The notes below the pieces were generated by a model. It had not been told where the DNA came from, made no database searches, and saw only the letters and a list, made by a program, of their open reading frames with translations. From positions 1 to 50,141 of IMG/VR virus record IMGVR_UViG_3300030099_002171: a DNA stretch of 50,141 bases; one strand, 5' to 3'. The position numbers and the translations under genes are program-made. Positions 1-50,141 of this stretch are shown here, in pieces. Numbering within the stretch: the stretch's first letter is position 1; each line of letters begins with the position of its first letter. This DNA is from a virus. Taxonomy: Duplodnaviria; Caudoviricetes.

Positions 1-531
1 GGATCCAAAGGAACCCCAAGTAGAACCTAGATAACCTTCAAATCTACCCGTTGTTGAGTTATATCTTAGATAACCTGCTTCTGGAGACCCTGGCCTCTGT
101 GCGGTTGTACCTACAGGGACATGTAAAGAATCTGTTCGTGAACCTAAATCAAGAGATACCTCAGGAGTTGAATCACCAAAACCCATTTTATTACTTGATA
201 GGGTAATAGCGTTGCCAGAAAGGTTAAAAGTATCAACCACCCCAGCAGTCATTCTTAATTCAACTTTATCGCCCGAACTAAAAGCCCTAGCACTGGTGCT
301 TTCTTGAGCTCTAACTACAGTTAAATTTTGATTGCCCGCGTTACCAGAAGATTCAGTAACTTTTACTATTTCGTTGTTAGTATCATCATCAAGAGTGGCA
401 AAAAAGAAAGTAGCATTACTTGCACTTACAGCAGGAAATACACTACCCTCTGTGACTGGAATAGTAGTGGTAGAATCATTTACCCCACTCGATAATGTGG
501 TTTTGGCATTGTTCTTAAAAACAAGTCCCAT
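1..531 (-). CDS. Tail fibre protein, N-terminal part (runs off the window start; not in the ORF track)
   Basis: ATG at 531 with an upstream AGGAGG; reads MGLVFKNNAKTTLSSGVND...EIVKVT...LTVVRAQEST.ARAFSSGDKVELRMTAG and stays open to position 1. This is a typical phage tail-fibre N-terminus. Confidence 0.8.
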   Translation of the reverse strand, partial: MGLVFKNNAKTTLSSGVNDSTTTIPVTEGSVFPAVSASNATFFFATLDDDTNNEIVKVTESSGNAGNQNLTVVRAQESTSARAFSSGDKVELRMTAGVVDTFNLSGNAITLSSNKMGFGDSTPEVSLDLGSRTDSLHVPVGTTAQRPGSPEAGYLRYNSTTGRFEGYLGSTWGSFGS

Positions 532-549
532 AACAGTTAAGTCCTCCTA

Positions 550-975
550 TTAGCTGACTGTAACTGTCCAGGTAATTGTCATGGAGTCAGATGAACCTTT
601 GTTAACTACAGAAAATTCTGTACGGCAGAGTAAAGTACCGCTAGAAGAAGCGTTCAAAATACCTGCTTCTGTAACTGCTCCAGTACCCGTACCAGCTGCA
701 AAAGTAGCAACATAAGTTACTACAGCACTAGATACAGTGGTGCTTGTAAGAGCAACTCTTCCAAGTTCAGTTTCTAACGCAGTATCACTAGCTGCAGGGT
801 TAGTAGTACCAGAACCAATAGCCATGTGCGACATCGCAGTCGCTGAGGCATCCTTCATTCTAGAGGCTACATATCCTTTTCCAGCAGTAACAACAAGGTT
901 ATCAACTTCTTGCACGACTTCATCGTTAAGGGCAATTGATAACTTACCTTTTAGTTTTAACCCATCATTTATCAT
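550..975 (-). CDS. Virion structural protein (tail/collar associated)
   Basis: 141 aa, T/S/A-rich, NLVVTAGK...MAIGSG...VTEAGI pattern; lies in the tail cluster. Confidence 0.6.
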   Translation of the reverse strand: MINDGLKLKGKLSIALNDEVVQEVDNLVVTAGKGYVASRMKDASATAMSHMAIGSGTTNPAASDTALETELGRVALTSTTVSSAVVTYVATFAAGTGTGAVTEAGILNASSSGTLLCRTEFSVVNKGSSDSMTITWTVTVS

Positions 976-987
976 GTGTTAGCTCCG

Positions 988-2676
988 TTAATTTAATACA
1001 CTAGTGTTAAGCGCTGCAGTATTAAGTACACTGGAGGCACTAGATACAAGCACAACACTGAGCGATTCCGATATTGTAGCACTATCTGAAAGAGATTTGC
1101 TAAAAGTTAAAGATTGGATAGCTTCACTTAAATTAGGGGTGTCTGTAACCACCTGTCCCGGATTAACAAAAGGTGTATCTGACATGGTGACACTGTCTGC
1201 AAACGCTGTAGCAAAAGCCAATGCAGCCGATTCTGATATGCTTGGGGCATCATTAGGGAAGGGTTGAGTAGTTACAACTACCTGGTCTGTAGTAGTGCCC
1301 AAGGAATTATCACTAACAAAAAGTACGTTTCCTTTAACAATATTTATATCTGTTTGTAAATCATCACTAGCGCTAGCAGTATCGTCTAAGGTGTAAGCAT
1401 CAGATAAAGCTCTAACAAAACTAACCACCTTTGCCAAAGACTCTAACATTGTAAAATCTCCGCCACCTAACGAAGAATTAACTTCACCGCCCATACCACT
1501 GTGGTTAGTACAATAATAGAATAGTGTGCTAACAGTGTTATTACTAACCGCTAACCTAGTAAATGCACCTGAAGATCCAGGAGTTCCGTTTGTAGTTACA
1601 CCAGTAGTATATTCGCTTCCACCAGCATGGCTACCATTTGATGTTTCGCTAAACCTAAAAGGATGCCCTGAGTTACTTGAATCTGATTGATCAAAAGTAT
1701 ATGTGTTACCAGCTAATAAATGCACTATAGGAGTAATCACCCCATCTATATAGTATTTATTACCAGAACCATGGTTGTTTACACCGGTTGCTACAGTCAC
1801 TGCAAACGTAGTATCTCCCGTGTCTTGCATAGAAGTTTCAGCACCCATACCACTGTGCACAGTACAATAGTAGTGTAGATCAGGAGTAGAAGAACTTATT
1901 ACAATTCTAGTATAGGCTCCTGCAGACCCGGGCGTACCGTTTACAGTTACATCTGTAGTATATTCGCTACCAGAGTTGTGGGTTCCATTTCCTGTAGTAG
2001 AAAACCTAAGAAAATGTCCTGAATTACTTGAATCTGATTGGTCAAAAGTATAGGTAATACCTTCATTTAAAATTAATCCGGGACTAGGTAGCCCATCTAT
2101 ATAAAACTTATTACCCGATCCATAAACATTAGTGCCCGTAGCTACAGTAACTGTATATGTTTTAGTGGTTGGTGCTGCAACACCATCATCTACAACTTTA
2201 CCCACAGCTTTAGCCTCACTCTCTAAAACGGTTGTGGTATCGCCTTGTTCTGTAGAAAAAGCCAATGCTGCGGACTCACTTACAGTTGGTGTATCCGTAA
2301 ACGCTCGTACGTAAGTAACAACTCTAGCTAAAGATTCAGAAATAGTAGACGTATCAGACAGTCCTTTGCCTACGGTCAATACTGCTTCCTCACTAACGCT
2401 AGTTGTATCACTTGCTGGTTTAGAGAAACTAATAACAGGAGCATCAGTAAGTGAGATTGTAATTGCGTTTGGATGTCCTGAAGTAAAGAATAAGTCTTTA
2501 GAATCAGCATCTAAGAATATATTAGCTGCCGTTAAATTAACAAAAGTTAAATCTTGCTCTAAGCCAATAAAGCTTAAATCAGCTCGTATATTTTCAAAAG
2601 TAGTTACCGGCTCTAACGAGTCGGAATCTATGATAATTCTTAGATCAGTATGATCTACTGTAAATTTGAACGCCAT
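988..2676 (-). CDS. Virion structural/fibre protein with two tandem cupredoxin-like repeats
   Basis: 562 aa; repetitive SDxxxxSE backbone plus two copies of TYTFDQSDSSNSGH.xRFS...YYCTxHSGMG. Confidence 0.65.
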   Translation of the reverse strand: MAFKFTVDHTDLRIIIDSDSLEPVTTFENIRADLSFIGLEQDLTFVNLTAANIFLDADSKDLFFTSGHPNAITISLTDAPVISFSKPASDTTSVSEEAVLTVGKGLSDTSTISESLARVVTYVRAFTDTPTVSESAALAFSTEQGDTTTVLESEAKAVGKVVDDGVAAPTTKTYTVTVATGTNVYGSGNKFYIDGLPSPGLILNEGITYTFDQSDSSNSGHFLRFSTTGNGTHNSGSEYTTDVTVNGTPGSAGAYTRIVISSSTPDLHYYCTVHSGMGAETSMQDTGDTTFAVTVATGVNNHGSGNKYYIDGVITPIVHLLAGNTYTFDQSDSSNSGHPFRFSETSNGSHAGGSEYTTGVTTNGTPGSSGAFTRLAVSNNTVSTLFYYCTNHSGMGGEVNSSLGGGDFTMLESLAKVVSFVRALSDAYTLDDTASASDDLQTDINIVKGNVLFVSDNSLGTTTDQVVVTTQPFPNDAPSISESAALAFATAFADSVTMSDTPFVNPGQVVTDTPNLSEAIQSLTFSKSLSDSATISESLSVVLVSSASSVLNTAALNTSVLN

Positions 2677-3050
2677 TAATCAAAATCATCTCTTACTTTG
2701 AATTTGACTAAATCTTGTACGGTCTGTATTCCACCACCGCTTGTAGTGTGTTCTATTTCACCTTCATACGTTCCAGCAGCTGTCCAAGTACCAGATGGAA
2801 ATACTACTGCACAAGTTCCAGCAGAAGCATCTGTAATCGAAGCAGTTATCGTAGATAAAACTGTAGTCTTACCTACCTCACGTATTCTTAACTTAACAGT
2901 TGCACCCGATAAAGCAACCGGTGCCCATGTAGTGCTGTCATCTGGATCTAGAGTTTTACCGCTAGCAGCAGCGTTGCTATCTTTCAACGTAAAATTAAGT
3001 TGAGGTAAAGTGTCCCCAACCACTAGTTTTATTGTACTCGAATATGCCAT
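2676..3050 (-). CDS. Structural protein, BppU N-terminal-like beta domain
   Basis: 124 aa; VGDTLP...GTYEGEIE...FKVRDDF pattern; stop overlaps the next start. Confidence 0.5.
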   Translation of the reverse strand: MAYSSTIKLVVGDTLPQLNFTLKDSNAAASGKTLDPDDSTTWAPVALSGATVKLRIREVGKTTVLSTITASITDASAGTCAVVFPSGTWTAAGTYEGEIEHTTSGGGIQTVQDLVKFKVRDDFD

Positions 3051-3067
3051 AGTTACCTCATTATATC

Positions 3068-6000
3068 TTAAAACGATCCTGCAAAAGGATATAAATCTTT
3101 TACTTGAAAATCGCCTTTCAAAATATCTTCTACCCTTTGGGCTGTGGGACCGAGTATTGGAGTGTAGAACTCATCCCCAAATCTACCAGCCTCCATCATA
3201 GGAAATATCATAGTAAATGCTCCAAAAATACCAGCACGGTCTGCTGATTCTAATAAATATTCACTATAGTCCATATCATTGGTTCTAAATTTACTTGTGT
3301 CGAAAGCTAATGCGTCAGTTCTTTCATTGAAGTCTATTGCTCCTGTAACGGGTGAAAATAAAAATTTTATCAACTCTCTTAATTCCATACCGATCATCGC
3401 TAACGGAAGTAAAGAGGTTGCCGCATAAACAGCAGGCATAGCCGAAGTAGATATCTTACCGTCCCTTCTAAAAGTACTTTGAGTGTTTCTAACAACCCCA
3501 CCTACAATATTTTTACCGTAAGCATAAAAGAAAGATTTTAATTGAAAGATTAAAGCTGTATATGGATTAGAAGCCCAGATCGGTCTTTCTGCAGCGTTTG
3601 GTCTAACGATCGACTCCTCAACAAAACGTCCTATTGCTTGTTTTACCTTGTCTCCAGCTTTTGAATCAAAAGCAAAATTTGCAGCTTGTACTTGTTTCAC
3701 CTCAGCAGCAGTTACACCTAATTCTGCTAAATACTCTTTAGACTTAGCTGAATTGTCATTCGCATGTTTTATAAGAAACTGTTTACCCATACCAGCAGCA
3801 AATATTCTAGTAAAGTTGGTGTACCACTCTAATCCTGTATATTTAAAAAACTTTTGAGTATAGAATTTAGTTCTCTCCGTCATATACCCTAACTCACCAG
3901 CGTTGATATACATGTGAGCTATAGAATCAAACCCAACTACTCCTACATCCCTAGCAAACTGCTCCATCTCTTTTTTATCAGTAAAGTATTTACCCATTTC
4001 AGTTCTAAATGTTTTAGATAACAAAAACATTTCTTTTGAACGTAACGTAGGTCCAGCTAGATCAGGTAAAGAAGCTACCGTTGCAAAAGTTAAGTAAGTA
4101 GCTACATTTAATGCTAACAAATAACTTTGAGTCGTTCTAAGCCAACCCGGCATATCTAGCCCTGCTTTACCTAACATAGCTTGTACCGCTTTTCTTGCAT
4201 TAGCTCTTTTTTTAGGATCGGATATTCTATTAAGAACTACATGAGTAGCTTCCGCTCCGCTAATGATCGTTGGTTCGCCTTTTCTCTGATTAGCTTCATA
4301 TATCTCTTTTAAAGTACTAAACTCTGGCCCTAACCTATCTACATCTTTTTTTGACAGCTGGGTTTTTACAGACTGTCGGTATTCAGTTTTTTTAACAATA
4401 TTATCAATATACTTTCTAACCGCTTGGTGGGCAGGAACTAAGAGATCGATACCATCCCCGGTATCACGTAACTTAGTGTTATCTGTAATATTTTTAAATA
4501 AGTCTTTTCTTTCTTTTTGCATACCAATAGATATCTCAGATATGCCAGCAGTGTCCTCAAACACAGCATCAGTGGCTTCATTAAGACCAATCATTTTTTC
4601 TACAGCATCTTCTAGAACGTTTCTATCCTCAGTAGGATTAGCTTCTTGTAGAATATCTACTAATTTAGATCTAGCTGCAGGTTCGTTTTCTAATTTTGCA
4701 ATATCAAACTGTCTTGTAAAAAAGTAAGCATTTTTAAAATTCTTTAAGCCAGGCTCTCGAACTGCTACGTAGTTCTCCCAAAAGTCATCAAAATATTCTA
4801 ATACCTTCAAAGACTCTGGATAGGTAGGATTAGAACGTTGTGATTCAGGTAACGCTGCTAAAGCCTCTGCTTCTGCAAGAACTTGATCTACAAATGTCAG
4901 CTCTGCATCTGTTGGGTTAAACCCTTCAAAATTAAAAATTCCATAAAACTTACTTTGCCATTCATTTTGAATTAACGGGTATTTGTTAAAGTAACCCATT
5001 CTTTCTTGAGATTGAGAACGAGAATATAAAGCTCTGCCTAATCCAGGCGCTAGTCGTCTTAAATAATTATCAGCTGGAGCTAAGTACCTGTAGGTAAAGT
5101 CAGTAATATCTTTAGCCATTTGTGTTTCAGTAACACCGGTTAGTATTTTTTTCATCTGTGCTCCAAAACGCACAGCATTTTTTCTACCAACAAAGCTACC
5201 TATAAAGTTCTCTGCACCCGCCACCATGTCATCAATCTGAATTGATTGTTTTACAGATATTGGTATTTCTTCTGGTGTTAAACCGTTTTTGTACTGTTGA
5301 GTAATCCCATTCACATATTCATTAAACTGTGGGTTTATGCCCTGACCATACCTGTTTTGGATATCAGTATGTAACACGCCAAAAAATCTTTTGATTGCCT
5401 TAGCCAAACGATCAAAGTAACTGTATACCCTAGCACTAAGTTTATTTCTGCCTACAGTTTGAGCTTGATCCAATAAGTGCATAGACATTTGATCCGAGTA
5501 CCATTCCTCAAAACCAAACTCGCCATCATACTGTTTTACATTTTTCTTATCCCTATCTGCTAAAAAAGCCTTGTAGAGGGAATCAAATAAATTTTTGTTT
5601 TGTTTTAATCTATTTATTTCTTGTTTGTACAAAACATGCCCTAATTCATGTCCAAGTGCATAAGATAGAAGAATTTGACCCGCTATGCCTTCTTCGGTAC
5701 GAGTGACTTGATTAATATTGACAGAATTCTCATTTAAGATGATTACAGAGGCATTACCGAAACTAATAACTTTACCAAAGTTATCAGTATTACTTTGCAT
5801 CTCTGTTTGTTTTTGTTTTATTAAGTCGTTAGGAGATATTTCATTACCATTTGCATCCTTATAAGTTTTATTATCAAAAGCAAACTGCACATCCTCATTA
5901 GAACTAATAACAAATACTTTTCTTTTAGACTTAAAGGTGTTCGTAAATTTCTTACTAAGTCCCTCGATAAAAACTTTTCCAGATACGACAGAACCCGCTG

Positions 6001-9000
6001 CATCTCTTAAATCAAAGAGACTTGCAGCTCTATCGGAAGCCTCTATCCCTTCTTCTATAGTTACAGTAGGAGTAGGTTCTTGAAAAGGTGGTACTCTGGT
6101 CTGCGCTCTAGCTGCTTGTGCTTGTGCAGCTCTTCTAGTTTCCTGTGCCCTACGTCTACCAGTCGTTCTATCTACTACGTTACCTCTTCGTTGAACTGAT
6201 TCTGTAAAACCACTTTGAGTACTTTCTATATTTATTCTTGTAGAGGGTAATTTTCTATCGCCTGGATCTGTAGGGCCTTCGACCTCTACTGGCTGGTCTT
6301 GCATTCGTTCTAGTTCAGTTTGATCATCCGTTTCTATTTGTTGGCTAGAGTCAAACTCGGTTATGGCTATATCAGCAGAAGTCCTATAGTTTTCATTTGG
6401 CCCTTTGAATATAGCCATGTTACCGCCTTGAGCTTGGTATCTACTTTTAGCAACATCTACAACAGCTTGGTTTATGGGGGTATTTTGATTTTCTTCTTTT
6501 ACTTGCTCAAAGATAGTTCTAAATTGTTCTCTGTCTTGTTGGTTTGCTACAGGTTCAGTAGCTGGCCCTTGTAACAAAGCTTCAGCAGATACTGCTCCCT
6601 GTTGTCTGTTGACAATAGGTGTAGTCAGAGAAAGATTAGCTTGATCTACTGCATCTACAAAATTGCCATTCGCATCACGAACTTGTACAGCATACCCATT
6701 AGCTTTTAAAGTTTCTAATATAGGTAAAATAGTAGAAGCCAATGCTCTATCAAAAGTACCTGCGCTTGACACTGCTTCACTAAAAGCCTCTTGTTGAAAA
6801 GTTCTTAACCCGTAGTTAAGTAAAGTTTGCATATTTACGTCTACAGTCGAATTAGCAAAATCTACTCTTCTATTACCAAACCCTATTTTTGCAGGGGCAT
6901 TCGGATCTGTTACTTTTACTTGCCAGCCATCAGTTGCTTGCGTGCTGCTTCTGATAGCTTCTAAAACAGCTGTCGTTACGGCTACTTGTATTTGCGTTTG
7001 AGCATTTTGGTCAGCGTAAGTAAAAAAAGAAAACCTACTACTATCGTTAGGAGATGTCCCAATAACTAAATCTGGGTTTAATTTTTTTTGTTGGTTAAAC
7101 TGTCTTAATGCCGAACCACTCAATTGGTTTACAGGCTTTGGGCCAACCTCAGGGTTCCAAAAAGCTTTCTCTTCTGCAGTTTGTAATTGGTCTACGTACT
7201 CTTGCCTCAAACGTATAAGTTCTTGATCTTCCGCTTTTGTGCTATTCGGATCAGGGACAAAATTAGTTTTTGCATAACTTATAGGAGTTTCTTCCAAACC
7301 TTTTACTTGATTCGTTTTTTCATCAACAACTGTCCTTCTTATAACTTCAGGAGGTAGAGTTTGCTGATCCTCAGTTATTTCTGTTGTTGGTTCCGTAACT
7401 GCTTCCTCTTCTACTGTGCCCTCAGCCTGTGCTTGTTGTACTTCAGGGTCATCAAGATCAAAGTCCTCAAACATATTAGTCATATTTCTTTCTTCTATCG
7501 TCTCCGATATGGGTCTATCTGAGACTTGGGCATTAGGATAACGTTGTTCTAGTTCTTGCTTTACGCTATCTTTATTAGCACTGTCAGTTTTTTTAGTTGC
7601 AATAACTATACCTTCACTATTAGTAGCAGTTACTATAGTGTCTGCAGGTTCTGTTCCATTTATATCTTCTCCGTTTAGTAAAGTAGAAACGGCATCATTT
7701 ACAGCTTCAAAATTATTTGCATTGTTACCCGCCCCAGAAATATCTTTTTTATTTAATAAATTTCTTACAGGTTTAAGGGCTTGCTCTTCTCCAACAAGTA
7801 ATCCTCCTTGATGGGGTATAGAATCTAGGTTCTGAAACTTGGACAGACTGGTACCTGCGGGTACTTGATTAATGTTATCTATGCCAGGTAAAAATACCGC
7901 TGATTTTCCTGCCTCAATTTCTGCATTTATCTGAGTGGACGTTTTAGTAGAGAAAGTTTCTCCCTCACCCTTAGAAACTCTTTCATTATTTATTTGAGCT
8001 TCTACAGCTTGCCCTTGTTCTGTATACGCACGAGCTTGATTAATAATAGAAGTAGCGATTCCACCAGCTCCTCCACGAGCACCCCCAGCAAAAAAACCGG
8101 CAAAGCCAGCTTCCGCTAATCTTAGTTTAGCTTCAGCTGCTGTATATTTATCATCGATAGCGAACCTTTGGCCTATTTGTAAACCTTCTTGCGCTATCTC
8201 CGTTATACCTTCTGTTGTACCAGACACCGCAAAACCTTTACCTAAATCTGTAATTAAATTAGCAAACATATTTTTTTCAGGGCCTACAAACTTAGCAATA
8301 GCTCTAGATTCATCTGCTGATAACTTTGTTCCGTTGTTTATTTTTTTAACAATATCAAAAGCCGCTGCTTCTTTTGCAGTAAGAGAGGCTTCACCTTGTA
8401 ATTTAACTTTTTGATTTAACTTTGCTAAAGGTGTACCAGCCAACGCATTTTTTAGTAACGCATTAGCAAACACAACCTCTGAGGCAGTACCTAAAGCAGC
8501 TTGTGGTACACCTAAAAGTAAAGACTGGTACGCCTCTAAAGGTGTTAACTCCCTACCTGCTTCTTCAAATTCGGCTGCAGATTGTGCTGACCCTATTACA
8601 TACTCTTGACCAAAAGCTCCCGCTACACCACCACGTTTCATGTACTTAAGATATCCGTAGCCCTCATTCAAAATAGCACGTTCACTCGCTGAAAGCAGAG
8701 CAGGATTAGTTGCCGCTTTTTTAGCAGCTTCTTCATACATTTTGTTTACAGCAAATTTAGAACCTGCTCGAAGTGTAGTTTTACCTAATAAACCAACAGC
8801 AGCACCTCCAAAACCACTAGCGATAGAGCTAGTAGCCATAGGTGTAAATTGTCCTATTGATTTAACTACTTGGGTAAAAAAGCCTCCAACTGTGGGTTCG
8901 TTTAAAAAACTCTCAAAGGGTTGGATTTGATTAAAAACTTCAGACGAATACTCATCAAAACTATTAGCTATTGCTAGGCTGTTGTCTGCTTTTTGGGTAT

Positions 9001-9238
9001 CGCCTGTAAGAGTACTGCCTATAGCAGAAAATCTATTAAAGTCAGAAGTTAACTGTGCCGTACCCCCACGCACCGCATCAGCAAAAACTTGTCCTAAGCC
9101 CTGTGGCGCATAACTTATTTCTTCGGGCTCTTGTTCAACTCCTAGAGTTTGTTGGCCCAAACGATTTAAAGTTTGCCTACTTCTTGACTTAGCTTCTAGC
9201 TCTAAAAAAGCCTCGCTTAACTTCGAAACAGACGACAT
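3068..9238 (-). CDS. Giant internal virion (ejection) protein with a zincin-like HExxH motif
   Basis: 2056 aa; A/G-rich N-terminus; ALGHELGH...FEEW motif; last of the internal-protein series. Confidence 0.7.
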   Translation of the reverse strand: MSSVSKLSEAFLELEAKSRSRQTLNRLGQQTLGVEQEPEEISYAPQGLGQVFADAVRGGTAQLTSDFNRFSAIGSTLTGDTQKADNSLAIANSFDEYSSEVFNQIQPFESFLNEPTVGGFFTQVVKSIGQFTPMATSSIASGFGGAAVGLLGKTTLRAGSKFAVNKMYEEAAKKAATNPALLSASERAILNEGYGYLKYMKRGGVAGAFGQEYVIGSAQSAAEFEEAGRELTPLEAYQSLLLGVPQAALGTASEVVFANALLKNALAGTPLAKLNQKVKLQGEASLTAKEAAAFDIVKKINNGTKLSADESRAIAKFVGPEKNMFANLITDLGKGFAVSGTTEGITEIAQEGLQIGQRFAIDDKYTAAEAKLRLAEAGFAGFFAGGARGGAGGIATSIINQARAYTEQGQAVEAQINNERVSKGEGETFSTKTSTQINAEIEAGKSAVFLPGIDNINQVPAGTSLSKFQNLDSIPHQGGLLVGEEQALKPVRNLLNKKDISGAGNNANNFEAVNDAVSTLLNGEDINGTEPADTIVTATNSEGIVIATKKTDSANKDSVKQELEQRYPNAQVSDRPISETIEERNMTNMFEDFDLDDPEVQQAQAEGTVEEEAVTEPTTEITEDQQTLPPEVIRRTVVDEKTNQVKGLEETPISYAKTNFVPDPNSTKAEDQELIRLRQEYVDQLQTAEEKAFWNPEVGPKPVNQLSGSALRQFNQQKKLNPDLVIGTSPNDSSRFSFFTYADQNAQTQIQVAVTTAVLEAIRSSTQATDGWQVKVTDPNAPAKIGFGNRRVDFANSTVDVNMQTLLNYGLRTFQQEAFSEAVSSAGTFDRALASTILPILETLKANGYAVQVRDANGNFVDAVDQANLSLTTPIVNRQQGAVSAEALLQGPATEPVANQQDREQFRTIFEQVKEENQNTPINQAVVDVAKSRYQAQGGNMAIFKGPNENYRTSADIAITEFDSSQQIETDDQTELERMQDQPVEVEGPTDPGDRKLPSTRINIESTQSGFTESVQRRGNVVDRTTGRRRAQETRRAAQAQAARAQTRVPPFQEPTPTVTIEEGIEASDRAASLFDLRDAAGSVVSGKVFIEGLSKKFTNTFKSKRKVFVISSNEDVQFAFDNKTYKDANGNEISPNDLIKQKQTEMQSNTDNFGKVISFGNASVIILNENSVNINQVTRTEEGIAGQILLSYALGHELGHVLYKQEINRLKQNKNLFDSLYKAFLADRDKKNVKQYDGEFGFEEWYSDQMSMHLLDQAQTVGRNKLSARVYSYFDRLAKAIKRFFGVLHTDIQNRYGQGINPQFNEYVNGITQQYKNGLTPEEIPISVKQSIQIDDMVAGAENFIGSFVGRKNAVRFGAQMKKILTGVTETQMAKDITDFTYRYLAPADNYLRRLAPGLGRALYSRSQSQERMGYFNKYPLIQNEWQSKFYGIFNFEGFNPTDAELTFVDQVLAEAEALAALPESQRSNPTYPESLKVLEYFDDFWENYVAVREPGLKNFKNAYFFTRQFDIAKLENEPAARSKLVDILQEANPTEDRNVLEDAVEKMIGLNEATDAVFEDTAGISEISIGMQKERKDLFKNITDNTKLRDTGDGIDLLVPAHQAVRKYIDNIVKKTEYRQSVKTQLSKKDVDRLGPEFSTLKEIYEANQRKGEPTIISGAEATHVVLNRISDPKKRANARKAVQAMLGKAGLDMPGWLRTTQSYLLALNVATYLTFATVASLPDLAGPTLRSKEMFLLSKTFRTEMGKYFTDKKEMEQFARDVGVVGFDSIAHMYINAGELGYMTERTKFYTQKFFKYTGLEWYTNFTRIFAAGMGKQFLIKHANDNSAKSKEYLAELGVTAAEVKQVQAANFAFDSKAGDKVKQAIGRFVEESIVRPNAAERPIWASNPYTALIFQLKSFFYAYGKNIVGGVVRNTQSTFRRDGKISTSAMPAVYAATSLLPLAMIGMELRELIKFLFSPVTGAIDFNERTDALAFDTSKFRTNDMDYSEYLLESADRAGIFGAFTMIFPMMEAGRFGDEFYTPILGPTAQRVEDILKGDFQVKDLYPFAGSF

Positions 9239-11670
9239 TACCTAGTCCCTTCTGCTTCATTTAGTTGTTTCCCTCCGGTTCTGTCAATAGCTACTGCTGC
9301 TAATTCTTCTACAAAATCTGGCCCATAAACCCTTTTAAAAAACCTTGCATCTTTAAAAGCATTATTCGCTCTGAACCCTATTATTGCTCCTGAAGAATCT
9401 CGAACAACATTAACAGGGACACTTAAATCTAGTGTGGCTTTATCTATACCCCTAGCAAATCCTAAACTAAATAATTCCTTTAAGAAACCAGGGCTATCCA
9501 ATACCTCTCCTGCAGCTCTTTTTATAACATCTGCTCTTGATGTCAGATATAAACTGATATCACTTGCATTCCCGCCTCGTCCAAACGCTGCCTCCTTCAT
9601 ATCTTGTATGTATTTATTAACTTCTCTCTGAACCTCCTCATTGCCAAAGTCAAGATCTTCATTAAATAAAACCTTGTCGTAGAGAGCATTAAGATCATTT
9701 TTAAATCTCATGACCTCAGGACTAGCCTTCCTACTTAAGTTTTCTTGTATACGCTGATTGCTTAACTTAATAGAATTATCGATTCCAGATGAATTCAACA
9801 TACCCATCTCAACCATATTGGCATATACGCCACCAGGAGTAATCATTGTTTTAAACAAATCAGATTCTGTATCCATATTAGCTATGGTAGCAAAATATAA
9901 AGCTCTGAACTTATCTCTAGGAGCTTTCCTAAAATCCCCACCGGAGTCACGTAACGCATTCCCTAATGTAATTTGATCCTGTTCACTTATATTTACACTG
10001 TTGAGGAGTTCTTTTACTTTATTCTCGTCACCGCTCTCTAAAGCAGAACTAAGTTCAGTTAAAAGTTTTTTGTTTATAGACCTATCCAAAGCTTCTTCTG
10101 CCTCTGGTGGTAACTCTTGCCCAAACAATGCCATATTATTAAGTTTACCTTCAGGCGTGCTGTATTTAGATAAAAATTCTTCCCCTGTAAGGTTAATCAG
10201 ATCATTAAAAACTACTGGGTTTTTTTGTATTTGTTCTAAGTTAGCGTTGTTGCTTAGTATCTGTGTTGCTAATGGTTTTTTATCGTTAGATATAGTCCTA
10301 AATTTAACACCTGCAATTTGACGTAGATCCTTCACAATACCTTTGTTAAGGTCATTTACTCTAGCGTCAGTGGCTGTACCACTACCAACGACAGACATTT
10401 TTTCACTTAATTTTTTACTTAAGTCTTGGACACGCAACTCTTCCCTGCCAGATATAGCCCTAGCATCAGATTGAATATTAGAGGTAACTCGTTCAACAGA
10501 TCTATCTATTGATTTAACTTGGTTAGCTAAATCTGTTTTTAATCTTTTTAACTGTGCCTCTTGACCCGGAGATAGATCGTCTTGGCTTTCTAGAGTTTGA
10601 ATTTGCTGGGTTAGCGTTTCAGCCGCATCTCTAGTTGAAGTTAAATTTCTTTTAAAACTACTTCTAAACCCAGGAGATAAGCCTAGACTTAACTGCTCTA
10701 TCTCTCCATCAGAGGGTATGGTGCCACTTTGATATGAAGCCGCTACTTTAGAGGCCTCTTGTGTTGTTTTTAAATTAGGGTCTAAACGATAGGCGCCCAC
10801 TATTCCAATGCTTCTATCTTCCTCTGCTTGAAGAGAAGTATCGGGACCGCCCTCTGTAGTAGTAGGTTGCTCCCCGGGGGTACCAACCTTACCGTCTTTT
10901 ATGGTATATCCCTGCTCTCTAAATATTTGAGCTAGGTTATCTACAGTATTAATTGAGTCTTCCCGACTACCATATAACCCACCTAATACACCCTCTTTAT
11001 AGAAAGCTTGATTAAGATTATCAGTTATAGGTTTTACTCTACCTCCAGCTTTATCTACAAGTTCCAACCTACCCGCTTCTATCAAAGCATCCATCTGTGC
11101 CCAATCAATCCCTCCTATGCCTGCGTCACCGCTTTCTGCCTGATTAGAAGCATCAGAAGTTAAATTGTTACTTCTGGATTGAATACTGCCATCCTCACCA
11201 ATTTTATTTGTTCTAACAATAGGATCAAAATTATCTTTACCGTCTTCACCTTGATACTTACTTGAAAGAGTAGATTCAATATCAAACCTCTTAGTGCTAT
11301 TTGGGTCATCACCTTGAGTCTTTAAAGTAGCTTCTAATAAATTTTTAGGGAGATTAGTTTTTAAATAATCCTCTCCAAAAACTTTTGCTGTTTTAGAGGC
11401 AGAAAAAGCAAAAGGTTTGCCTTGGTCTCCTAGTTCTTCATTTCTAAATACATTCCACTCTTCTTGACTACCGGCAAAAGACTCTGGTTTCTCATCTTTA
11501 GATAAGGCTTCTAAAAAATCAACTTGCATTTTACCAAAGGTATTTTCGTATTGTGAGGCTGAGATGGTGTTCATTGTATTAAACTCTTGTGGAGTCATGC
11601 CTCTCTCAAATATGCGTCTGACAAACCCTTCGAATCCTTTTAAATCTTTACCTAAAACATAATTTGCCAT
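9238..11670 (-). CDS. Internal virion protein
   Basis: 810 aa, helical/coiled-coil character; translationally coupled within the internal-protein cluster. Confidence 0.55.
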   Translation of the reverse strand: MANYVLGKDLKGFEGFVRRIFERGMTPQEFNTMNTISASQYENTFGKMQVDFLEALSKDEKPESFAGSQEEWNVFRNEELGDQGKPFAFSASKTAKVFGEDYLKTNLPKNLLEATLKTQGDDPNSTKRFDIESTLSSKYQGEDGKDNFDPIVRTNKIGEDGSIQSRSNNLTSDASNQAESGDAGIGGIDWAQMDALIEAGRLELVDKAGGRVKPITDNLNQAFYKEGVLGGLYGSREDSINTVDNLAQIFREQGYTIKDGKVGTPGEQPTTTEGGPDTSLQAEEDRSIGIVGAYRLDPNLKTTQEASKVAASYQSGTIPSDGEIEQLSLGLSPGFRSSFKRNLTSTRDAAETLTQQIQTLESQDDLSPGQEAQLKRLKTDLANQVKSIDRSVERVTSNIQSDARAISGREELRVQDLSKKLSEKMSVVGSGTATDARVNDLNKGIVKDLRQIAGVKFRTISNDKKPLATQILSNNANLEQIQKNPVVFNDLINLTGEEFLSKYSTPEGKLNNMALFGQELPPEAEEALDRSINKKLLTELSSALESGDENKVKELLNSVNISEQDQITLGNALRDSGGDFRKAPRDKFRALYFATIANMDTESDLFKTMITPGGVYANMVEMGMLNSSGIDNSIKLSNQRIQENLSRKASPEVMRFKNDLNALYDKVLFNEDLDFGNEEVQREVNKYIQDMKEAAFGRGGNASDISLYLTSRADVIKRAAGEVLDSPGFLKELFSLGFARGIDKATLDLSVPVNVVRDSSGAIIGFRANNAFKDARFFKRVYGPDFVEELAAVAIDRTGGKQLNEAEGTR

Positions 11671-12446
11671 TATAAAGCCCCGTAGTTAACCATTAAATAA
11701 CCAGAACTATGTTTGAGCACAGCCTCAGGTTTACTTTGTAAAATGTCTTGTGCGATAACCCCGATAGTAGGTTCGTCTGTCACACCTACCTCATAGGCTT
11801 CCTCAGTCCAATCCCAAGTATAAACATCATACTCTCCATGTTTGTGACTAAATTGAATATTATCTTTAAGTCTAATATCAGAAAGGAACGACATTGCTCC
11901 ACCAATAATACTAGCGAACATGTTGTCTCGAGAGTTTTTATAAGCTGTTCTATCTTGCATATATTGATTCTGACGTGCTACTGCATTTTGTGCTGCTGCA
12001 CCCAAACCACTTAAAGCGCTTCGGTTAACCCCTTGTCCAATGTTTATTAAGTCAGCTAATAACGTTTGGTTGGCCTGTTGTTGAGCTACTCTAGCGTTAT
12101 TTAAGCCACCAGCTAAATTTAAAGATTGAGCCCTATCCGTAGCCCTCATCCTTTCTCTACGCATCGCTCCAGTTTCGGCTAACCCAAACCTTTCTCTGTT
12201 CCTTCTAGCAACCCCTTGTGCTATATCAGTTTGTGCTTGTACAGTAGGAGCTACAGCATCTACTAAAGTAGTATCTGTTTGAGAGCGTTCAATAAGCTGA
12301 TTCTCAAAAGGACGGTATTCACTAATGAACCGGTCGAAATCTGATTTAGTTACATCAGCAAAAACCTGATCCGGATCAGTTACTTCATTAGAGGAAAGCG
12401 TTGCAAGTGTAATGCCGTCTTCGTTATGATATCTAGTATGTGGCAT
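11670..12446 (-). CDS. Internal virion protein with a C-terminal peptidase S74-like chaperone domain
   Basis: Q/A-rich helical body followed by SDIRLKDNI...VYTWDW...GVIAQDI...GYLMVNY. Confidence 0.65.
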   Translation of the reverse strand: MPHTRYHNEDGITLATLSSNEVTDPDQVFADVTKSDFDRFISEYRPFENQLIERSQTDTTLVDAVAPTVQAQTDIAQGVARRNRERFGLAETGAMRRERMRATDRAQSLNLAGGLNNARVAQQQANQTLLADLINIGQGVNRSALSGLGAAAQNAVARQNQYMQDRTAYKNSRDNMFASIIGGAMSFLSDIRLKDNIQFSHKHGEYDVYTWDWTEEAYEVGVTDEPTIGVIAQDILQSKPEAVLKHSSGYLMVNYGAL

Positions 12447-12449
12447 ATA

Positions 12450-12998
12450 TTACTCCTGGTAAATGGTTCCTCCGCTACGTATAAAAGACTGGCCCGCAGC
12501 TGAGGCTCCTCTACCTGCAATTGAACCAATAGCGCGCATAGTGTTTCTTACTCTAGATTGTCTAGCTGCCTGTCTCGTTAAACCCTCTGCTCGAGCTAAC
12601 CTAGATGCCTGTGCTAAACCAGTCGCAGCATCAGCTGCTTGCCCTCTAGCGATACCTAAAACATTTGTTTGCTGTTTGGCACTAATGTCTTGTGCAATCC
12701 TATCTGCATTTAGAATATTAGATATTGCTCCAGTAGCCCTATTAGCTGCTGAATCTACCCCTCTAGCGATATTAATGTTCGGTCCCTCTCCTGTTAACGA
12801 CTGCATAGTATCTGCTTGCGCTCTACCCCTAACAAAACTTCTTGTATCATCGGTACGCATAGACTCATCCCTCATTTTTATCAATAAAGGATCATATGTT
12901 TGTTGAAAATACTCTTGGTCCGCCTTTGCTATGGACGCTTGAATTTTTTCTGTCTCGCTGGGTTCATACTCAGCTGGTCTTGGACTTTTACCACCCAT
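12450..12998 (-). CDS. Small internal virion protein
   Basis: 182 aa, starts MGGK, A/G/Q-rich; first gene of the internal-protein series. Confidence 0.55.
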   Translation of the reverse strand: MGGKSPRPAEYEPSETEKIQASIAKADQEYFQQTYDPLLIKMRDESMRTDDTRSFVRGRAQADTMQSLTGEGPNINIARGVDSAANRATGAISNILNADRIAQDISAKQQTNVLGIARGQAADAATGLAQASRLARAEGLTRQAARQSRVRNTMRAIGSIAGRGASAAGQSFIRSGGTIYQE

Positions 12999-12999
12999 C

Positions 13000-13455
13000 T
13001 TATACCTCTTTTTTAAAAACTTGCATCACCGGCATATATCCATAAGCCTCCGCTTTTTTTGCCCATCCTGAGCGACTTGAATGAAATTCTATCTCTGTAG
13101 TATCTAATTCTTTTGACAAGGTTTCTAAAAACTCAAACCCTGCCTCAGTATTATCATATTTAGGGTTACTGTACGCAACCCAAACAAATAATATTTTTTC
13201 ACCGCCAAAATCTCTAACAATAGTTGTAACAAAGAAGCCTACGTAATATTCATCCTCGTACGCCATGTATAAATCAGCTTCAGCTCTACGTAAAGAAACG
13301 TACACGTCAGCGGGTATCCAGTCAGAGTATGTTTTTAACGTTACTTTTTTTAGATCTTTTTCAATCGTGTTGTACGCTACTTTTACATCCTCTAATGGGA
13401 TATGTTCAAAAACTGTACCGTCATTAGTAGTCCAACTCTTTACCATATCGTCCAT
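13000..13455 (-). CDS. GNAT-fold-like virion assembly protein
   Basis: YVGFFV...LFVWVAY...IEFHSSRSGW; sits between the adaptor and ejection genes. Start could be 13446. Confidence 0.5.
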   Translation of the reverse strand: MDDMVKSWTTNDGTVFEHIPLEDVKVAYNTIEKDLKKVTLKTYSDWIPADVYVSLRRAEADLYMAYEDEYYVGFFVTTIVRDFGGEKILFVWVAYSNPKYDNTEAGFEFLETLSKELDTTEIEFHSSRSGWAKKAEAYGYMPVMQVFKKEV

Positions 13456-14101
13456 ATCTTTTTCTTGGCGATAGACCTGCGCTTTTATATTTAACAGTTC
13501 TTTTAACTCCGATGTTACCGCCTCTTCCCCTTAATTCAGCATCCGACACCTCTGCCTGAAATAGATTAAAGTAATCTGCGGCGGCTACTGGGTCGGTCCA
13601 TTGTTTGCTCGGTATCCTTAACAATCTATAAATAGTGCCGTAAACAATCCCATCTCTATAAGTATTACTAAACTCAGTATCAATGCTATTAGTAGTTCTA
13701 GTGGGTTTCAAAGCAACATTTATTAAAATTTCTTTGCTACTATTCGGTGTTGGTACCAGCCAAAAACTATCAGAAGTTTTTTGTAGATACACTGTTGGAG
13801 TCCCTGAACGATCTCGCCAATCTGGGTAATTTAACTCCAAACTTCTAGGACTGATTGGATCTAAATCATTCCCATCGTAAGTCATCCATAATATTTGATG
13901 TACAGCTGTACCGCTAGGTTGATCAAACTCGTACTCATACTCGCCTGAAATAGAATTTAAAGGGTCTAAGTCAAAAGTATACGCCTTACTTTTTTCGCAA
14001 AGTTCTATAGTTGCAGAACGTAAATTAGTCTCAATCAAAGAGTCTGGACACCCTGGAACGTAAGGTAGTATCTCTGTAATTAATGAATCAAAACTAGCCA
14101 T
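13424..14101 (-). CDS. Head-tail adaptor / tail tubular protein A-like
   Basis: 225 aa; PYVPGCP...GTPTVY...LVPTP...LKPTR. Confidence 0.6.
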   Translation of the reverse strand: MASFDSLITEILPYVPGCPDSLIETNLRSATIELCEKSKAYTFDLDPLNSISGEYEYEFDQPSGTAVHQILWMTYDGNDLDPISPRSLELNYPDWRDRSGTPTVYLQKTSDSFWLVPTPNSSKEILINVALKPTRTTNSIDTEFSNTYRDGIVYGTIYRLLRIPSKQWTDPVAAADYFNLFQAEVSDAELRGRGGNIGVKRTVKYKSAGLSPRKRYGRYGKELDY

Positions 14102-14780
14102 TAGTAGCTCCCTGATCTGGTTGTATATTATTCTGTACTAACCCGCCTTGACCTAAGCTTTGAGTGAACAACTGATAATAAGTTCCTGCAGTTTGCATAT
14201 TTGAAGCATACTCAGAATCTTTAAGGAAAGCTCTATACAAAACAAAGTTTATTAGAGGATTAGCAAAAACATCATCTACTTGAATTAAATCGGTAACAGC
14301 ACTTAGATTAGTAGGATTTTTAGAATATACAACCTCTACGTATGCACTACCCGCAACCCCTGGATATACGTAATATTTCCTAGGGTCATTTGTATCAAAT
14401 ATATAGTGTTTAACTTCGGTGCCATGAGTAGCGTCCCCCGTTACAGTAGGATCATGCCAACTCGGTTGTGTGCTATTCAAAGCATCCTCAGTAACGACTC
14501 TTATAGCTCTAGCCCCAGTTGCATCAGTGCCTGTGCCTGACATGTTTCTAACTAACTTTATTAAACGTAACCCGTCAGTTGGGATAGACTGTTCAGTTCC
14601 TGTGGATAAAGATACATTAGAATGAGTAGCGGTAGAATCAGGACGAAGATTAGCAATCTCTCTTTGACCATCATTCAAATAATCTAAAAGTTCTCCTTGA
14701 GTCCATCGTACACTTGTATTATCTTGCAAGATGTTCTGAACTCTGGAAAGGATATGTTGCCCTTGTAATGTCCCTGCCAT
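14094..14780 (-). CDS. Head-tail adaptor (DUF6682-like)
   Basis: LQD..VRWT..ELLDYLNDGQREIA..RPD...YVYP...FVLYRAF.KD. Confidence 0.65.
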   Translation of the reverse strand: MAGTLQGQHILSRVQNILQDNTSVRWTQGELLDYLNDGQREIANLRPDSTATHSNVSLSTGTEQSIPTDGLRLIKLVRNMSGTGTDATGARAIRVVTEDALNSTQPSWHDPTVTGDATHGTEVKHYIFDTNDPRKYYVYPGVAGSAYVEVVYSKNPTNLSAVTDLIQVDDVFANPLINFVLYRAFLKDSEYASNMQTAGTYYQLFTQSLGQGGLVQNNIQPDQGATNG

Positions 14781-14783
14781 TTA

Positions 14784-15032
14784 TCACTCTTCTACTTTTT
14801 TACTCTTTGTAGTTTTTTTAGGTTTCTCCTTAGTTTCTTCAATAAGTTCTTCCATTTTCTTAGGTGCTTCTTTTACTTCAGTGCACCCAGCTTGTATGCA
14901 GGCATATGCTATGTAGTCGGGAAACTCTCTTGTTTCTCCAGCTTCTAGTCTAACTGCATCACCAGTAGTTAAAGCTACGTAAACATCTTCACTAGCTTTC
15001 ACCAACATTTTTTTTATTTCTTGTTCTGCCAT
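14784..15032 (-). CDS. Hypothetical protein downstream of the major capsid gene
   Basis: 82 aa with an AGGAG RBS and a K/E-rich tail. Confidence 0.6.
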   Translation of the reverse strand: MAEQEIKKMLVKASEDVYVALTTGDAVRLEAGETREFPDYIAYACIQAGCTEVKEAPKKMEELIEETKEKPKKTTKSKKVEE

Positions 15033-15046
15033 TTATAACTCCTGTT

Positions 15047-15076
15047 TAAAAGAAGGGGTGGCCCTAAGACCACCCC
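15047..15076 (-). terminator. Intrinsic terminator after the major capsid gene
   Basis: Minus strand GGGGTGG-8 nt loop-CCACCCC followed by TTCTTTT. Confidence 0.75.
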
Positions 15077-15084
15077 AATCTTAA

Positions 15085-16221
15085 TTAGAATGCGCAATCT
15101 ACTCTGATTACACCAAAGTCTTCATCCTGACCAGAAATGTCAGAATTGTACTTAGGCTTTTTAACACCCATGATCTTACCGATAGAGATACCGTTTTGGT
15201 TTCCGTAGTCGAAAGTGTCTTCAACTATTTCTGGTAAACCGATATCCGCCATAGCAAGAGCTTGAGCTCCACAGAATAAGCAAGCAGCGAAGTCAATGTC
15301 ACTACCAGATCCACCTTTCTGAGTACCTGAAGTACCTTGAGAAGTGTTTGGTACGTGTCTGAATTCGTGAACCATGACACCGTCAACCATTAAGCTAGAA
15401 GATCCAGCAAATAGTTCGTTGTTTGGTCCTCTGATACCAGCGCTTCTTACGTTAGCTAAGAAGTCTGAATCTAGTTTCAGATCAGCCATTACTTGTGGAG
15501 TAACAAAAAGATGGAACATCTCTTCGTTACCATTGCCTCTCATACCTCTAATGTATTGATCTTTAGCAAAAGCTTTAAGCTCAACAATTGTGCTGTACTT
15601 CATAGTATCAGCAGCAACTAAAGCAGAAGTATCACCAGCAACTAAACCATTAGTTGCATCGACTCTTCTGTGTCTGTTAGAAGTAGGAGCAGTTACATCA
15701 CCATTAAACGCAAGATCAGATAGATTAGCACCTGAACCTAAAACTGGTCTTGTAGCAGAAGAACCACCAATATTGTTGTTCTTTCTGTTATAAGAAATAC
15801 CAGCCAAGGTTAAGAATGCGATTTGATCTATTCTGTCTGCCATTGCGTATGCAAGTGCATCCCTTGAGTGCTCACGGAAATTGACAACAGATTTTTGATC
15901 AGCAAGCCTACCAGATAGTCTGTTTGCAAATCTTAATTGATCTAGTTGTACAACGATGTCGAATGCTCTCAACGCTTCTTCATTACCTTCGAGAGTGTTG
16001 TCACCAACAATACCATCACCAGTCATGTCAGCTAAAAGTGTTAAAACAGCTCTAGCTCCTTTTTCTGATTGTGTAAGTTCATTTATTACTTGAACCATGG
16101 CGTTGGGGCCACTACCCGCAAATTGGTTAATGAAGGACATGTTTCTAGCAACTCTCCAAAAATCACGAGACCAGATAGTAAGCTGTTCGCTGGTCAACGC
16201 GCTAAAGTTTGTATTAGCCAT
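15085..16221 (-). CDS. Major capsid protein (N4-gp56/DUF4043 family)
   Basis: ATG at 16221 with GGAGG; GD..LEGNEEAL...DQLR.A...QEDFGVI; follows portal and scaffold. Confidence 0.85.
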   Translation of the reverse strand: MANTNFSALTSEQLTIWSRDFWRVARNMSFINQFAGSGPNAMVQVINELTQSEKGARAVLTLLADMTGDGIVGDNTLEGNEEALRAFDIVVQLDQLRFANRLSGRLADQKSVVNFREHSRDALAYAMADRIDQIAFLTLAGISYNRKNNNIGGSSATRPVLGSGANLSDLAFNGDVTAPTSNRHRRVDATNGLVAGDTSALVAADTMKYSTIVELKAFAKDQYIRGMRGNGNEEMFHLFVTPQVMADLKLDSDFLANVRSAGIRGPNNELFAGSSSLMVDGVMVHEFRHVPNTSQGTSGTQKGGSGSDIDFAACLFCGAQALAMADIGLPEIVEDTFDYGNQNGISIGKIMGVKKPKYNSDISGQDEDFGVIRVDCAF

Positions 16222-16254
16222 TAGGCCCTCCAAATAAAATTAAATTAAAAATAA

Positions 16255-16430
16255 CCAATCGCTATTTGGGGCGATATCCCGTATACCCTTTATCGTTGGG
16301 GCACGATACCGTCAGTTTTACGAGCACGACCTCGAACAGTTAACGTCATTGTAGACGAAAAAACGATTTTTATACTGAACGACCAGTGTTGGATTTCGTT
16401 CCAACGTACGAATTCTTGTTAGTATACTAC
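16255..16430 (-). promoter_or_regulatory. Structured leader and putative promoter of the major capsid gene
   Basis: TATACT -10-like site near 16421-16429, then six short hairpins on the minus strand (for example GTTGGA/TCCAAC, CGAG/CTCG, TATCGT/ACGATA, ATCGC/GCGAT). Confidence 0.55.
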
Positions 16431-16433
16431 TCT

Positions 16434-17513
16434 TTAATCAAAGTCACCACGTAATCTTCTTAAAGTTTCTTCTGGTAATGCACCAAACTCATCATCAGAT
16501 AACGTATTTATATTAACAACTTTGCTTTCTTTAGCACCATCGCCCTTCATAGCAGGGGGTTGTGCTTGAGAAGCTTCTACTTTTTTCTTTACATTAGCCT
16601 TTTGTTTCTTTTCTTGCACCGCTTTCGTCAACGTAGGTGCAGGATCAGCTGCTGGTTCATCTGAAACTTGTAACAAATCAGGTTTTTTAGACAATAAAGT
16701 AACTTCAGTAGCTTTTGCTAAAGAATCAGCTGCGCCATAACCTTGATATATAAAAGCATCACGCAACTCCATAACTTCTTGCGTTAGTTTTTCATCAAAA
16801 GTTTTACTTTTTTCATCAAAAATAGGAAAAACTTCCATTATTTCGTTAGCTTTTTGTTGTAACTCATGTTGTTCTCTATCTTGTTGCACTGTTTGGCCCA
16901 TTTTGCTTTGCATTTCGGACATGAGTTGCTCTCTTTCAGCTGTTCTTATCTCATTTCGCAGTTGTGCAGCAGCATCAGTCTGCCCTTCGAGTACTAAATC
17001 TTGATATTCTTTTTCTTTGGATACAAAATCGTACTGAGGCACTTCTGTTTCGCTAGCATCATCTTGCTTTTCAATATCTTGAAGTTTTTTCTGCATTTCT
17101 TTGTTCTTTGCAAGCACTTCATCAAGTCTAGATTTAGGAACCATTGGAGCTTTTGGCTCTTCTTCTATAACTTCCTCTACTTCAGCGACTTCTGGAGCAG
17201 CTTCTACCTCTGCAACTTCCTCCATTGGCTCCACAGGTTGCTCATCATCTGTTTGTAATTCTTCTGCAGGCTCTTCTTCTGTTGTAGCTTCTGGTTCTTC
17301 AACTGCAACTTCTTCTTCTTCTGCCTCTGCAACTTCTTCTGTTGCTTCCTCAGTGCTAGATTCCTCTTCGGTTTGTTCATCTTGAGTCTCCTCTTCTTCA
17401 AAATTCATATCTACTTGAAAAGGCGCTACGTCCTCTTCAGTTTTTGCATCTGCTCCTGGCATTCCATCGAATACTAGGTCCTCAGTTTCAGTTGTGTTAT
17501 CTTTTTTAGCCAC
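16434..17513 (-). CDS. Capsid scaffolding protein
   Basis: Extremely acidic N-half, VPKSRLDEV motif, coiled coil; lies between portal and capsid genes. Confidence 0.75.
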   Translation of the reverse strand: MAKKDNTTETEDLVFDGMPGADAKTEEDVAPFQVDMNFEEEETQDEQTEEESSTEEATEEVAEAEEEEVAVEEPEATTEEEPAEELQTDDEQPVEPMEEVAEVEAAPEVAEVEEVIEEEPKAPMVPKSRLDEVLAKNKEMQKKLQDIEKQDDASETEVPQYDFVSKEKEYQDLVLEGQTDAAAQLRNEIRTAEREQLMSEMQSKMGQTVQQDREQHELQQKANEIMEVFPIFDEKSKTFDEKLTQEVMELRDAFIYQGYGAADSLAKATEVTLLSKKPDLLQVSDEPAADPAPTLTKAVQEKKQKANVKKKVEASQAQPPAMKGDGAKESKVVNINTLSDDEFGALPEETLRRLRGDFD

Positions 17514-19623
17514 GGTTATTACCTCCTCTTGGTTTCATAGCTTCAACAGCAATCTTAGATGCTGCTTGGGTTTCAGTTTGACCTTTCCTCATATCATTAG
17601 TTAATGATGATAACTGCTGACGTAAGGCAAGTTCCTGTTGCTTCATTTGCATTTTACTTTGTATCTCAGCCGCTTTTAATTGTGGATCAGCTGCGGACTC
17701 TTGTGCCTTAGCCGCATTAAGTTGTGATTGAGATTGTAAGTTCTGTACTTCAGCTTCCATCTTCGCAAGTTCAAGCTGTACTTTTTTGATTTCAGCTTCA
17801 GCTTGGAATTGTTGTATTGCTGCTTGTTCTTCAGATGGTGGTTCCATACCTTGCATGATACGGATCCTTTGTGCGAGTTCAGCTTTCTTAGCCATATGCG
17901 AGTATTCTACAATTAAATCATCTGGTATTGGTACACCAACTTGTCTAAGTTGTATTGCTTCAGCAAACTGTACCTCATCAAAGTTATCCCTAGTAGGCAT
18001 GGTTCCCACAACTACATCATACTCGCCAAGAGTTAAATCATTTATTATTTCTCCTTCAGGAGTAGGCTGATTTATTACTAAAGGTATGCCAGGCTTAAAC
18101 GGATCTGACTCATCTGTAATTTGAACAAGTCTTTCCTCTGTATAATACTGCTGTACTAAACGTAATATGTGCTCTGCCAAATACTGTCTAGTTTTTTGTA
18201 GGTTATCTAGCGGCACTTGAATCATCAAGATACCTCTATTTTGTTTTGCTTGTATAGCAATACCTGATACCTCTGGTGAATCTGTACCTAACATAGCGTC
18301 ACTGATACCACTAATCTGTTTAATATTAAGTGCAGCTTTTTGGCTAATTCTATCTAAGCCGGTGGGAATCTGGTTCGGTGGTATTTTCGCAGGAGGGGAA
18401 GACCCACGATTATATTCTAATACCAAACCAGTTTCCGCACCGTGTTCTTCTAAATCGTCAGCAGTCATACCATTTAATGACCCGGTTTCTACAATCCAAC
18501 CGCTATTGGCTGTGGTGTTTACGATATGTAATTCTTGTGAACTTATTTTATTTAATTGTTCTTGAGGTGATATTAAGTTTCTAACCATTCCAAAAGGTCT
18601 ACCTCTTCGCCAATATGGAAAGTAAGGAACAATAGTGAAACAATCATAAGGGGACCAATCATCGTGTAACACAACTGAGTCTGCAGTTACCGTCCAACGA
18701 ACTTTACGCATTGGTTTATTTAAAATATCTAAACCATAATCATCGGCAAACTTCTGCATCTTACGTTTACCCCAAGTCATTGGTACCGGACGCATATCAC
18801 CTGTCACTCTATCAATGTAAAAAGTACAATCTTTAAGTTGATAATATTGTCTTTCTATAACTCTGACTGATCTTAAAGATCTATTTTCTTCTGGGTTAGT
18901 TGTAGCAGATTGGTTATACTCTACCCCGGTATAGGTATCTCCGTATCTCGTTTCTTCATACTCAACTGAATCAGTACCCATGCTGGCGCCATACTCTACA
19001 GAAGTTCTAAGTTGATCTGCTTTTTCTTGCCCATACTGCTCTTCTATTTGATCTATGCTCATCCACTTGGTTTCGAATATCTCGTTCCAAGTTTTTGGAT
19101 CGTATTCTTTTGCATCAGGATCGATGAGGATATCTAGTGGGTCTTTTGTAGTTATCCTCACCTCACCTTGAATGTGGTCATCAAAATCGATACGAACATC
19201 GAAGTATCCTCTATCTTGAATAAGACCATCTGCGAAAACTTGTGATTCGAGCCAGTGTACTTTGTTATTATCGGATATCTGTAAATATAATCTAGTAAGC
19301 ACATCTGCTATAGCTTGGTTACCGTTACCTCTAGGTTTAAAACTTATATCGGCTCTTCTAGTGCTTTGTTCACCAAGCACAGTGTTAACGGTAGGTAGTA
19401 TAGTATTAATGGTTAGCGCAGGACGACCTTCGTCATCGAGAACTGCTACATCGGCAGGGTCCCATTGGTTACCTCGATAAAAAGCATCGCACTTTTTAGC
19501 GGTGTCAATGTATTCTAAATGTCCGTTGTCACGGGCACGTTCATAGCGTTCAAACTGATTCTGAGCTATTAAATGCTCTTCTTCTTTTGAAAGTTTTTTC
19601 TTTTTCTTACTGTAATCCATCAA
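17506..19623 (-). CDS. Portal protein (P22/N4-like)
   Basis: 705 aa; FY.G.QW...GRPALTIN.I.P...GMVRNLISPQEQLNK; Q-rich C-terminal barrel. Confidence 0.9.
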   Translation of the reverse strand: MMDYSKKKKKLSKEEEHLIAQNQFERYERARDNGHLEYIDTAKKCDAFYRGNQWDPADVAVLDDEGRPALTINTILPTVNTVLGEQSTRRADISFKPRGNGNQAIADVLTRLYLQISDNNKVHWLESQVFADGLIQDRGYFDVRIDFDDHIQGEVRITTKDPLDILIDPDAKEYDPKTWNEIFETKWMSIDQIEEQYGQEKADQLRTSVEYGASMGTDSVEYEETRYGDTYTGVEYNQSATTNPEENRSLRSVRVIERQYYQLKDCTFYIDRVTGDMRPVPMTWGKRKMQKFADDYGLDILNKPMRKVRWTVTADSVVLHDDWSPYDCFTIVPYFPYWRRGRPFGMVRNLISPQEQLNKISSQELHIVNTTANSGWIVETGSLNGMTADDLEEHGAETGLVLEYNRGSSPPAKIPPNQIPTGLDRISQKAALNIKQISGISDAMLGTDSPEVSGIAIQAKQNRGILMIQVPLDNLQKTRQYLAEHILRLVQQYYTEERLVQITDESDPFKPGIPLVINQPTPEGEIINDLTLGEYDVVVGTMPTRDNFDEVQFAEAIQLRQVGVPIPDDLIVEYSHMAKKAELAQRIRIMQGMEPPSEEQAAIQQFQAEAEIKKVQLELAKMEAEVQNLQSQSQLNAAKAQESAADPQLKAAEIQSKMQMKQQELALRQQLSSLTNDMRKGQTETQAASKIAVEAMKPRGGNNRG

Positions 19624-21266
19624 GAACTCATAGCACTTTTATGTTTGTCCCCTTTAACTAGATATTTTAATTTATCTCGCCATGAAGGTACATGCTCAAT
19701 TTTCTCTACATAAGTAGCAAACTCTGTCATCATCAACCCGATCCATGCTAACGCATCTACTTGGTCATCGTGAGCTCCATTCGGAAAACGCAAAAGTTCT
19801 GCGATTAGAGGACCGACCCAAACTGGATCTTTCGGAAAGTATACCATGCCTTGTTGCATCCGTCCTTGTATCGCACGAGCTCTCGCTTCTTTATCCCTTC
19901 GACCCACTTTTAAATCTTTGAAGTAAGCTTCATTGAGTCCACGTTCACGTACACGCTTTTGAAGGAACGGACCGAGCGCCATTTCTATGTGACCTTTCTC
20001 TATTCCGACCACATGGGGTTGCCACTCTTGGTACAAATCTAATATTCTTTCCACCAATTCAAAACCATCATACTTGCCTCGAACACAATCAACAACAAAT
20101 AGATTGTCATACTCATCAACGCCGACTACTAGACCGACCGAATAGTCATTACGTTCGCGCTGCCCAATCGCTAGATCCCAGGCACAGTAGTAACGTAGTC
20201 GATCAAAATCAACGTCCATATCATCGTAGTAACGAACCATTTCTCGATTAAAATATTCACCCTCATCTGATACGGGATTCTGTTGGTACAGAGCTGACCA
20301 GTCTCTCGGCCCCACTGCTTTTTGAATCTGGGTTAACGCTTCTTGACTATATCTCTCTGGGTGAAGCGCTTCGCCTTTGTCTCGAAAAGTCTCATCTTGT
20401 TCAGCGAGCGCTGGATATTTGACGACTTCCCACTGATCCGCACCGCCTGCTGCCGCTTGTAGTAATCTGCCTGCTAAATCATCATCATGCCATCTTGTTA
20501 AAATTACGAGTACACCGCCCCCTGGGGCTAGTCTTGTGTAAGCAGTTGATGTATACCAATCCCAAACGGCATCCCGATTGTACTCTGACTCCGCATCTTC
20601 TCTGTTCTTGACGGGGTCATCGATGACGAGCACGTGCGCACCTTTACCGGTAATACCACCACCAACACCCGCGGCTACATAACCACCGCCCTTAGTTGTG
20701 TTCCATGATTCTACGGACTGCGAACTAGGGTCGAGCGATACACCCGAGAAAACATTTTTAAAATTAGGTTCTCTTAACTGATGACGAACCTTACGACTAA
20801 AGTTCATGGCCAACGATCCAGAGTACGAACAACTAATAAACTCATGTTCAGGGTTTCTGCCCATATGCCAAGCTGGAAACGCAACCGATGCCAAAGTAGA
20901 TTTACCGTGTCGTGGTGGCATAAACAACATAAGTCTAGGTGACTTTCTATTTTCAACATCTTCACTAAACTTTTCTAACCGCAAACAAATATCTTTGTGT
21001 ACCCAACCTGCCATATAGTCTGGGTTGAAACGTTCTACGAATGGTAACAAGTGTTTACGGGCCAGGGCTCGTAATGCAAGTTCACGCTGCGCTTTTTCTT
21101 GTTCGGTTTCTTCGGGTGTTGTTTCTTCTACAACTTCTATTTGAGGCTCTTCGATTCGCTCAGCTTCGTCCGCTTTGCAGTACACACAGATACCGTCATC
21201 GCTTGGGTACAACGTATCTGGATGAGATACCTTACAGGTAAGACATTCAATCTTCTTTATTTCCAT
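19620..21266 (-). CDS. terL: Terminase large subunit
   Basis: MPPRHGKS Walker A, VIDDP Walker B, TRWH coupling motif, AWDLA and HDDQVDA nuclease motifs. Confidence 0.95.
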   Translation of the reverse strand: MEIKKIECLTCKVSHPDTLYPSDDGICVYCKADEAERIEEPQIEVVEETTPEETEQEKAQRELALRALARKHLLPFVERFNPDYMAGWVHKDICLRLEKFSEDVENRKSPRLMLFMPPRHGKSTLASVAFPAWHMGRNPEHEFISCSYSGSLAMNFSRKVRHQLREPNFKNVFSGVSLDPSSQSVESWNTTKGGGYVAAGVGGGITGKGAHVLVIDDPVKNREDAESEYNRDAVWDWYTSTAYTRLAPGGGVLVILTRWHDDDLAGRLLQAAAGGADQWEVVKYPALAEQDETFRDKGEALHPERYSQEALTQIQKAVGPRDWSALYQQNPVSDEGEYFNREMVRYYDDMDVDFDRLRYYCAWDLAIGQRERNDYSVGLVVGVDEYDNLFVVDCVRGKYDGFELVERILDLYQEWQPHVVGIEKGHIEMALGPFLQKRVRERGLNEAYFKDLKVGRRDKEARARAIQGRMQQGMVYFPKDPVWVGPLIAELLRFPNGAHDDQVDALAWIGLMMTEFATYVEKIEHVPSWRDKLKYLVKGDKHKSAMSS

Positions 21267-21762
21267 CGCGTTTTGGTAATAAGTATTGATTGTCCGTACC
21301 CGCTATCTTGAGTAACTCCGCATCTGGTAGTTTTTCAAGTTGTTCTACAGTACGGTCTAGATTGATATTGATCTGGGTTGCATGCTCCGGGGCAAATAGA
21401 CCGTGGAGCTTACATAAAGAATCAGTGATATTTTTTTCTTCAGTTGCGGTCGCCGACTTACGGTGCGCTTCCAGGTACATGCTTGTAGCCGCCTGTTTAT
21501 CGAACTTTATCTCTTCTCTGAATTCCCTACGTAGATGGGCCAGGGCCTTTTGTATAGCAGGTTTTTTAAATATCTTATAAACATGCTCAGTGTTCTGGTA
21601 ACCGGCGGCCCTTCCCGCAGCAGCTTTAGACATACCGCGTAGGTGAAACAATAATAACCTTTCTTCTTGAGTAGTTAGCTCATTTAAAGGTATATCAAGA
21701 TACGGGTAGTGTGACTGTAGCTCAGCCCTTTCTTGTTCAAAATTATCGTTTTCTGACATCAC
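21247..21762 (-). CDS. terS: Terminase small subunit
   Basis: HTH-like SKAAAGRAAGY and LCKLHGL; directly upstream of terL. Confidence 0.75.
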   Translation of the reverse strand: MMSENDNFEQERAELQSHYPYLDIPLNELTTQEERLLLFHLRGMSKAAAGRAAGYQNTEHVYKIFKKPAIQKALAHLRREFREEIKFDKQAATSMYLEAHRKSATATEEKNITDSLCKLHGLFAPEHATQININLDRTVEQLEKLPDAELLKIAGTDNQYLLPKRDGNKED

Positions 21763-22238
21763 TCCTCTTTATAGGAAACTATATTTTTACACCACCAATA
21801 TAATTCATCCTCTGACAATACATGTTTCAAAGTATTCACGCGATTACAAACTAATTGGATATTGTAGGGTAGATATCCTATTTCCGGATCTATTCTGTCA
21901 ACCGAAACATTCAAATCTTTTTTGCCAGTACCATCTTTATGATATGTCATATACAAACCTGTTAAGGCACATTTACCCTCTTGTTTATCCCATGCTTCAA
22001 TAAGATTATCGACCTCGATTTTCCAATCTAAGCCTGGATCTTTTTTTCTCCTTGAATATTTCAACTGAGTAAAAATATGTCTTAAATACGAATACGGGTT
22101 ATCACTTTTGTTAGTATTTTTTGCCCGATTACGACATTTTTTACATTTTTTAAATGAGTATTCACCTCTAGCATTACTACCTGCAAAGTGACTCAAGTCG
22201 TATGTTTTTTTACACGTAGTACACTTTTTGGTACTCAT
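21759..22238 (-). CDS. HNH-like / zinc-finger endonuclease
   Basis: N-terminal CxxC...CxxC; Q.GKCALTG...SVDRID...GY...NIQLVC..VN. Confidence 0.75.
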   Translation of the reverse strand: MSTKKCTTCKKTYDLSHFAGSNARGEYSFKKCKKCRNRAKNTNKSDNPYSYLRHIFTQLKYSRRKKDPGLDWKIEVDNLIEAWDKQEGKCALTGLYMTYHKDGTGKKDLNVSVDRIDPEIGYLPYNIQLVCNRVNTLKHVLSEDELYWWCKNIVSYKEE

Positions 22239-22257
22239 GTTTTGCTACTTTATACTA

Positions 22258-22422
22258 TAAATTTTTTTTAGGAAAATTTTTTTGTGAAAATTTTTTTTGA
22301 AAAAATATTATTTTATCGCGCACGCAGGGTATCTTACTATCACTATCCCAGCCCCCTGTTCCCTGTTTTTTGTTTTGGAACCTTGTTTCTGTTTTTGTTG
22401 CTTGGAACCTTGTTTGTTTTTT
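22258..22422. repeat. A/T-tract repeats and a 14-bp direct repeat in the divergent intergenic region
   Basis: Three AAATTTTTTT tracts (22258-22300); TTGGAACCTTGTTT at 22375-22388 and 22402-22415. Confidence 0.8.
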
Positions 22423-22548
22423 GCACCCTCGCTCACGCTCGGCTGTCGCGAAGTTGTTACACAACTCCGCTGTTAATCTAATTAAATCTGGGTAGGTACT
22501 AGATGGTTTATCTATCTAGTTTATTTTAATTCTTACATGGAGAGAAAC

Positions 22549-22779
22549 ATGTCAAATATAAAATCAATCAAAGTTCGTAGATCTTATAAAACTACAGATG
22601 AAAGTGGTAATGAAGTAACTAAGAATCGTTGGCCTACTATCGGTCGTCAAGTAACTGGCGCTGATGGCAAGGTGACAATGCACTTAGACTTCTTACCCAA
22701 ACTTGGTACGGATAATGACCCTGAGCCATTGTTCGTGTTCGTTGAAAAGAATGGAGAGAGTAATGAAGAAAGTAATTAA
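22549..22779 (+). CDS. Early hypothetical protein
   Basis: GGAG RBS before ATG 22549; KNRWPTIG...LDFLP. Confidence 0.7.
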   Translation: MSNIKSIKVRRSYKTTDESGNEVTKNRWPTIGRQVTGADGKVTMHLDFLPKLGTDNDPEPLFVFVEKNGESNEESN

Positions 22780-23158
22780 AGATGCAACAGGCATCACGAC
22801 TAAAGCAATCAAGCTTGGTTTTGTTGGCCTCGGCTTCGGTCTTGGTGTAGCAAACAGAGCTCTTGGTTCAGCTTTGGACGGGATCAAGGAAGGTCAATCT
22901 CTCTCCAAAAGAGAAGAAAGCGGTGAGTCTTCGGATTCACCGCCCATTGATACTACTCAACCTCTAGAGGATGTAATCGATGAGACATACGCTAGATGGG
23001 CTCAAATGAAAGAGCAAGCATCACAGCAGTACTCCTTCGAAGAGTTCAAAGAGCAGTTTCACCACTTGTTTCATCCAGATGAGATGAGCCCAGAAGAACA
23101 TTTGAATCTTCAGGAGAATGGAGAAACCAAAGAGATGTATCAAGGAGATAAGTCATGA
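22763..23158 (+). CDS. Early hypothetical protein
   Basis: Frame of ORF 22703-23158; likely start MKKVIK after a GGAG RBS; hydrophobic G-rich segment then an acidic tail. Confidence 0.6.
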   Translation: MKKVIKDATGITTKAIKLGFVGLGFGLGVANRALGSALDGIKEGQSLSKREESGESSDSPPIDTTQPLEDVIDETYARWAQMKEQASQQYSFEEFKEQFHHLFHPDEMSPEEHLNLQENGETKEMYQGDKS

Positions 23159-23355
23159 TCTTACATACAATAGTTAGAGCACTTCTTCTTGTCGCATTCG
23201 CAGCATCCACAACGCTCGCTTCGGTTATGTTCCTAGACTTCTTGGGACATTTCGGATGGACTAGCTTGTGGAACGGAATACAACTGCTATGTTTCGTAGC
23301 AGTTGTACTCTCAGCAGTAGGATCCTTTCTAGCCCTACTGTGGGATATGACCTAA
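23155..23355 (+). CDS. Small two-TM membrane protein
   Basis: 66 aa, two hydrophobic helices, AGGAG RBS, ATGA coupling. Confidence 0.65.
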   Translation: MILHTIVRALLLVAFAASTTLASVMFLDFLGHFGWTSLWNGIQLLCFVAVVLSAVGSFLALLWDMT

Positions 23356-23368
23356 TACTCTCTAACAG

Positions 23369-23412
23369 AGGCATGGAGTTAAAAGCCCCGAGCTTGAAAC
23401 TTCATGCTTCTT
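23369..23412 (+). terminator. Hairpin, possible terminator
   Basis: GCATGGAGTT / AACTTCATGC stem followed by TTCTT. Confidence 0.4.
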
Positions 23413-23538
23413 AAAAAGTCCCTGGGTCGCGGTGTGCCAACTACTATCATCAGCCCGAAGGGCTACTATCATCGCGTATGCGATGTGGATTCACCGAGTA
23501 TCAAGTACTTGTCGATAGACAATACACAGGGATACGAG

Positions 23539-23860
23539 GTGTACCGAGTGTACCAGCAGTGTACCGGCTGTTTTACAGCCTACTGGTACACCGCAAAAAG
23601 GCTTTTTTACTTAGTTTTTTTCCAAAAAACAGAATTTGTACCAGATGTACCACGAGTTTAGCGTTAGCTTTTAGAGATAGACCATAGACCGTGGTTATAA
23701 AATCATGTTTGTTTTGTACTTTTACCGGTACAAATGGTACACCCCCAAAGAATCCTAGCTATCGCAAGGGTTTCCGGTGTACCAGCTACATTTTAGTTCT
23801 GGTACACCTTTTAAGCTATTGTTAATAGAATCAGTAGCTTAGGGTGTACCAGGGTGTACC
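23539..23860. repeat. Iteron-like field of 12 TGTACC/GGTACA copies (putative replication origin)
   Basis: 12 copies counted in both orientations, several forming inverted repeats (23776-23785 / 23799-23808). Confidence 0.8.
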
Positions 23861-23938
23861 ACAAACTCGCCATTGTTATCCAACAATGGCTCGAATCTAA
23901 TTATATTAGAGTAAATATTACTTATGGAGATACATAAT

Positions 23939-24091
23939 ATGGATAATCATTTACCACGCGCGTTTAACAAAAGCGCAAAAACAGGCGATCGTAGGGTCAT
24001 TTCATCAACTAAAGTAAACGATAAGGTAGTTAGACAACAGGTTGTATATGTTGGCAACGGCGTATCATTTACCAGACATGAGAGGGTGTAA
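23939..24091 (+). CDS. Small basic hypothetical protein (50 aa; not in the ORF track)
   Basis: GGAG RBS; MDNHLPRAFNKSAKTGDRR...RHERV*. Confidence 0.55.
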   Translation: MDNHLPRAFNKSAKTGDRRVISSTKVNDKVVRQQVVYVGNGVSFTRHERV

Positions 24092-24234
24092 TGGACTACA
24101 AGTTGATATTAGAACTTGAGCGTAGGCTCGATCACAAGAAGTTTACAGAATGTGAGCGTTCTCTAGATAGGATTTTTCACGAGGAGGCTAAGCATTTTGC
24201 AAGCAAAAGAACTCGAAGTGAGTCAAATACCTGA
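24091..24234 (+). CDS. Small hypothetical protein (47 aa; not in the ORF track)
   Basis: TAATG coupling and GAGG RBS; MDYKLILELERR... Confidence 0.5.
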   Translation: MDYKLILELERRLDHKKFTECERSLDRIFHEEAKHFASKRTRSESNT

Positions 24235-24249
24235 TCCACTTCAAGAGGT

Positions 24250-24278
24250 GCATCCTACTAGTTAGGATGTGTATTTTT
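24250..24278 (+). terminator. Possible terminator hairpin
   Basis: GCATCCTA / TAGGATGT stem followed by GTATTTTT. Confidence 0.45.
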
Positions 24279-24303
24279 AACTTTACTTACTATAGGAGTA
24301 ATT

Positions 24304-25038
24304 ATGGCTGATCATTTCGATCCAAGTGAGCAAGAGACTCAGGAACTCTTGCCTAAAACAAAATCTGACATGAGTGACTACACTGAAGACACTATGGCGG
24401 ATCCTGAAGGTGTTGAAAAAAGAATTACAAAGGCGGATGTCGATGTACCTGATTTTTTCTTCAAAAGCTATGACCTAGATGACTTTGGTCAACCGACATT
24501 CAAAAAGTCTCGTGTTAACGAGATTATGAAGGTCTTTGATGCCAAAGTTGATACGCCAATGGCTTTTAGAACTGATATTTCTGTTGAATCAGAGCAGGAA
24601 TACTTCGACCAACAGTGCAATGATATTGTTAATGGTGTCTTGCCTTTGTTAGAAGTTGATCCTCAAGCAACTGGTATACAGCTTTTGCAATTGTCCACTA
24701 GAACATGGGCTGAGTTTGCAAGCGTTGTTTATGAATACACAGATGCTATGGTTGGTGTATCGGAAATACCAGATTGGCTAATTGAGAGAGAAGAGAAGAT
24801 GGCTCAGCTTGGTAGAAAAGCTAGGTTGTTATCTCAGGCTATCTCATCTATGGACGACAAGTTTGGTTTGTCTGACACTTCACTAAAGCGTGATCGTGTC
24901 CAAGCCGAAGTCGAGCGTAGACTTCAGAGATTGGCTGAGTGGAACTTCAACAAGTATGCAAGCACTACTGGCAAAATAGTCAAGGAGTTGAATGCACAAA
25001 CAGTTGAACATATGAACACTATTGCAAATAGCGTTTAA
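24304..25038 (+). CDS. Early hypothetical protein (acidic, helical)
   Basis: 244 aa with a strong AGGAG RBS. Confidence 0.75.
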   Translation: MADHFDPSEQETQELLPKTKSDMSDYTEDTMADPEGVEKRITKADVDVPDFFFKSYDLDDFGQPTFKKSRVNEIMKVFDAKVDTPMAFRTDISVESEQEYFDQQCNDIVNGVLPLLEVDPQATGIQLLQLSTRTWAEFASVVYEYTDAMVGVSEIPDWLIEREEKMAQLGRKARLLSQAISSMDDKFGLSDTSLKRDRVQAEVERRLQRLAEWNFNKYASTTGKIVKELNAQTVEHMNTIANSV

Positions 25039-25054
25039 CTCAACTCCATGAGCA

Positions 25055-25184
25055 AAGTCCTACCGCAGTTTTATTGTAACCATGCTCCTGCGGTAGGCAT
25101 ACTTATACAAGTCCTACCGCAGGCGACTTATCAGACAATTAGTCGTTTGAATTCATATTCTGCGGTAGGCATTTTTTTGTTTTA
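25055..25184 (+). repeat. Two tandem stem-loops with identical arms, ending in a T-tract
   Basis: AAGTCCTACCGCAG...CTGCGGTAGGCAT occurs twice, with 19- and 37-nt interiors. Confidence 0.85.
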
Positions 25185-25320
25185 CCGAGTAAGGTGTGCT
25201 GTTTTTATATGTGGTACTCCCAAAGGCTGAGTCGCACTCGTATGAGGGGGAGCTAAGTTAGTCAGTTAAAACAAGTGCATGCCTAGACTGATAAGCCACA
25301 CCAATTAATAGGAGGTAATT

Positions 25321-25530
25321 ATGGCAACAAAAGAAAGATTATTTAGGGCTACTGTTACAGATGCTGCTAGCGGCAGCAATTTTGTAATCGAGTTTTTAGC
25401 CCCATTCCCAGTGGAAGCTACGGTTGACTATGAGCAAATAGCACTAAATAATCTAATAGCCTTGATCAATCAAGGTGTAATAAAAATTAGAGATATTGAA
25501 CCCATTGAAATAAAGGAGGTAATACAGTGA
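25321..25530 (+). CDS. Hypothetical protein
   Basis: 69 aa, AGGAGGT RBS, coupled to the AAA gene. Confidence 0.7.
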   Translation: MATKERLFRATVTDAASGSNFVIEFLAPFPVEATVDYEQIALNNLIALINQGVIKIRDIEPIEIKEVIQ

Positions 25531-26552
25531 CAGACAATATTCATCAAATTAATTCTGACCAACTCAAGAAAGAGATTAAGACCAACATGCGTGTTGGCTT
25601 AAATACTATGATATGGGGTGGTCCAGGCATTGGTAAATCAGAGATACCACAACAGGTGGCAGACGAGCTCAACTGTAAGTTGCTCGACTTTCGTGCCAAC
25701 CTTTTCGATCCAGTCGATGTTCGTGGTGTACCTTATGTATCTAATGCAGAATCTGGTAAGTTTACTAGTTGGGCAGCACCAGATATTTTTCCAATTGCAG
25801 AACGCGATGGCGATATCGGTATCTTTCTTATCGATGAGCTTCCAACAGCTCCCCCAGCTACACAGAATGCGTTTCTACAATTATTACTAACTCGTCAAGT
25901 TGGTGACTACACTATGCCTGACGGGTGGTCAGTGATATCAGCAGGTAATCGTCTTACTGACGCTGCTGCTGTGTATCAAATGCCCTCACCTGTAAGAAAT
26001 CGTCTTATGCACTATGAACTCGAGCCTAACATCAATACTTGGTGTGACTGGGCTCTTCAACATGATGTTGACTCTACGCTCGTATCTTTCTTACGATTCA
26101 AACCCAACTTGCTCTACAGTTTCAAAGCTGATGAGTATGCGTTTCCAACTCCTCGTAGTTGGTCGTTCGTTGATAAGCGTTTGAAGCTAGAGAAAGATCA
26201 TCGTGACGATAGCATGTTCTTTGGTGCATCTGCAGCAGTTGGTAATGGCCCAGCTGGTGAGTTCGTAGCTTTTGCTAAGATTGCTAACGAGCTACCAGAC
26301 ATCGATTATCTAATCGAAAACCCACACAGCTATAAACCAACTACAGATCCTGCAGTGATGTATGCACTTACAGGTGCAGTGGCTTCCAGAGCTGAAGATG
26401 CCAAGATGGATAAAATCATGGCTGTGAACAAGAAACTTCCAACCGAGTTTCAAGTGGTTCTTGTCAAGACGCTACTTGCTAAAGACAAGAGTTTATTCAA
26501 TCATGCGTCAGTGCAGTCGTGGGTGAGTGCAAACGCAAATGTAATACTATAG
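25527..26552 (+). CDS. MoxR-like AAA+ ATPase
   Basis: GGPGIGKS Walker A, FLIDEL Walker B, SAGNR, NRL.H, TPRSW. Confidence 0.9.
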   Translation: MTDNIHQINSDQLKKEIKTNMRVGLNTMIWGGPGIGKSEIPQQVADELNCKLLDFRANLFDPVDVRGVPYVSNAESGKFTSWAAPDIFPIAERDGDIGIFLIDELPTAPPATQNAFLQLLLTRQVGDYTMPDGWSVISAGNRLTDAAAVYQMPSPVRNRLMHYELEPNINTWCDWALQHDVDSTLVSFLRFKPNLLYSFKADEYAFPTPRSWSFVDKRLKLEKDHRDDSMFFGASAAVGNGPAGEFVAFAKIANELPDIDYLIENPHSYKPTTDPAVMYALTGAVASRAEDAKMDKIMAVNKKLPTEFQVVLVKTLLAKDKSLFNHASVQSWVSANANVIL

Positions 26553-26559
26553 GAGTAAT

Positions 26560-27277
26560 TATGGCGACAGTAAGAATGTCAGAAGAGTTAGTTAGTAGAC
26601 TAACTGATCAATACAAAAAAGACTATGATAAAACTAGTCCTAACCAAGAAGTGCCATCGCATGTTGGCGATACTATTTACAAACATACCATGGGGGTTGG
26701 TGTAGAAAAGTTTCGCAAGCTTATGGATGAAGTTCCTTCTGTTAAAACTAATGAGATAGAGAATAACTTTTTTAACAAAGATTCTAATATGAATGTCAAA
26801 GTTAATGCTTTTGAATATTCAATAGATGAGGATGGTCATACGGTAAAAGACGCTGTTGTTGTAGATGAGGTTATACCTATGTCTACAGAGAAAACTCAGT
26901 TTGGTATGGGTTATAGCAGCACAGTGACTTTGGATTTATACAAAGGAGACGAATCATTGTTAAATAACCCAGATCTTGCTGAGGCAGTAAACAAAGTGTC
27001 TGAGATTGCTTCGTTTAATCGTTTGAATTACTTTAAAAAGCTTCGTAAACAACACAAGTTCACAGATACTTTGCGTGAGTTTACAACTCTTAACCAAGCC
27101 CTCAAAGCTTGGCCTGCTCTTAGTAAAGTAGTTCAAGAAGCTTGGCCTGAGAAAATGGTTACTGTACATAAGAAGACTGAGCGTAGAGCGCAGGAAAAGA
27201 AAAACAAAGAAATGATGGATGGCGTAGCTCAAGAACTTAACACTGTCATTCTTGGTGGTAGTCTATTGGAGGATTAA
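26560..27277 (+). CDS. Hypothetical protein, possibly Nmad5-like
   Basis: AGGAG RBS before ATG 26560; N-terminal VRMS and C-terminal TTLNQALKAWP patterns. Confidence 0.55.
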
Positions 27278-28371
27278 TGATACCTGAATTTACAAAAGCT
27301 AGATCTCGACTGTTGTTAGACCAGCCATTCTTCGGCACGCTATGTCTACGGTTGACACCGGTCGAGACTGAAGAGATTGAAACAGCAGCAACTGACGGTA
27401 AGCAGTTGCTGTATAACCCTAAGTTTTTTCTTAGTCTTGCAGAACCCGAACGAGTGGGCTTGCTAGCTCACGAAGTTATGCATGTGGTTCTATTGCATAT
27501 GACTAGACTAAACGGTCGTGATCATCAACGCTGGAATGTAGCTGGTGATTATGTAATCAATCTGATTGTTCGAGATGCTGGTATGATCTTACCACCGACT
27601 GACTTGTTAGATGATCGTTATGCTAATTGGACTACTGATGCAGTCTATGACGATCTTCCCGAAGACCCATTGAGTAATTTTATTAAAATTAAATTGTGGG
27701 ATGGAGAGCAAGATGTCATTGAGAATAATCAGATTATTAAAGATCGTGGTGCTTTTGAAGCTGAGATACAAGTTGCTGTACAACAAGCAGCTGAGGCAGC
27801 CAAAGCTCAAGGTAAACTGCCCGCTAATTTACAAACTATTATTGAAAGTATTACCGATCCAAAAGTAGATTGGAAAACTGTTCTTGCTAGATTTTTACGA
27901 GCAAATAACAAATCTGATTTTAGTTGGGCTAAGCCAAACAGAAGATTTATTGCAAATGGTATGTACTTACCATCTTTACACACGCCAGCGCTGGAAGAAA
28001 TAGCTGTCGCTGTTGACACCTCAGGATCGGTATCGGAGAGGGAGCTGGAGATATTTACTTCAGAAACCTCTCATATTCTACTTGATACTAATCCTGAGCG
28101 TGTTCATTTTCTGCAGTGCGATACAGAAGTATGTAGTGATGAGGAATATACTAAAGATAATCTACCCTTGAAGGTAACTTACAAAGGTAGGGGTGGGACT
28201 ATGTTTAGTCCTGTTATTGATTACATTAACGAACATTATCCAAATGTATCTGCGTTGGTTTACTTGACTGACTTAGGTTCAAATGACTTTGGTGTCGAAC
28301 CTAACTTTCCAGTTCTTTGGGTAACTACTGATTTAGAGGAGGCACCTTATGGGCAAATTATCAAAATCTAA
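27277..28371 (+). CDS. Metallopeptidase-vWA protein (DUF2201-like)
   Basis: TAATDG, HEVMH zincin motif, WNVA.D..IN, MIDAS DTSGS, GGT, LTD. Confidence 0.9.
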   Translation: MIPEFTKARSRLLLDQPFFGTLCLRLTPVETEEIETAATDGKQLLYNPKFFLSLAEPERVGLLAHEVMHVVLLHMTRLNGRDHQRWNVAGDYVINLIVRDAGMILPPTDLLDDRYANWTTDAVYDDLPEDPLSNFIKIKLWDGEQDVIENNQIIKDRGAFEAEIQVAVQQAAEAAKAQGKLPANLQTIIESITDPKVDWKTVLARFLRANNKSDFSWAKPNRRFIANGMYLPSLHTPALEEIAVAVDTSGSVSERELEIFTSETSHILLDTNPERVHFLQCDTEVCSDEEYTKDNLPLKVTYKGRGGTMFSPVIDYINEHYPNVSALVYLTDLGSNDFGVEPNFPVLWVTTDLEEAPYGQIIKI

Positions 28372-28555
28372 TATTAAGAAGTGGTTTAGATTATTTAAAA
28401 AATATACGCTTCAAGGAGTTGCAGCTACCGCAGCATTGCTTGCTATTGCTCTTATACTGCAACATTTATTAATTTTTACGGGAATTGCCTTGCTTATGGG
28501 TATATCTCTTTATTTACTTTACAGGAGTGTTAATTATGCCAAGTTTGCTATCTAG
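28349..28555 (+). CDS. Small membrane protein
   Basis: Basic N-terminus and long hydrophobic stretch; GGAGG RBS. Confidence 0.55.
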   Translation: MGKLSKSNIKKWFRLFKKYTLQGVAATAALLAIALILQHLLIFTGIALLMGISLYLLYRSVNYAKFAI

Positions 28556-28688
28556 TATTACCACAGCTTTGTGGATACTTATCGAACTAATACAGTTTGC
28601 CTACATGGCTTACATAATGTGGAAACAGAGGAACAATGTTAACTATAGGAATATTCAGCGCGCTAGGGCTGCTGCTGCTAGCGCTTAA
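28536..28688 (+). CDS. Small single-TM protein
   Basis: AGGAG RBS before ATG 28536; MPSLLSSITTALWILIELIQ... Confidence 0.5.
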   Translation: MPSLLSSITTALWILIELIQFAYMAYIMWKQRNNVNYRNIQRARAAAASA

Positions 28689-28977
28689 AATCGGCGGTCG
28701 TAAAACAATTGGTCATGATGTTCTTGCAGATATACTTATCACTGCAACTCTTATGGTTATGTTTTATGGCACTTACAGCGGCATGACTGCCGCAATGGTT
28801 GGCGGTTTAGTTGCATCTATTACTTTATTCTTAATGAAAAAAGTTATGGTGCACAAAAAACTGCAGATTGAAACCTACAAGAAAAAAGTGCTTGGTGTAA
28901 AACTACCTATGCTAAGTTTTTCTTGGCAAACAAAACAACCCGATTGGCGTCACCATAATCAATATTGGAAAAAATAA
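28636..28977 (+). CDS. Membrane protein (about 3 TM)
   Basis: 113 aa; hydrophobic helices, F.GTYSGM..A..GG. Confidence 0.65.
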   Translation: MLTIGIFSALGLLLLALKIGGRKTIGHDVLADILITATLMVMFYGTYSGMTAAMVGGLVASITLFLMKKVMVHKKLQIETYKKKVLGVKLPMLSFSWQTKQPDWRHHNQYWKK

Positions 28978-29237
28978 TGGATGAAAAAGAACTAGAAAAA
29001 ATAGCTACAGGTTATGTGCAGTATCTAATGGTAAAGCGCGAAAGTCATGGAATGACTATAGATTGGAAAGCTACTTATGAACAGTATGAAGAGTATTCTG
29101 ATTACATGGTAGAACAAATGAATTTAGCTAAACCTGAAGATAAACAACACTATAGGGATGGTCTTTTACTTATGGATAAAATAGTAAAAGTCATGCAAGC
29201 CTATGAAATACAATTAAATAACGAGGAGAATGAATGA
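28977..29237 (+). CDS. Hypothetical protein
   Basis: Frame of ORF 28965-29237; TAATG coupling suggests a start at 28977. Confidence 0.6.
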   Translation: MDEKELEKIATGYVQYLMVKRESHGMTIDWKATYEQYEEYSDYMVEQMNLAKPEDKQHYRDGLLLMDKIVKVMQAYEIQLNNEENE

Positions 29238-29416
29238 AACTTAACTTAGAAAAAAGAAATGGAAAACAGAAAGAGACAATAGCTATCAGAGTTCCGCCAG
29301 CAACAAAAAAGGAATGGTACGCCATAATAAAAGCGCATCCGGGATATACAGGTGGAGAGCTTTTTGACTTAGCACTAAGGGCATTAATTAAAGAATATGG
29401 AGAAAATAATGGCTAA
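29234..29416 (+). CDS. Putative ribbon-helix-helix DNA-binding protein
   Basis: 60 aa; TIAIRVP strand followed by two helices. Confidence 0.5.
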   Translation: MKLNLEKRNGKQKETIAIRVPPATKKEWYAIIKAHPGYTGGELFDLALRALIKEYGENNG

Positions 29417-29609
29417 CGAACAAACATTCATAGACGAAACTTTTAGAGGCGAGGCTCAAGGTGGCTTTTATTTTAGAAATGTAGACATGAAACACCACTT
29501 TGAAAAAGTAAAGAATAATGGTAAAAAGGTAGTAGGAATAATCGTTACCGAAGGCGAAAACGAGATTGAACTTATTTGCCAGGATATACCTGATGAAGAA
29601 GTACTTTGA
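29397..29609 (+). CDS. Hypothetical protein
   Basis: GGAG RBS suggests a start at 29409; GGFYFR..D. Confidence 0.6.
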   Translation: MEKIMANEQTFIDETFRGEAQGGFYFRNVDMKHHFEKVKNNGKKVVGIIVTEGENEIELICQDIPDEEVL

Positions 29610-30000
29610 ACATATGCCTGATTATATGTCTAACAACTTAAGCCATGCGGCTAAAGTTGAAATGAAACGAGCAAAGAAACATGGAAGACTAATGGGAATG
29701 GTAAAAGAAAAAATGCAAGACTTTGAAGACAACTACAAAGATTTCTTTGATCAATGTTGGTCAGAGTTTAGTCAACTTCATCCTAATCCTAAAGTAAAAA
29801 TTTTAAGTCTTTTATTAGAAGAAGATGTAACTTATTCAGAAGCTTGTTTTGTGTATTTTAGTGAAAATTTTAGTAATTATATGTACAACAGTGCTGCGAC
29901 TAAAGAATTAGAAGCAGTAGTAGAAGAAGCTTTTGAGAACGAATATCCATTTTTAGAAGACTACTATGAACAATTTATTGAAAGATTCAAATTATCATAA
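29566..30000 (+). CDS. Hypothetical protein
   Basis: ORF within the early operon; probable start at 29593. Confidence 0.55.
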   Translation: MNLFARIYLMKKYFEHMPDYMSNNLSHAAKVEMKRAKKHGRLMGMVKEKMQDFEDNYKDFFDQCWSEFSQLHPNPKVKILSLLLEEDVTYSEACFVYFSENFSNYMYNSAATKELEAVVEEAFENEYPFLEDYYEQFIERFKLS

Positions 30001-30130
30001 GTTTGTATGGCAAATGTACAAAGAAAATTGTAAAGAAAGATCTTATTACAATGAACAACCATACAATACTGTTGATGAATATGAACAAGATCACAGAAAT
30101 TTTTTAATAAAAGCTTATCGTAAGACTTAG
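29966..30130 (+). CDS. Small hypothetical protein (54 aa; not in the ORF track)
   Basis: MNNLLKDSNYHKFVWQMYKENCKERSYYNEQPY...YRKT*. Confidence 0.55.
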   Translation: MNNLLKDSNYHKFVWQMYKENCKERSYYNEQPYNTVDEYEQDHRNFLIKAYRKT

Positions 30131-30557
30131 ATTGATACGACCGAGGAGGCCAGAGCTCCAATTGCAGCGTAGATTCGCGGCCCGTTGCCCTCTAGACACC
30201 ACATCTAATTTTTACATCGTAAGAGTTAAGTTGATACGACCCTATCGTAAGTAGGGATACCTGGTAAGGTGTATTCTTTGTAAAAAGCGAGAATGGTTTT
30301 AAGTGAGGCTCTATAATACACAATAACCTCACCCTTGCCCGATAGCAGATACCAAGCTTAACTCTTACACTTAACACTAGCAGTGGTTAGTTGATACGAC
30401 CGGTTGTTCGACCTAGTGCGACTAGAGGTCCGAGAGCGTAAACGATTCGAACCAGCTATCTATAATTTACAACTAATGCTTTTACTAGCATAATTAGTCC
30501 AAGGTGATTTGATGAATCACACGATAGCGGATGCCCTGATACCAAGCTAACTGCTGC
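30120..30557 (+). ncRNA. Putative structured ncRNA array of three units with a conserved internal loop
   Basis: TTGATACGACC at 30132, 30231 and 30391, each facing YWGAYACCA at 30193, 30346 and 30536; flanking stems differ in sequence but keep pairing. Confidence 0.7.
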
Positions 30558-30563
30558 CCTGAA

Positions 30564-30645
30564 TTCGGCTCGCAAAATCCGAGAAAGGAGTTTGAGTAGA
30601 GAGCCGAGGGTTTAAATATAACCTTTTCATAGCTACTCAAACTCC
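30564..30645 (+). promoter_or_regulatory. Stem-loop / possible H-type pseudoknot upstream of the 30666 gene
   Basis: 13-bp GGAGTTTGAGTAG/CTACTCAAACTCC stem crossed by TCGGCTC/GAGCCGA. Confidence 0.55.
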
Positions 30646-30665
30646 GCTTAACATAGGAGAAAAAT

Positions 30666-31262
30666 ATGTATAGAAATGCCCATATGTACAACAATGCAGA
30701 ATCGCGTTGGTGTGATGAACAAGGAATACCCTATGTTCGAGATGGTTATTCTTTTGGCCCTGAAGAAATTAGAGATCTAATATTACAAAAAGAATATTAC
30801 ACTCTTGGGCGTTACAATAGATTTATTGATCTATTTCGTAACGGTAAAATGAAACACAAAGATGTTTTTCAAGAAGATGAATGGCTTATTATTCATCATA
30901 GTCAACGATATGTGCGTGCTCAAATAAAAGAATTTGGCCCGCGTAACGGTCGTATGAAAGTGCATAGATACAATGCTTTTGCCCAACAACAAATACCTAC
31001 AACAGATTATTTTACACATGAAAATAATATAGTTGTTCCTATGCACCATTATCCTTTAGACCATGGTAATGGTTACCCAGAAAAAGATTCTTGGAGTTAT
31101 AGGAAAACATATTACGCTAGTCCTTTTACTTGGGAAACAATTCCAATTAGACAACAAGTAGACAGAGCGGCTGAAGAAAGAACTTGGTTTGTTCCAGACT
31201 ACAATATATTTGCAGTAAACAAAGAAACTTTATTTAAACTTAAACTATTAGGAGCACAATGA
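30666..31262 (+). CDS. Hypothetical protein (aromatic-rich)
   Basis: 198 aa, AGGAG RBS. Confidence 0.7.
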   Translation: MYRNAHMYNNAESRWCDEQGIPYVRDGYSFGPEEIRDLILQKEYYTLGRYNRFIDLFRNGKMKHKDVFQEDEWLIIHHSQRYVRAQIKEFGPRNGRMKVHRYNAFAQQQIPTTDYFTHENNIVVPMHHYPLDHGNGYPEKDSWSYRKTYYASPFTWETIPIRQQVDRAAEERTWFVPDYNIFAVNKETLFKLKLLGAQ

Positions 31263-31861
31263 ACATATTTATAACAAGTAGCGACCCTGCTAAATGCGCC
31301 ACTGATTTACCAGATAAACTTTTGGTAAAAATGGTTTTAGAGACAGCTCAAATACTATGCACTGCGCACAGAGAGCTAGACGGAGATCAATACGCAGACA
31401 AACATAATTTATATAAAGCTGCTTATATACATCACCCAGCGGTAAAATGGGTACAAACAGATTTTAAAGTTTATTGGTGGACTTATGCGCTTTTTGTGCA
31501 TTTGACTTATGAATATTTTCTTCGATATGGAAAGCAACATGCCTGTGCTAATCTAACTGGACCGCTACACGAAATACCAAAAAATATTCCTCGTAGTAGC
31601 ATTACCATATATCAACTACTTACTACCGCTCCATTGTGCATGCCAGATGTATATAAAACAGAATATTCTTACTATTACCATGACGACATGAAATACGATC
31701 TTGAAAAATCCTATCAAAAATATTTAGCATTAGGTAAAGAATATATCGAAGACGCTACCGCTTGGAGTAAAGGTAGATCAGCTCCTGATTGGTTTTACAA
31801 AATCAAAGGAATTGAAAATTTTTCTGCAAATCAACCGGAGGAAAAACATGACTGGGAATGA
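31259..31861 (+). CDS. Pyrimidine-dimer DNA glycosylase (DenV superfamily)-like protein
   Basis: MNIF...P..CA...DK..VKM.LE.AQIL...HP...W...Y..RYGK.H...PLCMP. Confidence 0.75.
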   Translation: MNIFITSSDPAKCATDLPDKLLVKMVLETAQILCTAHRELDGDQYADKHNLYKAAYIHHPAVKWVQTDFKVYWWTYALFVHLTYEYFLRYGKQHACANLTGPLHEIPKNIPRSSITIYQLLTTAPLCMPDVYKTEYSYYYHDDMKYDLEKSYQKYLALGKEYIEDATAWSKGRSAPDWFYKIKGIENFSANQPEEKHDWE

Positions 31862-32060
31862 CGATGAATTTATGGATGAGCTTGCAGATATGCTTACCGA
31901 TGTAATAGACTTGAAAGATATGCCACCGCCATCAGAAATGAAACGGTATTTAGTGCAAATCTACAATACTACAAAAGACGAAAACGAAAAGAAAACTATT
32001 CGACAAATTTGGAAATTAGAACAGGAAGCAGTAGAAAAGTTAAATGACCAACAAGATTGA
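31848..32060 (+). CDS. Hypothetical protein
   Basis: GGAGG RBS before MTGNDDEF; frame of ORF 31812-32060. Confidence 0.55.
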   Translation: MTGNDDEFMDELADMLTDVIDLKDMPPPSEMKRYLVQIYNTTKDENEKKTIRQIWKLEQEAVEKLNDQQD

Positions 32061-32262
32061 TCCAGAACATTATAGATATAGCGAGATACAATGTATTGAC
32101 GCGATTAAAGCTAGTCTTACTAAAGATCAATTCCATGGCTATTTAAAAGCTACCATAATTAAATACTTGTGGCGGTATGAAAAGAAAAATGGCTTAGAGG
32201 ACTTACAAAAAGCTGACTGGTTCTTACGTAAACTAATGTATGAGATAGAACATGAAAACTAA
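32044..32262 (+). CDS. DUF3310 / T7 gp1.7-like nucleotide kinase domain protein
   Basis: P.HY....IQCID.I...KYLWR...KNGLEDL.KA.W. Confidence 0.85.
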   Translation: MTNKIDPEHYRYSEIQCIDAIKASLTKDQFHGYLKATIIKYLWRYEKKNGLEDLQKADWFLRKLMYEIEHEN

Positions 32263-32608
32263 TATATCAATTGAACTAACCGACAAAGAACGAATGAACC
32301 TTGGACAAAAGTTTTATAAAAAGAAACGTATGATAACGCGTGCTGATCTTAATCAGATTGTAAAAAAGTTTATTAACGATGTTATAGAAGCAACACCCCC
32401 TTCACCACAAGAAAGACTTGACGATCCTTTACTAACTAAAGAATGGACTAGTCTATCTCAACTTAAAGATTACTTACTTAAACAAGATCAAATTAATATC
32501 GTACATTTTGATGGTTTTGAGCTAGTAGTAAAAGATAAACAAAATATACATCACTCATACACCCTGGGTGATCAATTGTATAAACAAAAAAAGGGCCTAC
32601 CGAAGTAA
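32252..32608 (+). CDS. Hypothetical protein
   Basis: 118 aa, overlaps the previous stop. Confidence 0.6.
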   Translation: MKTNISIELTDKERMNLGQKFYKKKRMITRADLNQIVKKFINDVIEATPPSPQERLDDPLLTKEWTSLSQLKDYLLKQDQINIVHFDGFELVVKDKQNIHHSYTLGDQLYKQKKGLPK

Positions 32609-32616
32609 GCCCTTTT
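32586..32616. terminator. Bidirectional intrinsic terminator between convergent genes
   Basis: A-tract, AGGGC.TAC-CGAA-GTA.GCCCT stem, TTTT. Confidence 0.7.
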
Positions 32617-32673
32617 ACACTCATTGATACTATAGGAGAAAATCAACTCCTAAAGTTTAAGTTATATTTACTA

Positions 32674-33135
32674 TTAAGTAAAGTACCCATAAACTGTAAT
32701 AGTACCAGCAGCACCTGTAGCAGGTCCAACTTGTACGTGAATATCAATAGTAGTATCTGCACTGAACTCAATTGGTTCGATTGCATCATCATCAGCACTT
32801 AACGAACTGAATAATTCAATACCACCACCTTGAGCAATAGTAGATCCATCTTTAATTGCAGTAGAAGTACCTGTAGTTTCAGTATCAGTATTTGTATGAC
32901 CGATATCTAATACAATTGCAGGAGATCCATTTGTGTCAAGATCAGTAGATACTACTCTTAATGCGTGCAGAGTCTCCCCAGCAAAAGCATCTAGAGCTTG
33001 TATTACATCATTAAGCACTAACACAGGAGTAGTAATTGTAGCTTTTCTTACAAACATTTGCCCTTCAGGGAAACCTTTAAAAGCTTGATTACTTTCTACG
33101 TTACCACTTTTTCTTAGAGTTGCTATTGTAGCCAT
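32674..33135 (-). CDS. Putative capsid decoration / minor structural protein (inverted, isolated)
   Basis: 153 aa, beta-rich; DLDTNGSP...LDIG...GTITVYGYF; AGGTG RBS. Confidence 0.55.
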   Translation of the reverse strand: MATIATLRKSGNVESNQAFKGFPEGQMFVRKATITTPVLVLNDVIQALDAFAGETLHALRVVSTDLDTNGSPAIVLDIGHTNTDTETTGTSTAIKDGSTIAQGGGIELFSSLSADDDAIEPIEFSADTTIDIHVQVGPATGAAGTITVYGYFT

Positions 33136-33185
33136 TTAATCACCTTTGATTTAGTTAAATTACAGCACCACTTAAATTTGTGATA

Positions 33186-33225
33186 CCCTATGCTTTAAAC
33201 ATAAAGCATTTAGGATAAATGTCAA
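33186..33225 (-). promoter_or_regulatory. Sigma70-like promoter with an overlapping palindrome
   Basis: TTGACA (33225-33220), 16 nt, TATGTT; ATGCTTTA-N4-TAAAGCAT at 33190-33209. Confidence 0.55.
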
Positions 33226-33242
33226 TCAGTTAGGACAACGAT

Positions 33243-33443
33243 ATGTCAACTTACGTTTACGTAAAAAGAAACACTAAACATCCATATACTTACTCTGATG
33301 TAGATGCACCTTACATGCAGTTCAAAAGAGTGCGAATGGGCGTTGCCTACAACATGTTTAACTCCAAAGTCGGTTGGGAACGCGCGAAAAAAGGAGACTA
33401 CGAACATTGGCGTAAGCTAATGCAACAAATTAAAAACTCATGA
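33243..33443 (+). CDS. Hypothetical protein
   Basis: 66 aa, AGGA RBS, ATGA-coupled to polA. Confidence 0.6.
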   Translation: MSTYVYVKRNTKHPYTYSDVDAPYMQFKRVRMGVAYNMFNSKVGWERAKKGDYEHWRKLMQQIKNS

Positions 33444-35242
33444 ATATAATTACACTAGACTTCGAAACTTATTACGATGCTCAACACTCGTTAAAGCATC
33501 TTAATACTGTGCAATACGTTAACTCAGATCTATTTAAAGTATGGGGCGTAGGCATAAAACTTAATGACAAGCCTACAGAATGGTTCGGCCCCGAAGAATG
33601 TACTGAAGCTATTCGAGCTATACAATGGGATGACGCCGCAGTTGTTTGCCACAACACACTGTTCGATGCCTATATACTTACACAGTACTACAAAGTGCAG
33701 CCGGCATATTACTACGACACAGCGGCCATGGCTCGTGGTATATCGCCAAATGAAAGTGCCTCATTAGCCAACGTAGCCGAACGTTTATTTCCACAAGATA
33801 AAACTATGCGTAAAGGCGATGAACTTGTTAACGCAAAAGGTATTTTTGACTTACCACCAGACATCGAAGAACAAATAGCTGGATATTGTATACAAGACGT
33901 AGATCTTACTTATGCAATATTCAAGGTTATGCTAGGCAACTACCCACAAAAAGAACTCGACTTGATTGATTTAACATGTCGAATGTTTGTGCAACCTAAA
34001 ATATTTTTAAATAAAAATTTATTAATAGCACACAAAGAACAAGTAGCTGCTGAAACAGAAAGTAAAATTGCAGCAAGTGGATTAACCAGAGAACAACTAG
34101 CCTCACAAAAACAATTTGCACAATACTTAACTGACGAATTATCAATTGTATTACCAACTAAAAAAAGCCCACGTACAGGTGAGCTCATACCTGCTTTTAG
34201 TAAAACCGATGCTGCTTATGTACAGATGTGTAACATGTACCCACAATACCAACACATCTGGGATGCCAGGGAGGCTGTAAAGTCACGTATCGAAGAAACG
34301 CGTGCCCAAAGATTATTAGATGGTTGTAATCCAGATGGTACTTTATCTGTGCCTTTAAAATATTATGCAGCACACACTGGCCGGTTTGGTGGTAGTGAAA
34401 AGATAAACTTACAAAACTTACCACGTGGATCTAAACTTCGTAATGCAATACAAGCGAGCTCTGGAGAGATGCTGTATATCGCAGATTTATCTAACATCGA
34501 AGCGCGTATGCTTGCTTGGTTAGCTAAAGAAGATGATTTAGTACAAGCATTCGCTGCAGGTGAAGATGTATACAGCAATTTTGCTAGTCAAATATATGGC
34601 AAAAAAGTTACTAAAGAAAATAAACTAGAAAGGTATGTAGGTAAAACCGCTATTCTTGGATTAGGTTATGGCATGGGGGCAGACAAATACCAAGCTATAC
34701 TCAAACAGGGATCTCCATCTATTGATGTAACAAAAGATACTGCATTAGGTATTGTCACTCAATACCGTGCTATGTACCCAAACATCCCTGCGTTATGGAG
34801 TATAGGTAAACAGTTACTATTTTCTATGTTAGATAGAACTGATATGAATACATCCTATGGGCCCTTAGCTGTTGCAAGTAATGCACTTAAGTTACCTAAT
34901 GATATGTATTTACAATATCCTCACTTACGATTTAATGCCGGCGAATTCGTGTATGACTCTGGTAGAAATGGTATTACACGTACGCATGGCCCTCGGTTGG
35001 TTGAGAATATTGTACAAGCATTAGCTCGTATAGTAATTACCGACCAAATGTTAACTATACAAAAGTTACCAGGAATACACGTTGTATTGACAGTTCATGA
35101 TGAAATCATTGCGTTAGGTTCAGATATGAATCCGAATGACACATTGAATAAAATTATGGCTATAATGACTACTCCACCTAATTGGTGTTCAGATTTACCT
35201 CTAGACGCCGAAGGATCATACAGCAAAATTTATGATAAATGA
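33440..35242 (+). CDS. polA: DNA polymerase family A with 3'-5' exonuclease
   Basis: ExoI DFET, ExoII HN..FD, ExoIII YC..D; HTGR, NLQNLPR; motif A DLSNIEAR, motif B K...LG..YG, motif C VHDE. Confidence 0.95.
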   Translation: MNIITLDFETYYDAQHSLKHLNTVQYVNSDLFKVWGVGIKLNDKPTEWFGPEECTEAIRAIQWDDAAVVCHNTLFDAYILTQYYKVQPAYYYDTAAMARGISPNESASLANVAERLFPQDKTMRKGDELVNAKGIFDLPPDIEEQIAGYCIQDVDLTYAIFKVMLGNYPQKELDLIDLTCRMFVQPKIFLNKNLLIAHKEQVAAETESKIAASGLTREQLASQKQFAQYLTDELSIVLPTKKSPRTGELIPAFSKTDAAYVQMCNMYPQYQHIWDAREAVKSRIEETRAQRLLDGCNPDGTLSVPLKYYAAHTGRFGGSEKINLQNLPRGSKLRNAIQASSGEMLYIADLSNIEARMLAWLAKEDDLVQAFAAGEDVYSNFASQIYGKKVTKENKLERYVGKTAILGLGYGMGADKYQAILKQGSPSIDVTKDTALGIVTQYRAMYPNIPALWSIGKQLLFSMLDRTDMNTSYGPLAVASNALKLPNDMYLQYPHLRFNAGEFVYDSGRNGITRTHGPRLVENIVQALARIVITDQMLTIQKLPGIHVVLTVHDEIIALGSDMNPNDTLNKIMAIMTTPPNWCSDLPLDAEGSYSKIYDK

Positions 35243-35427
35243 GTACATTACTCTTAACTAGAAAAGTCCAAGAAGGCGTTGTTATACACATAGAAGAGCT
35301 GGGCGAGATCGTCTGTGAGATAACAGTTACAAAAGTTGGATCAAAAAATGTTAAACTAGCATTCAAAGCAAGAGACGAAATAAAAATAGATAGGAAAGAA
35401 ATCTATTTAAAAAACAAGGAGAAATAA
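35239..35427 (+). CDS. csrA: CsrA/RsmA-like translational regulator
   Basis: LLLTRKVQEGVVI...ITVTKV...VKLAFKA...I.I.RKEIY parallels CsrA LILTR..GE...I...VTV......V.IG..AP....VHREEIY. Confidence 0.8.
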   Translation: MSTLLLTRKVQEGVVIHIEELGEIVCEITVTKVGSKNVKLAFKARDEIKIDRKEIYLKNKEK

Positions 35428-35430
35428 AAC

Positions 35431-37908
35431 ATGGAATTAGTCTTTTTAAAAGCTAAACAAAAACTCGTTAAGGAAATAACAAAAGAAGGAACCAAACCTT
35501 ACCCACTCGTAAAAAACTTTACCTCTGAACATTATACTGTTGAACCTAATCAAGAAGGTTTTGATAAGTTTTATGAACTGTTGAACACACATGCCGCAGC
35601 AGGACATGCACTGCATAAGGGTTCTTTAAAGAAAAAATTAAAGAATGAGTCACGTGCATTAATGACAGACCGAGGTGCAAGTACACAATTATTAGTATTA
35701 GATTTAGATGGAATTACATTCCCTGGGGCTAAAGATAAGTACAACACATACGATATACAAAATATTGCAGAGGCTTTTGTTCAATATTTACCTAAAGAAT
35801 TTCACAACGTTAGTTACGTAGCCCAAGCGTCTGCTAGTTTAGGTCTAAAAACAAACAAAATTTCATTACATTTATTCTTCCTGCTAGGACACACTGTACA
35901 ACCAAAAATTCTAAAAGAATGGTTTCGAACTTTAAATTACGAAACAGATTTCTTAGCAGATCAATTAAAACTATCTGCTAATGGACAAAGCATATCTTAT
36001 CCTTTAGATGTTAGCCTAGCAGATAACTCTAAACTTATTTATATTGCACCACCAAAATTTAGTGGTGTACAAGACCCCGTGGCTGGCGACAGGTTTGTAC
36101 GAATAGACCGTAGTTCGCCAATCTTAAACATTAGTTCTTTAATAAAAGATGTTAACCCAGAGAAAGTTCACAGTTTATCAACACAAATTAAAGATGGTCT
36201 AAGAAAGAAAGCAGGTCTAACTAAAAAGAATGAAAAGATTACTACAGTTAATGTAAATGGTATTTCTGAACAAGTACTCCAGAACCCAGATCGTATGAGT
36301 ATAGAAATCTGTCGGATATCCGAACCTTATGTTAATTGTAATATCAATGGCGGTGACAGCGGTGCATATTACTTTATTTTAACAAATCCGCATTATATGT
36401 ATAATTTTAAGGGTGAACCTATTTTTGAAATTGAAAAAGCAGATCCTGAGTTCTATCAAACCATATTTGAAAAATATGCGGACAAAATTGATGGCGCCAA
36501 GAATATTAAACCTATCGTACTTCGAGATTTCTATACTGATACTTATTTTAATGGAGTATTTGATAATAATAAAAGTCAGTTCACTGATGACTATCCCTTA
36601 ACTCCTACACAAAAATCTTCTCTCGAAGGTTTTATGCGAACTCACAACAGGCCTATGCCTGACTATATACCAGATGCACAAGTAGTATTTGATCCTGCGT
36701 CTGATAAAGGTATACAAATGGACACGGCCCCTTATCATGTAAATCTTTATAGAAAAACAGGCTACATGTTAGGTTCATCAGAGAATGTAGTAGAACTTAC
36801 ATACGGAACCGCATCGCATCTAGCTAAGTACACACCGCATATAACTACTTTAATTAAACACATACTAGGAGATGGGACCACAGAGTTTGAACATTTTATT
36901 AATTGGCTTGCTTATATATACCAAAACAAACGTAAGGCTATGACTGCATGGATATTTACAGGCGTACCTGGGACTGGTAAGGGCTTGTTTGTACACAAAG
37001 TTCTAAAGCCGCTCTTTGGTGAACAACAAGTGCCAATGAGATCTTTAGAGAATATAGAAGAACAATTTAATTTGTACATGCGCACAGCGCTCTTCTTAGT
37101 TGTAGACGAGTTTCGTATGGGTGACTCAGGTAATACAGGACGTATGGCAGATAAACTTAAGCACCAAATAACAGAACCTAACCTCACAATACGTGCCATG
37201 CGTACCAACCAGATAGAGCTACCTAGTTTTTGCAACTTTATCTTTCTTACTAACCGAGCTGACGCAGTTAAAATAGAAGAAGGCGATAGACGTTACAACG
37301 TAGCGCCCAGGCAAGAAAGTAAATTAGAAGTATCTCATCCTAGTTTTTTAAATGATTTAACAAATATACAAGCAGAGCTATTTGACTTTGCAGGACTTTT
37401 ACAAAAGTTTCAAGTAGATACTCGTATGGCTCATACCGCACTAGAAAATGAAGCTAAAAAAGAAATGAAACAAGTTTCTATGTCGGTCTTAGAAGAATTT
37501 GCTACTGCAATAAAACAAAGCAATTTAGATTATTTTATTGAAATATTAGATATTCCACTTACAAATACTTTTGACGCCGGAGGAATTAGTACAGCACAAA
37601 GATATATAAAAGATTGGATAAGTAAAACAGATACCGAAATAATCATACCTATGCAACATTTAAAACTAGTGTATGATGTTTTGACAGATAATAGGAAAGC
37701 ATTAGCCATTAGAGATTTTACAAAAGCGATGAGCAGGTTAAATGTAACAACTACTAGAAAACGTATGGGTGCAGGTAAAAACTCATCTGCACCAAGAGGT
37801 GTGTTAGTTACTTGGATATTAGATCCTAAAATAAAACAAACTTTAATAGAAGAACACTTTAACGTAAATGATACTACTTTATTAGGAGATAAATCTGTTA
37901 TGAATTAA
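35431..37908 (+). CDS. Primase-helicase (AEP-like N-terminus, SF3/DUF5906 helicase C-terminus)
   Basis: VLDLDG and SLHLFF; GVPGTGKG, VVDE, FLTN, GDRRY. Confidence 0.85.
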   Translation: MELVFLKAKQKLVKEITKEGTKPYPLVKNFTSEHYTVEPNQEGFDKFYELLNTHAAAGHALHKGSLKKKLKNESRALMTDRGASTQLLVLDLDGITFPGAKDKYNTYDIQNIAEAFVQYLPKEFHNVSYVAQASASLGLKTNKISLHLFFLLGHTVQPKILKEWFRTLNYETDFLADQLKLSANGQSISYPLDVSLADNSKLIYIAPPKFSGVQDPVAGDRFVRIDRSSPILNISSLIKDVNPEKVHSLSTQIKDGLRKKAGLTKKNEKITTVNVNGISEQVLQNPDRMSIEICRISEPYVNCNINGGDSGAYYFILTNPHYMYNFKGEPIFEIEKADPEFYQTIFEKYADKIDGAKNIKPIVLRDFYTDTYFNGVFDNNKSQFTDDYPLTPTQKSSLEGFMRTHNRPMPDYIPDAQVVFDPASDKGIQMDTAPYHVNLYRKTGYMLGSSENVVELTYGTASHLAKYTPHITTLIKHILGDGTTEFEHFINWLAYIYQNKRKAMTAWIFTGVPGTGKGLFVHKVLKPLFGEQQVPMRSLENIEEQFNLYMRTALFLVVDEFRMGDSGNTGRMADKLKHQITEPNLTIRAMRTNQIELPSFCNFIFLTNRADAVKIEEGDRRYNVAPRQESKLEVSHPSFLNDLTNIQAELFDFAGLLQKFQVDTRMAHTALENEAKKEMKQVSMSVLEEFATAIKQSNLDYFIEILDIPLTNTFDAGGISTAQRYIKDWISKTDTEIIIPMQHLKLVYDVLTDNRKALAIRDFTKAMSRLNVTTTRKRMGAGKNSSAPRGVLVTWILDPKIKQTLIEEHFNVNDTTLLGDKSVMN

Positions 37909-37924
37909 TTAATCTCCTATATAT

Positions 37925-38680
37925 ATGCCTAAACTTACTCAAGATAGGCGCCCTGACTTGCATAATGTCATAGAAGCGTCAAAGCCTAAGGAACTAGGAC
38001 TTATACCTGCATGGTCTCATTCAACTCTTAAAACGTATGAAACATGTCCATACAGAATTTATATCTCTAAAGTTAAACGAATATCAGAGGACTACGGACC
38101 TGCAGCCAAACGCGGTAGTGTAATACACGAAGAAGCAGAACATTATGTAGAAGGAACTCTTACTGAGTTTCCAGATAGTTTAAAAAAATTTACAACACAG
38201 TTTGAACGTTTGAGAAATATGTATGACGAAGGTAAAGTAGAATTAGAAGGCGAATGGGGATTTACTATAGATTGGGAACCTTGTGCATGGATGGCTAGAG
38301 ATGTTTGGGCAAGAGTGAAACTAGACGCCATGGTTCATGAAGATGAGACTAGTGCACGTGTCATTGACTATAAAACAGGAAGACAGTTTGGTAATGAAAT
38401 ATCTCACGGCCAACAAGCTCTTACATATGCTATTGGGACTTTTTTACGTTACCCAGATCTACAACACGTACAAACAGAACTATGGTATTTAGATCATGGC
38501 ACAACTATGGAGCAGTCTTATACAAGAGACCAAGCTCTTTTATTTTTGCCTAAATTACACGAACGAGCTGTAGTTATGACTACTGCAGAAAAGTTCCCAC
38601 CAAACCCATCAAATGCTAATTGTAGGTGGTGTTCTTATAAAAATGGTGAAGAACCACCTTGTAAATGGGGTGTAGAATAG
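37925..38680 (+). CDS. PD-(D/E)XK RecB/Cas4-like exonuclease
   Basis: WSHS.L..Y..CP, G..IH, KLD, IDYKTG, Q...Y, CRWC...C. Confidence 0.85.
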   Translation: MPKLTQDRRPDLHNVIEASKPKELGLIPAWSHSTLKTYETCPYRIYISKVKRISEDYGPAAKRGSVIHEEAEHYVEGTLTEFPDSLKKFTTQFERLRNMYDEGKVELEGEWGFTIDWEPCAWMARDVWARVKLDAMVHEDETSARVIDYKTGRQFGNEISHGQQALTYAIGTFLRYPDLQHVQTELWYLDHGTTMEQSYTRDQALLFLPKLHERAVVMTTAEKFPPNPSNANCRWCSYKNGEEPPCKWGVE

Positions 38681-38734
38681 TTATAATAAACAAACTTTAA
38701 ATAACAAAAAATAAATACAAATAAAGGTGATTTT

Positions 38735-40087
38735 ATGGAGAAATCAATCAATAGTGCTTATGCACATCAGGAAGAAACAACTAAGTTCATCATAGATAAC
38801 CCATGTTGTTTAGTTACTTCAGATCCTGGCACAGGAAAAACAAGATCAGTTTTAGATGCCCACATCCAGTGGGGAGGCAGGACACTTGTTTTAGCACCAT
38901 TATCCATTCTTGAAGCAGCTTGGGTTGATGATATAAAGAAATTTCAACCTGATATTAACTACGGTGTTGCTTTTGCTAAAAATCGTAAAAAAGTTTTTGA
39001 AGATTCGTCATATGATATGGTCATTACGAATTTTGAAGCTGTTAATTTTTTAGTCAAAAACCAACAATTATTAACCACATTCGACAATTTAGTAATTGAT
39101 GAATTTACAGCATTTAAGAATAAAGACGCTAAACGTTCAAAGAACGCTCAAGAACTTATACAGCATTTCGGAAGACGGGTATGTATGTCTGGTACTCCTA
39201 ATACCAACACTATTCTTGATCTTTGGCATCCAGTCTATTTAGTAGACCAAGGACAACGACTCGGTAATCGTTACTATTCTTACCGGAATCAAGTATGTAC
39301 ACCACAGTTCAATGGCTTTGCTAACGTATGGATAGACAAACCTGGTATCGAAGAAGCAGTAGCAGATAAATTAAAAGACATTAATATTAGGTTTGCATTA
39401 GAAGATTGTATTGATCTACCTGACAATATAATGCGAACTGTTTATACAAACCTTTCCCCCCAGGTAGCTCGTATGTACAAAACACTGGCTGAAGAGTCGG
39501 TTTTGTATACAAAACAAGGAACTATAAATGCTATTAATGCAGGAGCTAGAGTTAAAAAGTTATTACAGTTAGTAAGTGGGGGTGTGTATGATGAGAATGG
39601 ATTGACTCAATACATACACCAAGAGCGTTACGACTTAGTTATGGACCTATTAGATGTACGTAAACATTCTTTAGTTGCATTTAATTGGAAACATGAACGT
39701 GACGCTCTTGTACAATTAGCAGAAAAACGCGATTATACTTATGAAGTCATTGATGGAGAAACTCCTGCGCATAAAAGATCAAACATTGTAGAACGCTTTC
39801 AAGCCGGTCAGTTAAAAGTATTGTTTGCACACCCACAGTCCGCGGGCCATGGACTAACACTTACCAAAGCTACTACAGCTATATGGTGTAGCCCAACCTA
39901 CAATGCAGAACATTTTCAACAATTTAATAGACGTATCCATCGTTCTGGTCAAACCCAAAAAACAGAAACTATTTTAATTGCTGCACGTAACACCTGGGAA
40001 GAACAAGTGTACGCAAAACTTAATGGCAAACTTAATCGTATGGAGAGTTTATTAACTATATTAAACAACTTACATAAGGAGGCTTAA
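38735..40087 (+). CDS. SNF2-family helicase
   Basis: DPGTGKT, VIDEF, SGTP, SAGHGLTL, Q...RIHRSGQ. Confidence 0.9.
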   Translation: MEKSINSAYAHQEETTKFIIDNPCCLVTSDPGTGKTRSVLDAHIQWGGRTLVLAPLSILEAAWVDDIKKFQPDINYGVAFAKNRKKVFEDSSYDMVITNFEAVNFLVKNQQLLTTFDNLVIDEFTAFKNKDAKRSKNAQELIQHFGRRVCMSGTPNTNTILDLWHPVYLVDQGQRLGNRYYSYRNQVCTPQFNGFANVWIDKPGIEEAVADKLKDINIRFALEDCIDLPDNIMRTVYTNLSPQVARMYKTLAEESVLYTKQGTINAINAGARVKKLLQLVSGGVYDENGLTQYIHQERYDLVMDLLDVRKHSLVAFNWKHERDALVQLAEKRDYTYEVIDGETPAHKRSNIVERFQAGQLKVLFAHPQSAGHGLTLTKATTAIWCSPTYNAEHFQQFNRRIHRSGQTQKTETILIAARNTWEEQVYAKLNGKLNRMESLLTILNNLHKEA

Positions 40088-40380
40088 TGAGTTATAGTAA
40101 AAATATGACTAAAAAGTCTAAAAGAACTATCCACCTAGGAGAATTACCCCAAGCAGAATTAGAGATTTTGAGAAACCAAGATCCTGATGTTCTTGCTACT
40201 GCTCTAATCTTCGTTATCGGAGAACTAATAGTGCAAGAATACGATATAGATCAGCAACCAGAGATTCACAAAATTGTGAAAGAAGCTGCTATGCAAGCTA
40301 TAGAACTAGTTGCTGGTGTACATTTAACTATGGAAATTGATAATAAATTTCCAAATACTACAGAGAGGACGATCCATTGA
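40087..40380 (+). CDS. Hypothetical protein
   Basis: 97 aa, AGGAGG RBS, TAATG coupling. Confidence 0.6.
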   Translation: MSYSKNMTKKSKRTIHLGELPQAELEILRNQDPDVLATALIFVIGELIVQEYDIDQQPEIHKIVKEAAMQAIELVAGVHLTMEIDNKFPNTTERTIH

Positions 40381-40760
40381 ACGAAAATCAACAACCAACA
40401 TTAGACGACAAACTACATAAATTAACTCAAATTCGTAGTTCTATTAAAGACTTACAAGAACAAGAAAAAGTCCTTAAACAAGAACAAAACGAACTAGAGG
40501 CAGGAATTATTGCCCAAATGAAAGAACTTGGTATCGATCGTGCCGGCAATGATATGTGTACTATATCTACGAAAGTAGAAATTGTACCAACTGTATCTGA
40601 TTGGGACGCTCTATGGCAGCACATATTTGACACTCGTCAAACAGAACTGTTACAGAAACGTATGTCAGCTACAGCATTTAGGGAACTTATGGCTATGGGA
40701 CAAACTGTTCCAGGCGTAAGTGCCACGGAGTTAGACCGATTGAATTATCGATCTAAATAA
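40377..40760 (+). CDS. Coiled-coil replication-region protein
   Basis: TTG start with GAGGA; V.DWDA....I...ELLQKR...VPGV. Confidence 0.65.
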   Translation: MNENQQPTLDDKLHKLTQIRSSIKDLQEQEKVLKQEQNELEAGIIAQMKELGIDRAGNDMCTISTKVEIVPTVSDWDALWQHIFDTRQTELLQKRMSATAFRELMAMGQTVPGVSATELDRLNYRSK

Positions 40761-40789
40761 TTTTAACCACGAAAAATGAAAGGTGAACT

Positions 40790-41476
40790 ATGAGTGAAAC
40801 CGCTATAACGCTAACCTCTACTAAAGTGCCTGCGCACATGAAAGAGGCTGCTGGGCTCGGTAATGAAAATGTTTCTGCTGAGCATCTACAAACCCCACGT
40901 GTTAAGTTGCTACAACAACTTAATAACGAAGTTGATGAAAATCACAACGATTACATCGAAGGCACTAAGCCAGGTGATTTGATCAACACAGTCACGCGTG
41001 AAAACTACGGTAAGGAGTTGTACGTAATTAACGTATTCTTTAAAGAAGACTTCGTACTTTGGAAAAAACGTGAGAGTGGTGGTGGCTTAGTTGGAACTTA
41101 TCCTAGTCAAGAAGCTGCATTATCCTATCTAGAACAAGAGGGACTAAAAGCTGAAGATCATGAGATTATCCAAACTCAGTCCCATGTGTTACTAAGAAAA
41201 GATGAAAAGACAGGAGATTTACTCCAAACTCCATTTATTATGGATTTTGCGTCTTCTAAACTAAGAGTATCCAAAGAATGGAATACTCAAATAGGACAGA
41301 TGGGTGGCGATAGATTCGCTGGCTTATGGAAACTAACATCATTACAAACACAGAACAGATCTGCACAAAAGTTTTATAACTTAAATGTAGAGTTTCAAGG
41401 CTATGTAACTGATGATGATTATGCTTATGCTAAAGATACGTATGTAAAACTAGCACCACAAAAAGTAGAATCTTAA
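40790..41476 (+). CDS. Putative single-stranded DNA-binding protein
   Basis: G.ENV...L..PR.KLLQ...G.KPG...SK.WN; position in the replication cluster. Confidence 0.55.
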   Translation: MSETAITLTSTKVPAHMKEAAGLGNENVSAEHLQTPRVKLLQQLNNEVDENHNDYIEGTKPGDLINTVTRENYGKELYVINVFFKEDFVLWKKRESGGGLVGTYPSQEAALSYLEQEGLKAEDHEIIQTQSHVLLRKDEKTGDLLQTPFIMDFASSKLRVSKEWNTQIGQMGGDRFAGLWKLTSLQTQNRSAQKFYNLNVEFQGYVTDDDYAYAKDTYVKLAPQKVES

Positions 41477-41487
41477 TCCTATAGTAA

Positions 41488-41528
41488 TGCGTACATGGTG
41501 TGACACATCCTGTCGCCCCATGTATGCA
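41488..41528 (+). other. Long intergenic hairpin (terminator or processing site)
   Basis: TGCGTACATGG / CCATGTATGCA with an inner GTGACA/TGTCGC stem. Confidence 0.55.
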
Positions 41529-41549
41529 ACTTTAGTATAATGTCTTTTC

Positions 41550-41942
41550 ATGCAAGAAAGGCATTTCATAAATAAAATACATAAAAAACTTTCTTCTAAC
41601 ATCTACAAATGGAAGATAAATGACGCCTACCACGGCGGTGTTCCAGATGTGTTCTACTCCGGTCCAGGGGGCCATTGTTTTGTAGAGTATAAATATAAAC
41701 AAGAATTTCCAAAAAAACACGATACCTTTATTAAATTTAATGTAACTACACAACAGTGTGCCTGGCTTAATGCACGCAAAAACGAGGGTGTGCCTGTTTT
41801 TATAGCACTAGGAGTCGGAAAAGATGTAGTTTTTAACGATAATTTTGACGTAGTTAATGTTTATACTGTCAGTGATTATATAAAAGAAGCAATCAGCATA
41901 GACGATTTTATATACCAACTAGAAAAAATATGTATAAAATAA
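41550..41942 (+). CDS. VRR-NUC / Holliday junction resolvase-like nuclease
   Basis: M.E..F...GVPD......FVEYK...Q..WL. Confidence 0.8.
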   Translation: MQERHFINKIHKKLSSNIYKWKINDAYHGGVPDVFYSGPGGHCFVEYKYKQEFPKKHDTFIKFNVTTQQCAWLNARKNEGVPVFIALGVGKDVVFNDNFDVVNVYTVSDYIKEAISIDDFIYQLEKICIK

Positions 41943-41947
41943 TAAAT

Positions 41948-42247
41948 ATGACTAGTAAAAATCTTTCGGCTTTACGTGGAGAGTCTACAAGTTTAGCAGA
42001 TTCACCCTGCATTGGGTGGTGTACAACTCGTCAATTTGGTGAAAAAAGATGCAAAGGATGTGGTAGATACGACTTTGAGGTAGACTCTACCTATTGGAAT
42101 TCTTTACCCGATTGGGAACGAAAGCTAATAAATTTACGTAATGCAGAAGATGGTTTTCAAATAAAACAACTTATGGGATCTGCTAGGCCTATACCAAAGG
42201 CAACAGCTAATAAACCTACAAAAGATAACCCCACTACTAAATACTAA
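41948..42247 (+). CDS. DUF1289-like Cys-rich protein
   Basis: SPCIGWC......RCKGCGR...E...W; likely ATG 41948 within ORF 41930-42247. Confidence 0.7.
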   Translation: MTSKNLSALRGESTSLADSPCIGWCTTRQFGEKRCKGCGRYDFEVDSTYWNSLPDWERKLINLRNAEDGFQIKQLMGSARPIPKATANKPTKDNPTTKY

Positions 42248-42492
42248 TGCCTAGAAACTATAAAAAAGAATACGCTAATTATCAGGGTAGACCAGACCAA
42301 AAAAAGAAACGCGCCATGCGTAATAAAGTAAGGCGAGCTGCACTTCGTTCGGGACGAGTGCAAAAAGGTGGAGGATTTGACATACATCACAGGGATGGTA
42401 ATCCTATGAACACCAACCCAGAAAACCTAGTTGTAATGCATAAAAGTACTAATAGATCTTTTAAAAGAAATAGTAACTCAGGTAAAGCTTAG
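42247..42492 (+). CDS. Small basic HNH endonuclease-like protein
   Basis: RNYKKEY...DIHHRDGNP.N....NL......NR. Confidence 0.75.
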   Translation: MPRNYKKEYANYQGRPDQKKKRAMRNKVRRAALRSGRVQKGGGFDIHHRDGNPMNTNPENLVVMHKSTNRSFKRNSNSGKA

Positions 42493-42617
42493 TAGCCGCC
42501 CCTCATTCTCATAGGCTTGGCTCTTTTAGTCATGCCTTTTTTCTTCATCATAGGCTTTTTTTTCTTTTTTGCAGGTCTTCCTTTTTTCTTTCCGTATGTT
42601 CCAGGTCCCATTGGCAT
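42489..42617 (-). CDS. Very basic 42-aa protein (not in the ORF track)
   Basis: GGAG RBS; MPMGPGTYGKKKGRPAKKKKK...MRGGY*. Confidence 0.65.
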   Translation of the reverse strand: MPMGPGTYGKKKGRPAKKKKKPMMKKKGMTKRAKPMRMRGGY

Positions 42618-42618
42618 A

Positions 42619-42789
42619 TTAATACTCCGCTTTAGTGTTTTTAAATTTACGATGTGAATTTGTATCTATAAATATAGACTGCTCTTCACCCGGCACAGAA
42701 CCATCATGATTCGGAACCGTTGAATACTTTTTGCTACAAATATCTTTGTAAGTATGAGGTTCTTTATCTTTTAATGGTCTGTTAATCAT
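42619..42789 (-). CDS. Small hypothetical protein (56 aa; not in the ORF track)
   Basis: MINRPLKDKEPHTYKDICSKKY...AEY*; fills the gap in the operon. Confidence 0.5.
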   Translation of the reverse strand: MINRPLKDKEPHTYKDICSKKYSTVPNHDGSVPGEEQSIFIDTNSHRKFKNTKAEY

Positions 42790-42805
42790 GTTCTTATTTT
42801 ACTAC

Positions 42806-43093
42806 TTAGCACTTCCAACGTCTACGTGCTTGTCTTAATCTTGAATTAGGATTCTTTGCTGCTTTAGGAAACTTTTTCATTTGTCCAGCAGATCTAGCAC
42901 AAAACGATTTACGTCTTTTTGCTGCTTTACTACCTTTTTTAACTTTACCTGTAACAGCTGTTTTTAACTTAGAACCTGGATTTAAACGTCTGTAAGCTTT
43001 TACGCCCGCACGAGTCATACCAGCTCCCGACTTCGTAGGACGGAAGTTCTTTTTATTCCTAGCTGGCATTTTACTTTTTCTTCTTTGTGGCAC
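42806..43093 (-). CDS. Basic protein, DUF6321-like
   Basis: GAGMT..GV.AYRR.NPGSKLKTAVT...RRKSFCARS...RRWKC; probable start at 43069. Confidence 0.7.
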   Translation of the reverse strand: MPQRRKSKMPARNKKNFRPTKSGAGMTRAGVKAYRRLNPGSKLKTAVTGKVKKGSKAAKRRKSFCARSAGQMKKFPKAAKNPNSRLRQARRRWKC

Positions 43094-43379
43094 GTCTCTT
43101 CTTTCTTTTTACTATAGTTCTTACATTAGTAGGTTTTCCACCCGGATTACCTGCTCTTCGCTTACGTGCTACCGCACTACGTCTTTGTGCAGCTGTCATA
43201 CTACGGGCCTTAGACCGTGGCACGCACTTCGGGTACGCACGTTTACTTTTCTTTGCAGACTTACGTCCACAAGGCTGAAATCTACCTTTTTTCTTAGGTG
43301 CACCAATGTCCACCCAATCACCTTTTTTACCTTTGCCAAACCAAGCGGTCAAGCCTCCTTTAGGTTTAGTATTAGCCAC
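43071..43379 (-). CDS. Basic protein
   Basis: GGL..WF...WVD...PCGR...YPKC.P; K/R-rich. Confidence 0.7.
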   Translation of the reverse strand: MANTKPKGGLTAWFGKGKKGDWVDIGAPKKKGRFQPCGRKSAKKSKRAYPKCVPRSKARSMTAAQRRSAVARKRRAGNPGGKPTNVRTIVKRKKRRATKKKK

Positions 43380-43665
43380 GTTTCTTTCTCGCTTTTCTTA
43401 TGGCTTCTTTACCTTTTCTAAAGATACCTGCTACTTGTGTTTTACCCATTACTTTAGCCCTCTGTTCACCAACAGTAAGTATCTGTATTTTTCTAGCAAA
43501 AGGTTTTCTAATTTTTTTAACTTTAGCCACTGTTGCTCTAGCATCAGCAGGAGTTGCAAACTTAATCCTAACTGTGTCTTTTGGGTTTTCATCAGTATAT
43601 AACCTTCTACCAGAACCTTTTGGTTTCTTGCCTGTGCCCTTTTTCGGGTCTCTTTTCTTAGGCAT
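43372..43665 (-). CDS. Basic protein
   Basis: GTGKKPKGSGRRLYTDENPKDTV. Confidence 0.7.
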   Translation of the reverse strand: MPKKRDPKKGTGKKPKGSGRRLYTDENPKDTVRIKFATPADARATVAKVKKIRKPFARKIQILTVGEQRAKVMGKTQVAGIFRKGKEAIRKARKKRG

Positions 43666-43853
43666 TACCTATAACCACCACCTCGAGCCTTGTATGTACG
43701 TACTAACCAGCCATTGGCATATGCCGAAGGATAGACCTTAAATTTACGTTTAGCTTCTGCTTTCACTCTAGCGTACAAAGCTTTGTTAGTAGGAGTAGCT
43801 CCTTTTTTCTTTTTAGTAGTTTTTCTTTTTGTTGTTCTTTTCTTTGCTGGCAT
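43665..43853 (-). CDS. Basic protein, DUF5872-like
   Basis: PTN..LY.RVK.EAK.KF..YPSAYA...V..YK..GG.Y. Confidence 0.7.
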   Translation of the reverse strand: MPAKKRTTKRKTTKKKKGATPTNKALYARVKAEAKRKFKVYPSAYANGWLVRTYKARGGGYR

Positions 43854-43854
43854 A

Positions 43855-44046
43855 TTAATCTCCGACAGATTTTTTAGCTTTTTTGTGAGCTTGTGTAAAC
43901 GTATCGCCCATAAGCATTCTACGTTTCATAAAACTCATGTGTTTTTTAGTATGGTGCTTACTATGACGTTTCATAGTAGCTTCCTGACGTTTAGTTAATG
44001 CTTTCTTTTTTACCCGCATTGAAGGTTTTTTTCTAGTTCTAGGCAT
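43855..44046 (-). CDS. Basic His-containing protein
   Basis: HSKHHTKKHM..M...M..G.TF..AH. Confidence 0.65.
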   Translation of the reverse strand: MPRTRKKPSMRVKKKALTKRQEATMKRHSKHHTKKHMSFMKRRMLMGDTFTQAHKKAKKSVGD

Positions 44047-44257
44047 TTTTCCTCATGTTTTCTAACATCTTTGTAGCTACAGTTCTTTCATAGCTATCAA
44101 CTTTACCGTCTTTATTTCTATCAGCTTTTTCGGCATCGAAAGCTAAATCGTTAGCACTATTGGGAGTGCCCTGAGAAACTAATCTTTTCTCTAACACTTC
44201 TGTATCACCAATTTTACCTTTACCTTTATCTTCCATTCTTCTAGTCGACATTGCCAT
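44039..44257 (-). CDS. Small protein with an EF-hand-like loop
   Basis: DRNKDGKVDSYE. Confidence 0.6.
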   Translation of the reverse strand: MAMSTRRMEDKGKGKIGDTEVLEKRLVSQGTPNSANDLAFDAEKADRNKDGKVDSYERTVATKMLENMRKNA

Positions 44258-44468
44258 TTTGGGCCTCCTTAATTAAAAAATTTAATAAACTTATTTTATC
44301 ATTAACTTCTACTAACTGAGCAAGTATATTGTCTAAGTATTCGCTGAAGTCTGTATGCTCAGGAATGCTTGTAGGATTATTTAAATATATCTCCATATCA
44401 AGAGTTAATTTAGCTCGTTGTCCTACTAAAACACTTCGTTGAGTTTCTAAAATATCTAGTTTAGTCAT
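44241..44468 (-). CDS. Hypothetical helical-hairpin protein
   Basis: IYLNNP..I.EH.D. Confidence 0.65.
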   Translation of the reverse strand: MTKLDILETQRSVLVGQRAKLTLDMEIYLNNPTSIPEHTDFSEYLDNILAQLVEVNDKISLLNFLIKEAQNGNVD

Positions 44469-44818
44469 TAGTCTTTTCTTTTATCTTTTAGTTGAGATTT
44501 AGATAATTTTTCTTTTTCTATTAAATTAGGTGCACCTAACATAGTCTTGAGGAATACATCCTGTCTAATTATTTCGTTATCAACTGATCTAACTCTATCT
44601 ATTAACGATACTAATATAGCGTGTTGTGCGTCTAATTTAGCATCTAGTCTTTTCTCTGTAGTAGCCAAAGCCTCAGCTAGTTTATCATCAACTGTATCTA
44701 TTTTAGTTTCCATACCCGTAATAATACGATTGAGTAACTTCCAAACAAAGAACCCTAGACCAAGGGTCATAGCTATTGGAAAACCAACATCGTTTATTAG
44801 AGTAATTACTTCGTTCAT
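44468..44818 (-). CDS. Membrane-anchored coiled-coil protein (holin/spanin-like)
   Basis: I..VGFPIA...LG.FVW TM segment followed by a coiled coil. Confidence 0.5.
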   Translation of the reverse strand: MNEVITLINDVGFPIAMTLGLGFFVWKLLNRIITGMETKIDTVDDKLAEALATTEKRLDAKLDAQHAILVSLIDRVRSVDNEIIRQDVFLKTMLGAPNLIEKEKLSKSQLKDKRKD

Positions 44819-45063
44819 TCTGGTTTTGTTGGAAAAACTATGTCATCAATTGTGCTAGATTCTGTTAACGAGTTAGTGATATCCCTTAACTGTTGTCTGT
44901 AGGTTGCCCACTCTGCTTTCTTTTCATCAGAAAGAGGCGAGTCTGCAGCTTGTGTCCAATCACATTCTGCTAACGCTTCATTTCTCATGCCCCTAATATA
45001 ATCAGCAACATTAATGGTATCTCCATATTCGCCGTTAGCATCTTTGCCCATAACGTACATCAT
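44815..45063 (-). CDS. Tail fibre assembly chaperone
   Basis: R..RN..L..CDWTQ..DSP......W..YRQ.LRDI...FP.KP. Confidence 0.8.
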   Translation of the reverse strand: MMYVMGKDANGEYGDTINVADYIRGMRNEALAECDWTQAADSPLSDEKKAEWATYRQQLRDITNSLTESSTIDDIVFPTKPE

Positions 45064-46451
45064 GCTGATAACCCGTTTACGTGTATGCTAATGGTACCAA
45101 AACCTAATTGTCCATCAGAGTTTGTACTGCAATTTCTAAATTGACCGTGAAGTCTAAAGAATCTAAGCGAGTTAGATGGAATTGATAGAAGCATAGTTAA
45201 GGTATTTTGACTTCCAGTCAAACTACCTGTGCTAAGAAACTGTCGGAAACTAGTAGGGTTAGTAGCATGGGCACTACTGCTAGATACACTAAAGGTGCTT
45301 ATAATTTCTGAAGTAGATGAAAATGAGCCAACAGGTTTAAAAGTACATACGCAGATATAATTTTTAGCTGCCCCTCCCGCATGAACAGGAAAATTCACAC
45401 TAAAATTAACTAAATTTGTCATAACAGTGCCTGCAGAGGTTGTTAAAGGGTTACTGCCCCCAACAAACTGCGACAGGGCAAAAGTTTCATTACCTGGAGA
45501 ACTATTTTTTGTAGTCTGATTAAAACTAACAGTCCCCATTGTTCCGCTGATAGCTTTTCCGCCGACATTTAAAGTTTCTGCAGTAATTTTATCGGCACTC
45601 AACTCCCCTATCTTAGCTGAAGTAATAGTAGCGTTAGCCATTTTTGCGGCATCTACTGCTAGATCTTCTATCTTTGCAGTTGTTATAGCTGCATCCTTAA
45701 TTTGCGCACCGCCAATCGCAAGGTTACCAATAACACCGTCATTAGCCACAATAGCATCAGTCGCAAGCTTGCCTGCAATAACCGAGTTACCCGCTAGAAT
45801 ATCAGACGTTATAGTTTCGTTTTCCATCTTAGCGTTAGTTAAAGTTTTATCAACTAATTTAGTATTATCAATAATTGCATTTTCAATTCTTGCTGCGTTT
45901 ACTTGAGCGGTAGTAGCGCTTACCGAAGAAGAAAACGTACCCGTTATATTGTTTCTGTTTACGTGACGTATCCAGTAAAAAAAAGTTTGTGCGGTATCAA
46001 CAGTGTCAGACCAAACACTAGCACTTACCGTATCTACTCGAGTAGCAGAACCTAAGTTATCGCTACCATTACGCCAAACTTCAGTAAAAGCTAGATTACT
46101 TATCTGCGGATCATTCCAACTAAGAGTAATCGTAGTAAAAGCAGCCCCTGCGGACAGCCCTGTGGGCGTTGGTGGCACAGGGGCGCTTGGATCCGGTTGT
46201 ACAAAAGCGGGTAAAGCAAAATCAGTTTCTCCTGTTCCTGCATTAGGGTCAAAAGGGTTATCTTTTAGTTCAACTGCTAAACCGCTATCTACTAATTCTC
46301 TTAGAGTTATTGCTCTATCTCTAGGGTCACCTCGTCTACCTAACCTTACCTCTGAGGCTTCTTTGAGAGAGTCTAATACTCTTTTTATTTTAGGATCGAT
46401 ATCAGCTGGAATATCTATGATTGCAGGTACTTTAGTTCCTGTTGTGCTCAT
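45060..46451 (-). CDS. Tail fibre/spike protein with an FN3-like domain
   Basis: PP.PTGL...LSW...EVWR...YWIR.V; ITxAKI repeats. Confidence 0.7.
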   Translation of the reverse strand: MSTTGTKVPAIIDIPADIDPKIKRVLDSLKEASEVRLGRRGDPRDRAITLRELVDSGLAVELKDNPFDPNAGTGETDFALPAFVQPDPSAPVPPTPTGLSAGAAFTTITLSWNDPQISNLAFTEVWRNGSDNLGSATRVDTVSASVWSDTVDTAQTFFYWIRHVNRNNITGTFSSSVSATTAQVNAARIENAIIDNTKLVDKTLTNAKMENETITSDILAGNSVIAGKLATDAIVANDGVIGNLAIGGAQIKDAAITTAKIEDLAVDAAKMANATITSAKIGELSADKITAETLNVGGKAISGTMGTVSFNQTTKNSSPGNETFALSQFVGGSNPLTTSAGTVMTNLVNFSVNFPVHAGGAAKNYICVCTFKPVGSFSSTSEIISTFSVSSSSAHATNPTSFRQFLSTGSLTGSQNTLTMLLSIPSNSLRFFRLHGQFRNCSTNSDGQLGFGTISIHVNGLSA

Positions 46452-48199
46452 TAGATACTCCTTAGTTCTTCCATGCTTTCTGCGATGGCTATCTCATTTA
46501 CGACTTGGGCTCCACTAACTTCTATTGCAAACGTTTTATGTTTACTAGCAGGTAGTCTAAGAATTGGTTCAGAAATAGAAGTAGCACTAAACGAAGTGGG
46601 TGCAGCTCCCGTTACACTGAATACAGATCCTGACGTTGTAATCGTAGCATCGTATATCTCTGTACCATCACCAAAAACTTTTACTCTAATACCTGGACTT
46701 GCAAACGATTCTGCCTCAACTTTTACAAAAGCCATACTAGTTAGTTTTGGCATGACTATCTCTTTTGTTTTAAAAGTTAAAGTTTGGTTATTTGAACCGT
46801 TTTGATATCTTTCTATATTGGTTGTACTACCGTTATCCACGATTACATACAACTCGTTGTTATCCGGATCAGTGTAACCACCTGTAGGAATGGTAGTAGA
46901 GGTGGCTGTAAGGTTAGTAAAAGCATTTTTACCACCCCTAGGATCAAAGATAAAGCCACCTCTGTTACCGCTGCTGTTAAAGTAACCAATGTACTTACCC
47001 TCGTGTAAAAAACCTTGAATGCTATCTGGGTAGTAATTAGCACGCCACGTTTCTGGATCAATAATTGGTTCTGTTATTACACCAACTGATGTACCTTCTA
47101 CGAGCACAAGTCCGTCAGGAGAAGCATAAATAACGTAATCACCCATATCCACCATAGAACGTTTGTTTAAGCAGGCTTGTGCGGCTTCAAGCCTTATGAT
47201 ACTCATAGATTGAGGATCTGTACCTGCTACAAGATACGGTGTACCTTTTGTACCTACAAACAAACCACTGCCGGTCATGGCAATAGCAACTATTTCTTCT
47301 TCAAGTGTTATACGGAACGCTACCGGCCAAGCATGCGGTAAGAAGGGTTCAGAAAAACATAAACGTTTTCCTGTAAACCCAGCAAGCACGCCATTAGGCA
47401 TAGCGGTTAGTCCAATCATTTTACCGTTAGGGTAGGTACTAGTATCTTCATCGGGTGGGGCAATGTGAAAAGTAGACGGGATAATCTCTGCTAAATTTGC
47501 GTTGGTTGTATTGTCTGTAGTTGAGGCCGTGGCTAGAGTTACTTCTTTTACAAATTGAAAGTTAGTAGTATTAGAACCTGTGTTGGATCTGTAGATACGT
47601 TTTTTAGACAGGTTAGTATTACTTTTAGCAGTAGAAGTATCCATACCTGAGATAGTTACAGTTTGTGCGTCTACTTTAGTGAGTACAGTAGAAGCAGGAG
47701 ACGGCGGTCCTTCTTCTCCAAAAGCAGATACAAATGTGTACACGTACGAGGTACTAAACTGAGTTTGTGTGCCATCATCACTACCCGAAGTTATACTTGT
47801 AGTCGGTGCGTTTGCGGGTGCAGGTATGCCTAATCTAAAAAAGTTTCTTGGAAAATCTCCAGAACCTCCCGCAGTTATAATCTCAGTAGAACTTGCCATC
47901 TGCGGAAAAGTGTTACCTGTCCAATACAATCTATCAAAAGCATCGTCTGGCACTGGACCGGGGACTACGTTTACATCATTGGTAAACTGTAAGTAATAAG
48001 TGCTACCACTAAAATCATATTTATAAGCCGAGGTTCTACCATCTGTTATTTGTTGTACGTTAGAGTTATCTTTCACAGGCGTAAGTACACCAGCATCAAG
48101 ATTTACATCTTTAGCTTCTTGTCCTATATCATTCGCTAATAATCTAGCAGATAATTTAGGAGCAATACCAGCAAAACTTGTAATCTTAAATGCAGCCAT
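46451..48199 (-). CDS. Tail tubular/nozzle (DNA stabilisation) protein
   Basis: F.GIAP, YVYTFV...GEE..PS, RIYRS, FSEP..PHAWP, YASPDGLV. Confidence 0.65.
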   Translation of the reverse strand: MAAFKITSFAGIAPKLSARLLANDIGQEAKDVNLDAGVLTPVKDNSNVQQITDGRTSAYKYDFSGSTYYLQFTNDVNVVPGPVPDDAFDRLYWTGNTFPQMASSTEIITAGGSGDFPRNFFRLGIPAPANAPTTSITSGSDDGTQTQFSTSYVYTFVSAFGEEGPPSPASTVLTKVDAQTVTISGMDTSTAKSNTNLSKKRIYRSNTGSNTTNFQFVKEVTLATASTTDNTTNANLAEIIPSTFHIAPPDEDTSTYPNGKMIGLTAMPNGVLAGFTGKRLCFSEPFLPHAWPVAFRITLEEEIVAIAMTGSGLFVGTKGTPYLVAGTDPQSMSIIRLEAAQACLNKRSMVDMGDYVIYASPDGLVLVEGTSVGVITEPIIDPETWRANYYPDSIQGFLHEGKYIGYFNSSGNRGGFIFDPRGGKNAFTNLTATSTTIPTGGYTDPDNNELYVIVDNGSTTNIERYQNGSNNQTLTFKTKEIVMPKLTSMAFVKVEAESFASPGIRVKVFGDGTEIYDATITTSGSVFSVTGAAPTSFSATSISEPILRLPASKHKTFAIEVSGAQVVNEIAIAESMEELRSI

Positions 48200-48597
48200 T
48201 AATTACCCTTAGTAACTTTTTGTTGCTTCTCATATGTCCTGAGCCCTGCCATTCCGAGCATCGCCATAAGAATTGTAGAGAGTTGTGAAAAATCAAACTC
48301 AGGTAAATCAACTTGAATACCTGCAATACCCACGGCAAATTGAATCATAGGTGCAAGGATAAAGTGATACAACATGGCTAAACTACAGACCCAGCCAACA
48401 CTCGGTCTCCATCCACTTACAAAGATAGATTTATGTTGTGCTTCTAACTTATTAACTTCTAGCTGTGCTAGATTAGCAGTTTGTAATTGTGTCTTGAGCT
48501 CATGCTCAAGTTTCATTTTTAAATTTTTATCTGCAACAAATTTACCAAGCACTTTACCTGCGATACCTACTACAGAATTAGTTATGGGATCTGCCAT
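48199..48597 (-). CDS. 3-TM holin (GTA-type)
   Basis: EA.H.S.FV.GWRP.VGWVC...MLG..GLR..EK. Confidence 0.8.
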   Translation of the reverse strand: MADPITNSVVGIAGKVLGKFVADKNLKMKLEHELKTQLQTANLAQLEVNKLEAQHKSIFVSGWRPSVGWVCSLAMLYHFILAPMIQFAVGIAGIQVDLPEFDFSQLSTILMAMLGMAGLRTYEKQQKVTKGN

Positions 48598-48598
48598 A

Positions 48599-48883
48599 TT
48601 AACCTCCTATGCGTAAAAAATACGCTATTAATCCAATGCTCGCTGCTACTATTATCCACATGAACCGTTCTATAAACCGCCCAGTGTTAGAATTAACATC
48701 AGCTTGAGCTTCAACTTCTTCTAAACGTTGTTCTATTTTATCCATACGGGTGAAAAACCTGTCATTTTGTTTAAGAACAGTGGCTACTCTTTCTTCAATA
48801 CGAGCGATAGACACGACTGCATCAGCTAATCGATCTAACTTCGTTTCTATTTTTTCTAGTCTTTGTTCTTGTATCTCACTCAT
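48599..48883 (-). CDS. Coiled-coil protein with a C-terminal TM segment
   Basis: GGAG RBS before ATG 48883; RLEKIE.KLD...ARIEER. Confidence 0.6.
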   Translation of the reverse strand: MSEIQEQRLEKIETKLDRLADAVVSIARIEERVATVLKQNDRFFTRMDKIEQRLEEVEAQADVNSNTGRFIERFMWIIVAASIGLIAYFLRIGG

Positions 48884-49253
48884 AACTCCAAACCCAAGGC
48901 CTAGGTCTGGAATTAGTAGCTTCAAGAGTATCTAGATGGATAAATCTAGTGTCGCCATGTTGCTTCACACCAAGCCCGGTTATCCCGTTTTGTAACGCTA
49001 CTTCTATACATTTTAAGGCGTCTTGCCCTCTAATTAGTATGTCTACAGCCTTGCCACTTGCGTGAGCTCCTGGTCGTGATTTTTTTGCTTCTACAGGATG
49101 CGTTGGATCTCTGTAGGCACTTGTTATTATAAACGGAACCCCTACTTCTTCCCTAATTTTTTCTAAAATTTCCATAAATTCTGGATCCATATTGCAAATA
49201 CCAGTGTGTTTGCACTTAAGTTCATCTTCTGAAAAATATTTCCAATTATTCAT
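48876..49253 (-). CDS. Endolysin, peptidase M15A family
   Basis: YFS..EL.C...ITSAYR...H...G.H..G.AVD...FIHLD. Confidence 0.85.
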   Translation of the reverse strand: MNNWKYFSEDELKCKHTGICNMDPEFMEILEKIREEVGVPFIITSAYRDPTHPVEAKKSRPGAHASGKAVDILIRGQDALKCIEVALQNGITGLGVKQHGDTRFIHLDTLEATNSRPRPWVWSYE

Positions 49254-49470
49254 TTTCTTTATATTCAGGTATTTTATCCTCTGCTATTGCAGCTTTTAAC
49301 TCTGCCATGGATTCTTTTCTTGCATTTTCAGTCTTTTTTAACTCAAACGCTTTTTCTTGCAAGTCTTCCTGAAGTTTAACAACAAAGTTAAAAAGTTCTT
49401 TTACTTTAATAGTTAAGTCCTCTACTTTGTACGTAACTCCGTCCAATGTTACTTTTTCTATTTCTTTCAT
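49246..49470 (-). CDS. Hypothetical coiled-coil protein
   Basis: VTLDG..Y..EDL; a type often found downstream of tail fibres. Confidence 0.6.
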   Translation of the reverse strand: MKEIEKVTLDGVTYKVEDLTIKVKELFNFVVKLQEDLQEKAFELKKTENARKESMAELKAAIAEDKIPEYKENE

Positions 49471-49817
49471 TAGCTACCTATAGTTTTAGTGACAGATGTA
49501 GGTGTAATCTTTTCAGCTATACTAGCGTCAAGACCAGCTTTCATTGCAGTAACTGCATCAGCTCCTAAAGCTGCTTCAACCCAACCTTGCACATCACTTG
49601 CTGTTAAGTCTGCAAAAGCTTTGAAGCTTGATAAGTCTGAAGTGTCTACTGTCTGAGTACCGTAAACACCTGCAGTCCAGTTATTACCTTCTGAGTCTTT
49701 ATTAGTGTCATCAGTAGCTGTTAGTCTCCAGTGAACATTGTGCACTACATCAGACTTAGAATCCTTTGTAGGATAAGTGTCAACTGTACTTACATCCCAT
49801 GTGTATGATATTGCCAT
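49470..49817 (-). CDS. Tail-fibre-associated protein
   Basis: YTW.V...DVV..VHW...F..F.DLT...V.GWV. Confidence 0.65.
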   Translation of the reverse strand: MAISYTWDVSTVDTYPTKDSKSDVVHNVHWRLTATDDTNKDSEGNNWTAGVYGTQTVDTSDLSSFKAFADLTASDVQGWVEAALGADAVTAMKAGLDASIAEKITPTSVTKTIGS

Positions 49818-49818
49818 T

Positions 49819-50141
49819 TTATCCTCCTTTTAAAGTGTTAACTTCAGATTGTAACGCTTCAATCTGTGTTTGTTGTTCTTGTATTGCTTTGAACAACATG
49901 GGAATCATTCTAGTAGCTGACAATGTTTTAAAATCATCAACTTCTACATTTTTTATTTTTCTTGTTATTGTTTCTACATATTGTGGAGCAACTTTTTCAA
50001 CTTCTTGTGCAATAAATCCAAAACGAGTTTTATCACTTGTTGAAGCCATCAAAAGATTGCCATCATCATCTGTTGAATCATCATTATATTTAAAAGTAAC
50101 AGGTCTTAATTTTTTCACTATCTCAAGACCATCAGTTAAAT
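49819..50141 (-). CDS. Tail fibre C-terminus with peptidase S74 chaperone domain (partial)
   Basis: Open to the window end: LTDGLEIVKKLRPVTFKY...GFIAQEVE...KAIQEQQ.QIE.L. Confidence 0.85.
   Translation of the reverse strand, partial: LTDGLEIVKKLRPVTFKYNDDSTDDDGNLLMASTSDKTRFGFIAQEVEKVAPQYVETITRKIKNVEVDDFKTLSATRMIPMLFKAIQEQQTQIEALQSEVNTLKGG

Follow-up and report, generated by a model that had tools for sequence, protein, structure and literature searches.

Three adjacent RNA units in the genome of a tailed phage belong to a real, conserved family of modular cassettes carried by uncultured marine phages, in which a constant handle encloses a payload that differs from unit to unit. The family is probably a new and previously uncatalogued kind of modular phage RNA-protein system, with an architecture unlike that of known array systems. 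The sequence analyzed here (the window, all 50,141 nt of it) is a virus record, 84% complete, whose genes include a P22-like portal, a family A polymerase, a CsrA-like gene (35239-35427) and an AAA ATPase/VWA pair. Among named phages, its closest but distant relatives are KPP25-like phages of Pseudomonas (54% for the capsid, 34% for the polymerase), and no GenBank phage matches the window at the DNA level. The array occupies a gap without genes on the + strand, between a 54-aa ORF and a 198-aa ORF (Table 1), where G+C content is 44% as against 34-35% in the flanks. Promoter and terminator scans gave matches at chance level only, and ARAGORN finds 0 tRNA genes. Elsewhere in the genome, short GTGTACC/GGTACAC repeats cluster in both orientations at 23535-23865, within the large gene-free stretch preceding the early genes, and possibly mark an origin or operator region. 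The sole opposite-strand gene of the early region (32674-33135, - strand) encodes a 153-aa protein of no known family and is conserved in relatives.

Table 1. The RNA array and adjoining features, in window coordinates
Feature	Position	Strand	Details
54-aa orphan ORF (YxxFxxxMYxxNCxER...Y), candidate handle-binding protein	29966..30130	+	Last codons and stop codon within the unit 1 outer stem
Unit 1 (payload class A)	30120..30215	+	Outer stem 30120-30131/30204-30215; boxes 30132-30142, 30193-30203; payload 30143-30192
Unit 1 pseudoknot	P1 30148-30151/30179-30182; P2 30164-30169/30183-30188	+	Pairing backed by compensatory changes across 20 distinct class A units
Unit 1 self-complementary loop, GAGCUC	30153..30158	+	Candidate homodimer (kissing) site; palindrome kept in class A 20/20
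Unit 2 (payload class B)	30219..30368	+	Boxes 30231-30241, 30346-30356; 104-nt multi-helix payload; z = -4.50
Unit 3 (payload group C)	30380..30557	+	Boxes 30391-30401, 30536-30546; 134-nt payload; conserved loop AGAGGUCCGA at 30424-30433
Fourth structured module, without handle	30561..30647	+	Directly 5' of the next ribosome-binding site; z = -4.60
198-aa gene, no known family	30666..31262	+	Usual 3' neighbour; another gene often intervenes before the array

The handle consists of an outer stem of 11-15 bp (mostly 12-13) closing an internal loop of 11x11 nt, which is followed by an inner stem of 2-6 bp whose first two pairs are always paired and covary. Outer stem sequences diverge widely across units with pairing kept. 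Within the class A alignment, 99.6% of outer-stem cells are paired and two-sided changes are found in 8 of the 12 pairs; over the whole structure 95.6% are paired, against 26-38% when the alignment is slid as a control, and because the aligned sequences are related, shuffle counts are not to be read as probabilities. G-U pairs outnumber A-C pairs on the + strand (15 vs 4 in 31 distinct outer stems), in agreement with the strand preference proposed in the preliminary description of this DNA. Both strands of the loop are 11 nt long and share the consensus YWGANACNA, so that the loop is pseudo-two-fold symmetric, a property missing from that description. Neither strand departs from G3, A6, C7 and A9 in any of 61 distinct handles, and A4 is present in 121 of the 122 strands. 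This symmetry suggests that the loop is either bound by a dimer or cut twice. The single bulged base reported earlier was an error on two counts: T30132 of unit 1 had been counted in both the stem and the box, and the homologues carry two bases (AG, CA, CC or CG) after ACCA, which makes the loop 11x11 nt. Most of the linkers between units (e.g. 30369-30379) have a conserved UAAYAC or UUAACG immediately 5' of the following stem, and this sequence may serve as a site for a nuclease or protein.

On re-examination of the window, the coordinates and stems of all three units match their first description, and the recomputed identity between the 5' ends of units 1 and 2 is again 23/26 nt. Exact copies of TTGATACGACC occur three times (30132, 30231 and 30391), where about 0.02 are expected per 50 kb by arithmetic; at two mismatches the motif is not enriched (8 observed vs 9.16 expected), so the signal lies in the exact copies plus the architecture. 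Compared with shuffles, the fold of 30110-30660 has z = -4.16 on the + strand and -2.85 on the - strand. When units are folded singly, unit 3 (z = -2.59) joins unit 2 (Table 1) below its shuffles; unit 1 has z = -0.79, not significant, as would be expected if it is a pseudoknot beyond the reach of the folding program. A possible long-range pairing in unit 2 (30269-30275/30315-30321) is without covariation support among just 4 near-identical variants. The conserved loop of unit 3 is not palindromic and includes the heptamer contacted by vertebrate Ro60. The units of the array are almost certainly structured RNAs.

To define the family, relatives were collected via pattern scans and three neighbouring proteins, and a unit descriptor made of the two boxes and the outer stem was run over 1.33 Mb of collected loci. 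The descriptor returned 196 matches, representing 77 distinct units and 50 distinct arrays with that of the window included, and 0 matches in one mononucleotide shuffle of the same DNA; 9 of the 93 matches of the first pattern scan were true. Among the best 80 of 162 loci reached through a 113-aa neighbour, 61 have canonical units and 3 have a diverged unit found solely by a covariance model. The other 16 have no unit, and most of these differ in gene order, the matching site possibly lying outside the locus. A class A model run over five whole unit-less records (42-77% complete) found nothing, 0 of 117 loci from a metagenome scan (3 of 64 parts) had a unit, and cellular genomes yielded two chance pattern matches and no relative of the neighbour protein. 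Arrays hold one to three units in varying order: of the 50 distinct arrays, 21 are C, 11 AC, 7 CA, 4 CH, 3 BC, 2 ABC, 1 CF and 1 CAF. A C-type unit is present in all 50 canonical arrays, and unit classes are gained, lost and reordered between phages. The original proposal of a phage-encoded family of + strand structured RNAs, with a constant handle and differing payloads, is thus borne out by the descriptor, covariation and G-U bias.

Comparison with Rfam 15, a check proposed at the outset, gave 0 matches in the window at the gathering threshold and none over the array at E <= 10; six homologous loci, in which classes A, B, C and H are represented, gave 0 at E <= 2, and one diverged locus gave weak matches only, all below gathering. 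No Rfam family matches the element. Literature searches, with subscription journals largely outside their coverage, found no description of it. The readable tables of the viral candidate structured RNAs of Fremin et al. 2023 (PMC10690425) contain no match to the motif; pieces of the array may stand unnamed in its alignments.

The payloads fall into five classes with conserved folds. Class A has 20 variants of 50-60 nt and class B has 4 of 104 nt; group C, with 48 variants of 108-190 nt, is heterogeneous and made of sub-modules, while F has 2 variants and H has 3. The interiors had been called unrelated, which is correct inside the window and incorrect across phages, where each interior is a conserved family. 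Class A is a pseudoknot in which compensatory changes keep both helices paired in 20/20 variants, apart from two single mismatches. Its first loop is self-complementary in every unit, reading GAGCUC, GAGAUCUC or GAGUACUC, and in one C subgroup the loop palindrome is kept 17/17 through a two-sided change from UCCGGA to UCUAGA; any 6-mer palindrome occurs at about 41-44% in shuffles. In OLE and GOLLD, loops that kiss between molecules are reported to carry this palindrome-switching signature (PMC12286853). Adjacent bases are unable to pair within one chain, and the palindromic loops are candidate homodimer sites.

Two roles first considered for the payloads can be rejected. Guide or antisense RNAs had been proposed; the payloads have conserved folds with compensatory changes, and their comparison with the rest of the genome gave no matches beyond chance, which argues against guides directed at the phage itself. 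A link to csrA was the other. Sponge RNAs such as CsrB and RsmZ present many GGA motifs in loops, and this phage encodes a CsrA-like protein, but GGA is depleted in the payloads (85 vs 140 in shuffled sequence; each unit of the window has one) and csrA is present also in relatives without arrays, which removes the sponge role.

Candidate partners among the neighbouring genes were the ORF at 29966, the gene at 30666 and csrA. The linked gene is the first of these. A small ORF of one family (49-67 aa), its stop codon -7 to +4 nt from the first box, accompanies 50/50 arrays, which do not amount to 50 independent events because the arrays come from related phages. The 54-aa protein is modelled as three helices (pLDDT 92.6), and members of its family are aromatic-rich and not strongly basic, with net charges from -4 to +7. 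It belongs to no Pfam, PHROGs or PADLOC family, its best sequence match to solved structures has E = 0.03, and credible fusions are absent. A Foldseek search with the model found no PDB match and unnamed viral look-alikes only. Separately, VIA matches peaked at Z = 4.1, and Atlas matches stayed < 0.9.

Co-occurrence of array and small ORF had seemed perfect until contradicted by the covariance model. Four more distant contigs of one lineage (L274, L279, L280 and L473) have a class A unit and no such ORF nearby. In these four, A4 is changed on the 5' loop strand and one base is lost from the 3' loop strand, while the stem, the pseudoknot and the self-complementary loop are retained despite the altered handle loop. 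A whole-record search in three of these records (32-48% complete) found no match to the ORF, which could sit elsewhere since the records of the lineage are 32-48% complete where this is known. A loop conserved on account of the protein would be expected to change, as here, where the ORF is absent nearby, yet this represents one evolutionary event. The small protein has a second subfamily, found in an unrelated contig (L110, 1690-1854; proteins P0041-P0043) that has no recognisable unit. On balance, we lean towards the small protein as a binder of the handle.

Part of the stretch is present in 11 of 13 listed RNA runs, from 8 studies, and the libraries are marine. From a single sample, two runs yielded contigs that match the window without a difference at 30119-30357 and 30119-30324; both begin 1 nt 5' of the first stem. 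A second study supplied a contig covering 30191-30384, and in a third a contig from a relative spans the whole region. Such contigs record presence only, and not ends, strand or level, with DNA carry-over possible. Flanking genes are without cover in 3 of 4 examined runs, which was not counted as evidence since the runs had been found by the stretch itself. Joints that would mark processed or circularised RNA were not seen in four RNA assemblies, whose contigs drop rare forms. The array is likely transcribed, and contigs across the junction of units 1 and 2 and across the whole region disfavour complete cutting into single units, with the reservation that a contig is not a transcript.

The explanation that we prefer, tentatively and somewhat short of an even balance of belief, is that the constant handle is bound by the 54-aa protein and carries exchangeable payloads, which are trimmed to stable small RNPs and, working in trans, mimic host factors or serve as decoys. 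The array would be co-transcribed with the early operon, behind the small gene, and two copies of the small protein would bind the two equivalent strands of the loop. The short A/U-rich linkers would then be trimmed, with the stem and the protein shielding the ends, and some of the payloads may homodimerise via their palindromic loops. Once assembled, the payloads would act in trans on the host; this decoy or mimic role is suggested by their accessory-like turnover and otherwise by analogy. A bolder version, which we consider rather doubtful, holds that two copies of the protein, a new fold, clamp the symmetric loop and mature or protect the inserted RNA, and that the swapped, self-dimerising payloads are decoys, each for a different defence or regulatory protein of the host. 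Were this version true, payload swapping would resemble the swapping of anti-defence proteins by phages.

A different reading of the same symmetry, unlikely in our judgment, is that a host enzyme processes the handle, either RNase III-like or by a double cut, releasing and perhaps circularising the payload, with the ORF a mere neighbour. An outer stem of about one helical turn and a two-fold symmetry that fits a dimeric nuclease are both in keeping with this, as are the units without an adjacent ORF, and the same cut in both boxes followed by ligation would rebuild a box. Archaeal bulge-helix-bulge motifs are cut twice at two equivalent positions in this manner, but the loop here is 11x11 and not 3-4-3, the RNA assemblies contain no joint, and the loop is altered exactly in the lineage without an adjacent ORF. 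We think it quite unlikely that the units are instead cis elements of a polycistronic early mRNA, which would block exonucleases, stabilise the message or, at the end of the small gene, let its protein regulate its own expression. Every array has its stop codon overlapped by the first stem, many relatives have 17-26 nt between the last unit and the next start codon, and RNA contigs span units, all of which would suit a cis role; five conserved payloads, their reordering and the palindromic loops would be left unexplained by it, and the downstream genes differ between relatives.

Invariant loop bases in a compact pseudoknot, as seen here, are a typical mark of ribozymes and riboswitches, and the handle or a payload could on that basis be a new self-cleaving ribozyme or a small-molecule-binding RNA, which would let the array cleave itself or sequester an immune signal. 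We consider this very unlikely, because no Rfam family matches even weakly over the array or its class A, B, C and H homologues and because self-cleavage has no need of tight linkage to a protein gene. Highly improbable is the mimicry of Y RNA by group C payloads, sequestering host Ro60. GGUCCGA, the heptamer that X. laevis Ro60 contacts (PMC4201824), appears with free flanking bases in 29/48 C units, but it is missing from the other 19, sits in an internal hairpin loop rather than at the 5' end, and is a 7-mer match spotted post hoc and hence a weak lead; the bacterial motif GNCGAAN0-1G is unmatched in the window's unit, and a tRNA-like domain and a TROVE gene are absent. The idea that the repeats function as DNA, as operators or hairpins for recombination, is scarcely credible, since gain and loss of units exactly at shared stems is satisfied by ordinary homologous recombination, and loop palindromes that are also DNA palindromes come with a strand-specific G-U bias, covarying pseudoknots and presence in RNA libraries.

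Returning to handle-bound, exchangeable payloads, known constant-handle RNA arrays (CRISPR, TIGR, box C/D) carry base-pairing guides, and the variable part here is a folded RNA swapped between close relatives like an accessory gene. In working, the array is likened to Y RNA and Ro60. Bacterial and phage Y RNAs (PMC4201824) join a terminal-stem protein-binding module to a variable functional module and are encoded beside the protein gene, with several RNAs per locus. Unlike them, the window has no Ro60/TROVE gene (PF05731 is absent from the 84%-complete record), no tRNA-like module (the ARAGORN result above, and no YrlA match over the array) and no 5'-end GNCGAAN0-1G. It has instead a handle with a symmetric 11x11 loop, a 54-aa orphan as partner candidate and tandem, swappable units. 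GGUCCGA, in its internal hairpin loop, is confined to the C units, occurring neither in the handle nor in other classes. In layout, the likeness is to TIGR-Tas, in which phages have stem-closed units in tandem next to a protein gene, with pseudo-symmetric boxes (PMC12045711); the boxes here contain UG and CCA, comparable to TIGR box D (UG) and box C (CCA). Assignment to TIGR-Tas was nonetheless rejected. There are no paired variable spacers of 8-12 nt between box C and box D, the interiors being conserved folds of 45-190 nt, and the Nop domain (PF01798) is absent from the 84%-complete record, where the adjacent gene encodes 54 aa. The array thus lacks what defines either system, namely the tRNA-like module and TROVE on one side and the spacers and Nop on the other.

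OLE, ROOL and GOLLD are likewise phage-associated, pseudoknotted RNAs of obscure function with palindrome-switching loops, but they are single large RNAs without a common cassette handle (PMC12286853), and the units here are 90-240 nt long and have no Rfam match. A precedent for the decoy role is the pseudo-ToxI of PhiTE, a phage array of pseudoknot RNAs, variable in copy number, that counters host defence by mimicry (PMC3594212). Its repeats are given there as 36-nt, near-identical and without a handle, in contrast to payloads that are mutually unlike. A type III antitoxin or pseudo-ToxI array was rejected, since the units differ among themselves, ranging over 96-178 nt within the window, and match neither ToxI nor Rfam. 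A retron or other RT-linked ncRNA was also rejected, PF00078 being absent from the 84%-complete record.

If the pairing of handle and protein is real, it would provide a minimal natural tag (~50 nt plus 54 aa) to stabilise or present any RNA fold, and the payloads would list candidate RNA-based counter-defences of marine phages. The parts are small, and their synthesis and testing would be feasible within weeks, with no host required.

Structured RNA near the array extends beyond the units. The fourth module (Table 1) is a predicted pseudoknot formed by 30565-30571/30601-30607 and 30587-30599/30633-30645, the second stem of which covaries in two relatives (L023 and L050). It is found in the window's clade, is duplicated in some relatives (L006, 2596-2780) and has a related copy before a different gene (L293, 6-95); the duplication and the other gene context indicate that it moves independently. 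An HDV-like ribozyme was considered for this module and rejected, as it is without the P3/L3 element of that ribozyme. Among contigs of the altered-loop lineage (L274 6700-7130, L279 6700-6890, L280 6670-6850, and L473), the unit ends an island of repeated handle-less modules that are probably pseudoknotted. These modules match no Rfam family at threshold, and loop palindromes are present in some of them.
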